DNA of 64,000 bases from Laetmonice hystrix (GCA_965235115.1 OZ249437.1:14198001-14262000); one strand, 5' to 3'. Shown: positions 1 through 64,000, numbered from the stretch's first letter. Translations and numbers: made by a program. Notes: generated by a model not told the origin, from the sequence alone.

Positions 1-858
1 CCCTTGCCCCTCCCCTGCGGATGCCCATGACTGCCCCCTTGCGTATATTTATATGTAAAGTCTTAAAACAAATACAGGTAGGCCTACACCACGCTTTACA
101 CAGACGGGAGCTGATGAGCCAATCGTAGCGCTCCTCGCAATGTTCTTCCAGATTTTAAAACGCTAATCTGCTAATCATCAATTTTGCCAATCAATACGGT
201 AAGGCCACAAAATAACCGAGTACATTTAATTTAATTTAATTGTCCGGCCCCAGAAAATTTGTCAATTCGTAGGCCCTGTTTATAAACTTTAAATTCTACA
301 GACCTATTTTGAGCCAGCTACTACACCCCCGTCTATAGGTCTGACCCTGCCAGTAAAATATCTATAGAAGAACCGCATCCTGGAGGTGTTTACACGGTAG
401 GCCGAGGACTGGGTCTAATTAAGCGTAAGTATGCCTACAGAAGAATGTTACGGTTCTACATGCACAGATCTTGGCCCAGGGATTCGTGCGGGGTGGCAAT
501 TCAATCACATTTCTCCACAATACAGGCTGGTTTATTTAATTGACCGTGTAACCTCTAATACATGGAGCCAGCAAACTATTGTACCTCGACTGAATGGGTA
601 GCCTCGTAAATGGCAGGATTTACGGAACTTTTCCCATGCATATAATTAGGTGTCGCTCAATTAGAGGGGAAGATCCTTTACCGTAGAATACGACTTTAGG
701 CTGCAGCTTTGACGAAACAACACAAAAATAATTTCTCGATAATTTCGGCCCTAGGCTCCAAGAATACTCCACCATGATCTCGACCCGGAATAGGCCTATA
801 GGCCTAGGTCGTAGATAAATCGGCATATATATTATAAGCCCTATTTGGCTATTTTTAT

Positions 859-978
859 TTATTTAAGTTTTGACGATGCTGCAGTGCTTCTGAAACAGTT
901 GGTGCCACAGCGGCCTTTAATTTTGCCTCCATCAAGTTCACGATATTGAATACCACCAGCAATGACTACCGATGTCGA
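859..978 (-). CDS. Possible terminal exon of the SUEL-like gene (STSVVIAGG...SSKLK*)
   Basis: Acceptor tgtttcag| at 979, an open 120-nt frame ending in TAA overlapped by AATAAA; phase fits the TGC|gtaaag donor at 1724. No homology recognised. Confidence 0.25.
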   Translation of the reverse strand, partial: STSVVIAGGIQYRELDGGKIKGRCGTNCFRSTAASSKLK

Positions 979-1723
979 CTGAAACACCAATTTACAAGTC
1001 TCAAGTTAGTCTCCCCTCCCCTTACCAGAAAATCTTCCGGTGCCTATGTAAGCCTATACAGAATACTGATGATCTCTAACGCACTCTTAGACACACGATG
1101 GACTGGTATAGTGATAGGTAGGAACAGGCTTATTTTTGATAGAAAAACTTGTCTTCTCCTGCCCATGAAATTTGGTCAAAAGTAAAGATCCATACCCCTT
1201 ATCTCTAACCCCTAACCCCGGTCCCTACACCTCCCAAAAACGTACGATCCCTAGGCCTATCCTATCCCTACCCTATCCCTGACCTTATAGAGTCTAACCC
1301 AAACTCCCGCCCAAAAATTGTGTGGGGAAGTTAGACTGCTATAGTGTGGGGGAATAACCAAGTTTTGGCCCACTCTTATCCAAGTGGCAGGAAGGCCCTT
1401 GTGTCCGTCCCCTTTTTAACTACGTCCCTACCCTATACCCCTACTTTAGGCTAGATCTAGGCCTAGGACCTGCTCGTGCTAGCCTACACATCCTCACTTC
1501 ACTAAGACTATAGTCCAAGACCACCCCTTTAGGCCCTAGTCCTACGCACATCGAATTAAAGGCATGCCTATCCTTGTGATTCTTTAAGGGGGGGGGGGGC
1601 TGTAACGCGTAGGCTTACCAAGGGCTGTAGCTTCCACACCCTTTCCTCTATGAAAGCGCTGGTAGGCCTAATTATAGGTTCAGGCCTATAAAGGGTCTAC
1701 AGACCAGCATACGTACACTTTAC

Positions 1724-4297
1724 GCACATCATCTCAATATCAATGCAGTGTTGTGCACAGAGTTGTGTTTCTCCCATCACGTCCACTGGCCGCAGTTGGC
1801 AGGACTTCCGGTTGAAGCAGCGTCGGTTGACTCGTCGCAGCAAGGAGGTAGCGTTCTGTCTGTTGACGTCATCACCTTGACAACGAGGGTCCACTCCGGT
1901 TGAGATGGGATGGAAGTCTCTGAGACACGTGATCGTCTTACCATTCTCGCACACCTGCACGGTCGTCCAACCTGCAGGCCGCGCCAAATATTATGTCCTT
2001 TATGATTACGTAAGAGTGAAGACTGACTTATAATGACGTCACCATACCTTTTAGACTAAACATTAGGATTTGAATTTATTCATATCCTTCATTAATGTTG
2101 GACGATTACATATAATAGGCTTTAGGCCTACACATGATTGTTACGTAATGTTGGACGGTTTGAGCCCTCTACGACTTATAGGCTATAATGACGTCATCAT
2201 AGGCTACTTGTAGGCCAAATGCATAGACTAAGCCTATAACGGCAGGTAGGTTTACCAGGCACGTACCCAGGGGGGGGGGGGTTCCAGGGGTTCCGGAACC
2301 CCCCCCCCGGCCCCCTCCGGTCCCCAGGTCGACTGGTGCAAAAACACAGGTAGCCCCCGGGCAGCCCTCTTGTCCTGATGGAACCCCCCCGCAAGCACAA
2401 TCCTGGGTACGTGCCTGTTTACCTCTAGGCCCTAAGAGCTGTTTCTTGACTACTTTCCTATATGGGTGTGCTAGGGGGTCTGGGGTCCCGGCCATTTATG
2501 TTTCCCCAGGAAAAAGATTTGGAGTGCTTTATTGCCTTTTATACAAGAAACTTCCATGTGAGTAGCCTCCTGTTGCACAAAGTGTTTCCCAACAGTAAGT
2601 TCTAGACCAGGCCCCATGGCCCCCTGGGGGGCAAACCTTCGAACCCCCTGGATCCAGTCCTGTATAAATCTAACCCCAGTCTCAAGTCTGACTTCTTCAG
2701 TCCTATCCGCGCTCGTCTGTCTCGGTTCCTCCTTCTGTTTGCCTCTCCGTGACATCAAACATGCTTCAAAAACACGCCAGCCGGTTCAGTCGAACTGGGT
2801 TTTCAGTTTTTCTTAGTAAACATAGAATCTACATGTGTGCTCTCAGCTAGGTCAAAGTCTAAATATACTGATGATCCACAACATGATTTCTGAATCATTT
2901 TTGTGATCTGCCAATTATTGCAGGCTTTAGGCTACATTTCAGCGCAAACCCCACCTAAACTAAAGTTGCAAATTGCATTCAATATTGAGGCTAATCGTTC
3001 ACTTCCCAAAGTATCCGTTTAAACTCTACACGAACTGGCAAGGAAAACTCACGGATCACAGCGTTCTGTTGTGGGCCATGAAGCACCCCCTCTGCTTGGT
3101 TAACCTGGGCCAGGTTAACATCGCATGCATGGTTCCCGACTGTATACAGTAGCTACACGTGTTTTATGGCAACTTTTAGTATATCACGCTCTCGGCGTGG
3201 TGCGATAGCATGCCTGTGGCTGCCTCAGTCATGGTCCAAAACGTTCCTGCGTGTGTGTGTGTCGTTAGGCCTACAAGGTTCTACTCTTCCAGTTAGGAAA
3301 TTCCGTTGGCACACTCTTGTTTGTTGGATCGTATAATACTATTTTTTAAAGTAGTGGAGCACTTCCTTAAACTCAAACCTTTTGCAGGCCCACACAATTT
3401 CACATATGATACCACAGTCCAGAAAGTGAGTAAGAGAGAGACAGAGACAGACAGAGACAGACAGAGAGAGATAGGGGGAGATCAGAGCGTGATACTCTAA
3501 CTGCATGGGCAAGGACTATCAAATCTGTTTATCAAATATGTTATCAAATCCAGGAAACTATTACGGATGAAGTAATAATTTTTCCAGTGCCCCCTTGTCC
3601 GTCCGTGACAGACCATAGGCCTATTATATGAGCGGCATTGCTACATAATATCCCGGCCTACTCTACTTAATATAAGATTTGGCTAGAACCAGTTTCGACC
3701 ACGGATGAAACTGGTTTTGATGAAAGACGGAAGATGGAACATTAACATTCGTGTTTTTACAATTGCCCCCCCCCCCCCCCCATCCTACACAGGATTACTT
3801 TCTTGACAAGGTTATAACTTATGCACCCGTCTCCTAGGATAATACCAAAACACGGCCTAAGGGGTTGGCTACACATTTTACATCCATCCATCCATCCACC
3901 CATTCATAGCAAACAGTGAAATGTGAAACATCTTCCGGAACCACGAGATGACCCAGTGGCGTGTAGGCATGGATAGGCTACTAGCCTGTGATAAGGGAGG
4001 GGGCATGGCCTATATTATGAAACTTAAGGCAAAGGGAAATATTATGAAAGGAAGCTTCCTGTCTAAAGGCCTATAGGGGTTTGGCCTAGGCCTATAATAC
4101 ATGCATGTAGCCTACCGTATTTTGATCTACGGATCGTCAACAAGCTGGTGCATGACCCAAGCCAGCTCCCATTCAATAGCCCAGTTGAACGACCACCCAG
4201 GGTGAACAATCGACTCACCTGCGATCATTGTCACCACATGGATCTGCAGGTAAAGAAAGCAGCCCAGCGTTGTTTGTGGAGACGCGAGCGTTCCCAT
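1724..4297 (-). CDS. Putative secreted protein with a divergent SUEL-type (rhamnose/galactose-binding) lectin-like domain; exons 4219-4297 and 1724-1971
   Basis: Exon 1 (ATG 4297, GAG-ATG-G context) encodes signal-peptide-like MGTLASPQTTLGCFLYLQIHVVTMIA and ends at GCAG|gtgagt (phase 1). Exon 2 starts at ctgcag|GT TGG in matching phase and encodes WTTVQVCENGKTITC...SLLRRVNRRCFNRKSCQLRPVDVMGETQLCAQHCIDIEMMC, with 8 Cys spaced like SUEL domains. Family assignment is by eye only; the exon 2 donor (1724 or 1712) is ambiguous. Confidence 0.5.
2256..2417. mobile_element. Non-autonomous hAT-like MITE, 16-bp perfect TIR (CAGGCACGTACCCAGG)
   Basis: TIRs at both ends; flanking direct repeat TTTAC at 2251-2255 and 2418-2422 (also readable as a 7-bp GTTTACC with TIRs one base shorter). 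Confidence 0.8.
3432..3475. repeat. GA/GACA microsatellite
   Basis: gagagagacagagacagacagagacagacagagagag. Confidence 0.85.
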
Positions 4298-5870
4298 CTC
4301 CACGCTGACTTTGTGTCTCTGGCCGGTGCCGACGTCGTCAACGCGCGTCTGTGACGACGTGAGCGACTTCAGTCTTTTCTTATTACCCATCACCCCGTGC
4401 GGTCCCCGCGTGCACTCGACCATGAAGGGCAGTAAGATACGTGTAACCTGAACCGCGCCACTCTTATCATGACCCAACTCACACGCAAGACAAGTCTACA
4501 GGGATCTATAGGCCTATAGGCCATGTATCAGGAAAGTTAGGCCTAGCCTCTTCACACACAGCCTTTAGTCTCTTTTTGAATATTCCGGCTGACTTCCTGA
4601 CTTCTTCTAGAGTAGGCTAGGGCCTAATTCCCTCCCACCTTCCCCGAATTTTCTCCTTCAGTTCGTTCTCGGCGAATTTTTGTTTGCGACCTTTATAGAC
4701 TTTTTCAGACAGGGAATCCCAAATGGTGCCCATGGGGTTTAAGTCGGGACTGGCCACCAGTTTTTGGCAGGAGGCATTTCATACATTTGACGTCACGTCA
4801 TTCAGACAGTGGCAACAACCCTGCCTTATTGGGACACACACCAACAAAACTGGGTCATTCAACGCGACGCAATTTTTGACACGAATTTTTAGAAATGGCC
4901 CTATTTGAAGTTTTGACCCATTTACCACAGACCCCAAATAACCAAATGATATCATGTTCCAAATATTATGACATTGGGGTAAAAATTGTAGAAATTACAG
5001 TCAAGAGAAGAGTGTTCCAAAATTTTTTGGCCCACCCGATATATCTCAATATGAATTAGGCCTATTCACGATGTACAATGTATACAGTCTCCATTGATTT
5101 TAAGAAGGCTTTCGAAACAGCAAGAGACAAGATATAAATGGACTCCCTAGAAACAATGGACATAAAGGTACAATAATTCGAATGGTTGAAAAGTTACCTG
5201 TACAAGAGGAGTCACTGTGCGATTGCCAAAAGGTACTGATCAACTCGTTGGACAAAATGATCGTGGAGTAATTCAGGGTTCATACACAGGTCGGTCCTCT
5301 TTTTAATGATATTGATAACAAGATTAGGATTCAAAAATCAAGCTTTATACGATAACAGCACACAAAGTGTCCTTTAAATACGCGCATATAGATGTCTATT
5401 ACCAGGGAAGCTCAGCTATATAACAAGATCTTGAAAACAAGGGCAAATACAAGCCCTAAAAATATAGATCTATCCTGAGACAAAAAATGATGGTTGAGGG
5501 GACCTGTTCGACAACGGGACAATATCCGACCCCGGTTACATCAGTATTCCGTACTTGTATAGGGCCTAGCCTTGAACCAGCTGGCGGTATAGGTTGACAA
5601 GGTGGCGGGGGTGTAGACTTTGGCAGCCCCCCCCCCCCCCCAACACCACCATTTCCGCTATACAGACCGTGGTAAACGTGTGCGGGGAACAAGCCGATTT
5701 CTCCACGAAACAGAAAAACTATTGACCCAAGGCACCTACAGATGTCGCGTCGTGACGACCGGACGAGCAAGAATAGATCGCACAATGGGGCATGGCCCAA
5801 GGCGACGCGATATCACATCACAGTGCACCTTACCTTGCCGACAGATGCAACCCGGCTCTGGTCACACTAA

Positions 5871-6071
5871 CAGGGGCGGATTGGGGGGGGGGGGGTGCCG
5901 AATTCTTTTTATAAAAGCAGGATCCCTCCATACTGAAATTGACCAGACACACATGTGTCTATAGACTTCAGTATACACATATAAGCTAAATATTGAGTTG
6001 TAGGCCTATTCATCCATCATGCATGCACACACCTGTGCCCCATCCCCTCCGAAGAAAAATCTCCGCCACTG
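5871..6071. mobile_element. MITE with CAG(G/T)GGCGGA termini
   Basis: caggggcgga ... tccgccactg; flanks ACTAA / GCTAA (4/5 match, possible decayed 5-bp TSD). Confidence 0.65.
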
Positions 6072-6133
6072 GCTAAAAACATCACCAGCAAGGTGGTTAC
6101 CTACATAAACACTCCTAGACCCCCCCCCCCCCC

Positions 6134-6178
6134 CACCACCACCACCACCACCACCACCACCACCACCACCACCGCCAC
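6134..6178. repeat. (CAC)n microsatellite next to a poly-C run
   Basis: About 14 CAC units; accounts for the poly-Val ORF 6101-6352. Confidence 0.9.
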
Positions 6179-6626
6179 CGTGTGCTGAAACGATTTTCTT
6201 CTCTCAGTTACGCCATCATTATATTTTTTTTTTAAACCACGTCGCTTTCGCAAACATGCGTTGCTCATTTGGCAACAGAGGTGCACTCGGTTGACGTGGC
6301 CTGACTCTACATGGCGTGGAGTCCGACGGGGAGGGGGAAGGGGGGGGGTCACGGTCTAGTTGTCCGAGGGGTGTTTGCTGTCGAGCCGCCAGCGATCGTG
6401 GACGCCGGTTCTCCGAGTGTGGGGTGTGGGGAAGGTTGGGAAGAGGGTGAGTCATTATTACCCACGTTTTGCATAATGACATCACCTGTCATGAGCGACG
6501 GTCCTTGTTATTACCCCTCCGACTTCATACAAACACCCGCCTCAGGACATTTGTAATCTTAAAAGCGTGAACCCCCATTTTTCGATTTCAATCACTTAAC
6601 AAAATTATAGTGCTGGGTACCGACCC

Positions 6627-6795
6627 CAGGGCCCGGTTTTTAGTTCGTCATTTTACCAATCTTAAGACTGGAATTTTAAGACTGACTTGTGTTGGTTGAC
6701 TTCATTTGAAGGACCAATCAGAAGCTCTGAAACAAGAGTTCAGTCTTAAGATTTGAATCTTAAGACTTGGCTTGCAAACTAAAAACCAGGGCCAG
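6627..6795. mobile_element. Palindromic MITE (PIF/Harbinger-like GGCCC termini)
   Basis: ggcccggtttttagtt ... aactaaaaaccagggcc with internal inverted cttaagact motifs; TSD not clear. Confidence 0.6.
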
Positions 6796-9565
6796 GTCTC
6801 ATCAACGAACTATACCCTACTACTGTCAGTCGGTGTCCATAATAAATGAGGTCTATAGTACAATAAAGGTATTTGTTTTAAAGTAAAATGTTCGAAGCAA
6901 TATATCCCTACACCATCACACCTTTACCAGCACGCTGTTTGAGGATAGCACCGGAAAGAAAATTTCTATTTTCATTATTCATGGAAAATACGACTCCGTC
7001 ATATAATTAACACACACCTCACCTTACCACGTGGTTATTGAAGTTAACCAGGAAATACATCTGTATATCAACACGAATACAAGACAACATATTCACCCCC
7101 CCCCTCCCCCCTCCAATGCGGTTGCTTTTCGTATTCATTAGTTGAAAGGACACGACTAAGATACTGGTTGTTCTGAGGGTCAGTAAACTAATGAACTCCA
7201 CACTTCTGATACCACTGCAGTACAAACACCGACGTACACATAATATAATATATGTATTCTTTATTCATACAAATACACCTCGGTCTCGATGCACTCTGCT
7301 TTAAAACCACTCACACACATTTGGCTTGCCACTTCAGAATCTGTCACCTACTGAGCCTCCGAATCCACGGTGCCATAGCGACACATTCTCTGCCGCTACT
7401 GCAGTCTATAGATACACATTTATACATTATAAGATATTAGCACACCTTCTGTACACAGACTATGCCTCGCATCAACACACATTATATACTAAGAACCCGC
7501 GGTGTGATGAAGACGACATATGTAAGTGTTACACACCCTGACACTGTGTGCATCAACAACATTATATTATGTTGAGTAGTTGACGTACATTTCTCCACTA
7601 TGTTTGAAACCAAACATGCAATCTGCGCACAACAGGGCCCGCAATACGCCCGTACATGAAGCATACCATATTCACAAAATGCGCACTAGCACGTGACAGT
7701 GAAGAGCGCCCTACACATGTGTACAGCATACTGGTATGGGGGGAATGGCCTTGGGGCATGTAGTGGAGGCATGGCGGTGTGAACAATCTCCTCCTTGTCC
7801 TTTTCTATCTGCAATATTTTCTCCCCTCTATGTACAACTTTTGAACTGGACTATATGCTACAACCTAATCTACGGATCCAAACCATTCCTATCCCGACCC
7901 CTGTCCAAACCATTCCTATCCCGACCCCTGTCCACACCCCCACCCCAATACATCCACAAGTCAAACGAATGGAAGTCTGCCTTTATACATTATGGCAGGT
8001 CCTTCACGTCTGTCTATAAAACCATGTATGGTATAACGTCCCGTTTTCACTCAGCAAGCCCCCATACCTGACTACCTGACTCCTAGGGCTGCCTACGACA
8101 CCGTTCCTAATGTCTGACTGTTGACAGGCCCTGTTTACGTTGTTTACTTGAGCCCAGTAAGAGGTCACCATAGCTGGGGTGTGTTAGCAAGGTTATCGCT
8201 CAGATATATTGCTATTAAAGAGAACCAGTAAACTTGTCGATGGATTTAACGTACGATGTCAGAGATCGGATCCCTCACGGTCCTGGTCCATACAGTTGGT
8301 CTGAGAAGAACCACACAAGTTGTCATCGCATAAATAAATAATAGAAAAACTCGATTCATAGTGAATCGTCGAACGCTCGCTGGCCAATTCACCGCGATGG
8401 GCGTGGTAACATAGGGTACATCTTCGGGTTCTTTAACGATGCAAGGGAGGGCGGCTCAAAACGGGCAGGCTTACCGCTTCAGTAAGATTATGCGAGTTCC
8501 AGCCACCTTGACCCCCTCCCCTCTCCTAATTCCACTGACTTTTGTCATCCAGATAGATTACTTTGACAATTAATACCGCGTTTTTAAGTATGTGATCGTG
8601 TTTCTCATTTGATTAATAGAATGGAAGCAATCCCATTGCAAACTTTACAATGATCCTTGATCCAGTATTTCATGGAATCGCCTTTTCATCCAATTGTTGA
8701 AGTATATACTTGGGGACATTCGTATTTTCCTCCACAGATTTCTATTTTCTCCTGGATGCATACACCACGGAATCGACGAACTGATTTAGTCCTTATATTA
8801 ATTCATCTCGTCTCCCACATGAAGCCTACAGTCCATTCGGGATTCCCGCGGGTATTTTCACTCCCATGTAATACCTGATCCGGAACTTTGCGGCACTTCA
8901 CCACGCGAACTGAGTACTATAGACGTCACAAATGTCTCCCAATACATGCACCTGAGTCGGTTGGCATTCACTCATTCCCTGTTTGAAGTTCCTGAACCCC
9001 CCCGCCCCTCCTCCCCTGCCGCAATATTAGGCCGTGGGATATTTGTTCACACTTGTTCCACTAGAGGGTGCTGCACAACGCCACCTGGTGGTTTGCTGAC
9101 TAACGTTTAATACATTGGGCGACAAGACTTGCACCGTCAGAGATGAACTTATCTACGAGAAACCACGACTAGTTACCTCGATGTCTCTTTGGAAGAAAAT
9201 AGTGCGACACTCATTTAATGATGAATATTAAAGTGTATGTCTTAAAATAACCCAGTTTACTCTCATTATTATTCCTTAGCCCATCAAAGCCATCAAACAT
9301 GAAATATGCAAACGCACACAGAGGGATAGTTTTGCACCCTTCTTCAATCCCTATACGGAAAGCAGGTCTTATTTTACTGTTAATTCCTCAGGGTACTCGC
9401 TTCCATCTTTGACGTCCCTCTCTATGGCCACCTCACCACAACACTGGCCTGGCATTGCGAGGACTGCCCTCTACCGGACAGAATCTACAACTCTGCAAGT
9501 CCTCCAGGCTTGGCGAGTTGGGTTCGTACACATGATCCCAGACATCACTAACATTGAGAATTCGC

Positions 9566-9714
9566 CAGGGGCGGATCCAGGATTCTGGTAAAGGGGGGGG
9601 GTTAAGGGGGAGAATTTGCATAGGGGGGCTAAGCATGGTTAATTCAGAAAGTTTAATGGAGAAACAAGGGAAATTGGCTGGGAGGGGGTTAAACCCTCCC
9701 TGGAACCGCCACTG
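9566..9714. mobile_element. MITE with CAG(G/T)GGCGG(A/T)TCCAGG TIRs
   Basis: caggggcggatccagg ... cctggaaccgccactg; flanks TTCGC / TTCAC (4/5, CpG-type change). Confidence 0.7.
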
Positions 9715-12187
9715 TTCACCTCTCAGACTCTACTGAATTTTTACCCCCTTTCCCTTCCTTTCTTGAAACCATTAATAAACACATATCTCTATAAAATCCC
9801 ACTTTCTTTACCTAAATATCGCCACCTCGCTTCCACTGCCCATTCCCCACCTATTAATTCACCAACATCAGGATGCAGTTCTGCTCCGGCAGGCCTGGGT
9901 ACAAATATATAGCAAGAACAGATAGGGGGCCGTAGCCACCGACAATGGCGGTTACGAGTACAAGTTTTAAACTGTATTTCTATTACTCTTCTATTTTGGC
10001 ACATAGCACACACTTCAGCGGCACATCACAAAAAACATGTTCATTAAGTTAGTCTTCATCTCGATCACCTGATCACAGTCCAACTCTGACCCCAAATCTT
10101 TCTCTGTAGAATTTCACCACCCCAGACCAACCACACGCTGGTCTGGGTGTCATACAATGCATATTCCGCAAGGACTCCTCATAATATGGGCCATGGAGTG
10201 ATACAATGAGTGAATAGCAACAATGGGCAAAATGAACACCAACGAGCCAGTCCTGTGGAAGACAACCACTACCGCCACCTACTGGGTAAAAACAACCTGC
10301 TTCACTTCCATTCAATACCCTAGTCTCCGGCGCTTGTTACTTACTACTTACTCCCAGTGACGCCAACAATGATCTCATTGCGGCCTGATGCTATCCATCT
10401 ACTGCCGATCATGGGTGGTGGGGGAAGAACATACTGCTCAAACAAGTCTTTCTGTAAGTTGGGGAAAAAAGTCTATGCCCGTGTGCTGAAATGTAAGCAC
10501 ATGCCATGAAATACATATTCAAGCAAGCATTATCTCACTCACGCACGCATTCTTAACTTGACATTGGACTAAACACTTGCCAGACGTTCTCAGAGAAATG
10601 AAACTTTCACAGTAGTACCCCAGCTGGTAGGTCTTTTAACTGTTTACACAATGTGCTCAAACTGTACTTTGCATCTTTGCGGAAGGGGGCACAGTAGTAC
10701 ACAGTAGTATAGATTTTATGAAAGAGACTCCCCAAAAGATCCTGTAATGTAACCCTTAAATTCGCACTACATAAGTGTTGCGCACAGATATACATCAATA
10801 TTATATGGTACAATGGTTACTGATGGGTATAATTTAAAAAAAATCAAACTTGCTTGTTTACTGGGGAAGTTGATGTGGTGCTCGAGATGAGGTTTGTTAC
10901 GTCACCGTCATGTTTTTAACGTAACAGTGACGTGTTTTACGTCACAGTGTAGACATCAGAGTTTTCTCCCCAGAGACCTGCACACATCCCAAGGTCAGAG
11001 GTTCTCAAGGTCACGCCTGTATCACTCACGTTAACCGGTACGTTCCGTTTTAACAGATCACTAAATTACTCAAATCACAGCATCCGTCCCATCCAATATC
11101 AGTCTCTTTACCCGCTGACGTTGATCTCTACACTCCACTACTGTCCTGAATACACTATGTTTTGGCTCTTTTTTTTCTCTCTCTCTCCAGGGGAAACAGA
11201 CTGAATTATATTTCTATCTAATATTTCCACACACCTCATCCGTTATACGGTGCTACAATGATGGTGTACGACATAGCTCCCTAGCTAAACATACAACGTA
11301 CAACATTTTGATAAAGTTTGAAGGTTATTGAACGTTCCTATCCATGACTATCACGCGTGCACTGTTAATCCTTCCATGTTACCATCACAGACTCATAAAT
11401 ACAGTACAGTGCACAACCAAGAATATTCTTCCTTAAAATATCAATAGAGCAAATATATCTTCATTTCTGTAGAACCGTGAAAATGTGGGTGATGCGAATG
11501 CCATCATTACGAGTTAAGATCATTGGCCACATTTTACATCTGTCTCAGGTCCCGTCCTGAATCTGTTAGAGCTTCAGTGATTGGTCAATTGTCCTTCAGG
11601 TAAAATTCCACTCCACAAGTTGGTCCTCTACAACAGTGCCACCTGGTGTGAATTTTTAGCTGCATCTCGATTGCCATTTATTATTGACTGACTTTAATAT
11701 ATTTACAAATAGCGTCTCATGGACCAGCTCTGTGGGAATAATTCACTTATAACATTTTCCCCTGATCCCCCTATCCAAGTTCAGAAAAAATCAGAACTGA
11801 GATAGAGAATTAATTGATCAAATTAATGAAATTTATTTACCTTACAAATAACAAAATAAAATGTTAGTTATTTTTTAAATGACCTGCTTTCATAGAACAT
11901 GGATAGAAGATCTTATTTTAGTTGTATTTTTTAACAGGATACTATAATACCATGATAAAAACCCTGTCAATATAATATTTTTCTGGAAAGCATCACCTGT
12001 AGAATCAAAGCACCACTTTCATACTTTGCGACACGTCGACTCAAACTCAATGTTCTTCTGTGACCTTCATTAAGTCATGTAACTAGGTCAACCTGGTCTT
12101 GAAAGTAGGTCACCACAATTGAAGTTCGACAGAAAGCGATTCGACTGCCCTGTTTGATGTGTCTGTCACCAGGTGGCGTTCCTATAG

Positions 12188-15100
12188 TCATGCGGCCTCC
12201 TCAATGTCTGAGATCAGTGGTTCCTTCTCAAGGCTTGTTTTACGAACCTCAAGCTGGAATTCTGTGGTAGCTTTGGGTGCTGTAGCGCGGCGGGTTGGAG
12301 ATTTGGACTCCCGGAACTGGCGAGATTCAGTGTCCGGGATGAAGATAGCTACCATGAGAGCTAAGATTACCAAAATGGCACCAAATGCAAATGGAGGACC
12401 CGGCACGATTCTCTGCAAACATAGAAATGTCATTTTTAAACTCAGAAAATATCCAAGAGCTTTATGGCTTTATATAATGACAGATTATTGTGTTTGACGT
12501 TCACCAGGTCTTGTGAAAGCTTAGTTTTAGTTTATATGTCATTTTAGTCTGAAAACATCCTTCCCCGCATAAATCTGCCATTTCGTACCATCAGAGTTTT
12601 CAGCCTAATATCAAGATAAATATTTCTCACCTCATTAGGCTCTCTGAGTAAACCCACTGGATGGCGAGTGACATTACTGACGGTGACTGGTTCACCATCG
12701 CTGGGTGGGTCCAGGTTAACGTGGAACAGGTAGAAGATGAAACCGAAGAGTGCGGGACCAAGGCCATTACACAACCCCCGGATACCTGTAATAACTCCCT
12801 GGGCCACACCTGGGGGGCAACACAAACGTAATACCATTATGCAACAACGTATCCATGTGATCAATAACAATGACTCTTGAGAAATTTACTCCTTCTGAAA
12901 ATTCCCCTTACCTGATGCCCTGATGGATGGTAGAAAAAAACACATGGTTTTGCTGTCACAACATTGACAATGAAGGTCTTGCTGAAGCTTTAATATATAC
13001 GTCCTACTCACCTTGTTGGTCGGGTTCTGCGTGTGTCGATGCGAACGAGCTAATGGCCGGGTAGGTGATGCTTCCCATGGCTGCCACTGACCCTGCCAGC
13101 CACATGATCCTACAACACAAACACCAACATCATCACAATGGACCGGGGAGGTGATGCTACCTGTGGCTGCCACTGACCCTGCCAGCCACATGATCCTACA
13201 ACACAAACACCAACATCATCACAGTGGTCCGGGTAGGTGATGCTTCCCATGGCTGCCACTGACCCTGCCAGCCACATGATCCTACAACACAAACACCAAC
13301 ATCATCACAGTGGACCGGGGAGGTGATGCTACCTGTGGCTGCCACTGACCCTGCCAGCCACATGATCCTACAACACAAACACCAACATCATCACAGTGGA
13401 CCGGGGAGGTGATGCTTCCCATGGCTACCACTGACCCTGCCAGCCACATGATCCTACAACACAAACACCAACATCATCACAGTGGACCAGGGAGGTGATG
13501 CTTCCCATGGCTACCACTGACCCTGCCAGCCACATGATCCTACAACACAAACACCAACATCATCACAGTGGACCGGGGAGGTGATGCTACCTGTGGCTGC
13601 CACTGACCCTGCCAGCCACATGATCCTACAACACAAACACCAACATCATCACAGTGGTCCGGGTAGGTGATGCTTCCCATGGCTGCCACTGACCCTGCCA
13701 GCCACATGATCCTACAACACAAACACAAACGTCATCACAGTGGTCTGGGGAGGTGATGCTTCCCATGGCTGCCACTGACCCTGCCAGCCACATGATCCTA
13801 CAACACAAACACCAACATCATCACAGTGGACCGGGGAGGTGATGCTACCTGTGTAGAGCCAGTCAATTTCCGCGATCACGGAATCGCGGAATTTACTATT
13901 TGAAACGGAATTTCCAAGGTAAAACGGAAAATAACGGAAAACGTCTTTTTTACTACTAATTCCCCAGCCGACCGTATATATACAGTGTAGCTGGGACCTG
14001 GGTTGGCCTGGCTGGACCCTCTAGAGGAGTGGGATGTAGACCCAGTCAAATTCCGTGATCCTTGCCAGGAAATTCCGTTTTGAATTTTTAAAATTCCGTT
14101 TTTTTTCCGTTTCAGTATTTTCCCAGTATACAGGGTGTCCCAAAAAATGCACAACCATATCTGCACACCTGTCACATTTGCGAGTCCAGTCTGTTTGCTC
14201 TAAGAAGAGCTCGAACATATTCATGACCCTCCCATCCCACTCCTCTAGAGGGTCCAGCCAGGCCAACCCAGGTCCCAGCTACACTGTATATATACGGTCG
14301 GCTGGGGAATTAGTAGTAAAAAAGACGTTTTCCGTTATTTTCCGTTTTACCTTGGAAATTCCGTTTCAAATAGTAAATTCCGCGATTCCTTCCGCGATTC
14401 CGTGATCGCGGAAATTGACTGGCTCTAGGGATGGGAGGGTCATGAATATGTTCGAGCTCTTCTTAGAGCAAACAGACTGGACTCGCAAATGTGACAGGTG
14501 TGCAGATATGGTTGTGCATTTTTTGGGACACCCTGTATACTGGGAAAATACTGAAACGGAAAAAAAACGGAATTTTAAAAATTCAAAACGGAATTTCCTG
14601 GCAAGGATCACGGAATTTGACTGGGTCTACCTGTGGCTGCCACTGACCCTGCCAGCCACATGATCCTACAACACAAACACCAACATCATCACAGTGGTCC
14701 GGGGAGGTGATGCTACCTGTGGCTGCCACTGACCCTGCCAGCCACATGATCCTACAACACAAACACCAACATCATCACAGTGGACCAGGGAGGTGATGCT
14801 TCCCATGGCTACCACTGACCCTGCCAGCCACATGATCCTACAACACAAACACCAACATCATCACAGTGGACCGGGGAGGTGATGCTACCTGTGGCTGCCA
14901 CTGACCCTGCCAGCCACATGATCCTACAACACAAACACCAACATCATCACAGTGGTCCGGGGAGGTGATGCTACCTGTGGCTGCCACTGACCCTGCCAGC
15001 CACATGATCCTACAACACAAACACCAACATCATCACAGTGGACCGGGGAGGTGATGCTACCTGTGGCTGCCACTGACCCTGCCAGCCACATGATCCTACA

Positions 15101-18100
15101 ACACAAACACCAACATCATCACAGTGGTCCGGGGAGGTGATGCTACCTGTGGCTGCCACTGACCCTGCCAGCCACATGATCCTACAACACAAATGTTCAC
15201 CAACATCATCACAGTGGTCCGCAGAGGTGATGCTTCCCATGGCTGCCATTTACCTATGATCATTTGGTTAAATGTTGACATTACAGCAAATATTAATAGT
15301 GCACTTGTCTTTATAAATGTTTGAATATTTATTCGATTCTTAATAATATCTTTATTTGATATCATAGGGAATGTACACAACCTAGAAAGTTCAACCTACT
15401 ACCACCATGTTATATAGGTTGTATGCCCGACCACCTTGGGGCAAAGATCTCGGAAGATAGCGGAATCGTTCTTGGTCTAATTCAGGCCGGATAAATAGTC
15501 ACAAACGAAGGGGGGGGGGGCAGCAATTGAAGGATTTATTTATTACATCCCTTCAAAGTAAAACAAACAAATTCGAACTGAGCCACTCACCATGCTTGGG
15601 AGCCAAAGCCATACAGAGCGAGTTGTAACATCTCAAAGGCCAAGCCAACCATGATTGTATGTTTATTTCCCAGGTACTTCATTAATAAGGCTAAAATGGC
15701 AGTCTGCAAGAAAAAACGCAACATCCAAAACTTTATACTTTCTGTAACTGTTGTATAGTAAGATATGATACTACAGGTCGTAGTTACTACTTTTAAGATG
15801 ACAGTGAAATATTGTATGCAGTGTCTTAATAAATCAATGGAAGAAATTTGTTCCAATATTTAGGACCCATTCTGCTGGCTTAGGACCAGTAACTAAGATA
15901 CTCAATAATTCCACACACCTGGGCTAAAACTGACAAGACTCCTACAACAGCTATGAAGGATGCCACCTGCTCCCGTGAGAAGTGCATGACCTGAGAAGAG
16001 AATGGATCATTAGTTCACAGTCAAATGATGTTGTATGCACAATGTTATCTTTATACATCTATATGTCACCTTCAGCCGTATCTAAAATAGTGTAAGATCT
16101 GGTTTTGTGACTAAAGATGATTTCTTTTAATTGCAAAAACAGTGCTTAACAATTTTTGTAAAAGAAGATGTGTTAGAATAGATATTTTCTAAGACAGACA
16201 AACATACAGACAGACAGCTAGACAGACAGAGACAGATGCGAGGCAATGACGTATCACATACCAAAAAGTTGGGGTTTCACATAAACTTCTTAGCAGATTT
16301 TTGAAAGAAACACACTGTTATATTTTCTTTCTTTTTGCTGGCAATTGGACATCTGGACAACATTTACCAATGAGAGTGAACTTACTAGTCGGAGATAGAC
16401 GAAGAAGCAGGAGTACTCGCCAGCCTCCGGGAGGTAGGACAGAAACACGGAGACACACAGCATTAGGATCAACTGGTCTTGACCAATCTTCTTCAGGGCC
16501 TGTAAAGTCAAAGGTCAAGCAATCCTCACAATATAAGAAAAGTGAAATATTATACTTTACAAATCCTGTAATAGCACAGAAAAAACTCTTAGGGTTCACA
16601 CAACTCTTTAACCTAATGAGCAAGATTTCTTTAGATAATTATGATACGAAATTATTGTGTTGCCTGCCTCATCTGTGCTGATAAAAGTCTGCGCTGATCA
16701 CGACACAATCTAAAGACCAATGATCAGAAACCTGATTAGTGCCTGGTAGCTAGGCTTGCAATTTGTTGATACTTCGTGTATGTTTTTAACAGGCCTAGAC
16801 AGACTTTAAGAGCTATAGACAAGGCCTATACATGGCACCACCCTTGTGAAAAGACTTGCCCACTAGACGAAGCTGTACTCACCCCAAATGGATCTGCTTT
16901 CTCCCATGAGATCTGTGACCCCCAGGATGCAGGGCGAACCTTCTCAGGCAGAGACTCGGGCACAGCCACAAGAATAAATAGGATGTCAAGAAGTGCTACT
17001 GCCGCGGCCAGCGCAATCACCAAGTTCTCGCTGTACGTGTGCTCAAGGTATGCACCAATGGCAGGGCTTGTTACAAGACTGGCAGCAAACGTGGCAGACA
17101 CCTGGTAAAGGACCAGCAAACAACTCGGTTACAAAAGTAAACAATCACATCCACAAGAGTAGGAAATCTCAGAATTTCCAACGCCACTTATATTTGCAGG
17201 GCTACAGATATCAACGAGGTTCTGACTCAAGACAACCAAACTATGACCCCCTTTTGCTTTTCCTGGTAACATTCATTCAGGTATGAGGTGGGCCTCATTT
17301 AGTTCACTCACCAGTCCATAGGCGGCGCTGCGGTCTTCAGTGTTTGTGATATCTGCCACATATGCAAACACCACGCTGAACGTCACAGCAAAAATGCCAG
17401 AGATCGACAAAATTGTGAAGTACCACCTGAAAATAGAACAAATTTAGTCTTTTTCCTGAAATCCTAAATCTTACTTTTATTTTATCAGAGGTCAAGAATC
17501 TTAAAAATAAAGATGAATCTTGCACACTACTTTTATCCATGTCAAATGTAACAACTTGAGACCCATACCCTTTATGGCATAATCTATCTGGTATCATCAT
17601 ATCTATTCAAATTTATCACTGCTTGATCTGCAACTCACCATGGGCTAAACTTCATGAGAGGTATTGGGGCGCAGGTGAAGGTGACGGTAAGCAACATGAA
17701 TGGCTTGCGTCCCCACACATCTGACAGCGCCCCAATGAGGGGGGCGGCCATGAATGAAAGTAAACCCTGCAGAAAACAAATAACTCGGCATCCTTACCAG
17801 GAAACATCTGAGACAACTAAATAAATACCCCGGTACACTGTACGCTGTTCTCAAACAATTGCTCCCATTAAATATTACATAATGACACAGAATACAATCA
17901 CATTTGTGCTTCATTTATTATCAGGTGCACCCATTTTAAAATGATTTTATATCACATACACTGCAACAATGCTACATATAACCCCAGACCAAAGAAGGAC
18001 TATTATTAAATCAACAACTCTTGACTACCCACCTTGACTCCTTGAATGAGGCCATTCATAAGAAAGGTGTGGTCCGGGAAAGTCTCATTCAACACCTGCA

Positions 18101-21100
18101 ACCACAAAAAACAATGCTTAAAAAGCGGCTGGTTTAAAGTTATAGAATAATTTGAACAAATTTAGTATCGGCGTAGCATGTGAGAAATAAGTTAAATAGA
18201 GAGAGACAGCAAGGACCTAATCTAGAGGTCCTGAGGTTGAATGTTCCCTAGTGACATGCTCATTTCTGCCAGACAACTATGACACTGACAGGCCTGAGAA
18301 AGATTTCCAGGATATATATTGAAGGACAAAACCTCGTGGATTCTCACACCAACTGATCAATATTACAGAATATCTTCTTTTCTGTTGTACTACTAAGTTG
18401 TAGGTTGTCTACTCCAAACTATATGTTCCTTGTGTATCCTCAAATGTATCTTCAAAGATAAATACCGGGTACATAGGCTTTTTTGCCAATTTTTTAAAAG
18501 ACCTGCAATGATATCTGTGTCTCGCATAGTACTCGTAGAACGTTACCAGCTCATACAAAAATCAATATTAATCATACAATTTATTGCTTCCTTTTGTCTT
18601 TACGGCCCTTCCCAGCACATTTCCATTCACATGCATTTAATTATTGTCGACACAATGGCAATTAATGAATAAATCATCAACTTAATTAATGGAGGTCAAA
18701 GATTCCCTATTTCTCTGGACCGAATCTGCCGTCAGTTAGCAGAGACATGTAGAAAACTTAATATCTAGGCATGCTAACCTACAGCCTGTACTGATTATTT
18801 TGTTTTCCACCCATTTTTGGATTTTTCCATGACTTACAGAACAGTCTTAGAGAATAAGAACACCATATTTCGGCATACAGTCCCTGGGTGACCTCTGATT
18901 TATGAGGCTCAGAAATCATTAATAGTCGTCTGCACTATGCTGAATATAATGCCAAATTAAAACATTAAACTAAGCCGACACCGTGTTAAGATTTTGACGC
19001 CATCATAAAAACCAGACCTGTGCTTTCAAAGACGAGGTGTCTTTAGAATCTGGGTTTGGTTTTTAATAGAATTTCTTTTTGGTCATGTCAGTCAAGACTA
19101 ATACCTATAAAGAAGAACGCTACATCCTGCCTATATTGCCTACTCAACTTGTATAAATGATTTGAGCAATCTTTAACTCTTGAAGTCGGTACTCAGTAAT
19201 CTCGATTTGCATCTTTCTCATAAATTATTATAAGAAGCCAGATTTTTATAGTCCGGAGACATGGGAATAATCTTGTTTACCTTTAAGTACCCTAGAAACT
19301 CAGAAAATAAGCCTGGTTAACAGAAGAAGCCAAACACTTCAAGTTACCATGGTAACGAGAGACCGGCTGCACCAACAGGTTGGGGGCGGGGCAGCTAGTA
19401 TTGAAACCAAACGGTACCGAAGCAATTACCCCTTTACAGTGTCTCCCCCTGCCGATCAGTCTCCACATATTATTTACACTGGGGACTTGTTCCATCAACT
19501 TCACTACTGTCTACTATCAAGAATGTGCACAGTCCACTGCAATTTGAAACAGTGCGATTCTTTTGGCCATTGTGTGCATAAAGGCTGGATCCGCAATATT
19601 GCATTTCCTTTCTATCCACTTCTCATCTTCAAGTCGGTACTAGATCCTGTAAATTCTGAATAGTGAGGAAATTGTCTCATCTACGAGGGTGGTGAATGAG
19701 AGGGTAACGGTCTCAAGGTCAGTCAGTTGAGCAGGGTTATCTGTCGGCGCCTGCCATATACCAAAGATTGGGTGCATATCTCTTTGCAGACATCAGGACT
19801 GTTCGTGTCTAGCATCGATTTCTTGTTAGTCCCAGAAATATTATCATTTGGTTGAGGGTAAAAAATCAATGGAAAAGGTTCACAAAAATGTCCCTTCATC
19901 CAGATTTTTATGCGGCCAGTACTGGAGCTCAATGTTTATTATCAATTCTCTGATTCTATTGGTGAAGGACCTGGCTGGCGACTGGACCATCACCTGACAA
20001 CAGAAGTTTACTATCTGAAAACTGGCCAGTGCAGCCCTACAACCTGAACCAGGTAAAAAATATGAGGGCATCAATCGAGTATAGATGTTACGCCCATTTG
20101 CAAATGGGCAACCCATCTGTGAATTCATTTTTGGGTCAGGCCCGTTTGCCAATGGGTCAGATTGACAATCCATCTGTGAATCTGACCCATATATCAATCT
20201 TGATCTTTCTGAAATGGGCGATATAATTCATTATTGGGTCAGACCCGTTTGCCAATGGGTCAGATCTATGAATCTGTGAATGACACCGTTGCACTGATTG
20301 CATCCTTTGTTAATTGTAACAAGGAAGACCTAACTATAAATGTAATAATGAATGTCCACAGAGAAACAAAGCAGCGACTGCGGAGTATTTGCTCTGGCTT
20401 TTGCAAAGACCCTACTACTCGGACAAGACCCTTGTGAACAAAGTTACGTATACCCAAGGCAACATTTAACTAAACACCTGCCCAACGGCACTTTGCCACC
20501 TTTTCCATCACTAATTGTCGCACGATCGCTGCATGTACTCAAGCGTTGCTGTGCACATAACATGTGTGAACTTTCTCAGCGTGGTGGACAATTAACCAGT
20601 GTCTTAGTAGTCAATTAGACAATCAGTGTCTTATTAGAAAGTGTCTTATTGGACTTCATCCACCGGTTTTTCATTTTGAAAAAAAAGAGAGACTCTGAAC
20701 TTATAAGATTGTAAGAAAATGTACGTTGACCAATTTGAATGTTTAAATAAAAACAGAAAAACAATTTTCCATGCGCTTTAAGTGCTGTGAAAATGACTGG
20801 GAATAAAGAATTAATACAGACAGAAAACACTTTTCATATACTTTTAACACAGGAATACCGTGAAAATGAATGGGCAATAAAGGATAGATTACGTTTTGAA
20901 CTTGCAACTCATTTGTTCTGTATACCTCTTTTGCACTGTGGAGTCATTCATTATCGGGTCAGACCCATTTGTAAACGGGACACACTTTGCCACGTTTTGG
21001 CATTCACAGATGGGTTGCCCATTTGCAAATGGGCAACCCATCTATGAATTCATTATTGGGTCAGACCCATTTGCAAATGGGTCAGATTCCTAGATGGCGC

Positions 21101-24100
21101 GTAACATAGACACTCTCAAAGCCTCCAGAATTTAGTCATTTACAATTATATTGCGGGTGTGGCTGGTCCCCACTCTCTGTCACAGAAAGGAAACTACCTT
21201 TCAGGCAAATGAGAGTAGAAACCTACGGGAGATGGCCTGATAGGCTGATGGAAACGAATTAGGCCCCCTCCCCCCCCCCCAAAAAAAAAAAAACCCAAGA
21301 ACTTCAAAGCCTGATTCTCTGTGATGCCGTACTGTTTGTATCTGATATGTGATATTCACCTACTGGCAAGAATTAATTGATTGTTCCAGAAACACCTGTG
21401 TTGTAATTCTACCTGTACGCTGCTCTACTATCCAATTAGACACAACTTCCTCTGTACCTGTGTCAGAAACACCAGTGTTGTAATTCTATCTGTACACTGC
21501 TCTACCGTCCAATTAGACACAATCTCCTCTGAAAATGATGATGAATTTGACCCCGTTGTATTGTACTATTGGAAGGCAGCAATACAGAAACAGTTGATAA
21601 AGTCAGAGAATTACGTTATGCCGGTCACACACTATACGATTTTTTTATGGTACGATCGCATTCTGGAGCTTACAACCCACTTATGACTCACATTATGCTT
21701 GGAATCGTCTGATCATGAACCCTAGGCTGTACACATTTTAGGATTCTATCAAGATTTGTGATAAAAAGACACATATTTGCACATATTGTCCCACTTAAGA
21801 CGGAATGGGCTACATGTCGCATTCCTGTCACTCTCATGTCATGGCTTCAGGAGATGAGCACCCATCTCAAGTTAACATGACGGACACTCAAAGCGCAGTC
21901 TCACCGTTGTGCCCCTTCAAGGACGCGACCTTGGTGATTTCCAGATAATAGAACACCTAGCTGTAGAAGCCCTGTTAGTTCTTACATCAAGTGTACTGCA
22001 ATACGTGTGCCCCTCTCTCACCATTTGCTCATGTCACACGCCTGATCCATACTTCTTTTCTGATGCACTACTTACAAAGCAACCCCGTCCCCTTCCCTTT
22101 GACTTAGAACTTACGTACTTACGGAAGTACTTATGATCCTCATTCCTCAAGCAAAGAACAATCTTACATCATACACCTTCATTCCTGTCTTTTAAAGGTT
22201 TGGAAATTATACCAAATTTTAAAGATATATGCCATTTAAAGACATTTCATGCATGTCTTTTGTTTACAAATTATCTTAAAATTTCACCTTCCCAGATCTG
22301 TTGCAGCGATTTTGTGTGTGAAATTTTCACACAAAAATTACATCTCGTGTAAAATATGTAGGCCTACCTTTGTTAACAGAATTGACTTTGCACATGAATC
22401 CACTTCAGTACATGCATCCCTTCAACTTAGCGGATAAAAGAGTTTAAAACTGAGGGTGTCTCCAGCTCCTACCTTTATGATGGGCGATGTCAGGAGTCCC
22501 CAACTGAAGAACTCCAGAAAGATGACCACCAGGGCATGATAGACGCTTGGCTCATAGATTCCTGACGTCTGCAACCACACAAACATTCACAATCAGAGCT
22601 AATATTAGGAACACCGGCAGGTCTAGAAGAACTGGCAGGAAAGCAACTGGTACTCAGTAATTTTGTATTAATGCCAGCAATTCCAGGCACATGGTACATG
22701 TATATTATTTTAGGCAAACATTTTTTGAATCTTCAGTTTAAAAAAGATATGATCTGAATATTATATACCAGGGCCCGGGGGTTGTGACTGATTATTGTTA
22801 GAAAATATACTTCTGCTGAAATCCTTAAAATACACCATTTCAGAGAGAGCTCTATAAATAGATAAGAAAGTTCCAAATTCCAGTCAAGTGCTTGAACTGA
22901 AGTCGGGGTTCTTTTTGAGTGGGGTGGGGGGGTTGGTAATCACAGGAATATCCCTAACTCTGGAGCATCTTTAACCCTGCCTGGGAGTGACAGCTGCCCA
23001 TGAAACAAGAACCCAACCACCGACCCCTAATTACAGCTGAGGTCACCAGATGGAGCCACTGTAATCTGGTAGCGATAACAGCTGCACCTGTTCCCTCCCA
23101 TCCCCTCTCTAAAACCTTCTACTTCGACCACCATCTCACTCCGCCTAGACCTAGTGATCAATATATCTGTATCCCAGTCCAAGTATTACTACAACCTGCT
23201 TTCTGTTAGAAACACATTGATCAGTGCTCTACAAACTATCCTCAAAATCATTCCTTCATGGGCAAAATGATAGATTCATATTTGGCAGAAACAACAGCCT
23301 CAGGTCCTGAAAGCTCATTCTACTAGTTGAATATCAGGAACAATTCTCGTAAAGAAATACTGCAAAACACAAGTACCAGACCTGGAGGTAGTGTTACGGT
23401 GTAGGTCTCATCACATGGTTTGTAGTTTGGGTTATTTTGATGGGATTCAATTTTTGCTGGATTTCACAATTTTTATTATGGAGTTTATCTGTGTAAATTC
23501 TGTTTCACTCTGCCACATGGGACTGCAGGCCTGTAGTGTGGACCAGAATGATACATGCCGGACGGTTTGCCAAGATTAAGGTTCACCTCTAAGGTCACAC
23601 CTGTGAATCAACCCTCATAGATCCCTTGCAAGAAATCAATCAATTGTTGACAACTTAAGAAAAAGGACACCATACCCTGGGAAGGATGGCTGTATGAGAA
23701 CTGGGCCTAGCGGTTGGATGTGCGGCAGGTTTGGTGTAACATGGGCCGAGTGGTCAGGTTTGGGTCGAGCTGGGTATGAGATGGGCCCAGTGGTCAGGTT
23801 TGGTGTAACCTGGGCCCAGTGGTCAGGTTTGGGGTAACCTGGGCCCAGTGGTCAGGTTTGGGGCAGGTTTGGTGTAACCTGGGCCCAGTGGTCAGGTTTG
23901 GGGCAGGTTTGGTGTAACATGGGCCCAGTGGTCAGATTATACTAGTCCCCAACTTACGCTGGTTACGATAAATTTATAACTTATAACATGTCTGTGTTTC
24001 CATAGGGCCTGCCGTCCCAAAGAGTTAACATCACGTACAGTACTACAGTGAAATCAGTCTGTATGGAACGCATTCCATTTGGAATTTTGGACCACTGTAT

Positions 24101-26616
24101 ATATGGCACCCCCCCCCCCCCCCCGAATGGCACTGGCAGATAGAATGTGCATAACAAACCTGTAGTGTTTTAATGAATATTTACAGCAACCCGATGCCTA
24201 GTGGCAGAGTCAATAGAAAATTTATGGACAATTATTGATCGATGTTGTAACAGGTGTCTGACTAGTGACTACATGCACATTACAGACAGTAAAACCATTT
24301 AACTGTTGAACCTGGACTGACAATCATATAATACTGGCTGTTATTATCCCCATGTCCCGCGACCTCATCCGATCAGCACAGCTCACACCATCCAGGTGCA
24401 TTGTTTGAGTGGGACACTCCTCCATAGAATCCGGACCCACATGGAGGGGGGGCGCTGAATTACATTTTTACTTCTTTCAATAAATTCCATCTTTGCTGAA
24501 TGGCCTAAAATTTTCTTCATTATTTCATAGTTTAATCTGCCTTGAGCATCTGCTCAGAGAATAAGCACTCAGTCACTCTGGAGACTTGTTTGTCCCTGTG
24601 CAACTTGACATTTGGGTCAGTGATGGCCGATTCCTAACGCCCGACGCAAGTTAATTGCATGGTCGGGCAAGTCCAACAGACCAAAGACAATAGCCCGATG
24701 GCTAGTGCTCTGACCCAACATAGACACAGTGGCTTAAGTCTGTGAACTGCCGTGACGTCACGGGTAAGAATATAGATATAGAATCCCCCACGGCCGTATC
24801 ACTCCCACACCATAGCATTATGAAAACGGAAGTCCTTCCACCAGACTATTCGGCAGCCTACTGACTTGTGCCGACTTAGTAACAAGTATAGAGGGCACAT
24901 GGATGTCAGAGCCGGGGAAGTGGAATTTTGTAGTCCATTTGCCCTGTGGCAAGTGATTAATTTGAAAAATCGGCCAATCCTGTGGGTGCTCATCGAGTAT
25001 CTCATGGGATGCTCATGCAGGGGGGGGGGGGGGTTTGCCAAACAAAACCCGTTTTGTATATATAGATCTAGCACTTACCCCAGTTCACTTCATGCCTTGT
25101 ATTCTTAAAGAGCTTTTAATGACTGTGTGGAAGGGGTTTTTCACATGTTTTAGCAATGTCATAAAGGTAGGAATGCTTGCATCTGTTGTTTTCACAAATC
25201 TCTCAGCTCAGATATCATTGTTCAATACAACGTCATGACACAGTGAGTGTAAACCGGATGGAGCTGTACATTTACTGCTTATACGCAAACACTGAATTTT
25301 TTTGACCTGTGCCGTATATAATAAATACTCCTAATCGCGTTTGCAACACATCATGTTGCTATTGTATAAAAAAGTGTTTTTGCTTTGTTTTGTGTTGTGG
25401 CGGTGCCTTTGCCACCGACGATTGTGACACCCCCTAACGTTAGAATGCAGCATCTATGCTCGACCGTATGTCGACTGTCAGTGAGATGCTTAGTCGGAAT
25501 CAGCCATCCTACATTCCTACTCGCTATTTGGCGCTTTTTATTTAGGGATTTTTGCCCATGCAATTCTTAAAAGAGGCAATATGGAGCCAAATACATCAGT
25601 ATTACATGCCAGATAAATGGATTGATTAATTTTTGAGTCGTTACGACAGCTTAAAGCTGCACTGTCCTCGTAATCTGTAGGCCAACAGAATTGAACGGTT
25701 GTAACGGTGTCTGCTCGGCCCACAAAGCCTGATAGAGGACAGAAAATGGCAAAACTCCAGCAAAACATAGGACGGGTATCTCTTTTGCCATTTGAGGACA
25801 GTACAGCTTTAACTACAGGGTCAGAACTGTCTTTATTTTGGACTCGGTTTACGACATCGTCGTACAGGTTTTTAAATGCACGACATCAGGGACCTTACTA
25901 AAGCCCTTTTGCGTGTCGTGCCCGACACGCTTAAATTATTGGCGACACGCTTTCAGTTTCAGCGACACTTTACTCAGAGCAAGCGACAATTAGGTGTGCT
26001 GATTTTCATTTTACCCGTGGCAGCGTGCCAAAGCAGTTGAGCACTTCATTTCTATCCTAGAGTAGACAGATCTCTGGACATCGGTTGTGAAACGCAACTT
26101 GTGAGTCTTGTTGTTATAATTTGACACAGTCTATGACAAACTTAACGCACGACAAGGGACGAGAAACGCACCCCAGTTTAGTTAAATTTATGAGAGAACA
26201 AATCATACATAGCCAACACAACAGGAACGAAATCACACCCCGTTGGGGTTGCACAATAAAATTTATTTATTTGAATTATTATGTAACCAACACCCACTCA
26301 TTCCAGATACTCTGTGACTGTGCCCACACCGATGGCGACTAGTTGTACAACTCTTCCGAGTCCCACAAGCCAGGCACGACTCTTCGAACCAACCATGCTA
26401 ACCTGCTAACGTTATTTACTTTTCTTTTCCTCGACTACTCCAGCTAGGGCGGCCCAGCCGTAGAACCTGCACAGACACACTGCCACTGCCGCACTGGACA
26501 CTGTCACTCCACCCATAGAATAGATCTAGAGGTCTACTTACGTTTCCTCCTTCCTTGGAGACTTTACGCGACCAGGTTATATTGCCCACGACTCTCCTTC
26601 TCTTCTTGCCAACCAT
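12188..26616 (-). CDS. MFSD14A: MFS transporter MFSD14A/B (HIAT1, hippocampus abundant transcript 1), 12 exons, 498 aa
   Basis: Exons 26542-26616, 22473-22568, 18033-18095, 17639-17766, 17312-17426, 16883-17101, 16386-16499, 15919-15990, 15591-15703, 13012-13109, 12631-12809, 12188-12412. All introns are GT-AG with consistent phases; total 1497 nt. Diagnostic peptides include SVYHALVVIFLEFFSWGLLT, FLMNGLIQGVKGLLSF, ALSDVWGRK, VSATFAASLVTSPAIGAYL, ISWEKADPF, FLSYLPEAGEYS, GIRGLCNGLGPA and PGPPFAFGA. A versus B paralog cannot be resolved. Confidence 0.96.
13854..14629. mobile_element. Outer copy of a ~379-bp MITE (TIR TAGA(G/C)CCAGTCAA(T/A)TTCCG(C/T)GATC), 6-bp TSD CCTGTG
   Basis: TSD at 13848-13853 and 14630-14635. 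The empty site (gctacctgtggctgcc) is visible in neighbouring repeat units. Confidence 0.95.
14037..14427. mobile_element. Inner, inverted 391-bp copy of the same MITE, 6-bp TSD GGGATG
   Basis: TSD at 14031-14036 and 14428-14433. By eye it matches the outer copy except for a 12-bp internal duplication (ccttccgcgatt). Confidence 0.95.
20077..21115. mobile_element. ~1.04-kb non-autonomous DNA transposon carrying a frameshifted Ulp1/SUMO-protease (C48)-like fragment
   Basis: Imperfect TIRs gagtatagatgttacgc-ccat / rc gagtgtctatgttacgcgccat and subterminal repeats of cccatttgcaaatggg at both ends. Internal + strand peptide ...EDLTINVIMNV / KQSSDCGVFALAFAKTLLLGQDPCEQSY...RQHLTKHLPNGTLPPFP at ~20270-20510. 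Confidence 0.75.
23735..23935. repeat. Minisatellite, ~29-40-bp unit (gggcccagtggtcaggtttgg...tgtaacct)
   Basis: About 6 degenerate tandem copies in MFSD14 intron 1. Confidence 0.85.
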
Positions 26617-26699
26617 TATTTAGAATCATCGACAAACACTCAATAACATTGTCTTTCTCTACTGTAAGAAATATCCGATCGTCACTCATCCGCCATTAC

Positions 26700-26780
26700 T
26701 ACAGAGAAGAATGACGTCAGACAGCTCCGCACCAAATGGCCTGATCACCCACAATGCAACACTGGTCGCGCCCAAAAGTT
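26700..26780 (-). promoter_or_regulatory. Putative MFSD14 proximal promoter with a CRE, a ZNF143/Staf-like site and a weak E2F-like site
   Basis: TGACGTCA at 26712-26719, CCCACAATGCA at 26748-26758 and rc TTTTGGGCGCGA at 26766-26777, all 100-160 bp upstream of the ATG. Motif matches only. Confidence 0.45.
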
Positions 26781-26785
26781 GAGCC

Positions 26786-27146
26786 CGCCGGTGTCGCGGT
26801 CTCAGATCTCCGTGGTCTCAGATCTCCGGGAGGTTAGCTACATAGGCCTAGCCGTGTGTTCTAGTCTAACTATCCAAAATAAAATAACTATCCAAGTCCC
26901 AGTTGAGTCACACGTAATAACTCTCATCTCCTCTGCGATATTTGGTTGACAATTTACCTATCCAGACTGTCGTTTATTCTTGTTTGGAAGAAAACTCCAC
27001 TGCCCATCGGATAGCAGACGACCGGAGGTGTGAGCCCAAACTGTGACACGCGCGTGCTCACTTAGTCAGATTTAGCATCTAAACAATAGGAAACCATGCC
27101 CCCGGAGTGCTGAGACCAACGGAGATCTGAGACCGCGACACCGGCG
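26786..27146. mobile_element. 361-bp element with perfect 26-bp TIRs (CGCCGGTGTCGCGGTCTCAGATCTCC)
   Basis: TIR at 26786-26811 and inverted at 27121-27146; no TSD recognised. Confidence 0.7.
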
Positions 27147-29670
27147 TCAGCAGATCTGTTTTGGTGGACGGCTGCTTCGATAGGCCTACACACGTGCCTT
27201 TGCTGTCGTTCGTTTTGAAAAAAGAACTAAAAATAGATAGAGTTGGAGTTCCGTATCACTAGTGCGGGTTATAAGCCTACCGGGGCAGAAGGGTCAGGAA
27301 ATATTCTGAAAAATGCATTTCAAGTTTTTTGCTTCTAAAGGCCTATCCCCCCCCCCCCCCCCAAAAAAAATGATAGTCTCTTGGTTCCATTGTCAAAAAG
27401 AGATAGGCCCTAAGTAGTCGTTGTGATGCGTGACCCTGTTAACACCAAACCACAGATTACCCCATGCTATAGGCCTCTAGATGTGACCAAAGTTGCTGAG
27501 AGTTAGGCCTATCTAAGGCTAAGCCTAAGGGGATCAAACTTTATCTGTTCAACTTCAACTTCAAAATTCAAAATTCGACAATCCTCTAAAATAGCCTATC
27601 TAAGTGTAGGCCACTACTCACTAGGCCTATAGCACACCTAAAGTTAGACTATCATTTTTGGGGGGTAGGCCTATACTGTAGATCTAGAGATGAAAAACGA
27701 TTGCCTCGAGGCTTTAATTTTAAAGCTGAGGACCTTTTCAGGACCAGAAAAGGTCTCTTCGCCCGGTTAGTCTCGCTAGGCCGGAGGAGTGACGTAGCAA
27801 GACGTCAAGTCAGTGGGGGAGGGGGGAGGGGCTCTTTTTGGTTGGGGGCTGAAGGTTGTGGCGAATGCTTAATAATAAATGTAGGCTACCAGAAATTACA
27901 ATAGTCTAATAGTAAATACTATAGTAGGCCTAATACATCCTAAATTTGGTTTTTCCCTGTAGGTGTAGACCTCTATTCCGATGTAGATCTAGGCCTAGTG
28001 ATCGGCCTAAAAATGAAATCATTGTTTGTTAGGCCAATTTGCCTAGAATAGTAGGCCTTTAGCTACTAGGTGAATATTCCCAACCCCGATAGCCTGAGGC
28101 CTAGGCCTATACCCAAATGTTAGGGGGGGCTGAAACACACTTCAGCCCCCCCCCCCACTTTTGATATTGGGGGGGGGGGGGGGCTGACGCCCCCTGCCCC
28201 CCGGTTCCTATGCCTAGATCTATATTGCATATTATAAGATTGCATATTAGGCCTAGATCTATAGCATATAGTCTTTTAATAATTTGTCCAAGATCCGGTC
28301 CACTTGAAACTGCCGGGCAACAACCTGAGGCCTAGCCTACTAGGCCCCCTAGGTGTGTACGGGCCTATTGCCCACGGCCTGGAGGAGGTCGTGGCACCCT
28401 TCGTTAGCCCGGCTGGGCCGCAGTGGGCCGGAGGAGTGACGTAGCAAGACGTCATGTTTTCAAGTTCGAGTTTATGAATGAAATAGATCTATATGAAAAT
28501 CGTGTAGGTTGATGACCTTGTGTGTATTGCCCACGACCTGGAGGAGGTCATCCCTTCGTTAGTTCCGCTAGGCCGGAGAAGTGATAAACAAGACGCCCCC
28601 GGCGGGTGAAACGCCCCCTTGTGTTAACTCAGTTATTAATCCTTGAGTTGGGATTCCCTAGCGGTTATTTTATGCACTAATTGACGTAGTGTTGACGCCA
28701 GGCCATACTTGAAACGATTTGAGATATTTTAGGCCCTAACTAAAATTCAACATAGGCCTAACAGGTTGGAAGGTCCACATTCAAAGGAAACGAAAAGAAC
28801 AAAATTATAAAGGGAATCTGCCAGGCTTTTATGGCTTGGATATAGCCTAGGCCCCTTGGAAGTCTGGGGGTGGGGCAAGATGCCTCATAGTCATAGGCTA
28901 CTGGAGGCACGACGACCCTTTGTAATTTTATCCTAAATAGCCTATATAATTTTTTTTAATGTTAGCAATGTGTAGTAGCTAACATAGGGTATGTTTCTTT
29001 ACACAAAAGAACTAGGCTACTCATTCTGAGAACAGGAGACGGCCTGGCAATGCTTTGACGGCGCCTTGCCCCAGCCTACTCTAATACGGTGTAGGCCTAC
29101 CAACAACTGCAAAAATATTGTGGCGACCCTCGATGGCCTGCCACTGCAGGGAAGGGTCTGCCTTGTAGGCAATCGGGGGTTTTGGGGAGTGATGTTGATT
29201 CCCCGGCACATTTTCTTCTTCTAAAGTGTTCTGACTTCTAGTTGTGTTCGCTGCCTCTAAAAGGGAGAGACTTTGTGGCGGCTAAATTGGGAGAGTAGGG
29301 GGGGCATAAGAACACAATATTGTTTTAACATAGGCCTAATAATATGGAAGTACACAATGTATTGTGACGTAAAACACATGATCTGCCTGGAGTGGTCGTT
29401 TTGGGAGGCCCCACCCACAATACACCCACGTGCCACGCATTCTCAGAACGTTCAATACAGCAGCGCCTACTGGCGGGACTTTTATGAAACCTTGAAAGCT
29501 GAAACGATTCCTTTGACAATTCACTTAGAATCTGCAGGAAATCCGGTCATCATTTCAACCTTTGATTTCTTAACTCCCTCTTGACATGCGATATAAGCAT
29601 TATTTCTTTCGTTGCTTTAAGGGTTTGAAGTGCCAAACCGAAGCGAAGTTCCACCGCTGCCGATGAATCG

Positions 29671-29820
29671 TGATTAGTTCCATAATTCCCGCGCTAGATG
29701 GCACGGAAAAGGGTGCTGCATCTATCCTTTTGACTTGGAACTTAATATTAGTTCAGAGTTAAAACGATAGATGACAGCACCATATTCAGGGCCATCTAGC
29801 GGGTATTATGGAACTAATCA
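29671..29820. mobile_element. 150-bp inverted-repeat element (MITE or transposon subterminal remnant)
   Basis: tgattagttccataattcccgcgctagatggc ... gccatctagcgggtattatggaactaatca (~30-bp near-perfect IR). Confidence 0.6.
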
Positions 29821-30536
29821 GTGGTCGCCTGTGGCGTTACTGTTGCTGCATGGTTTCAGAGTTTGGCGTCCTCTTATTCTTGGAGTAATAAAAGTTGAAT
29901 TTGAGACAAGTGTTTAACTTCTATGACCTTTCGAAGTTAAGTGGCCCATCCTGCCCCTAGTTCGCTATAGGGAGTTATTCACCTTCTGGAACGATATAGG
30001 CCTAAAGAATGTTAAACCCACTAATCAGGAACAGATTCAAACAATAATGTAGGCTATTTGGAATAACAATTCATGTGCTTATTGGGGGTCTGTGGTACAA
30101 ATTTCAGATAAATAGATCAAAACATCTACAAATAGGCCTAGGGCCATTTCTAAAAATTTGTGTAAAAAAAAATGCAATGCAGGACCAGGGGTGCGTTCCT
30201 CATCTGTCGTTATCTTGTCGTGCGTTAAAATCCCCATTGAAAATACATTGGAGTTAACGATACGACAAGCTAACGACATAATGAGGAACACCCCCCCCCC
30301 CCCCCCCGGGGTCATTAGCGTGAAGCCGTGTGCAGGTCTTAACTGGCAACTGGTTTAAACTGACCACAGTTGTCAGTTTAGATCCAGGTATAAACTGACA
30401 AATAGTGATTACTAGCCGCTGAAATGGTAATCACTAATTTGAACTGATTCAGATGATGACAGCACTAAACTCTGTGAAGGGCACTGTAAAAATAAAGGTT
30501 CAACTTATGATTTTCTCTAATAATGCTCGACAAAAA

Positions 30537-32607
30537 GGCCAGTCAATACATGTAGGGAGCCCTCACTCTCGTATTTGCTCAAGTATAAAGCCAGTCAGTC
30601 CATGTGGGCAGCCCTCACTTTAGTGTTAGCTCCAGTCTAAGGCGGGTCAATACATCTAGAGAGCCCTCACTGTAGTGTTTGCTCGAGTATAAGGCCAGAC
30701 AGTACCTGCTGGGAGCCATCACTGTAGTGTTTGCTCGAGAATAAGGCCGGTCAATACATCTAGAGAGCCCTCACTGTAGTGTTTGCTCAAGTATAAGGCC
30801 AGTCAGCCCTCACTGTAGTGTTTGCTCCAGCCCAAGGCCAGTCATTACATGGAGGGAGCTCTCACTCTAGGGTTTGCTCGACAAAAAGGCCATACATGTA
30901 GGGAGCCCTTACTGTAGTATTTGCTCGAGTATAAGGCCAGTCAGTCCATGTGGGCAGTCCTCACTGTAGTGTTAGCTCCAGTCGGAAGCCGCTTTCACAT
31001 GCATACGGTGTGCGGCGTGCGGCATGCGGCGTGCGTTTTTGTTAATAATGTAGCCAATGTAAATCGCCGCACACCGCAAACCGGGGGCATGTGAACGGTT
31101 ATATCTATTTTCAGTTGTTCCATTTCTGCAAAAACGCAGACCGCACGCCGCACGCCGCACGCCGCAAACCGTGTGCATGTGAAAGCGGCTTAAGGCCGGT
31201 CAATACATCTAGACAACGCCCACTGTAGTGTTTGCTCGACAATAAGGCCAGTCAATACATGTAGGGAACGCTCACTGTAGTATTTGCTCGAGTATAAGGC
31301 CAGTCAGTCCATGTTGGCAGCCCTCACTGTAGTGTTTGCTCCAGGCAGAGGCCAGTCAATACATGTAGAGTGCCCTCACTCTAGTATTTGCTCGAGTATG
31401 CCGCCACGCAATACATGTAGGGAGTCCTCACTGTAGCGTTTTCTCAAGTATAAGGCCAGTGAATACTTGTATGTAGCCCTCACTGTAGTGGTTGCTTCAG
31501 TCTAAGCTCAGTCAATACATGTTGAAAGCCCTCACTGTAGTGGTTGCTTCAGTCTAAGCTCAGTCAATACATGTTGAAAGCCCTCACTGTAGTGTTTGCT
31601 CGACAATAAGGTCAGTCAATACATGTAGGGAGCCCTCACTGTAGCGTCTGCTTCAGTCTAAATTTAGTCAATACATGTAGAGCCCTCACTGTAGTGTTTC
31701 CTCGAGTATGACGCCAGTCAATAATGTAGAGAGCCCTCACTGTAGTGTTTGCTCCAGTCTGAGTCCGGTCAGAACATCTAGAGAGCCCTCACTATAGTGT
31801 TTGCTCGAGTTTGACGCCAGGGAATACATGTAGAGAGCCCTTACTGTACTGTTTGCTCCAGCCCAAGGCCAGTCAATACATGTAGCCAGCCCTCACTGTA
31901 GTGTTTGCTCGAGTATAAGGCCAGTCAATACATGTAGGGAGCCCTCACTGTGGTGTTTGCTCCAGGCAGTTGCCAGTCAATACATGTAAAGTGCCCTCGC
32001 TGTAGTTTTTGCTCGAGTATAAGGCCAGTCAGTACATGTAGGGAGCCCTCACTGTAGGGTTTGCTCCAGCCCACGGCCAGTTATTCCATGAAGGGAGCCC
32101 TCAATTTAGTGTTTGTTCGATAATGAGGCCAGTCAATACATGTAGGCAGCCCTCACTGTAGTGTTTGCTCGAGTATAAGGCCAGTCAGATCATGTGGGCA
32201 GCCCTCACTGTAGTCTTTGCTCCAGGCTGAGGCCGGTCAATACATCTAGAGAGCCCTCACTAGTGTTTGCTCAAGTATGACGCCACTCAAAACATATAGG
32301 GAACCCTCACTGTACCCTCTGCTCCAGCCCAAGGTCAGTCATTACATGAAGGGAGCCCTAACTGTAATGTTTCCTCGACAATAAGGCCAGTCAATACATG
32401 TAGAGTGCCCTCACTGTAGTGTTTGCTCGAGTATAAGGCCAAACAATACTTGTAGAGAACCCCCACTGTAGTGTTTGCTCGACAATAAGGCCAGTCAATA
32501 CATGTAGGGATCCCTCACTCTAGTGTTTGCTCCAGTTTGGGGCAAGTCAATATGTGTAGAGAGCCATCACTGTAGTGTTTGCTTGAGGATAACGCCAGAC
32601 AGTACAT
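30537..32607. repeat. Degenerate ~52-bp satellite (ccctcactgtagtgtttgctcgagtataaggccagtcaatacatgtagggag), ~35 units
   Basis: ctcactgtag recurs at ~52-bp intervals; interrupted by the MITE at 30986. Confidence 0.95.
30986..31191. mobile_element. Harbinger/Tourist-like MITE inserted in the satellite
   Basis: 24-bp TIR aagccgctttcacatgca(t/c)acggt. Right flank TAA matches the empty site (cagtctaagg); left flank reads GGA (degenerate). Confidence 0.8.
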
Positions 32608-33836
32608 GTTCAGTACGAATTCTTAAGAGACAAGTGAAAAGACAGAAAGCTAAAATAATAAGTTCGAAGGAGTCTTGGAGATTCAGACAATCCAACAGTG
32701 AGTGATGCCTATTATAGGTTACTGTCATTACTACGGCAGTACTATACGGCTACACCACGGAATACAAACTGCACAGACTTTGGTGGTGGTTCACGTTTCC
32801 CGCTGAACAGGACCATTTACAAGAAGAAATGAATGTCTAGTATAGTTAACAATAGATGGCTAATCCAGTTCCTCTCAGTCTGCAATTAGTTTTGGTGTCG
32901 AGACTTACTGTTCATCTGTGGTAGTTATGCAAGCCGATGGAAACCACAATATTACATACTTTTCAGTGTAAGTTGAAATATCCCGTGGCTTATAAATTGC
33001 ATTTCCCCATATATGCTACCATATGTTTGGGTGAAAAAGGATTGGATATACTATTCTTTTGTGCTTAATCTGAAGGGAAGCTTCTTCTAATATTCAATTT
33101 CTCAATCTTATAAGAAGGGAATAGAAGAATATCAACTTTTGAAAGGATACTTTTAATCACAGTTTACAACTGTTGACGCATATGGTGAATCACTCACACA
33201 AACGTAGCTTGATGTTCATCATTATTTATCTTAAAATATTGAACCTGAAATTGAGCACACAACCTTTTACCTACAATAATAAACATGATATCTGATATCA
33301 TTCTCTGTTTATTTTGTCTGTACACAAGCATGTCTTTTCCCTTTTTTAAGTCCTGGATTAACAATATTTGATGTATTATGTGTTCCCTACTTGATGACCT
33401 ATAACTCAGTGAGACACTGGTTTACAACGTATCTTTTCCTTGCAGCAAAAGAAATGTACAAGCACTTCAACTCATCAGATTTCTCATAATAGTATTATAA
33501 ATGCATCAGTAAAATTTGTCGAGTGTCTTGCGCCTAACAGGTAATCCCTTCCTGGAATCTATGGAGGAGCCCGACTGTTGTCGCATGAACATGTATCGAT
33601 CAACAACCTGATTATAATCCAAATTCGCAGTGTATTATTTAGAAGACCCTCTGATGACTCTTCACTTTCAATTTCTTCACCGATCAAATTAATCCAAGCA
33701 ATTTCTTTGGATTCGGTAATTAGTCAAACTAAGATAATAGCCGTTGCCAGGTAAATATGCTATAAGGAGCCCTCTTGGCGGTTCCCCATCATGGCTTCCA
33801 TCCGTAATTTCCCCTACTACTAGAAGAATAAATAGC

Positions 33837-35846
33837 CATCCTACTTAATATACCTCTCAGTGAGCTATCATTTCATGGTGGCAGCGAAGCTAAACATCTG
33901 TGTTCCTGAGAATGAGTGATGGTTATGTCTGACAAGGCCTGAAACTGTTAGTAGAGCCTTTATTCACCCCTGCAGTCTGCATAATATTATCTGACACTCT
34001 TTCGCGACTACCCAGCACCAAAGAACGTACAGAGGTTCAACTGGACGCGAGGGTTGACGAAATCTCACTTGACCTGATTGACTTTAGCCCCATGAAACAG
34101 CAGGAGCTGCGGAACGATACAGGCAACAACCCAGTGCTTAATGCACTAGCACAGGTCATACACCAAGGATGGTCTGAGAAAATGACAGACCTACCGACTG
34201 ATCTCCGCTCATACTGGTCATACAGGGATCAGCTTGGAATCGAAGATGGAATTCTCTTCAAGGGAAGACAGGTCATCATACCAGAGACTATGAAAAGCTC
34301 GATCCTCGACCTACTACATCATGGTCACCAAGGAATTGAAAAAACTAGACTGCTGGCACGCCAGTCAGTTTACTGGCCGAAGATCAATGAGGACATTGAA
34401 AAGATGGTTAAGAAGTGTGTGGCTTGCCAGGAGCTCCAGGAAAACAACCCCAAGGAACCAATGATTCCAAGGTCTTAAGGACAGACTTGTTTGAAATTAG
34501 GGGGAAACACTTCATTATGTTGTCTGACTACTTCTCCAAATTTCCCATTGTGAAGGAGATACAGAGCCCAGTAACATCAGCAGCAGTCACTAAGGTAGTT
34601 GAAGAAGCTTGCTCTCTGTTTGGGCGTCATGGGCCCGGTTCACAAACAAAGTCAAGTCAATTTTAATTGACTTGAAGTCAATTTTACTTGAATCTGATTG
34701 GTTAAAATGGATTTCAAGTTAATTAAAATTGACTTGACTTTGTTTGTGAACCGGGCCCTGACCAGATAAGATCGGATAAGATAAGTCCACAGTATGCAAG
34801 TGTGCATTCCAAGGCATTCTGCCGAGAATGGGGTATCAAACATATACATCTTAACCCCACTATGCTCAATCAAATGGATTCATTAAGCGACAAATGAAAT
34901 GGATAAAACCTATCCTCAAGAAGTGCATCAAGACATCACAGAATATCCGGTGAGCACTACTAAACATCCGAGCAACGCCCTTTGATGCGAAACTACCATC
35001 ACCAGGTGAGCTGCTCATGAAAAGAGAGCTAGCCACTGGCTAGCATCCAAATGAGATCGATGAAAACATCAAGAAGCATCTGGAAGAATGCTCAGAAAAA
35101 AGTAAAGCCTATTATGATCAAAGTGCCCAAAGGTACGATCTACCACCACTCTATCCTTGACAAGCCAACGAAAACATGGTGTCCTGGCACTATCCTACGG
35201 CAGTGCGAGGAGCCCAGGTCGTATGAGGTTGGGCATAGATGTAGAGTACTCTACGTCTATGGGTTGAGACAGTGGATGGGAACAAGATACGCGGCAACAG
35301 AAGGCACCTACGAGAAACAACTGCACCACCACTGTCACCTGTCAAAAACAGAACGAACATGGTAGAACCGGACAGAACCATCATGGCCACACCTGGGAGT
35401 GACTGCCCACCAGAAAAGCCGCTTGAAGGAGCAGAAGCAGTACCTAAGGAAACGCCAAAGTCTCCCCCTGAAGTGCTGAAAACGAGAGTGGGCTGCGTTG
35501 TTAAAGGGAGGGTAAACACACACGGCAAATAAGGTTTCGTAGACCAAATGCAACACCAGCATTTACCTCAGGGCAATAAATGCCACAATTACATTGTCTG
35601 AATGAAGTAATAACGTGTGACTGCCCGATGTGTGACGCCGCTGGTTCTGACCTTGACCTGCTTGTGTGTTCATCAGAGCCGAATGCTGCACACCGTGGCA
35701 TATTGTGTAACATTATGTGTTACTCTGCTCAGAGACCTTGTCTACACGATGTTTGGAGTCCCAACGTTTGTAAACGTCCGAGGTGATGAACACACAAGCA
35801 GAGCAAGCATCCTACTTAATATACCGCTCAGTGAGCTATCATTTCA
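33837..35846 (+). mobile_element. Internally deleted Ty3/Gypsy LTR retrotransposon relic (K02A2.6-like integrase region)
   Basis: ORF 34092-34478 has the integrase HHCC zinc domain (LHHGHQGIEKT...VYWPKINEDI...CVAC). Frameshifted core follows (TDLFEIRGKHFIMLSDYFSKFP). A 39-bp direct repeat ending in CA lies at 33837-33875 and 35808-35846 (38/39 identical), and PBS TGGTGGCAGCG at 33876-33886. Confidence 0.9.
34631..34758. mobile_element. 128-bp MITE with perfect 38-bp TIRs inserted into the Gypsy integrase
   Basis: gggcccggttcacaaacaaagtcaagtcaattttaatt and its reverse complement; interrupts the LFGR.DQIRSD motif. Confidence 0.9.
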
Positions 35847-36424
35847 GTGACCAGTTTACCTTCCCTTTAACCCTGCATTTAAAAATTACTCCCATTCTTA
35901 ATCTTGAACAAAAATAAATATATTTACTCAGTAATACAGTTAGTGAAATCTTATAATCACTATAACAACGTTATCACAGAAATCTTTTATGACTCAAACT
36001 TTCAACTAGCGAGTTGAATAATGTAACGTCTGGAGGGACGTTATGGTACTTAATTAAACGATAGAGCCCAAGACACATTCAATCTTGTGTAATTTGATAT
36101 GATGGATCCTAATTGCAGTGACATCCACTGTCGTAAAGTTGAACTACAATTGCACATAGCCCCTTCATATGGCTTCTAATACATTTGGAATATTTGCATA
36201 CTAATTACAGCTTTAAAGACATCAAATACAGGTAGACTTTTTTGCAAATATAGGCAAACTATACCTACTTTGTTCAGAAATGTATCTCACTAAGAAACAA
36301 ATATGTATTGCTGTTCTGACTGGCACATTGCTAGTGGTAACTTTTCGACCCATGAGAGGTAACCTCTAATACGCCATGTAACAGTGTGACCAATTAATTA
36401 GGAGTTCTTCTCGAAAGGTGATAA

Positions 36425-39370
<2,946 letters not shown>

Positions 39371-39557
39371 CTGTAAGAAAAGACAAAAACCATTATACAC
39401 CATTGTCAAAGGATTCTTTTTCCTGGGCTCTATTTTAATAGTGAATGCTATGATACTCGTACTATAGCGCGTGTCACCAAGTTAGGAACTAAAACATCAT
39501 GTTGCCCTGACATTTTTTGTGCCGGTGCTAATATCTCAGCAACTATTGGGTCTACAG

Positions 39558-39949
39558 CAGGCCTCGAATTAGAAGTTAAAAGGGGCACGGCAAAAATTGC
39601 CGTCGAGGGCCTTGTTTAAAGGAGGGCACCACGGCATTTTCAACAAGTTCAGAAGGGCACCACGGCAAATTTACTTCTCCAAAACCAAACCTCGCATGTC
39701 TGCATGGCTTAACAGTAAAACAAGGAACCTTCACACTTTAGGTTAGTGGTGTTGGTGATCACTAGGGGATCGATGTCAGGGATGATTTGGCGATGGCTGG
39801 TTTACAACTGAAGGGCACATGGTAGCAAGGAAAAAGGGCACCACGGCACTGGACTGCCGTCGATGGTGCAAAAAATAGGAGGGCACCACGGCAAATGGAA
39901 GGGGCACCACGGCAATTGCCGTCGATGCCGTCGTGTAATTCGAGGCCTG
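39558..39949. mobile_element. 392-bp hAT-like MITE, TIR CAGGCCTCGAATTA, 6-bp TSD CTACAG
   Basis: TSD at 39552-39557 and 39950-39955; internal repeats of gggcaccacggca. Confidence 0.9.
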
Positions 39950-41498
39950 CTACAGTATTCAAATAAACACCATTCTAGACCTTAGACTTAGATCTACGTA
40001 ATTCACAACATGACATCTGTCTAATCTTTAAATCCTACAAGCTAGCAGTGTGTGAAGAGCTACAAAAACTTGCCGAAATTTTCCATTTTCCTTGACTCTG
40101 CACCAGTAAATGTGTCGCCGCGGTCATCGTATTCAACTTGACACATCCCAACTTGCATGCTGGTTTCAAAATTAACTTCCCTATCGAATGGTACTACAGT
40201 CATCTTTATAGCTTCAATTTTGCCAGTTGTAGCAGCAACACAGTGCGACATCGAAATTTGCCGTTTTTGTACGTTTATAGGTCAAAACGTCACAGATCCA
40301 TTGTCAGACGTCACAGAAGAACAACGTCATTGCTAATTTTCAATGATAGGTTAAGGTCCAGAATTTTTTACAACAAAATATTATATGTCTTTTTAAAGGG
40401 AATCTTTTTCTGTTTTCCACTGTATTATTTTTTCTAATGCTGGGATATTTTGACCTTGCAAGAGCTTCCTGTTCGGCATAATGTTAACTGCCAGGATGTC
40501 AACCTCATCATGTTTATCATCCGGGTCACAGTTGTCAAAACTTGTCACAAAAAGTCTCATGTAAACTTGATGTTTTCTCAATAAGCAAACGTGCGATTGA
40601 GCTAAAATTTTCTGGCCCTTGACCTGAGATGATTGTAAAGCTTCTCTGTAAGTTTGAATCATAGCAGATTTCTATATTTTGTACAAGCAGCATTATGTCT
40701 GCTGCTAGCGCTGTGAAGTCTGACTCTGCTGCGACGTCGGCGGCCATAAGATGGGCCATGTGCTTGACTAAAAGTCCGGGTTGTCATGGTGTTTTCTTAC
40801 TAATATAATAAAATCTTGCATGATAAAATTTTTGAACTGGGCTATTATTATGATCATACACTATTTTATAATGTTAGAAGCTTTTATTGAAATTTAAGAA
40901 TGGTAACCCTGAATTTGTTGGGGATCAAATAAGCTACCCGAGACAGTTCCTAACTTGCCGCAAAGGACTATAGTATAATCTACATTACAGTCCAGTAAAC
41001 AGAAGTAAATTAGTAATTCAGAGGTAATTCTCTTGACTCAAATTATTATAATGAAGGCAGTGTATAGTTGGCCGGCAACAGTTAAAAGCCTAAATGAGAT
41101 TATCTTAGTTTGACTAATTACGGAATCCAAACAAATTGCTTGGGTTAGGGTGAAGGTCAGGCCTACGACTAGTTTTATTTTTGTCTCAAATGGGGGGTTA
41201 ATTAGATTCATTAGCTATATCAGCTATTTACTAGCCGTAGAAATTTATCCAAGAGGATTGAAGCTTAATGGTCATATGACCATGCCAAATGCCGGCCGAA
41301 TATACAGTGAAATACACTGCCTATAATGAAAAGAAGTACCAGTAATAATGTCTTGAAGACTAGTGTACTGTTGTAAACAAATTTACTTAGTTTGGGACCA
41401 ATACCCATGATGGCAATACCAATAGCTATTATAGTTTATACTAGTCTGACTTAGAGTTTTAGACATAGTTTAGTCTTAGACTTTGCCAGGACTCTTAC

Positions 41499-43887
41499 TA
41501 GTCTTAAGAATAAGATTATCTAGGACTAGAACTATTATTAATACTGCAACTAGTCCAAGTCTAACAAATCACAAATACAGTGACAGTGTCTTAATTTATT
41601 AGGCCTATTGTCAGTGAGCGAGTGTGCATGACTGACTCGCTGGTGGGTCATATCGCCACAGAATGCACAAATGGCCTCCCAGGACCCCTCAAAAAGACCA
41701 AATTTTCAAATTCGCCCAATTCCTTATTGTCTGGTATGATTTGAAAGCCTATGATCTACGCGATCAGGATATACCAATTATACTAACAAAATCCTAGCGG
41801 TGTGGTTTTTATACATCATGTAAACAGCCCCAAAAAACAAGCAAAAATAGGCTGGGAAAAATCGGCCAGAATTTTTTTTGTAATTTGTGCAAAAATTATC
41901 CTCCGATGGGATAAATTTATATATGGCGCATATAAATACAGAATTTTAGGCAGCTCAATACTATATTTTTAATTTTAACATGTTTTGTCTGCAGCTGCAT
42001 GACGTGCATAAGGATCGAAATCGAATATGACACACTTGAAACATACAGTTAGGGATGATTACATGGTTTGTTTTACAGGTCAGACAGAAGGCTACCCAAA
42101 ATATATCTATGTTCTAAGAGTACAATCAAAATGTTAGGCTCAGTGGAGCTTGTAAATAAAATGTGTGATGTGCATAAGATTCTTACGAACGTCATGGCTT
42201 GATATTGTTTTTGCTCACAGGTACATGATTCACGCTCATTATGTTTAGTTATAGGGCCTAATACAACATTAGAAGGGAAGGGGCAGCCATTAAAATAAAA
42301 CATACATGTTAAGGGCATTGAAATTACATGGTTGGGAGATGTTTTCCCACCATTTACCATGGTGCGTGACGTGCATAATCACAAAGTTGGCCAAACCCAT
42401 CAACATATATGTACACAGACATACAGCAATCGTTGTTTACATTAAACCACAACACCTCTAGAGAATGGAAACAAGGAAAAAACCTGCCTGCACCAATAAA
42501 ATAACTATAGAGGCCTGTCTTCCTGGTACAAGAAATTGTCCTTATGCACATCACACCATCACAGTCCATACCCCAGGTCAAAAATACACAGAAGATTTTG
42601 CACTGGAACCCAGCCGTTTATCGCCCATGTTTCATGCTGAAATAGTGAGGAATTTCCTATTTTTAATCAGAACACACTAAATACGATTAGTTGAATGCTA
42701 CAATTACATCACAGGGGTTTGAAGTACACTACTTCACAATTTGGCTTGGGTAGGATTTACAGTTTAAGCCCGATGTGAGTACAACTGGTGAAAAAAAAGG
42801 ACAAGAACTTCATTGATCTTGCCGTCAAGATGCTCACAAAAGTTCCTGCAGATGGCAGCACTGTGTGGCTACGTCCTCGCGTTGAAAAGGGCAAAACACT
42901 ATTTTTAACCTTATGCACGTCATGCCCCTTATGCATATCATGATTTCCCACGATTTGACCCCCAACATGACTGATCAGTGATATTTTCGGATCTTTCACC
43001 ACAGGATCATAGCATAGGAATAGGATCAGGCATACCATGTTCCAAAATTCTCAAAAGCTATTGAATATTGACAGCATGGAGAAATATGAAGGAACCACTG
43101 GTCATGACGTGCATAAGCTGCTCCCAGTATAAACACACTAAGCGAAACTTTGCGGAATCATAACTAAAAGGGTTTTAGGAATTTTCGGAAAATTTTTGTG
43201 GGAAGTGAGCCATCTAAATATGCACTGCATATTCCCCTCATCAATAGCCTTTTTGCTGTGTTATATTTGTCTGGTATAATCAAACCATTATTTTATTATG
43301 CACGTCACAATAATTTAATGAAAAACTGTTTAATGCATTTCTATAATGAACGAATCAGAATAGATGCGTCAGTATTTTTTATTTACATTGATTAACTCAT
43401 TACATACCATGACATTAAGAAAGATTTATATCAGGCATTCTTTATGCTGCAATCCAAAGTGATTATTGACATATATTTCATGACATAAATTTAAATTTAA
43501 ATAATTTTCTAATTTCAAAAATCTACAGCTTGGGCAAAATGCAAATTAGATAAAGCAAAGTATACATTTTCTGAAAGGTGTATCTGTTCTCTTCCATGTT
43601 ATGCATTTGGGCAAAAGATCTCAGTAAAAATAACAGACCTATGAGCTGTATAACGAGTGAGGGTAAGGATTTCACCCATTTGTGCATTCTGTGGCGATAT
43701 GACCCGTGTAGACCTACGTCGTGTACGGTGTAGCTGTGTAGGCCACTCACTCAGTCACTGCCACTGCACTGACGTCAGTGACAGTGTTATAACTTATATA
43801 GCCTACAAATTAATTCCACCAACCTGAAAAAACTGCAGAAAAGGCCCCCAGGAAAATAGCAATAACTGCAAGGTTTACCCACGTCAT
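41499..43887 (-). CDS. CTNS: Tentative CTNS 5' coding exons (ATG-AC at 43883-43887; hydrophobic exon 41499-41560) giving MTLGLVAVLIIVLVLDNLILKT
   Basis: GCC-ATG context, AC|gtgggt donor, ttgttag| acceptor and A|gtaaga donor give phases that join exon 39370 and a signal-peptide-like stretch. The local sequence is low-complexity, so this may be chance. Confidence 0.3.
41645..43708. mobile_element. ~2.06-kb non-autonomous DNA transposon with a perfect 30-bp terminal IR, possibly CMC/Chapaev-like
   Basis: gggtcatatcgccacagaatgcacaaatgg (41645-41674) is inverted at 43676-43705. The right end continues ...GTG (CAC...GTG-type terminus). Internal (ca)tgacgtgcataa motifs recur. No intact transposase. 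Confidence 0.75.
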
Positions 43888-44050
43888 GGCTTGCAGGTCT
43901 TCGCCGGCTCAGTCACATGTCAGGCCATTATCATGTTACTCATCATTGACTGAGAGAAAAGTCACATGCATGAAAGAGGTCAACTGATCACATGACAAAC
44001 TGCTTCACTGTACTCCCGCTAGGGGGCCGGGGTGTTTAAAATTCAGGTAT
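43760..44050. promoter_or_regulatory. Bidirectional promoter region between CTNS (-) and MRPL55 (+)
   Basis: Divergent gene orientation. CRE TGACGTCA at 43770-43777; three TCACATG E-boxes at ~43913, ~43962 and 43988. Plus-strand donor attcag|gtatca at 44046 suggests an MRPL55 5'UTR exon. Confidence 0.6.
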
Positions 44051-44280
44051 CACTAGAGATCTAGATTTGGCAGTTCTTTTCTGTAGTTAATTATGAATTT
44101 TTATACAACTTTTGACGATAATAAAGTAATAATCGCAAGTTATTCGTTTATACTTCGTGCTTTAGGCAAATATTCTCTGTAATTCTTGGTCATATTAAGA
44201 AGTTGCTTTCTGATTGTTTTTCTGTTTAGCTAACTTTACTTTTTTAGTTTAGTGATACCGTACTGGCTGTTTTCATGAGG

Positions 44281-47200
44281 ATGGCGCAGACTATTCTTCG
44301 GTGGTGAGTGGTAGTGTTCTTTTAAAAAGAACTTGACTTGAAAGCAACATGAAGCTTTGTTAAATCGATATGTACTAGGCCTAGGCCATGTGACCTAAGT
44401 TACAAGTTCTGTGAATCATTATAGTTAGATGCAGTGCATTGTGCATTGGGCGATAATGGAGACACTAAGCCTGCTAAACTAGTCAGTAAACTACTATTAA
44501 GGCCAAAAAACAAAAAAATCCCGGTTTCTGGTCCAAAGAAAATTTCAAGAGTGGTGCGGTGACGCAGATTTTTTTGTTTTTTTTTAAGATTTTTTTTTTT
44601 CGTGATAGCTGGCTGAGATGGTAAGCCTCATAAGAATTATCATGTAAAATGAACTCATAGTCATAGATAACGACCATGACCTGTACTGTCATAGTTTTGA
44701 ATACACGGAGACACGGTTTGCCATATAAGGAAGTCCGCCATCTTGAATTACTTAAGTCAAAGCGAGGTTGCGAGTAAACACACCGTCAAATGCATGTGCT
44801 GGCATAGGTTTCGCTTGTAATGATCTACATTTGTGTGAAATTTCAGAGGATGCGAATGTGCTAAAGGGTGTCGGGGCAAGAAGGGTATTAAAGGGCAAGG
44901 CCCCGGGAAATGCCCCTTCGCTTCTCCGCCCCCAGCACCGACATCTCCGCCCTCATATCGCTGTCAGGGCAGGGCAGGCACTGCACTGGCATCTGCCGCC
45001 GCTGACCGTGCCGTGTACCCCGGCCAGGGCCGCGGGAGCCTTATTCCCCACCCCCCCCCCCTCCGTGGCCGTGCTATGGCCCAGGCCTATGACAATTTGG
45101 AGTTAACCCTCCCGATTTTTTGGGATGAGATACAGGGCTGTCAACGTTTTAGGACCTGGAATGAGACCGGGGAAGATGGGGGGGGGGGGGGGGGGGGCGC
45201 TACAGATCGAGGCAAGCTTATAACTTGCCCGGCCGTCGGTCCCTCGACGCGGAGGAGCGGGGCTCTCAAACTCAACTTGTCAAGCGCCGAGCAATCGTAC
45301 TTTAACTATTATGTATACCTATTTAAATTGTATTTTATCAAACCCGATCTAAATATTTGTAGGCCTAAGCCAGGGCCTATGTTTTCTGTGTCCAAAATTG
45401 AAAACTGCGGTCAAAACTGGCTGGATTTATGCCAGTTAAAAAAGCCTTGTTCAGTGCGCGGCTATATCGCGGCCGAACGCCGACAGGTCGACTGCTTGCT
45501 GACGGGACTGCTACGTCCAAGGCCCGCTAGCTCCAACGCCCAAGCCCGGTACATGCTTGAGGTCCGTCAGAGCGGTCGATAGAAACGCTCGCAAACACGA
45601 CTACGTAACTAAAAAACTATTTAATATAGCTGCACCAAACTTCAGCAGACTAAAAAACACACATGTTTCTAGTAATGGTGAAAAAATTCAAGAGAATCGG
45701 TTAAGCAGTTATTTTTCTATCGAGGGTAATACAAACCCCTGTCCATGCACGCAGCAGGGTTGCGGCCCGTCAGAGCGGTCGATAAAAACGCTCGGAAACA
45801 CGGCCGTGTAACTAAAAACTATTTAATATAGATGCACCAAACTACAGGGACACATGTTTTTAGTAATCGTGAAACGTTTCAGGAGAATCGGGTTAGTAGT
45901 TATTGTTCTCTCAAGGGTAATATGAACCCCTGTCCAGGCATCCATAGCACTAGAGCGGAGGTCCGTCACAACTGGCGCGGGTTTGTTTACTCGCAACTCA
46001 TTATCTATTCAAGATGGCGGACGGAACCGTGTCTCCGTGTATATAAACACACTTCTGTTGCAGTGTTAATGAAATATCCATTACAACAATGGTTAGTTTT
46101 AAGCCTTGCCGCTAGGTGGCAGCACAATTCACAGTCATCCAAGGTGAGGGCAAGAAAAAAAAGCACCGATGCGCAGCATCTGAAGTGACGCGTGCGCGGA
46201 CCAGAAGCCGGGAATTTTCTTTTTGGGCCTAAAGCCAGTAGGCAGTAAAACTAAACTTAAGCCTAGGCCGTAGACGTGGACACCCTTAACAGCTTCGCAT
46301 CAAGGATGTGGGAGAACTGGTAGAGAATTTACCAAATGCGATGGTTGGCTTGGTTTGGCTTGAAATTTTAAAAAAACTGACTAAGGGAACAAGAATGTGT
46401 TGTTATATGCCAATATGGCCTCACAACTCATGGACAAATAAAATATTTCAAACAAAATTCAAGATTAAAACTAAAAGTCAAGATTCTGAGTCGACTAAGT
46501 GAAAAACTGCATCCTCTAGGAATAAGTCAAAATTTGACACCTTTTGATATGTTCACATCTCCTGTAGGTTTGCCAATGTTACCATGATGAAATGTTGTAT
46601 TTTCAGCCTTGTGCTCAGGACAGAAGGCAGCTTGTGTCAGGCTGTCCTCCCACTGACAACGTCATCATGCTGTAACTCAAACCGAGCATCCATCGCCAAA
46701 GTTAACCGAAACAAGTACGCTCGTGCTTACCCAACCATGATAGTCCTGCGAGATGGAGCCACTATTACTGTCAGGTATAAAGAACCCAGAAAGATTATTA
46801 GAGTGAGTATATTTTTGATGGTGCCACTTAAAACAGACTCACAACATTGGGAGCCTGTACTCCTTTGAAGTCTGATGGCATGTCAAGGGGCCCCACTTTG
46901 GTGGGTGGTTAGTGATGCCAATTGTATCTGTGTCAGGGAATTATGTTGGTATTACATGTTGTGTATTATAGCCATATACAAATTGTTATAAAATTTGGAC
47001 TGTTGAATCTGATTTGAAACGTTATGTCTACAAGGGTGTTACAAAGGTGTTCTTTTTCTTTGTTCAGTTATAAATATATACTGATGAATTATTCCATGCT
47101 CACACAATGTTGTCCGAAACATGTGTTTTCAATCTGCATCACATTTGTAAGTCGCTTTATATTATGAACTGCTGCTGTGATCATGCATCATGTTTATATA

Positions 47201-47368
47201 TAGCTCTATCATGTTACGTTTCAGCTGCCACTAGACATTACAACATTGACCCCAGAAGAACAACAGCTTCGATTGTTGAAACGAAAACCCAAACAAAAAA
47301 TAGTTGTAGAAGAAGACATTGAAGATGGCTTTGATCTTAACGAATACAGCCATTTATGGAAGAAATAA
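44281..47368 (+). CDS. MRPL55: Mitochondrial ribosomal protein L55 (bL31m), 3 coding exons, ~120 aa
   Basis: Exons 44281-44303 (in-frame upstream ATG at 44275), 46607-46802, 47225-47368; phases consistent. Peptides NSNRASIAKVNRNKYARAYPTMIVLRDGATITVRYKEPRKII and LPLDITTLTPEEQQLRLLKRKPK...EDIEDGFDLNEYSHLWKK match the MRPL55 pattern. Confidence 0.93.
45561..45970. repeat. ~200-bp diverged tandem duplication (2 copies plus a partial third) in MRPL55 intron 1
   Basis: ccgtcagagcggtcgata(g/a)aaacgctc...aaaaactatttaatatag(c/a)tgcaccaaac at ~45565 and ~45767; gaggtccgtca again at ~45958. Confidence 0.8.
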
Positions 47369-49807
47369 TGAGCACAACTACACTCCTAGTGTGATATCTG
47401 TGTGGGAAAATGTTGACAGCGATGGAGTGGCCTACTTTAGGAAGGATATAGCTGGTCAGGACATTGTGTGGGCTACCACAAGGTGATAGAATTGGAAGAA
47501 TGTTTGTGCTTTATTGTATACTTTGTATAGACTTTCAAGAATATATTAGATACGTTTCTCACGTCTTTGTTCTGTCTTTTGTTAGCCCCCCCCCCCCCCC
47601 CCCCCCACCTGAAAGGGCAGAGCTTATAATTCACCCTCCGTCTGTATGTCTGTCCAGACAGCGATTTCTCAGAAGTGTATCGGTCAAAATGTATGAAGCT
47701 TTAGACAATACGGTAGCAGGGTGATGCACGTCAAATATATTTGACAGCCATTTTGGATGTAACTGTAAATACAAAGGAGCATATATGGGGCAATGTATTA
47801 ACAATGTATTTTCAGTTCAGAGCTAATGTGGTGCTAATTCCCTTTCTATAACACACACCATGAAAACTTTGCTGATTATGTCCGAGAACTAATGGGCATG
47901 TCAGTAATTGTTGAAAGATCAAACAAAGGCACTAGTACATATCTTCTAGTTCTACGCTATTTTATTTTATTTTGAATGACATTTTACAGTAATTAAGTGG
48001 GAGCTTGCAGGCCCTACATCAATATGAGTCGATCAATATAAATTAGTGTAAACTGTTGAGATTATGTATTTCTGTGCCGTTAGGATGAGACAGAAACAGT
48101 TTGGGACTGCAATATGGGACATCCCGGCAATACAAGTGTACTTTGATTGGGAAGTCGGTACATTTTTAAACCCTCCCGCCTGCAGGCAGAATCGAAGAGA
48201 GTGATGAAATAACTTAGAATAAGCAATAACACAGTTTTTCACTCTTTCAATGACCATCAGGAAAGAGGACATCCTTGGAACTTCCATCGCACTGTAAACG
48301 GTAGCTCAGTGCTTTGGATAAAGGCAGAGCAGAACACTAGAACCTATGGACAGGCTTGGTAAGAATGTACACCTGTGGCCCGCCGGTGTATTTATATAGT
48401 GGGGAGAACACTGTTGTACATAACCACATTGACTGCACATCAAACCAGTAGCCTGACGACAGGTCCCAGTACCTTGGGGTCCCACTCCCACAAGGTCTGT
48501 TGTCTTCTCTATTTCACAATTGGTCTAGTGATTGTCTTTCCAAAAATATCAGATTCAGGTGCAGCTGCTTTAACTTATAGATGATAATTTACTCTGAGTG
48601 ACCGTACTTTGTGACATAGCCGTCATCTCCCAACAAAACTAGGAATATTTCAGACTTTTTATTAAGTTGGACGATTTTCTTGATTGTACATTAAAACAAA
48701 CGACAAGTAACAAAGTCTGCTGGTAAGTTTCTTTACACTGAGCAGAACATCATACTCTATTAATACCATGAGATCATGGAATCTTGTCGACAAAGAGATG
48801 CAGTGAATTTGTTTCATCTGGCTCTTGGTATAACACCTGCTTCTGTTTTTTTGTCTAGCCATGTAATTAAGGTAAAATCTTGTTAACTAACGATAACATC
48901 AAGGCATTTCAATGCTTTCAGTACTACATGTACTGAAATTCCAACGTCCTTGCGAAACCATACTTATTTAAATGTCGGTAAAAGAATTGCCTCAAATGAC
49001 AATAGTTGCCACACTGGCTAGAAACTGATACTAACGTACCGGTATTGTCTAAAGCTTTGATAAAAATCATTAAATCTCAGTTTTTATCGCAGTATTTATC
49101 GTGAATTATAATTGCGTGAGACCTAGTTTCCTTTTGATCGCGTGAATTGATACTGTATATCACAGGCTACACGTGTTTGAGGTGTACAGCAATAATCCTA
49201 GAAAAGTACAATCTCCTCATAAGTCTTTCAACCATATCAGGAGTAAAACGAATAAAATCAATTTCCTCCTTATTGTATGTTTTGTTCTAGAAGTCTTTAA
49301 AACGAGGATTTATGGAGCATCCATTGAAGTAGGCCTACAGTGTTCCTTTAACCACATTGGGGAGGCAGGCTTGACTTCAAACATTAACACTAACAATAAT
49401 TTGCCAATTAAAAATGGTAAAGGGGTGTTTCTTGCAGTACTTATCCAAGCAAGATGACTAGGGTAATTTGCCATTCACCGTAAATTTCCAGGTCAGATAT
49501 AAATATAATTTCTCATGCGTTGTTGTTCATGGAATACAACCACACAATCGTGTCTGTTTCTCATGCTCAGTTCAAAACTCAAATTGTTGTACTCACAATT
49601 ATCACAGCATGTTACTCAAACATCTCAAATTCTATCTTATTTACCGGTGTATAAACACACTCAGATAAGTCTTTTAGATAAAGTTCCTGGAGTTATTTTT
49701 AGTCCACTTGCGTATTATTTTTTCATTTCCCGGCGTCCGTCAACTTTTTAAAAATCACTCAGGGAGCCATTTATAATGGAAGGTGACGAAATTCGCTCGT
49801 TTCCAGG

Positions 49808-50243
49808 GATACATTACACCTGGTTGTCAAGGCTGACACGGATACACCTGGTTGTCAGGGCTGACATGGATACAACACCTGGTTGTCAGGGCTGACACGG
49901 ATACAACACTGTCTGGTTGTCAGGGCTGACACGGATACACCTGGTTGTCAGGGCTGACATGGATACATTACACCTGGTTGTCAGGGCTGACATGGATACA
50001 ACACCTGGTTGTCAAGGCTGACACAGATACACCTGGTTGTCAGGGCTGACATGGATACATTACACCTGGTTGTCAGGGCTGACATGGATACAACACCTGG
50101 TTGTCAGGGCTGACATGGATACATTACACCTGGTTGTCAGGGCTGACATGGATACATTACACCTGGTTGTCAGGGCTGACATGGATACAACACCTGGTTG
50201 TCAGGGCTGACACGGATACAACACCTGGTTGTCAGGGCTGACA
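49808..50243. repeat. Minisatellite, 26-31-bp unit (cacctggttgtcagggctgacatggatac...)
   Basis: About 14 tandem copies. Confidence 0.95.
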
Positions 50244-50982
50244 ACAGAAGATGGCAATCTGTGACACTGGCATCAACGTTTTTACAGCAACCAGCCTCCT
50301 TTGATAACTACTGGAGATGCGGGAGGGTTTCTAGTACCAATGGCAAGTCCTTGATATAAGGCGATTGTATACAGTGAGCAGGAAGTCCTGGGTGATGGGC
50401 ATAAGAAGTTGCTGCCTTCGTGTCTGGCCTTCACATAGGCCTGCCATTAATATTTACTCAAGCATTCTATCTCTGGCTTGATTACAAAAATACGATACAC
50501 AAACGTACCTTCAATGTAAGCATATAAATGAGCAATACATTTCACAATAAATGGATTGTAAACGAAGCTACATCTGGAAGGTTGAATCTGGTGTTCTGTG
50601 AATGAGTAACGATGTCTCAATGTGTAATATCGTGGATGGCAATACTCGACACCGGTTTTATATACATGTGGAACTTTTGTTACCTGACTACAATACATTT
50701 TCTATCACAAATATATACCTACATAAATCTGTATTGCAATACTATTCAATATTCTCTAACAGCTGGTTATGTCCAGTCTTAAGTAAGCAATCCCTGTTAA
50801 ACAGAAAACAGTTATAATATGTTGTTTACTTACTTAATTATCACAGACAAAAAAAAACACAACGTTACATTATATGGACAGTATCAATATTATTTGTACC
50901 ATATAAGAGTACATTACTAGTATATATCCCGGTACACATGTCTAAATATATGTACATGTAGTACCAGTAGTCCGTATACCCC

Positions 50983-51137
50983 TAAAGGCCGGTTTATAGT
51001 CCGTCGGCCGACCATCGCTCGACATCAGGTCAAAGTTCACGCAGACTTAACTCTCAGCGATCGGTCGGCCGATGGCCGGATCGCTGAACTATAAACGTCG
51101 AGCGATGGTCGGCCGACGGACTATAAACCGGCCTTTA
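50983..51137. mobile_element. 155-bp palindromic MITE flanked by TA
   Basis: 41-bp perfect IR taaaggccggtttatagtccgtcggccgaccatcgctcgac including terminal TA; inner IR cagcgatc/gatcgctg. Confidence 0.85.
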
Positions 51138-51148
51138 TTAACACGGAT

Positions 51149-51347
51149 GAATGGACGGAACTTTTAGGACTACCATAATCCACCTACAGAATGGACGGAA
51201 CTTTTAGGACTACCATAATCCACCTACAGAATGGACGGAACTTTTAGGACTACCATAATCCACCTACAGAATGGACGGAACTTTTAGGACTACCATAATC
51301 CACCTACAGAATGGACAGAACTTTTAGGACTACCATAATCCACTTAC
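51149..51347. repeat. 40-bp tandem repeat x5
   Basis: atggac(g/a)gaacttttaggactaccataatccac at 51151, 51191, 51231, 51271, 51311. Confidence 0.95.
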
Positions 51348-51590
51348 AAGTTGATAGCTGCACGGATATTCTCTGTGAATGCCATTTTATATAATCTCTG
51401 ATTTCACAACCATGATATTATCAAAATTTGCCAAGTCCTCCAAAGGCAAACTCACATTAAATAATCTGATACACTTCAATGTACATGTACTTGGATGTTT
51501 GTGAGAGCAAGCCAGGTGACGTTGGTACTTGCATCCTCTGTGCGAAGTTGGACGAACCAGTTGGTCATCCTCAAACCAGCCATTCACCCA

Positions 51591-54500
51591 TTAATAGACA
51601 CGGTCGTCAAACTTCTTCGCCTTGGAGTACATGTCACTGTAGACTTTGCCCAGGTTGTTATTGAAGAGTTCTCGGTGTGACTGCCCCTTGTACTCACTCG
51701 CTCTCTGAGTCCAATACTCGCCGTCGTTCACATGGACGAGACTGTGACAAAAACAAAACTTTACTCATCATTCTAGTCAGGATTTCTAAGCTGCCATTAA
51801 TACAATAAAAGTTATCAGATGATCTATCAGATGATTTATAAACTAAAGAGTTTGGGAAAAAGCAGCATGTGGTTTTAGATAACATCAAGCTCAGAATTTT
51901 TCAAGCGTCAAGCAATAAAGTAGTGTGAGTTAAAAAAGATGTTAATATTATACATTTAAGAAATGACATTGAGTAGAAGCGATCTGTTCCACTTGAGAAA
52001 ATGAGTTTCATCACACTCAAGGTAAATCATTGTGACTGAAAATAATGGAGCAAACTGACCATGGATGCAGATCTCGGGTCAACAACAATCTTTTTGACAA
52101 CTCCACTTCCTCCTCAGCAATACTACTCTATTCAAAGTTCGACTTTTGTCTGATGTAACTTTCCAGATTCAGACTACCAAACATCAAGTCTAATGGCCGT
52201 CTAAAAATGATATCTACCAGAAAGGGCAAACACACACCCAATGTCTCAAAGCTATTGGGAAGGGGCAAAACTTTTCATACTAAAGTCTGTTGGTCAGCCG
52301 GGAGCCCTGCATGAGGTCAGGTCAGGGGGTCAGGTAGATGGTGTTAGGAAAAACCAAAGTCAACAACCTGAGAGACCTCAAAGGTAGTAGTACCTCCTGT
52401 TTCTGGCAATCTCCAAGTCACGTTCCAGGTCACGGATCTTGTCAAAGTCTTCGTCATAGTAGTTGATGGCCTGAAACATGCATACATACTCATTCAGTAA
52501 CAAGATGAAAGCCCCTGAAACAGTTTCTAATGTTATTGTTGTAACAGGGTTCCCACAGGTTGGCTATATTGAAATTTCATGACTTCTCCATGACTTTTCC
52601 AGACCAAAATTCCCAAATTTCATGACCAATTCTGGATGAAATTATGGACTAAAATCCTACAATTGTCCCCGAAAAAATAAGTCGTGAAACTTTACAATTT
52701 AGACCCAACGTGCAGAAACTGAAATGTGGTTCAAAAGAAATCTCAAATTCCATGACACTCCCTTGTTTTTCTATTTTCCATGACTGGAAAACCAAATTCC
52801 ATTTTCCATGACTCTTCATGACCATGGGAACCCTGTGTAAGTCAAAGTGGTTTTCTGTATCATACATAAGTAAAATCTAAGGTTAACAGCAGCAAAATTA
52901 ATATTCACAGACCTGCCAGCATTTCACAATTTTTGTGAGTAGCAACATTCAGCCCCATGCTCCAAAGTGGCACAGCCAGGGCATGTGCCGCGTGCCAGGA
53001 CGCATGGTTAGGTACGGGAGGGGGATATCCCCCTTCTTCTGGGGGATATGGGGAGCCACCCCCCAAAATGAACTAAGGGTTCTTTCAGATGCATTCTGTG
53101 CACAATTTGAGCAGAAAGTGATGCCTAACATAGGCCCTTCTTTTTCAATCGGCAGTGAAAAGGTGATTTTTACGGTAAATAGCCATTTCTAGAGGTTTTT
53201 GATTAAGATATGAAGGACTGAGCATAGCAGCATAGTTGGAGTGTCAAATAATCTTCAGTCCCATATCACTGGTGACATATGGTCTGAATTCAAGGAGGAT
53301 TTTTGTTTCTAGTATTTCTGTATTGGTTTCTCCTGAAGACTTCACCTGGCCTCTGAAAAGACAAAGCCATGCTTGTCGACCTCATGTCACTTTTTAATTC
53401 AGAAAATCCTCTACATACCCCTCGTGAGGACGACCGGCGTCGCTGCTGCTCTCTTGAACGTCTTTCTCTTGACCTGTTCCGCTGCAGAGCTTCGTCAACG
53501 CGGCTTGCGATCGATCTGCTGAGATTGTCATCCTCAAAACGTTCCCGCAGAGACTGTCTGAGCGTGACAGGACTGGGTGAACGTTGGCGCTGGTACGAGT
53601 ATGCTGAGATTGGACGCGATGTGGAGCGGTAAATCACAGGTCCCGGATCGCTGACGTCAGACAGCACTGTGTGGCAAGAAGAATGGTGTACATACCATTC
53701 AGGGAATTACAGAGGGAATGAATAAATATCACATTCAGGTCTTGTGTGCCAAACTTCCAATTACAGAGGGAATGAAGAAATATCACATTCAGGTCTTGTG
53801 TGCCAAACTTCCAATTACAGAGGGAATGAAGAAATATCACATTCAGGTCTTGTGTGCCAAACTTCCCATTAATGGCTTATTCTCTTACCAATCCAAATGA
53901 ATTCAACTTACCATCTGACGAGTCATCCATTTCTGAGAGCGAGTAGCTAGAGTAATAAGAGTCTCTCAGTGGCTGTAGATAGAAGGAGAATATGAATGAA
54001 ATGGGCGATCATTAAATGTTTGGCGACAATATTCCATGTTCTCACAGCGAAATCAAGCAAGGCTCAACATATCAAAATATCTTAATATCTGACTGTGTCT
54101 TGGTAAAGTAATATTGATGAATAATACTTCTTAAAATACTTAATTCTTAATTTATTTAATTCTCAAACTAGTCTCTTGTGAATCTTTTGTAAAGCTTGTG
54201 GTCATAGATGATTTTTACATCTTGTTATTGACGGCCAACTTCAAGATTACTACACATCTTAACCCAAGTGTGGATTGGTACTTCTAATAATATGTGTAGT
54301 TGTGAAAAAAGTTACGGCGGGTGCTCGCCATACCTTGTGTGAGTAACTGTACCATGGTCTAGAACCAACCAAGCGATAGTCCTCATCAAGATAGGAATCA
54401 ACGCCACCTACTGGTGAAAAGAACATTCAACTGTGGTAACGCAGTGCGGCTAGTATGCAAGCCTTGAATTTAGTTTCTCTTATCATCAAACAGCTGGAAC

Positions 54501-57500
54501 ACACTAACAGTATCTGAGAACATGTAGCAATCAGTTTAGAGGCTTCTGGCTTTGGCAAGTATGTGCTTGAATTCACTTTGGTGTGATCCAGCTTCATGAT
54601 CTGAGAGACTACAAGTGGTCAACTAAAGGCAACACGAAGAATTAACATACATGCACAACTTACAACTCATTATACAGTAATATACCAGTACTACTTTCAA
54701 TGTTTCAGTGTTTAACTGAATCAAACGGAATGTCATGAGGTGTTTTTAATGAAATAATAGCCAAAAGATCGATGCTGTTTCAATGTAATAAAAGTACTAC
54801 AAATGCTTCTTCGTGCTGCCAGAATCAGTAAAGTAACTTTGGTGTTTTGTCAAACCATGCCAATTTCACGGTTGACGTGAACATGTCTGTGAACTTAATC
54901 AAAAACAATTTCAGGATACAGCAATGCAAACTGTGAAAAACTTAATTAAATCAGAGGGCTACAGAACATGCAAAAAATAATCTCCGGCATATTTAGTCAA
55001 CGACTGCCCCCAGGTGGCGCCAGCATGCCCAGACTGACCTCTAGCACAGATGTATCACTCCCACCACCTCTGCCTACCATGGGAGGAGATAGAAGTCAAC
55101 AGTTACTAACAAATAGATTTACTAATGACTATTAATTGGACCAAATGCTCCTTCAGCTTGCTGTGCTGTCTAACCATTGCTACTCTTGTCAATCATGTCA
55201 ATTTCTTGGCAGCCCTTTGCCCCCCCCCCCCCCCCCCCCTAACAACCTGGTTGAAAACATCCAAAGTGTATGTCTAGCCCTTTACACCTCTTGTGCCACT
55301 GGGATCATTTAGAATAATATAATTATTATCTATATTTCCTAATGACATATCTTGACTACTGACAGCAATGGCCAGGCACAGCATGAAAATTAAGCAGGTC
55401 AGAAGGTCTCGGCAGCCTAGGTAGCAGATATTTCATCATGCTCGACCCATACCATGGTGTGGTCCATTCGCTTGGTAACCTGGACAAATCTATGGGTGTG
55501 GCCAGTCGGGTGGTAGTTGGGGGAATGCCCCCAGTATGGTCGGCCTGTGTGCTGTAAGTACAGCTCACAAACAGTACAGCTGGGCTTGTCCTTGGCCGCT
55601 TTATGACATAATGTACAATGCCTTGACAAAGTTGATGTTGAACCTTTCTTGGTTTTCTTGACCTTTCTTTTGACTGCCAACAAATGTTTGGGACCAAAGG
55701 GGGAAAACAATTGCAAGTTCATTAGATTTCACCACCTACGAGCAAGAAAAGTACGTAAGTGATCTGGTAGACTGCAATCCTGAAACAGTAGGCCTACTGT
55801 ACACCAATGTGGCCTGGAAATGGACAGTGCATTAGCAATTCATAGTGTAGTAGTAGTAGTTTAACTGACCCAAGTACAATTGGACTCGGGGACTCACACC
55901 ATACCTGCTGCTATCAACATTTTGGAAATAAATCAACCTCAGACTCTATAGAAACAACACTGGTTCAATATAACAATCAAATTAGTGAAAACCTTTTGTC
56001 AAACCAGTACCTCTCAACGCATGGTGATATTCTTTACAAGTACAAATCTGATCAAAATTACTTGCTAAAACTTTGATGTTGCCAGACAAGAATTTATTTA
56101 AATAGCTACCATCTGCATTGTTCTTTGAATTTTGTAACTGATGTTATTTTGTGACTTACCTGTCGTGTGTCTGGGGGGAGAGCGGGATTTGCTGCGGCGT
56201 AGTTTGTGTGGGCAGGGGTGCCGTGTACCAGGATGGCGTCCGATCAAACCAGATTCGACCTTTGTGCGGGAAAGCTATGGTAACAATTACATGGTAAAGT
56301 ACCTACCTATACTGCACTATACTACCTGTCATCATGTAAAATGTTTTATCTTTTCATTACAGAGCTCCAACAATTCACAACTAAATGTGTAGAGCACACA
56401 CCTACCCCAGAAATTCATTTACAATATATTAGCAAATGTTAATATTAGTGGTGGAACACGGAATCCTCACTTTTGACTTGATTTTTTTTTAAACAATGCC
56501 GAATGATACCATTGACCACAGAAAGTTTTACAGTTACCCTAGTTTTTCTTCAAATTTGTAACAAGTTTCTGAGTCCTTTCAACAAATTTGCCAGTTAACA
56601 AACAGCCAGCATGGTTGCCACTTTTTTTTATCTCTTTTGGGCTCTTTTTCTTTATTTGGGCATGTTTATTACCGACACCTTTCTTCCATATAATATTGTT
56701 CCTTCAGCATTATAATTCAATGATCAATTTACAGTTGATTTAAAAAGATGATTGATATCAGATTGCCCAGTTTAATTCCACTAGTTCCCATCTACCAAGT
56801 GTTTCTTTGTAGTTTAAAAATGGTCTGTAACCATACCATTGACCATACTATGGTTCTTACCTTCCGGACAACAAAGGGAGGCTTATTATCATCATCTATT
56901 AACGAGTCTCGTAGCGACATGTTCTCAAGCTTCCTCGCTACACCTGGCGATGGCGATCTAGAATGAGAAATAGATGCTATCGTCGGCCGTCGGTGTCGGT
57001 AGCTGACCTGCTTAGACTTCCCAGGTGAGGATCTCTTTTTAGATCTGCGTGAAGTTAACAGAGAGAGGAGAGTAGCATGGCAGTGCACAAAGACAGAGAT
57101 GGTGGACGACAGTTCACAACACTCATGCGACAACCTGTCTGGGACAATTTTGGGTGGGACAATAATGAAAGAAGGATTCAAATGTTATTCAGGGGAATTA
57201 TGTTTAGATCCTCTCTTTTTTTACATATCTCAGAAATTACAAGATATATCAAACATAAGGTACACTACCTGCGTTTTGAGGTTTTTACAATTTACCAGGA
57301 TCAGTCAGTTCCTCAAAACACATACACATGTAGGAAACTGTAGGCCTACATGTTCAACATTCAGGTGAACATGAGTGAAGTGGCCCTATGTAAGACTAGA
57401 GGAAGGTGAGTTACCCTGTCACCAAACTAATGTGCAACACGTGTATCGTAAGTGACATCAAACATATACAACAGGTTATGGTGCACTCCAGTACTAACAC

Positions 57501-58791
57501 TAGTCCCAGATAAAGGTTCTCAATAAAAGAAATTTAGGAACCAAGGTCTTTGGCAAATGAAATTTACTAATGGCCAGACATCTGCTATGAAAAGTATTGT
57601 TATTAGCACCTTCATCTTGTAAATACACACAACACTGGTGAGTTAAATAAAACACACACTAAAGAACCCAACTCAAGGATGTACATGTGTATTGGGGCCT
57701 TGATAAGACAATGCAAGTTCTACAACTTACAAGCATAGGAATCCAAGGCACCAAAAAGCATTGCAATATATATCTCATACAAAGGTGCAGTGCTACATTA
57801 TTACAGTGTACAGCAATTCTACATTTTGCAAGATGGAGCCACCGTGCTAAAGTCAAAAATCGACCATGAGTTTAGTGCCAGGTGATTGCTCCTCTAAACC
57901 CCAGACCCCAGGCAGTCTGCAGGCCACAGAACATTACAAATACATGTGTACACCCTTTACAATAAACACCCCTACGACAGTACCTCAGCACTTATAAAGC
58001 ATATTCCAAACGATATGGCTACACTGATAACCTAACCAGTCGAGTCGAATGTTCAGTTGGGAGTCAGGAAGTGACAGCATGGGGTACAAATGGGGCTTTA
58101 TATGTTGGCAGTTTATATCCTTTATGTAAATTTTAATTTCTTACAGTTCCCCTGGTAAGTAGTGGCAAATCTAAGGATACATAAAATCCCATGGGGAACT
58201 TTATGAACATAAAAGAATACATAACAAAAATATTCACAATATTCTTTTAATAAAAATAAATTTGGGGTTAGGCAAGTCTGACTCACCTTAATCTGGTCAT
58301 AGAGTGACTTCTCCGAGGTGAGCGGGATGAACGCGCTCTCTGCTTCTGTGAAATCAAATAATCAGTCTGAATTAGCCCCATTATAATACCTTCTCTGGCT
58401 CTCTGATCAACTGATTCATTATATCATCTCATCATATTATCTTCTCTCATTATCCAGTGCTTTTGAAATAACAACGCCTGTTATTTCCCTTACATTACCA
58501 TGGTTTGCAATGATATCCTTCTATTATTTTGTTTTATTGCCCCAATTAGAATTTGTCTGATACAATGCTAGTATTTTTAAAAAAAAGATAAATAAAAATA
58601 AAGACCAAGAGTTGTTGATTATCCCATTCTTATTGAATCTGATTCATGACAAACAACGCAGACTATGATGGAGCTAGCCTCACCATCATACTGTCGTGAA
58701 TGAGGTGAACATCATGCATGGGGTCGAGGACAGGTCGTTCCACCTCCTTCAGAACCGTTTTGGTCGAGAACTCCAACTTTGGTGCGATACC
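51591..58791 (-). CDS. SPATA6: Spermatogenesis-associated protein 6 (SPATA6/SPATA6L family), 3' portion; N-terminal exons not found in the window
   Basis: Exons 58684-58791, 58287-58345, 56861-57044, 56160-56259, 54334-54410 (or 55453-55673), 53912-53972, 53419-53666, 52394-52470, 51591-51741; phase-consistent. Peptides GIAPKLEFSTKTVLKE, RPTIASISHSRSPSP...KPPFVVRKV, RSPSPVTLRQSLRERF and VHVNDGEYWTQRASEYKGQSHRELFNNNLGKVYSDMYSKA match recalled SPATA6 conserved blocks. Confidence 0.9.
52545..52835. mobile_element. 291-bp hAT5-like MITE, TIR CAGGGTTCCCA, 5-bp TSD TGTAA
   Basis: TSD at 52540-52544 and 52836-52840; internal (c)catgac repeats. Confidence 0.88.
53705..53866. repeat. 54-bp tandem repeat x3 in a short SPATA6 intron
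   Basis: aattacagagggaatgaa... at 53705, 53759, 53813. Confidence 0.95.
55453..55673 (-). CDS. SPATA6: Candidate alternative SPATA6 exon (Lys-rich plus Cys/His-rich)
   Basis: ttgttggcag| acceptor and ATG|gtatgg donor, 221 nt, phase 1 to 0; encodes KRKVKKTKKG...CTLCHK...CTVCELYLQHTGRPYWGHSPNYHPTGHTH. Confidence 0.55.
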
Positions 58792-59689
58792 CTGCAAGAA
58801 GAAAGCAATAACATGCATCAGTCTACTGTGAACCTTAGGCACTTTTTGTCTGCGTTACAGGTTCAAATTCCACTGTTTGAGGTTAGAGTGAATATCCCGT
58901 GGACAAGTGTTAACCAAGATCTGACAAAGTCTACCAGAGACAGTATGACCTGCATGATTGTATAAGATTAAGAGTAACACAGGAGACATAAAATGTAGGA
59001 CCCATTCACACCTATTTACATCTGCTAGATGTATTGTACAAGCAGAAAACTTCAATACCAATGCAGGGTAAACACTTCACTAGCACTTCACTGTTAGTAC
59101 TTTCAAATAAATTTAGGACATTTTGACAAATGTTAAGGACTTTTTCCTCAATAAAAATTGGTTGGGTACTTTGCTTCAAAGATCCTTTGAGATACATGGT
59201 TCTTCGCTATACGGTACATCAATTCATCAAGGTGACCACAGCCTAATACTTGGATAATGTTGCTATTTAAAAAATGTCCACTCCAGCTAGAAATCAATAA
59301 TCTATGGTGCAGGTGATAAATAACATGGAATACTGGTAAATCTTTTCGATTCTTTGTAAAGAGAAGCAAGTTTTTAAGGACATTGTTCTAAAGTTAGGTT
59401 CGAGAGGGCAAGGTCCCCTCCGGACAGGCAGGTTCTTATGTCATTATGAACTAACAATGCAATACTTCCTATGGACTTGTTCCAAAATTTCTGAAAAACA
59501 AACTTATTCAGTGATAAGATTACGAAAATATTCCTACTTGTCGCTACAACTTCGGCTATGGCCAGTGTACAGGTCTATATAAATAATCACATTGTAAAGG
59601 CCATTTCTCTCAGTCTAGGCCGATATTTTTGTCCAGCTTTGAAATCCTAATTAATGTAACCTACAGGTAGCTGACCACTCCTGACCATC

Positions 59690-61275
59690 CAACCACCTCA
59701 ACCATGTGACAAGCCCCGACCACCCCGATCTCCCCACCCACCCTCAACCACCCTGACCATGTGACAAGCCCTGACCACCCCGATCCCCCCACCCACCCTC
59801 AACCACCCTGACCATGTGACAAGCCCTGACCACCCCGATCCCCCCACCCACCCTCAACCACCCTGACCATGTGACACCCTGACCACCCCGATCTACCCAC
59901 CCAACCCTCAACCACCCTGACCATGTGACAAGCCCTGACCACCCCGATCTCCTCAACCACCCTGACCATGTGACAAGCCCTGACCACCCCGATCTCCCCA
60001 CCCACCCTCAACCACCCTGACCATGTGACACACCTGACCACCCCAATCTCCCCACCCACCCTCAACCACCCTGACCATGTGACACGCCCTGACCACCCGA
60101 TCTCCCCACCCACCCTCAACCACCCTGACCATGTGACAAGCCCTGACCACCCCGATCTCCCCACCCACCCTCAACCACCCTGACCATGTGACAAGCCCTG
60201 ACCACCCCGATCTCCCCACCCACCCTCAACCACCCTGACCATGTGACACACCTGACCACCCCGATCTCCCCACCCACCCTCAACCACCCTGACCATGTGA
60301 CAAGCCCTGACCACTCAACCAGCCCGACCACCCCAACCATCTCACCCATCCTGACCACCCTTACCACCCCAACCATCTCCCCAGGCCTGAAATTAAGGAA
60401 AATTTGCATAACCCATTTTTCGTTCCCCTGTTTTTTATTTGAGATAACCGACAGGCGAACGAAACGATTGTTCGCGTCTTAAAATCAGGCCTGTCTCCCC
60501 CAACCTGATCGCCCTAACCACCCCAACCATCTCACACATCCTGATCACCCTTACCACCCCAACCATCTTACCCATCCTGACCACCCCAACCATCTCACCC
60601 ATCCTGACCACCCTAACCACCCCAACCATCTCACCCATCCTGATCACCCTAACCACCCCAACCATCTTCCCCAACCTGATCACCCTAACCAGCCCAACCA
60701 TCTTCCCCAACCTGATCATCCTAACCACCCCAACCATCTTCCCCAACCTGATCACCCTAACCACCCCAACCATCTCCCCCATCCTGACCACCCCAACCAT
60801 CTCACCCATCCTGACCACCCTTACCACCCCAACCATCTCCCCCAACCAGATCACCCTAACCACCCCAACCATCTCCCCCAACCAGATCACCCTAACCAGC
60901 CCAACCATTTCACCCATCCTGACCACCCTAACCAGCCCGACCACCCTAACCATCTCCCCCATCCTGACCACCCTAACCACCCCAACCATCTCACCCATCC
61001 TGATCACCCTAACCACCCCAACCATCTCCCCCAACCTGATCACCCTAACCACCCCAACCATCTCACCCATCCTGACCACCCCAACCATCTCACCCATCCT
61101 GACCACCCCAACCATCTCACCCATCCTTACCACCCTAACCACCCCAACCATCTCACCCATCCTGATCACCCTAACCACCCCAACCATCTCCCCCATCCTT
61201 ACCACCCTAACCACCCCAACCATCTCACCCATCCTGACCACTCTAACCAGCCCGACCACCCCAACCATCTGTCCA
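59690..61275. repeat. C/A-rich compound minisatellite (~55-bp units, then ~27-36-bp units)
   Basis: caccccgatctccccacccaccctcaaccaccctgaccatgtgacaagcc... then aaccatctcacccatcctgaccaccctaaccacccc; source of the repetitive ORFs 59744-61301. Confidence 0.95.
60382..60493. mobile_element. 112-bp mini-MITE, TIR CAGGCCTGA(A/T)(A/T)TTAAG, 6-bp TSD TCTCCC
   Basis: TSD at 60376-60381 and 60494-60499; the empty site aaccatctcccccaacctgat appears in neighbouring units (e.g. ~61021). Confidence 0.85.
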
Positions 61276-62005
61276 CCAAGATACATGTATTCCAATGGCA
61301 ATGCATTTCTGTTAACCTAATCAATCTGGGGGTGTCATCTGACCCATCCAGGTCAGGGGGCCTGAGGTAGGGAAAACCTTGTCGTTGGGAAAGTAGTTGA
61401 GTACAGAGAAGGGAAAACTCTTCCCACAGCCTTCAAGTTCAAGCACTGTACGCTGAAATCAACAACGGTGACTGCAAATAAAAATATCCCGACCACTTTG
61501 TTGTTGGAGTACAGAGCGTGATGGTGAGACCTTGTGCAATCTGTCTACCATGAACACGATCTAACTCAACAGTCAAAGTCAGCCACAGGCAATACACTCT
61601 CATTTAATGGAACATGCTTTGGCACTCTGGCTGGTAATATCCCCTCGCAAAGTCAGTCTCCTAGTTTTTCCACACGTAATCAATCAATGATCAATAAAAT
61701 TCAATTGAGGAATTCAAGTAATTTATTGATTGATTTTGCCCCAAGATTCTAAATCCAAGATTCAATCAATATGAAGAGATCACTTGAGGCCAATTAGAAT
61801 TTAAAATCTGGGGCCTGCCCCCTTTCTGCATCAAATTTAATTATTTCTCTTTTTTCTCTCTCTCTCTCCCCCCCCCCTTTATTTACAAAAGCTCAGCCTA
61901 GCTTGAAACAGTTTGTCCTACCACTGGTAGTCCCAGAACATGTCCCTGGTACTCACTTCACAATACTTGTCAGCCCGAGATCCTTGCAAGGTCATCAACT
62001 AAACG

Positions 62006-63258
62006 TCAAATAATATCCGGGTTAGTGTTCCCCATACACAGCCAGCATCTCCACACATACTCAGGGATGTGCCCTGCGGCAGAGACTACAGCGACATCAA
62101 ATAATATTCGGGTTAGTGTTCCCCATACACAGCCAGCATGTCTTTCATCAACATCTCCACACATACTCAGGGATGTGCCCTGTGGCAGAGACTACAGCGA
62201 CATCAAATAATATTCGGGTTAGTGTTCCCCATACACAGCCAGCATGTCTTTCATCAACATCTCCACACATACTCAGGGATGTGCCCTGTGGCAGAGACTA
62301 CAGCGACATCAAATAATATTCGGGTTAGTGTTCCCCATACACAGCCAGCATGTCTTTCATCAACATCTCCACACATACTCAGGGATGTGCCCTGCGGCAG
62401 AGACTACAGCGACATCAAATAATATTCGGGTTAGTGTTCCCCATACACAGCCAGCATGTCTTTCATCAACATCTCCACACATACTCAGGGATGTGCCCTG
62501 CGGCAGAGACGACAGCGACATCAAATAATATTCGGGTTAGTGTTCCCCATACACAGCCAGCATGTCTTTCATCAACATCTCCACACATACTCAGGGATGT
62601 GCCCTGCGGCAGAGACTACAGCGACATCAAATAATATTCGGGTTAGTGTTCCCCATACACAGCCAGCATGTCTTTCACCAACATCTCCACACATACTGAG
62701 GGATGTGCCCTGCGGCAGAGACTACAGCGACATCAAATAATATTCGGGTTAGTGTTCCCCATGTAGAGCCAGCATGTCTTTCACCAACATCTCCACACAT
62801 ACTGAGGGATGTGCCCTGCGGCAGAGACGACAGCGACATCAAATAATATTCGGGTTAGTGTTCCCCATACACAGCCAGCATGTCTTTCATCAACATCTCC
62901 ACACATACTCAGGGATGTGCCCTGCGGCAGAGACTACAGCGACATCAAATAATATTCGGGTTAGTGTTCCCCATACACAGCCAGCATGTCTTTCATCAAC
63001 ATCTCCACACATACTCAGGGATGTGCCCTGTGGCAGAGACTACAGCGACATCAAATAATATTCGGGTTAGTGTTCCCCATACACAGCCAGCATGTCTTTC
63101 ATCAACATCTCCACACATACTGAGGGATGTGCCCTGTGGCAGAGACTACAGCGACATCAAATAATATTCGGGTTAGTGTTCCCCATACACAGCCAGCATG
63201 TCTTTCATCAACATCTCCACACATACTGAGGGATGTGCCCTGCCGCAGAGACTACAGG
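62006..63258. repeat. 106-bp tandem repeat, ~12 highly homogeneous copies
   Basis: cgggttagtg at 62018, 62109, 62215 ... 63169 (106-bp period; the first unit lacks 15 bp). Confidence 0.97.
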
Positions 63259-64000
63259 GACTTTGATCTTAAATTTTCTCTTTCCTCCCCAGTGCCTTCT
63301 CTGTTTTGATCTTCATTGAACTATCCTGCTTTCGTGGCTTCCCTTTTTTTTTATCAGTTTATGATAGATCTGTGATCTATAATTTACTTGAGTGACTGTA
63401 TAAACCCAAGGGCACCTGCTCAGTTACATGTCAAACTGCAACGGCAGAGTTTCCCTTGGCTCCAAACTATTATCGACCTTCTAGATTGGAAAACATTAGC
63501 GGCCTAACGACCATCTCTCGTTCAAGATAAAGTTACACCCTGCTAGGCTTACTGTCTGTGATCTCATTGTAATTCACTTCGCGATCCCTGACCTACATAC
63601 CTACCAGCTGCCCCCCCCCCCCCCCCACCAGAACAGGCCCAAGCCTGGCGGAGTTCAGGCCCCACTTGAATCCCATTGATTCCCACACAGCCCAGACTGA
63701 GCCGAGCACATTTTTCTGTTGGGTAGTCTAGATGAATCAAAGTGTGCAGGATCAGGCTTACACTCTGTGGATTAAAGTCCACTTACTAGAATCAAGTATG
63801 GTTGCTAACCTGGGTTTTACACTCTGGTTTTAACCCCTCTCACAGCCTGACAAGAGGGAGAGTACTCAAAAATTGGCATCCATTTTCCTACACTTGCCAC
63901 TGAGGTACAAACGACATGTAACAAAAATTGAACGAAATGCTTTCTTCATAATTATAGTTCAAGAGGAACAGCATTTTGTAAGTGAAAGGTCATTTGATTG

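What the first reader, a model, noticed from the sequence alone, without database searches (positions are those of the whole stretch)
13854..14629. A MITE inserted into a near-identical copy of itself in reverse orientation
Seen: arrangement A-B-A'-B'. The outer 379-bp copy has a 6-bp TSD CCTGTG, with the empty site visible in flanking repeat units. The inner 391-bp copy has a 6-bp TSD GGGATG, with its empty site visible in the inner copy itself. The copies differ by eye only by a 12-bp duplication. Two clean TSDs argue for two real transposition events rather than misassembly. Inference: very recent activity with local hopping or self-targeting. The element also carries a TACAGGGTGTCCCAAAA segment resembling a Tc1/mariner terminus.
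Basis: partly seen in the sequence, partly recalled or inferred. Interest (0 to 1): 0.7.

Follow-up and report, generated by a model that had tools for sequence, protein, structure and literature searches.

The report
Small transposon nested inside its twin
A 391-base non-coding mobile element sits, reversed, in the middle of a practically identical 379-base copy of itself inside a gene's intron; this is a rare but already known kind of event (the maize 'double Ds' arrangement) and shows that the family moved very recently.

Summary
An outer 379-bp MITE (13854-14036 + 14434-14629, TSD CCTGTG) interrupts one unit of an 86-bp minisatellite. An inner 391-bp copy (14037-14427, opposite orientation, TSD GGGATG) interrupts the outer one. 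The copies have no substitutions between them. One correction: the 12-bp difference is a private deletion in the outer copy, not a duplication in the inner, because 27 of 29 other aligned copies carry both 12-bp units.

The family has about 390 recognisable ends in this 627-Mb genome, and 35 of 39 copies examined have exact 6-bp TSDs. Only four copies form the youngest subfamily, and two of those four are this pair. That makes a local or sister-chromatid hop far likelier than a random hit.

The ends (TAGAG...), the weak CATATG target preference, eight subterminal ACGGAA repeats and a resident hAT element with a 6-bp TSD point to the known hAT6 group. No coding partner with these ends was found, so that assignment is inferred.

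The arrangement has the same topology as maize double Ds. The structure lies in a spliced intron. Reads could not test the junctions.

Verdict: a real, well-documented new member of a known kind. The scan had noted only this same stretch before, not other DNA.

The parts
13057..13846 (.). Left part of the host 86-bp minisatellite (9.2 units)
   Evidence: Tandem Repeats Finder; repeat family D1
13848..13853 (+). Left copy of the outer target-site duplication CCTGTG
   Evidence: Sequence; uninterrupted site in neighbouring units
13854..14036 (+). Outer MITE, 5' half (starts TAGAGCCAGTCAATTTCCGCGATC; a single ACGGAATCGCGG unit at 13878-13889, i.e. a 12-bp deletion relative to the family)
14031..14036 (+). 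Left copy of the inner target-site duplication GGGATG (part of the outer MITE)
   Evidence: the intact site is present once in the inner copy
14037..14427 (-). Inner MITE, 391 bp, complete, reverse orientation. Its 3' end lies at 14037 and its 5' end at 14427. Both 12-bp units are at 14378-14401.
14428..14433 (+). Right copy of the inner target-site duplication GGGATG
14434..14629 (+). Outer MITE, 3' half (ends ...GATCACGGAATTTGACTGGGTCTA)
14630..14635 (+). Right copy of the outer target-site duplication CCTGTG
14627..15248 (.). Right part of the host 86-bp minisatellite (7.2 units)
14129..14145 (+). TACAGGGTGTCCCAAAA inside the inner copy (its mirror is at 14521-14537 on the minus strand in the outer copy). 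It is one end of a separate TA-CAGGG... repeat family that this MITE carries internally.
   Evidence: 148 exact genome hits, many away from this MITE's listed ends, and inverted pairs at C2:19369661/19369725 and C4:29499325/29499709
13110..15590 (-). Intron of the minus-strand host gene. It contains the whole minisatellite and both MITEs (GT at 15590-15589, AG at 13111-13110 on the minus strand).
   Evidence: a contig of run X4 joins 13108 to 15590 with ends CT..AC. Sequence. The downstream exon reads open as IMWLAGSVAAMGSITYPAISSFASTHAEPDQQ.

Best explanation
This is a self-nested pair of one non-autonomous cut-and-paste transposon (MITE) family.

Step 1 (shown by sequence): a copy integrated into one unit of an intronic 86-bp minisatellite and duplicated CCTGTG.

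Step 2 (shown by sequence): a second copy of the same youngest subfamily integrated in reverse orientation at position 183 of the first and duplicated GGGATG.

Step 3 (shown by comparison with the family): the outer copy lost one of two tandem 12-bp units.

Inferred: the second copy came from the same locus. The most likely route is excision from the sister chromatid or homologue and reinsertion into the resident copy, which is the local-hopping behaviour typical of hAT elements.

Inferred: the family belongs to the hAT group that makes 6-bp duplications (hAT6, in the Buster/Blackjack lineage). It would be moved in trans by a transposase whose own element does not share these ends in this assembly.

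The result has the topology of maize double Ds. Reading along the + strand, the four ends are 5'>, 3'>, <5', <3'.
For: Structure and both TSDs.

Family: at least 512 first-look candidates, and all 30 fetched copies carry the same ends. There are 393 ends matching a 19-nt pattern, against 1 control hit. 35 of 39 copies have exact 6-bp TSDs and three more differ at one base.

Youth: outer and inner differ only by the 12-bp indel. C19:1665795 differs from the inner copy by 1 base and C1:41134289 differs from the outer copy by 5 further changes. The subfamily marker 24-mer occurs only 3 times in 627 Mb. Many other copies lie only 0.5-1% from the sampled consensus.

Local hop: three other young copies offer about 1.2 kb of target in 627 Mb, which is roughly 2e-6 per insertion. 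No other place in the listed ends (C1 to C5, C1 to C18) has four ends within 1 kb.

hAT6-like features:
- The 5' end TAGAG fits the hAT end motif YARNG.
- The TIR is about 24 nt with 3 mismatches.
- Eight ACGGAA and five AAACGG subterminal repeats all point the same way, so the two ends are unlike.
- The target consensus is a weak palindrome C-A-T-A-T-G with a central TA in 19 of 35 copies.
- A resident 3598-bp element (L079, C8:26874977-26878574) has a 651-aa ORF that matches Dimer_Tnp_hAT and, below threshold, DUF4371. It has 15-nt TIRs and a 6-bp TSD.
- Its nearest protein-atlas clusters are ZMYM1/FAM200/ZBED5-like.
- Other elements with hAT-like ends in the held loci have 5- or 6-bp TSDs and none has 8 bp.

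Literature: hAT5 and hAT6 are defined by 5- and 6-bp TSDs (PMC12730594). The Buster family target is nnnTAnnn (PMC3517528). Ac transposase binds subterminal AAACGG repeats, and nested Ds elements are rare because they break chromosomes (PMC3260210).
Against: No sequencing read or contig was shown to span either inner junction. Only short Logan contigs of one sample, probably the assembly's own, were available.

No autonomous element with these ends was found:
- Pairing the listed 5' and 3' ends gave only MITEs, or MITEs with foreign inserts.
- The 13-nt end followed by a different base at position 15 occurs at chance level, 34 hits against 41 control hits.
- Only 3 mutated MITEs carry the 5' 24-mer and diverge after it.
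- None of the 30 best hAT loci holds the end or the subterminal motif.

The 3' end is TAGAC, which is not a perfect YARNG.

The inner copy carries both 12-bp units and the outer copy one. A source at the same locus therefore requires the deletion to be later than the hop, or part of it.

Another agent's note (s1-344650) reports a P-like family with 5-bp TSDs in this genome. TSD length alone is therefore a weak guide to superfamily here.
Confidence: 0.8

Rival explanations
1. The nested pair is real, but the inner copy came from an unlinked donor, such as the C19 or C1 copy, and landed in the outer copy by chance or through a general preference for such DNA. No local or sister-chromatid hop was involved.
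For: The inner copy has both 12-bp units, like C19:1665795, which differs from it by one base. The outer copy lacks one unit. Rice MITE families with frequent self-insertion are on record (Jiang and Wessler 2001, cited in PMC5172404).
Against: The target offered by the three other young copies is about 2e-6 of the genome. Even a hit on any family member is expected only about 0.01-0.08 times over the family's whole history (200-500 copies of 390 bp in 627 Mb). No second nested pair appears among the listed ends. The hit site is a poor match to the family's target preference.
Confidence: 0.15
2. The element is not a hAT relative. It belongs to another superfamily that makes 6-bp duplications (IS3EU, Dada, a Polinton derivative) or to an undescribed one.
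For: No coding partner was found. IS3EU also makes 6-bp TSDs (PMC12730594). This genome holds families with unusual TSD lengths (notes s1-344650 and s1-306570).
Against: The ends are TAGAG/TAGAC, not the TAYGG..CCRTA with TIRs over 30 bp reported for fungal IS3EU (PMC12730594). Targets are varied, not RNA genes as for Dada (my own knowledge of that family). The TIRs are short, unlike Polinton TIRs of hundreds of bases. A true hAT with a 6-bp TSD lives in this genome.
Confidence: 0.3
3. The structure is an assembly artefact: a false inverted duplication created around a single MITE inside a repetitive array.
For: The region is a minisatellite with perfect inverted repeats, which is hard for assemblers. 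No spanning read was obtained.
Against: An artefact would not create a second exact 6-bp duplication, of the family's own length, at an internal site. It would not give two full-length copies with complete ends, nor a 12-bp indel between them. The 776-bp insert keeps the 86-bp register of the array exactly.
Confidence: 0.04

Closest known systems
Maize double Ds (Doring, Tillmann and Starlinger 1984, reference 5 in PMC3260210; aberrant transposition reviewed in PMC3239180)
   Same: One non-autonomous hAT-type element is inserted in reverse orientation into a copy of itself, with its own target duplication. This leaves 5' and 3' ends in direct orientation close together.
   Different: This case is in an animal. 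The copies are 0.4 kb rather than about 2 kb, and the TSDs are 6 bp rather than 8 bp. Chromosome breakage has not been tested here and the transposase has not been identified.
Self-insertions of rice MITEs (Castaway, Gaijin; Jiang and Wessler 2001, summarised in PMC5172404) and of P{lacW} in Drosophila (PMC4744444)
   Same: A DNA transposon is found inside another copy of its own family, through independent insertion events.
   Different: Those rice families show self-insertion as a frequent habit. Here only one such pair is seen among the listed ends, and it involves two of only four youngest copies.
hAT6 group of hAT transposons (Kapitonov and Jurka 2007, cited in PMC12730594)
   Same: 6-bp target duplications, short TIRs that start like YARNG, and an animal host. 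A resident hAT with a 6-bp TSD is present (L079).
   Different: Membership is inferred from the DNA features only, because no transposase gene carries these ends in the assembly.
Maize Ds1 (PMC3260210)
   Same: An element of about 400 bp that shares little with any autonomous partner beyond its ends and a few subterminal repeats. It can sit in an intron and be spliced out.
   Different: The partner of Ds1 is known (Ac). No partner is known here. The subterminal repeats are dense here (8 ACGGAA), whereas most Ds1 copies have few AAACGG repeats.

Membership tests
MITE (short non-autonomous TIR transposon) | Terminal inverted repeats | tested here: met
   TAGAGCCAGTCAATTTCCGCGATC against TAGACCCAGTCAAATTCCGTGATC, 21 of 24 bases
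MITE (short non-autonomous TIR transposon) | Target-site duplications of fixed length with varied sequence | tested here: met
   35 of 39 copies have exact 6-bp TSDs, all at different sites
MITE (short non-autonomous TIR transposon) | Small, many copies, no transposase gene | tested here: met
   Copies are 377-413 bp. There are 393 matching ends. Only short overlapping ORFs of 116 aa or less, on both strands, lie across the nested pair.
hAT superfamily, hAT6 group | 6-bp target-site duplication | tested here: met
   definition in PMC12730594
hAT superfamily, hAT6 group | Short TIRs beginning YARNG | tested here: inconclusive
   The 5' end TAGAG fits. The 3' end TAGAC differs at the fifth base. 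The motif itself is taken from my own knowledge of hAT elements.
hAT superfamily, hAT6 group | An autonomous relative with the same ends that encodes a hAT transposase | tested here: inconclusive
   None was found.
hAT superfamily, hAT6 group | hAT transposases in this genome make 6-bp TSDs | tested here: met
   L079: a 651-aa ORF matching Dimer_Tnp_hAT, 15-nt TIRs and TSD AACACA. This is a single example in an ACA-rich context.
IS3EU | 6-bp TSD together with TIRs over 30 bp that end TAYGG..CCRTA (reported for fungal families, PMC12730594) | tested here: not met
   The TSD length fits, but the ends are TAGAG/TAGAC and the TIR is about 24 nt
Tc1/mariner | TA target duplication at the element's ends | tested here: not met
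   The MITE has 6-bp TSDs of varied sequence. Only an internal 17-mer looks like a TA-CAGGG end, and that belongs to another family.
Double-Ds-type self-nested composite | A complete copy inside a copy of the same family, in reverse orientation, with its own TSD | tested here: met
Double-Ds-type self-nested composite | Causes chromosome breakage through aberrant transposition | not testable with these tools
   Needs genetics or cytology with an active transposase

The most novel reading that the evidence does not exclude
The pair may be a working animal counterpart of maize double Ds. Its directly oriented 5' and 3' ends would let the transposase join ends from sister chromatids, which would break or rearrange the chromosome at this intron. 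Separately, its transcription within the host pre-mRNA yields a perfect 203-bp RNA duplex that could seed small-RNA silencing of the whole family. I know of such a silencing role for the maize Mu killer locus from my own knowledge; I did not check it here.
Probability: 0.12. Interest if true: 0.6.

Novelty: new member of a known kind. Interest (0 to 1): 0.36.

Why it matters
The pair marks a DNA-transposon family that has moved very recently in this animal genome. It gives a clean natural example of local reinsertion into a resident copy.

It also flags a locus in an expressed gene's intron that could be unstable if the transposase is still active, and that must form long double-stranded RNA when transcribed.

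For annotation, it shows that hAT-like families with 6-bp duplications are common here. Repeat-finding tools that expect 8 bp for hAT would misfile or miss them.

Tried and rejected
1. Read support. Only Logan contigs of one sample exist. They are short and come mostly from other copies, so no junction test was possible.

2. Search for a coding partner:
- Pairing the listed 5' and 3' ends found only MITEs. Some carry foreign inserts: a 1241-bp copy on C13 and 672- and 728-bp copies on C7. One pair 11.5 kb apart on C11 proved to include only a truncated MITE at its 3' end.
- There are 53 hAT dimerisation-domain hits. The 30 best loci hold neither the end nor the ACGGAA motif.
- The negative-selection patterns gave chance-level hits or mutated MITEs.
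- One pattern was mis-designed and uninformative.
- A search with the L079 protein listed further hAT copies, none near a solo end.

I did not try to read those letters by any other route.

4. A PDB sequence search with the L079 transposase found nothing.

5. TAAGGCCAGTCAA matches at 31243-32498 in the window belong to an unrelated satellite of about 55 bp.

6. Two old papers on double Ds (PMC160289, PMC160947) are not held.

Full report
OBSERVATION. An 86-bp minisatellite (13057-13846 and 14627-15248) is interrupted once. The start-to-start spacing across the interruption is 868 = 86 + 776 + 6, so the insert keeps the register of the array. The interrupted unit reads ...gctaCCTGTG[776 bp]CCTGTGgctgcc..., and neighbouring units read gctaCCTGTGgctgcc.

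The 776 bp consist of an outer element and an inner element. The outer element is 13854-14036 plus 14434-14629 (379 bp). The inner element is 14037-14427 (391 bp) in the opposite orientation. The inner element is flanked by GGGATG on both sides, and that hexamer occurs once at the matching place within the inner element itself. The inverted arms of 203, 157 and 38 nt are all 100% complementary.

THE 12-BP DIFFERENCE. In an alignment with 29 other genomic copies, 27 carry two tandem 12-bp units (ACGGAATCGCGG twice) after the TIR, as the inner copy does. The outer copy carries one unit. The difference is therefore a deletion private to the outer copy within its subfamily, not a duplication in the inner copy. 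Five older copies also have a single unit, but they are only 92.5-95.6% identical to the outer copy.

THE FAMILY. The window lies at C2:14198001-14262000 of a 627-Mb assembly in 35 contigs. A search with the inner copy gave at least 512 first-look candidates. All 30 loci fetched carry TAGAGCCAGTCA...TGACTGGGTCTA. The 24-nt ends occur 158 times (5') and 167 times (3') with at most one mismatch, against 0 for the reversed controls. A 19-nt pattern covering both ends occurs 393 times.

Of 39 different copies, 35 have exact 6-bp duplications, three differ at one base and one does not match. The target shows a weak palindromic preference, C-A-T-A-T-G, with the central T and A each in 19 of 35 copies. 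The two sites here, CCTGTG and CATCCC, fit it poorly.

AGE. Outer and inner copies have no substitution over 379 aligned bases. C19:1665795 differs from the inner copy by one base. C1:41134289 differs from the outer copy by five further changes. A 24-mer diagnostic for this subfamily occurs only three times in the genome. With the outer copy, which lost that stretch, the subfamily therefore has four members.

All four members have different TSDs, so they arose by transposition and not by segmental duplication. Many other copies are only 0.5-1% from the sampled consensus, and the young subfamily lies about 2.1-3.1% from it.

WHY A LOCAL HOP. The three other young copies offer about 1.2 kb of target in 627 Mb, roughly 2e-6 per insertion. 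Even a hit on any family member is expected only about 0.01-0.08 times over the family's history (200-500 copies of 390 bp). Among the listed ends this is the only place with four ends within 1 kb.

The simplest account is that a copy at this locus was excised from the sister chromatid or the homologue and reinserted into the resident copy. The 12-bp loss in the outer copy would then be later, or part of the same event. This step is inference. The alternative, an unlinked donor such as the C19 copy, cannot be excluded without population data.

SUPERFAMILY. The arguments for the hAT group with 6-bp duplications (hAT6; defined in PMC12730594, citing Kapitonov and Jurka 2007) are these:
- The TSD is 6 bp.
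- The 5' end TAGAG fits the hAT end motif YARNG, and the TIRs are short and imperfect.
- Eight ACGGAA repeats, five of them AAACGG, lie in the subterminal 90 bases of each side. All point the same way, so the two ends are unlike. AAACGG repeats are the sites that Ac transposase binds (PMC3260210). The identity of the hexamer may be coincidence.
- The central TA of the target recalls the Buster-family target nnnTAnnn (PMC3517528).
- A resident 3598-bp element (L079, C8:26874977-26878574) has 15-nt TIRs (CAAGGCTCGAAATAA), a 6-bp TSD (AACACA) and a 651-aa ORF. The ORF matches Dimer_Tnp_hAT and, below threshold, DUF4371. Its nearest atlas clusters are ZMYM1/FAM200/ZBED5-like (a lead only).
- Other elements with hAT-like ends in the held loci have 5- or 6-bp TSDs and none has 8 bp. 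This agrees with the earlier unchecked note s1-306570.

Against this assignment, no coding element with these ends was found. I put the hAT6 assignment at about 0.55-0.6. IS3EU, the other known 6-bp family with TA-starting ends, has TAYGG..CCRTA ends and longer TIRs in the families described (PMC12730594), which does not fit.

THE INTERNAL TA-CAGGG SEGMENT. TACAGGGTGTCCCAAAA occurs 148 times exactly. More than half of the listed places are not near listed ends of this MITE. Two places are inverted pairs, at C2:19369661/19369725 and C4:29499325/29499709. The MITE therefore seems to carry one end of a separate family. The TA-CAGGG start is Tc1/mariner-like, but I could not fetch those loci to check for TA duplications.

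CONTEXT. A contig of run X4 joins 13108 to 15590 with ends CT..AC, which is a GT-AG intron on the minus strand (sequence). The exon downstream of it reads open. The whole array and both MITEs are therefore intronic and are spliced out in that sample. The minus-strand RNA of the 776 bases folds into a perfect duplex of about 203 bp (-499 kcal/mol, z = -36). The two possible long duplexes cross each other (A with A', B with B'), so only one can form at a time.

COMPARISON WITH WHAT IS KNOWN. The arrangement matches maize double Ds, in which one Ds is inserted in reverse orientation into its own copy. Reading rightwards, the four ends here are 5'> (13854), 3'> (14037), <5' (14427) and <3' (14629). 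A 5' and a 3' end therefore lie in direct orientation 183 bp apart on the left, and again 202 bp apart on the right.

Such directly oriented ends are the substrate of sister-chromatid transposition and chromosome breakage in the Ac/Ds system (PMC3239180). Nested Ds elements are rare in maize, presumably for that reason, and none was found in the B73 genome (PMC3260210). MITE self-insertions are also known in rice (PMC5172404), and P-element self-insertions in flies (PMC4744444). The finding is therefore a new member of a known kind. It is unusually clean, it is in an animal, and it probably involves a hAT6-type family.

LIMITS. No read spans the junctions, so the structure rests on the assembly and on the internal logic of the two TSDs. 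There is no population data. No transposase was identified. The organism is not known to me.

VERDICT. Interest is modest, about 0.36.

Noticed in passing
L079:2978-6575 (G000 C8:26874977-26878574): An apparently intact 3.6-kb hAT element. It has a 651-aa ORF (Dimer_Tnp_hAT, weak DUF4371), 15-nt TIRs CAAGGCTCGAAATAA and a 6-bp TSD AACACA. A 95-97% identical but broken copy lies at C8:31083657-31085587.
   Followed up: partly
L061:781-1600 (G000 C13:7063353-7064172): An 820-bp element with perfect 17-nt TIRs (CAGTGTTCGTCCTTAAC) and a 6-bp TSD TGACAG, nested inside an older copy of this MITE. It is a second family with hAT-like ends and 6-bp duplications.
   Followed up: partly
L064:756-1009, L065:1594-2813, L042:1974-2310, window 52545-52835: Four more small TIR elements with CAGGG... 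or TAAAG... ends and 6-, 6-, 5- and 5-bp TSDs. None of the TIR elements found in the held loci has an 8-bp TSD.
   Followed up: no
G000 C2:19369661-19369741 and C4:29499325-29499725: Inverted pairs of TACAGGGTGTCCCAAAA, 81 and 401 bp across, away from any listed end of this MITE. They are probably a separate TA-flanked (Tc1/mariner-like) MITE family, one end of which is carried inside the present MITE.
   Followed up: no
G000, e.g. C1:32376255, C1:40583854, C2:24839052, C3:17763883, C4:35615850, C4:37707150: Solo ends TAGAGCCAGTCAAATTCCG, a hybrid of the 5'- and 3'-type ends, with no listed partner end nearby. They may belong to a sister family or to longer relatives. I could not fetch them.
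   Followed up: no
window 30983-31193: An insert of about 210 bp with long inverted ends (GCCGCTTTCACATGCA...TGCATGTGAAAGCGGC) interrupts a satellite of about 55 bp that spans roughly 30500-32600.
   Followed up: no
window 13012-13109 (minus strand) and 13057-15248: The first minisatellite unit overlaps the 3' splice site and the start of an exon (IMWLAGSVAAMGSITYPAISSFASTHAEPDQQ). Each repeat unit therefore repeats the acceptor sequence tgttgtag|gatcatgtgg. A spliced contig uses the last one. Compare note s1-351856.
   Followed up: partly
G000 C4:18379816/18386399, C12:17935881/18003570, C7:9.12-9.69 Mb: MITE copies with identical flanks at two places reveal segmental duplications. These are a direct one of 6.6 kb spacing on C4, an inverted one 68 kb apart on C12, and a large inverted one on C7 that also duplicates hAT ORFs.
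   Followed up: no
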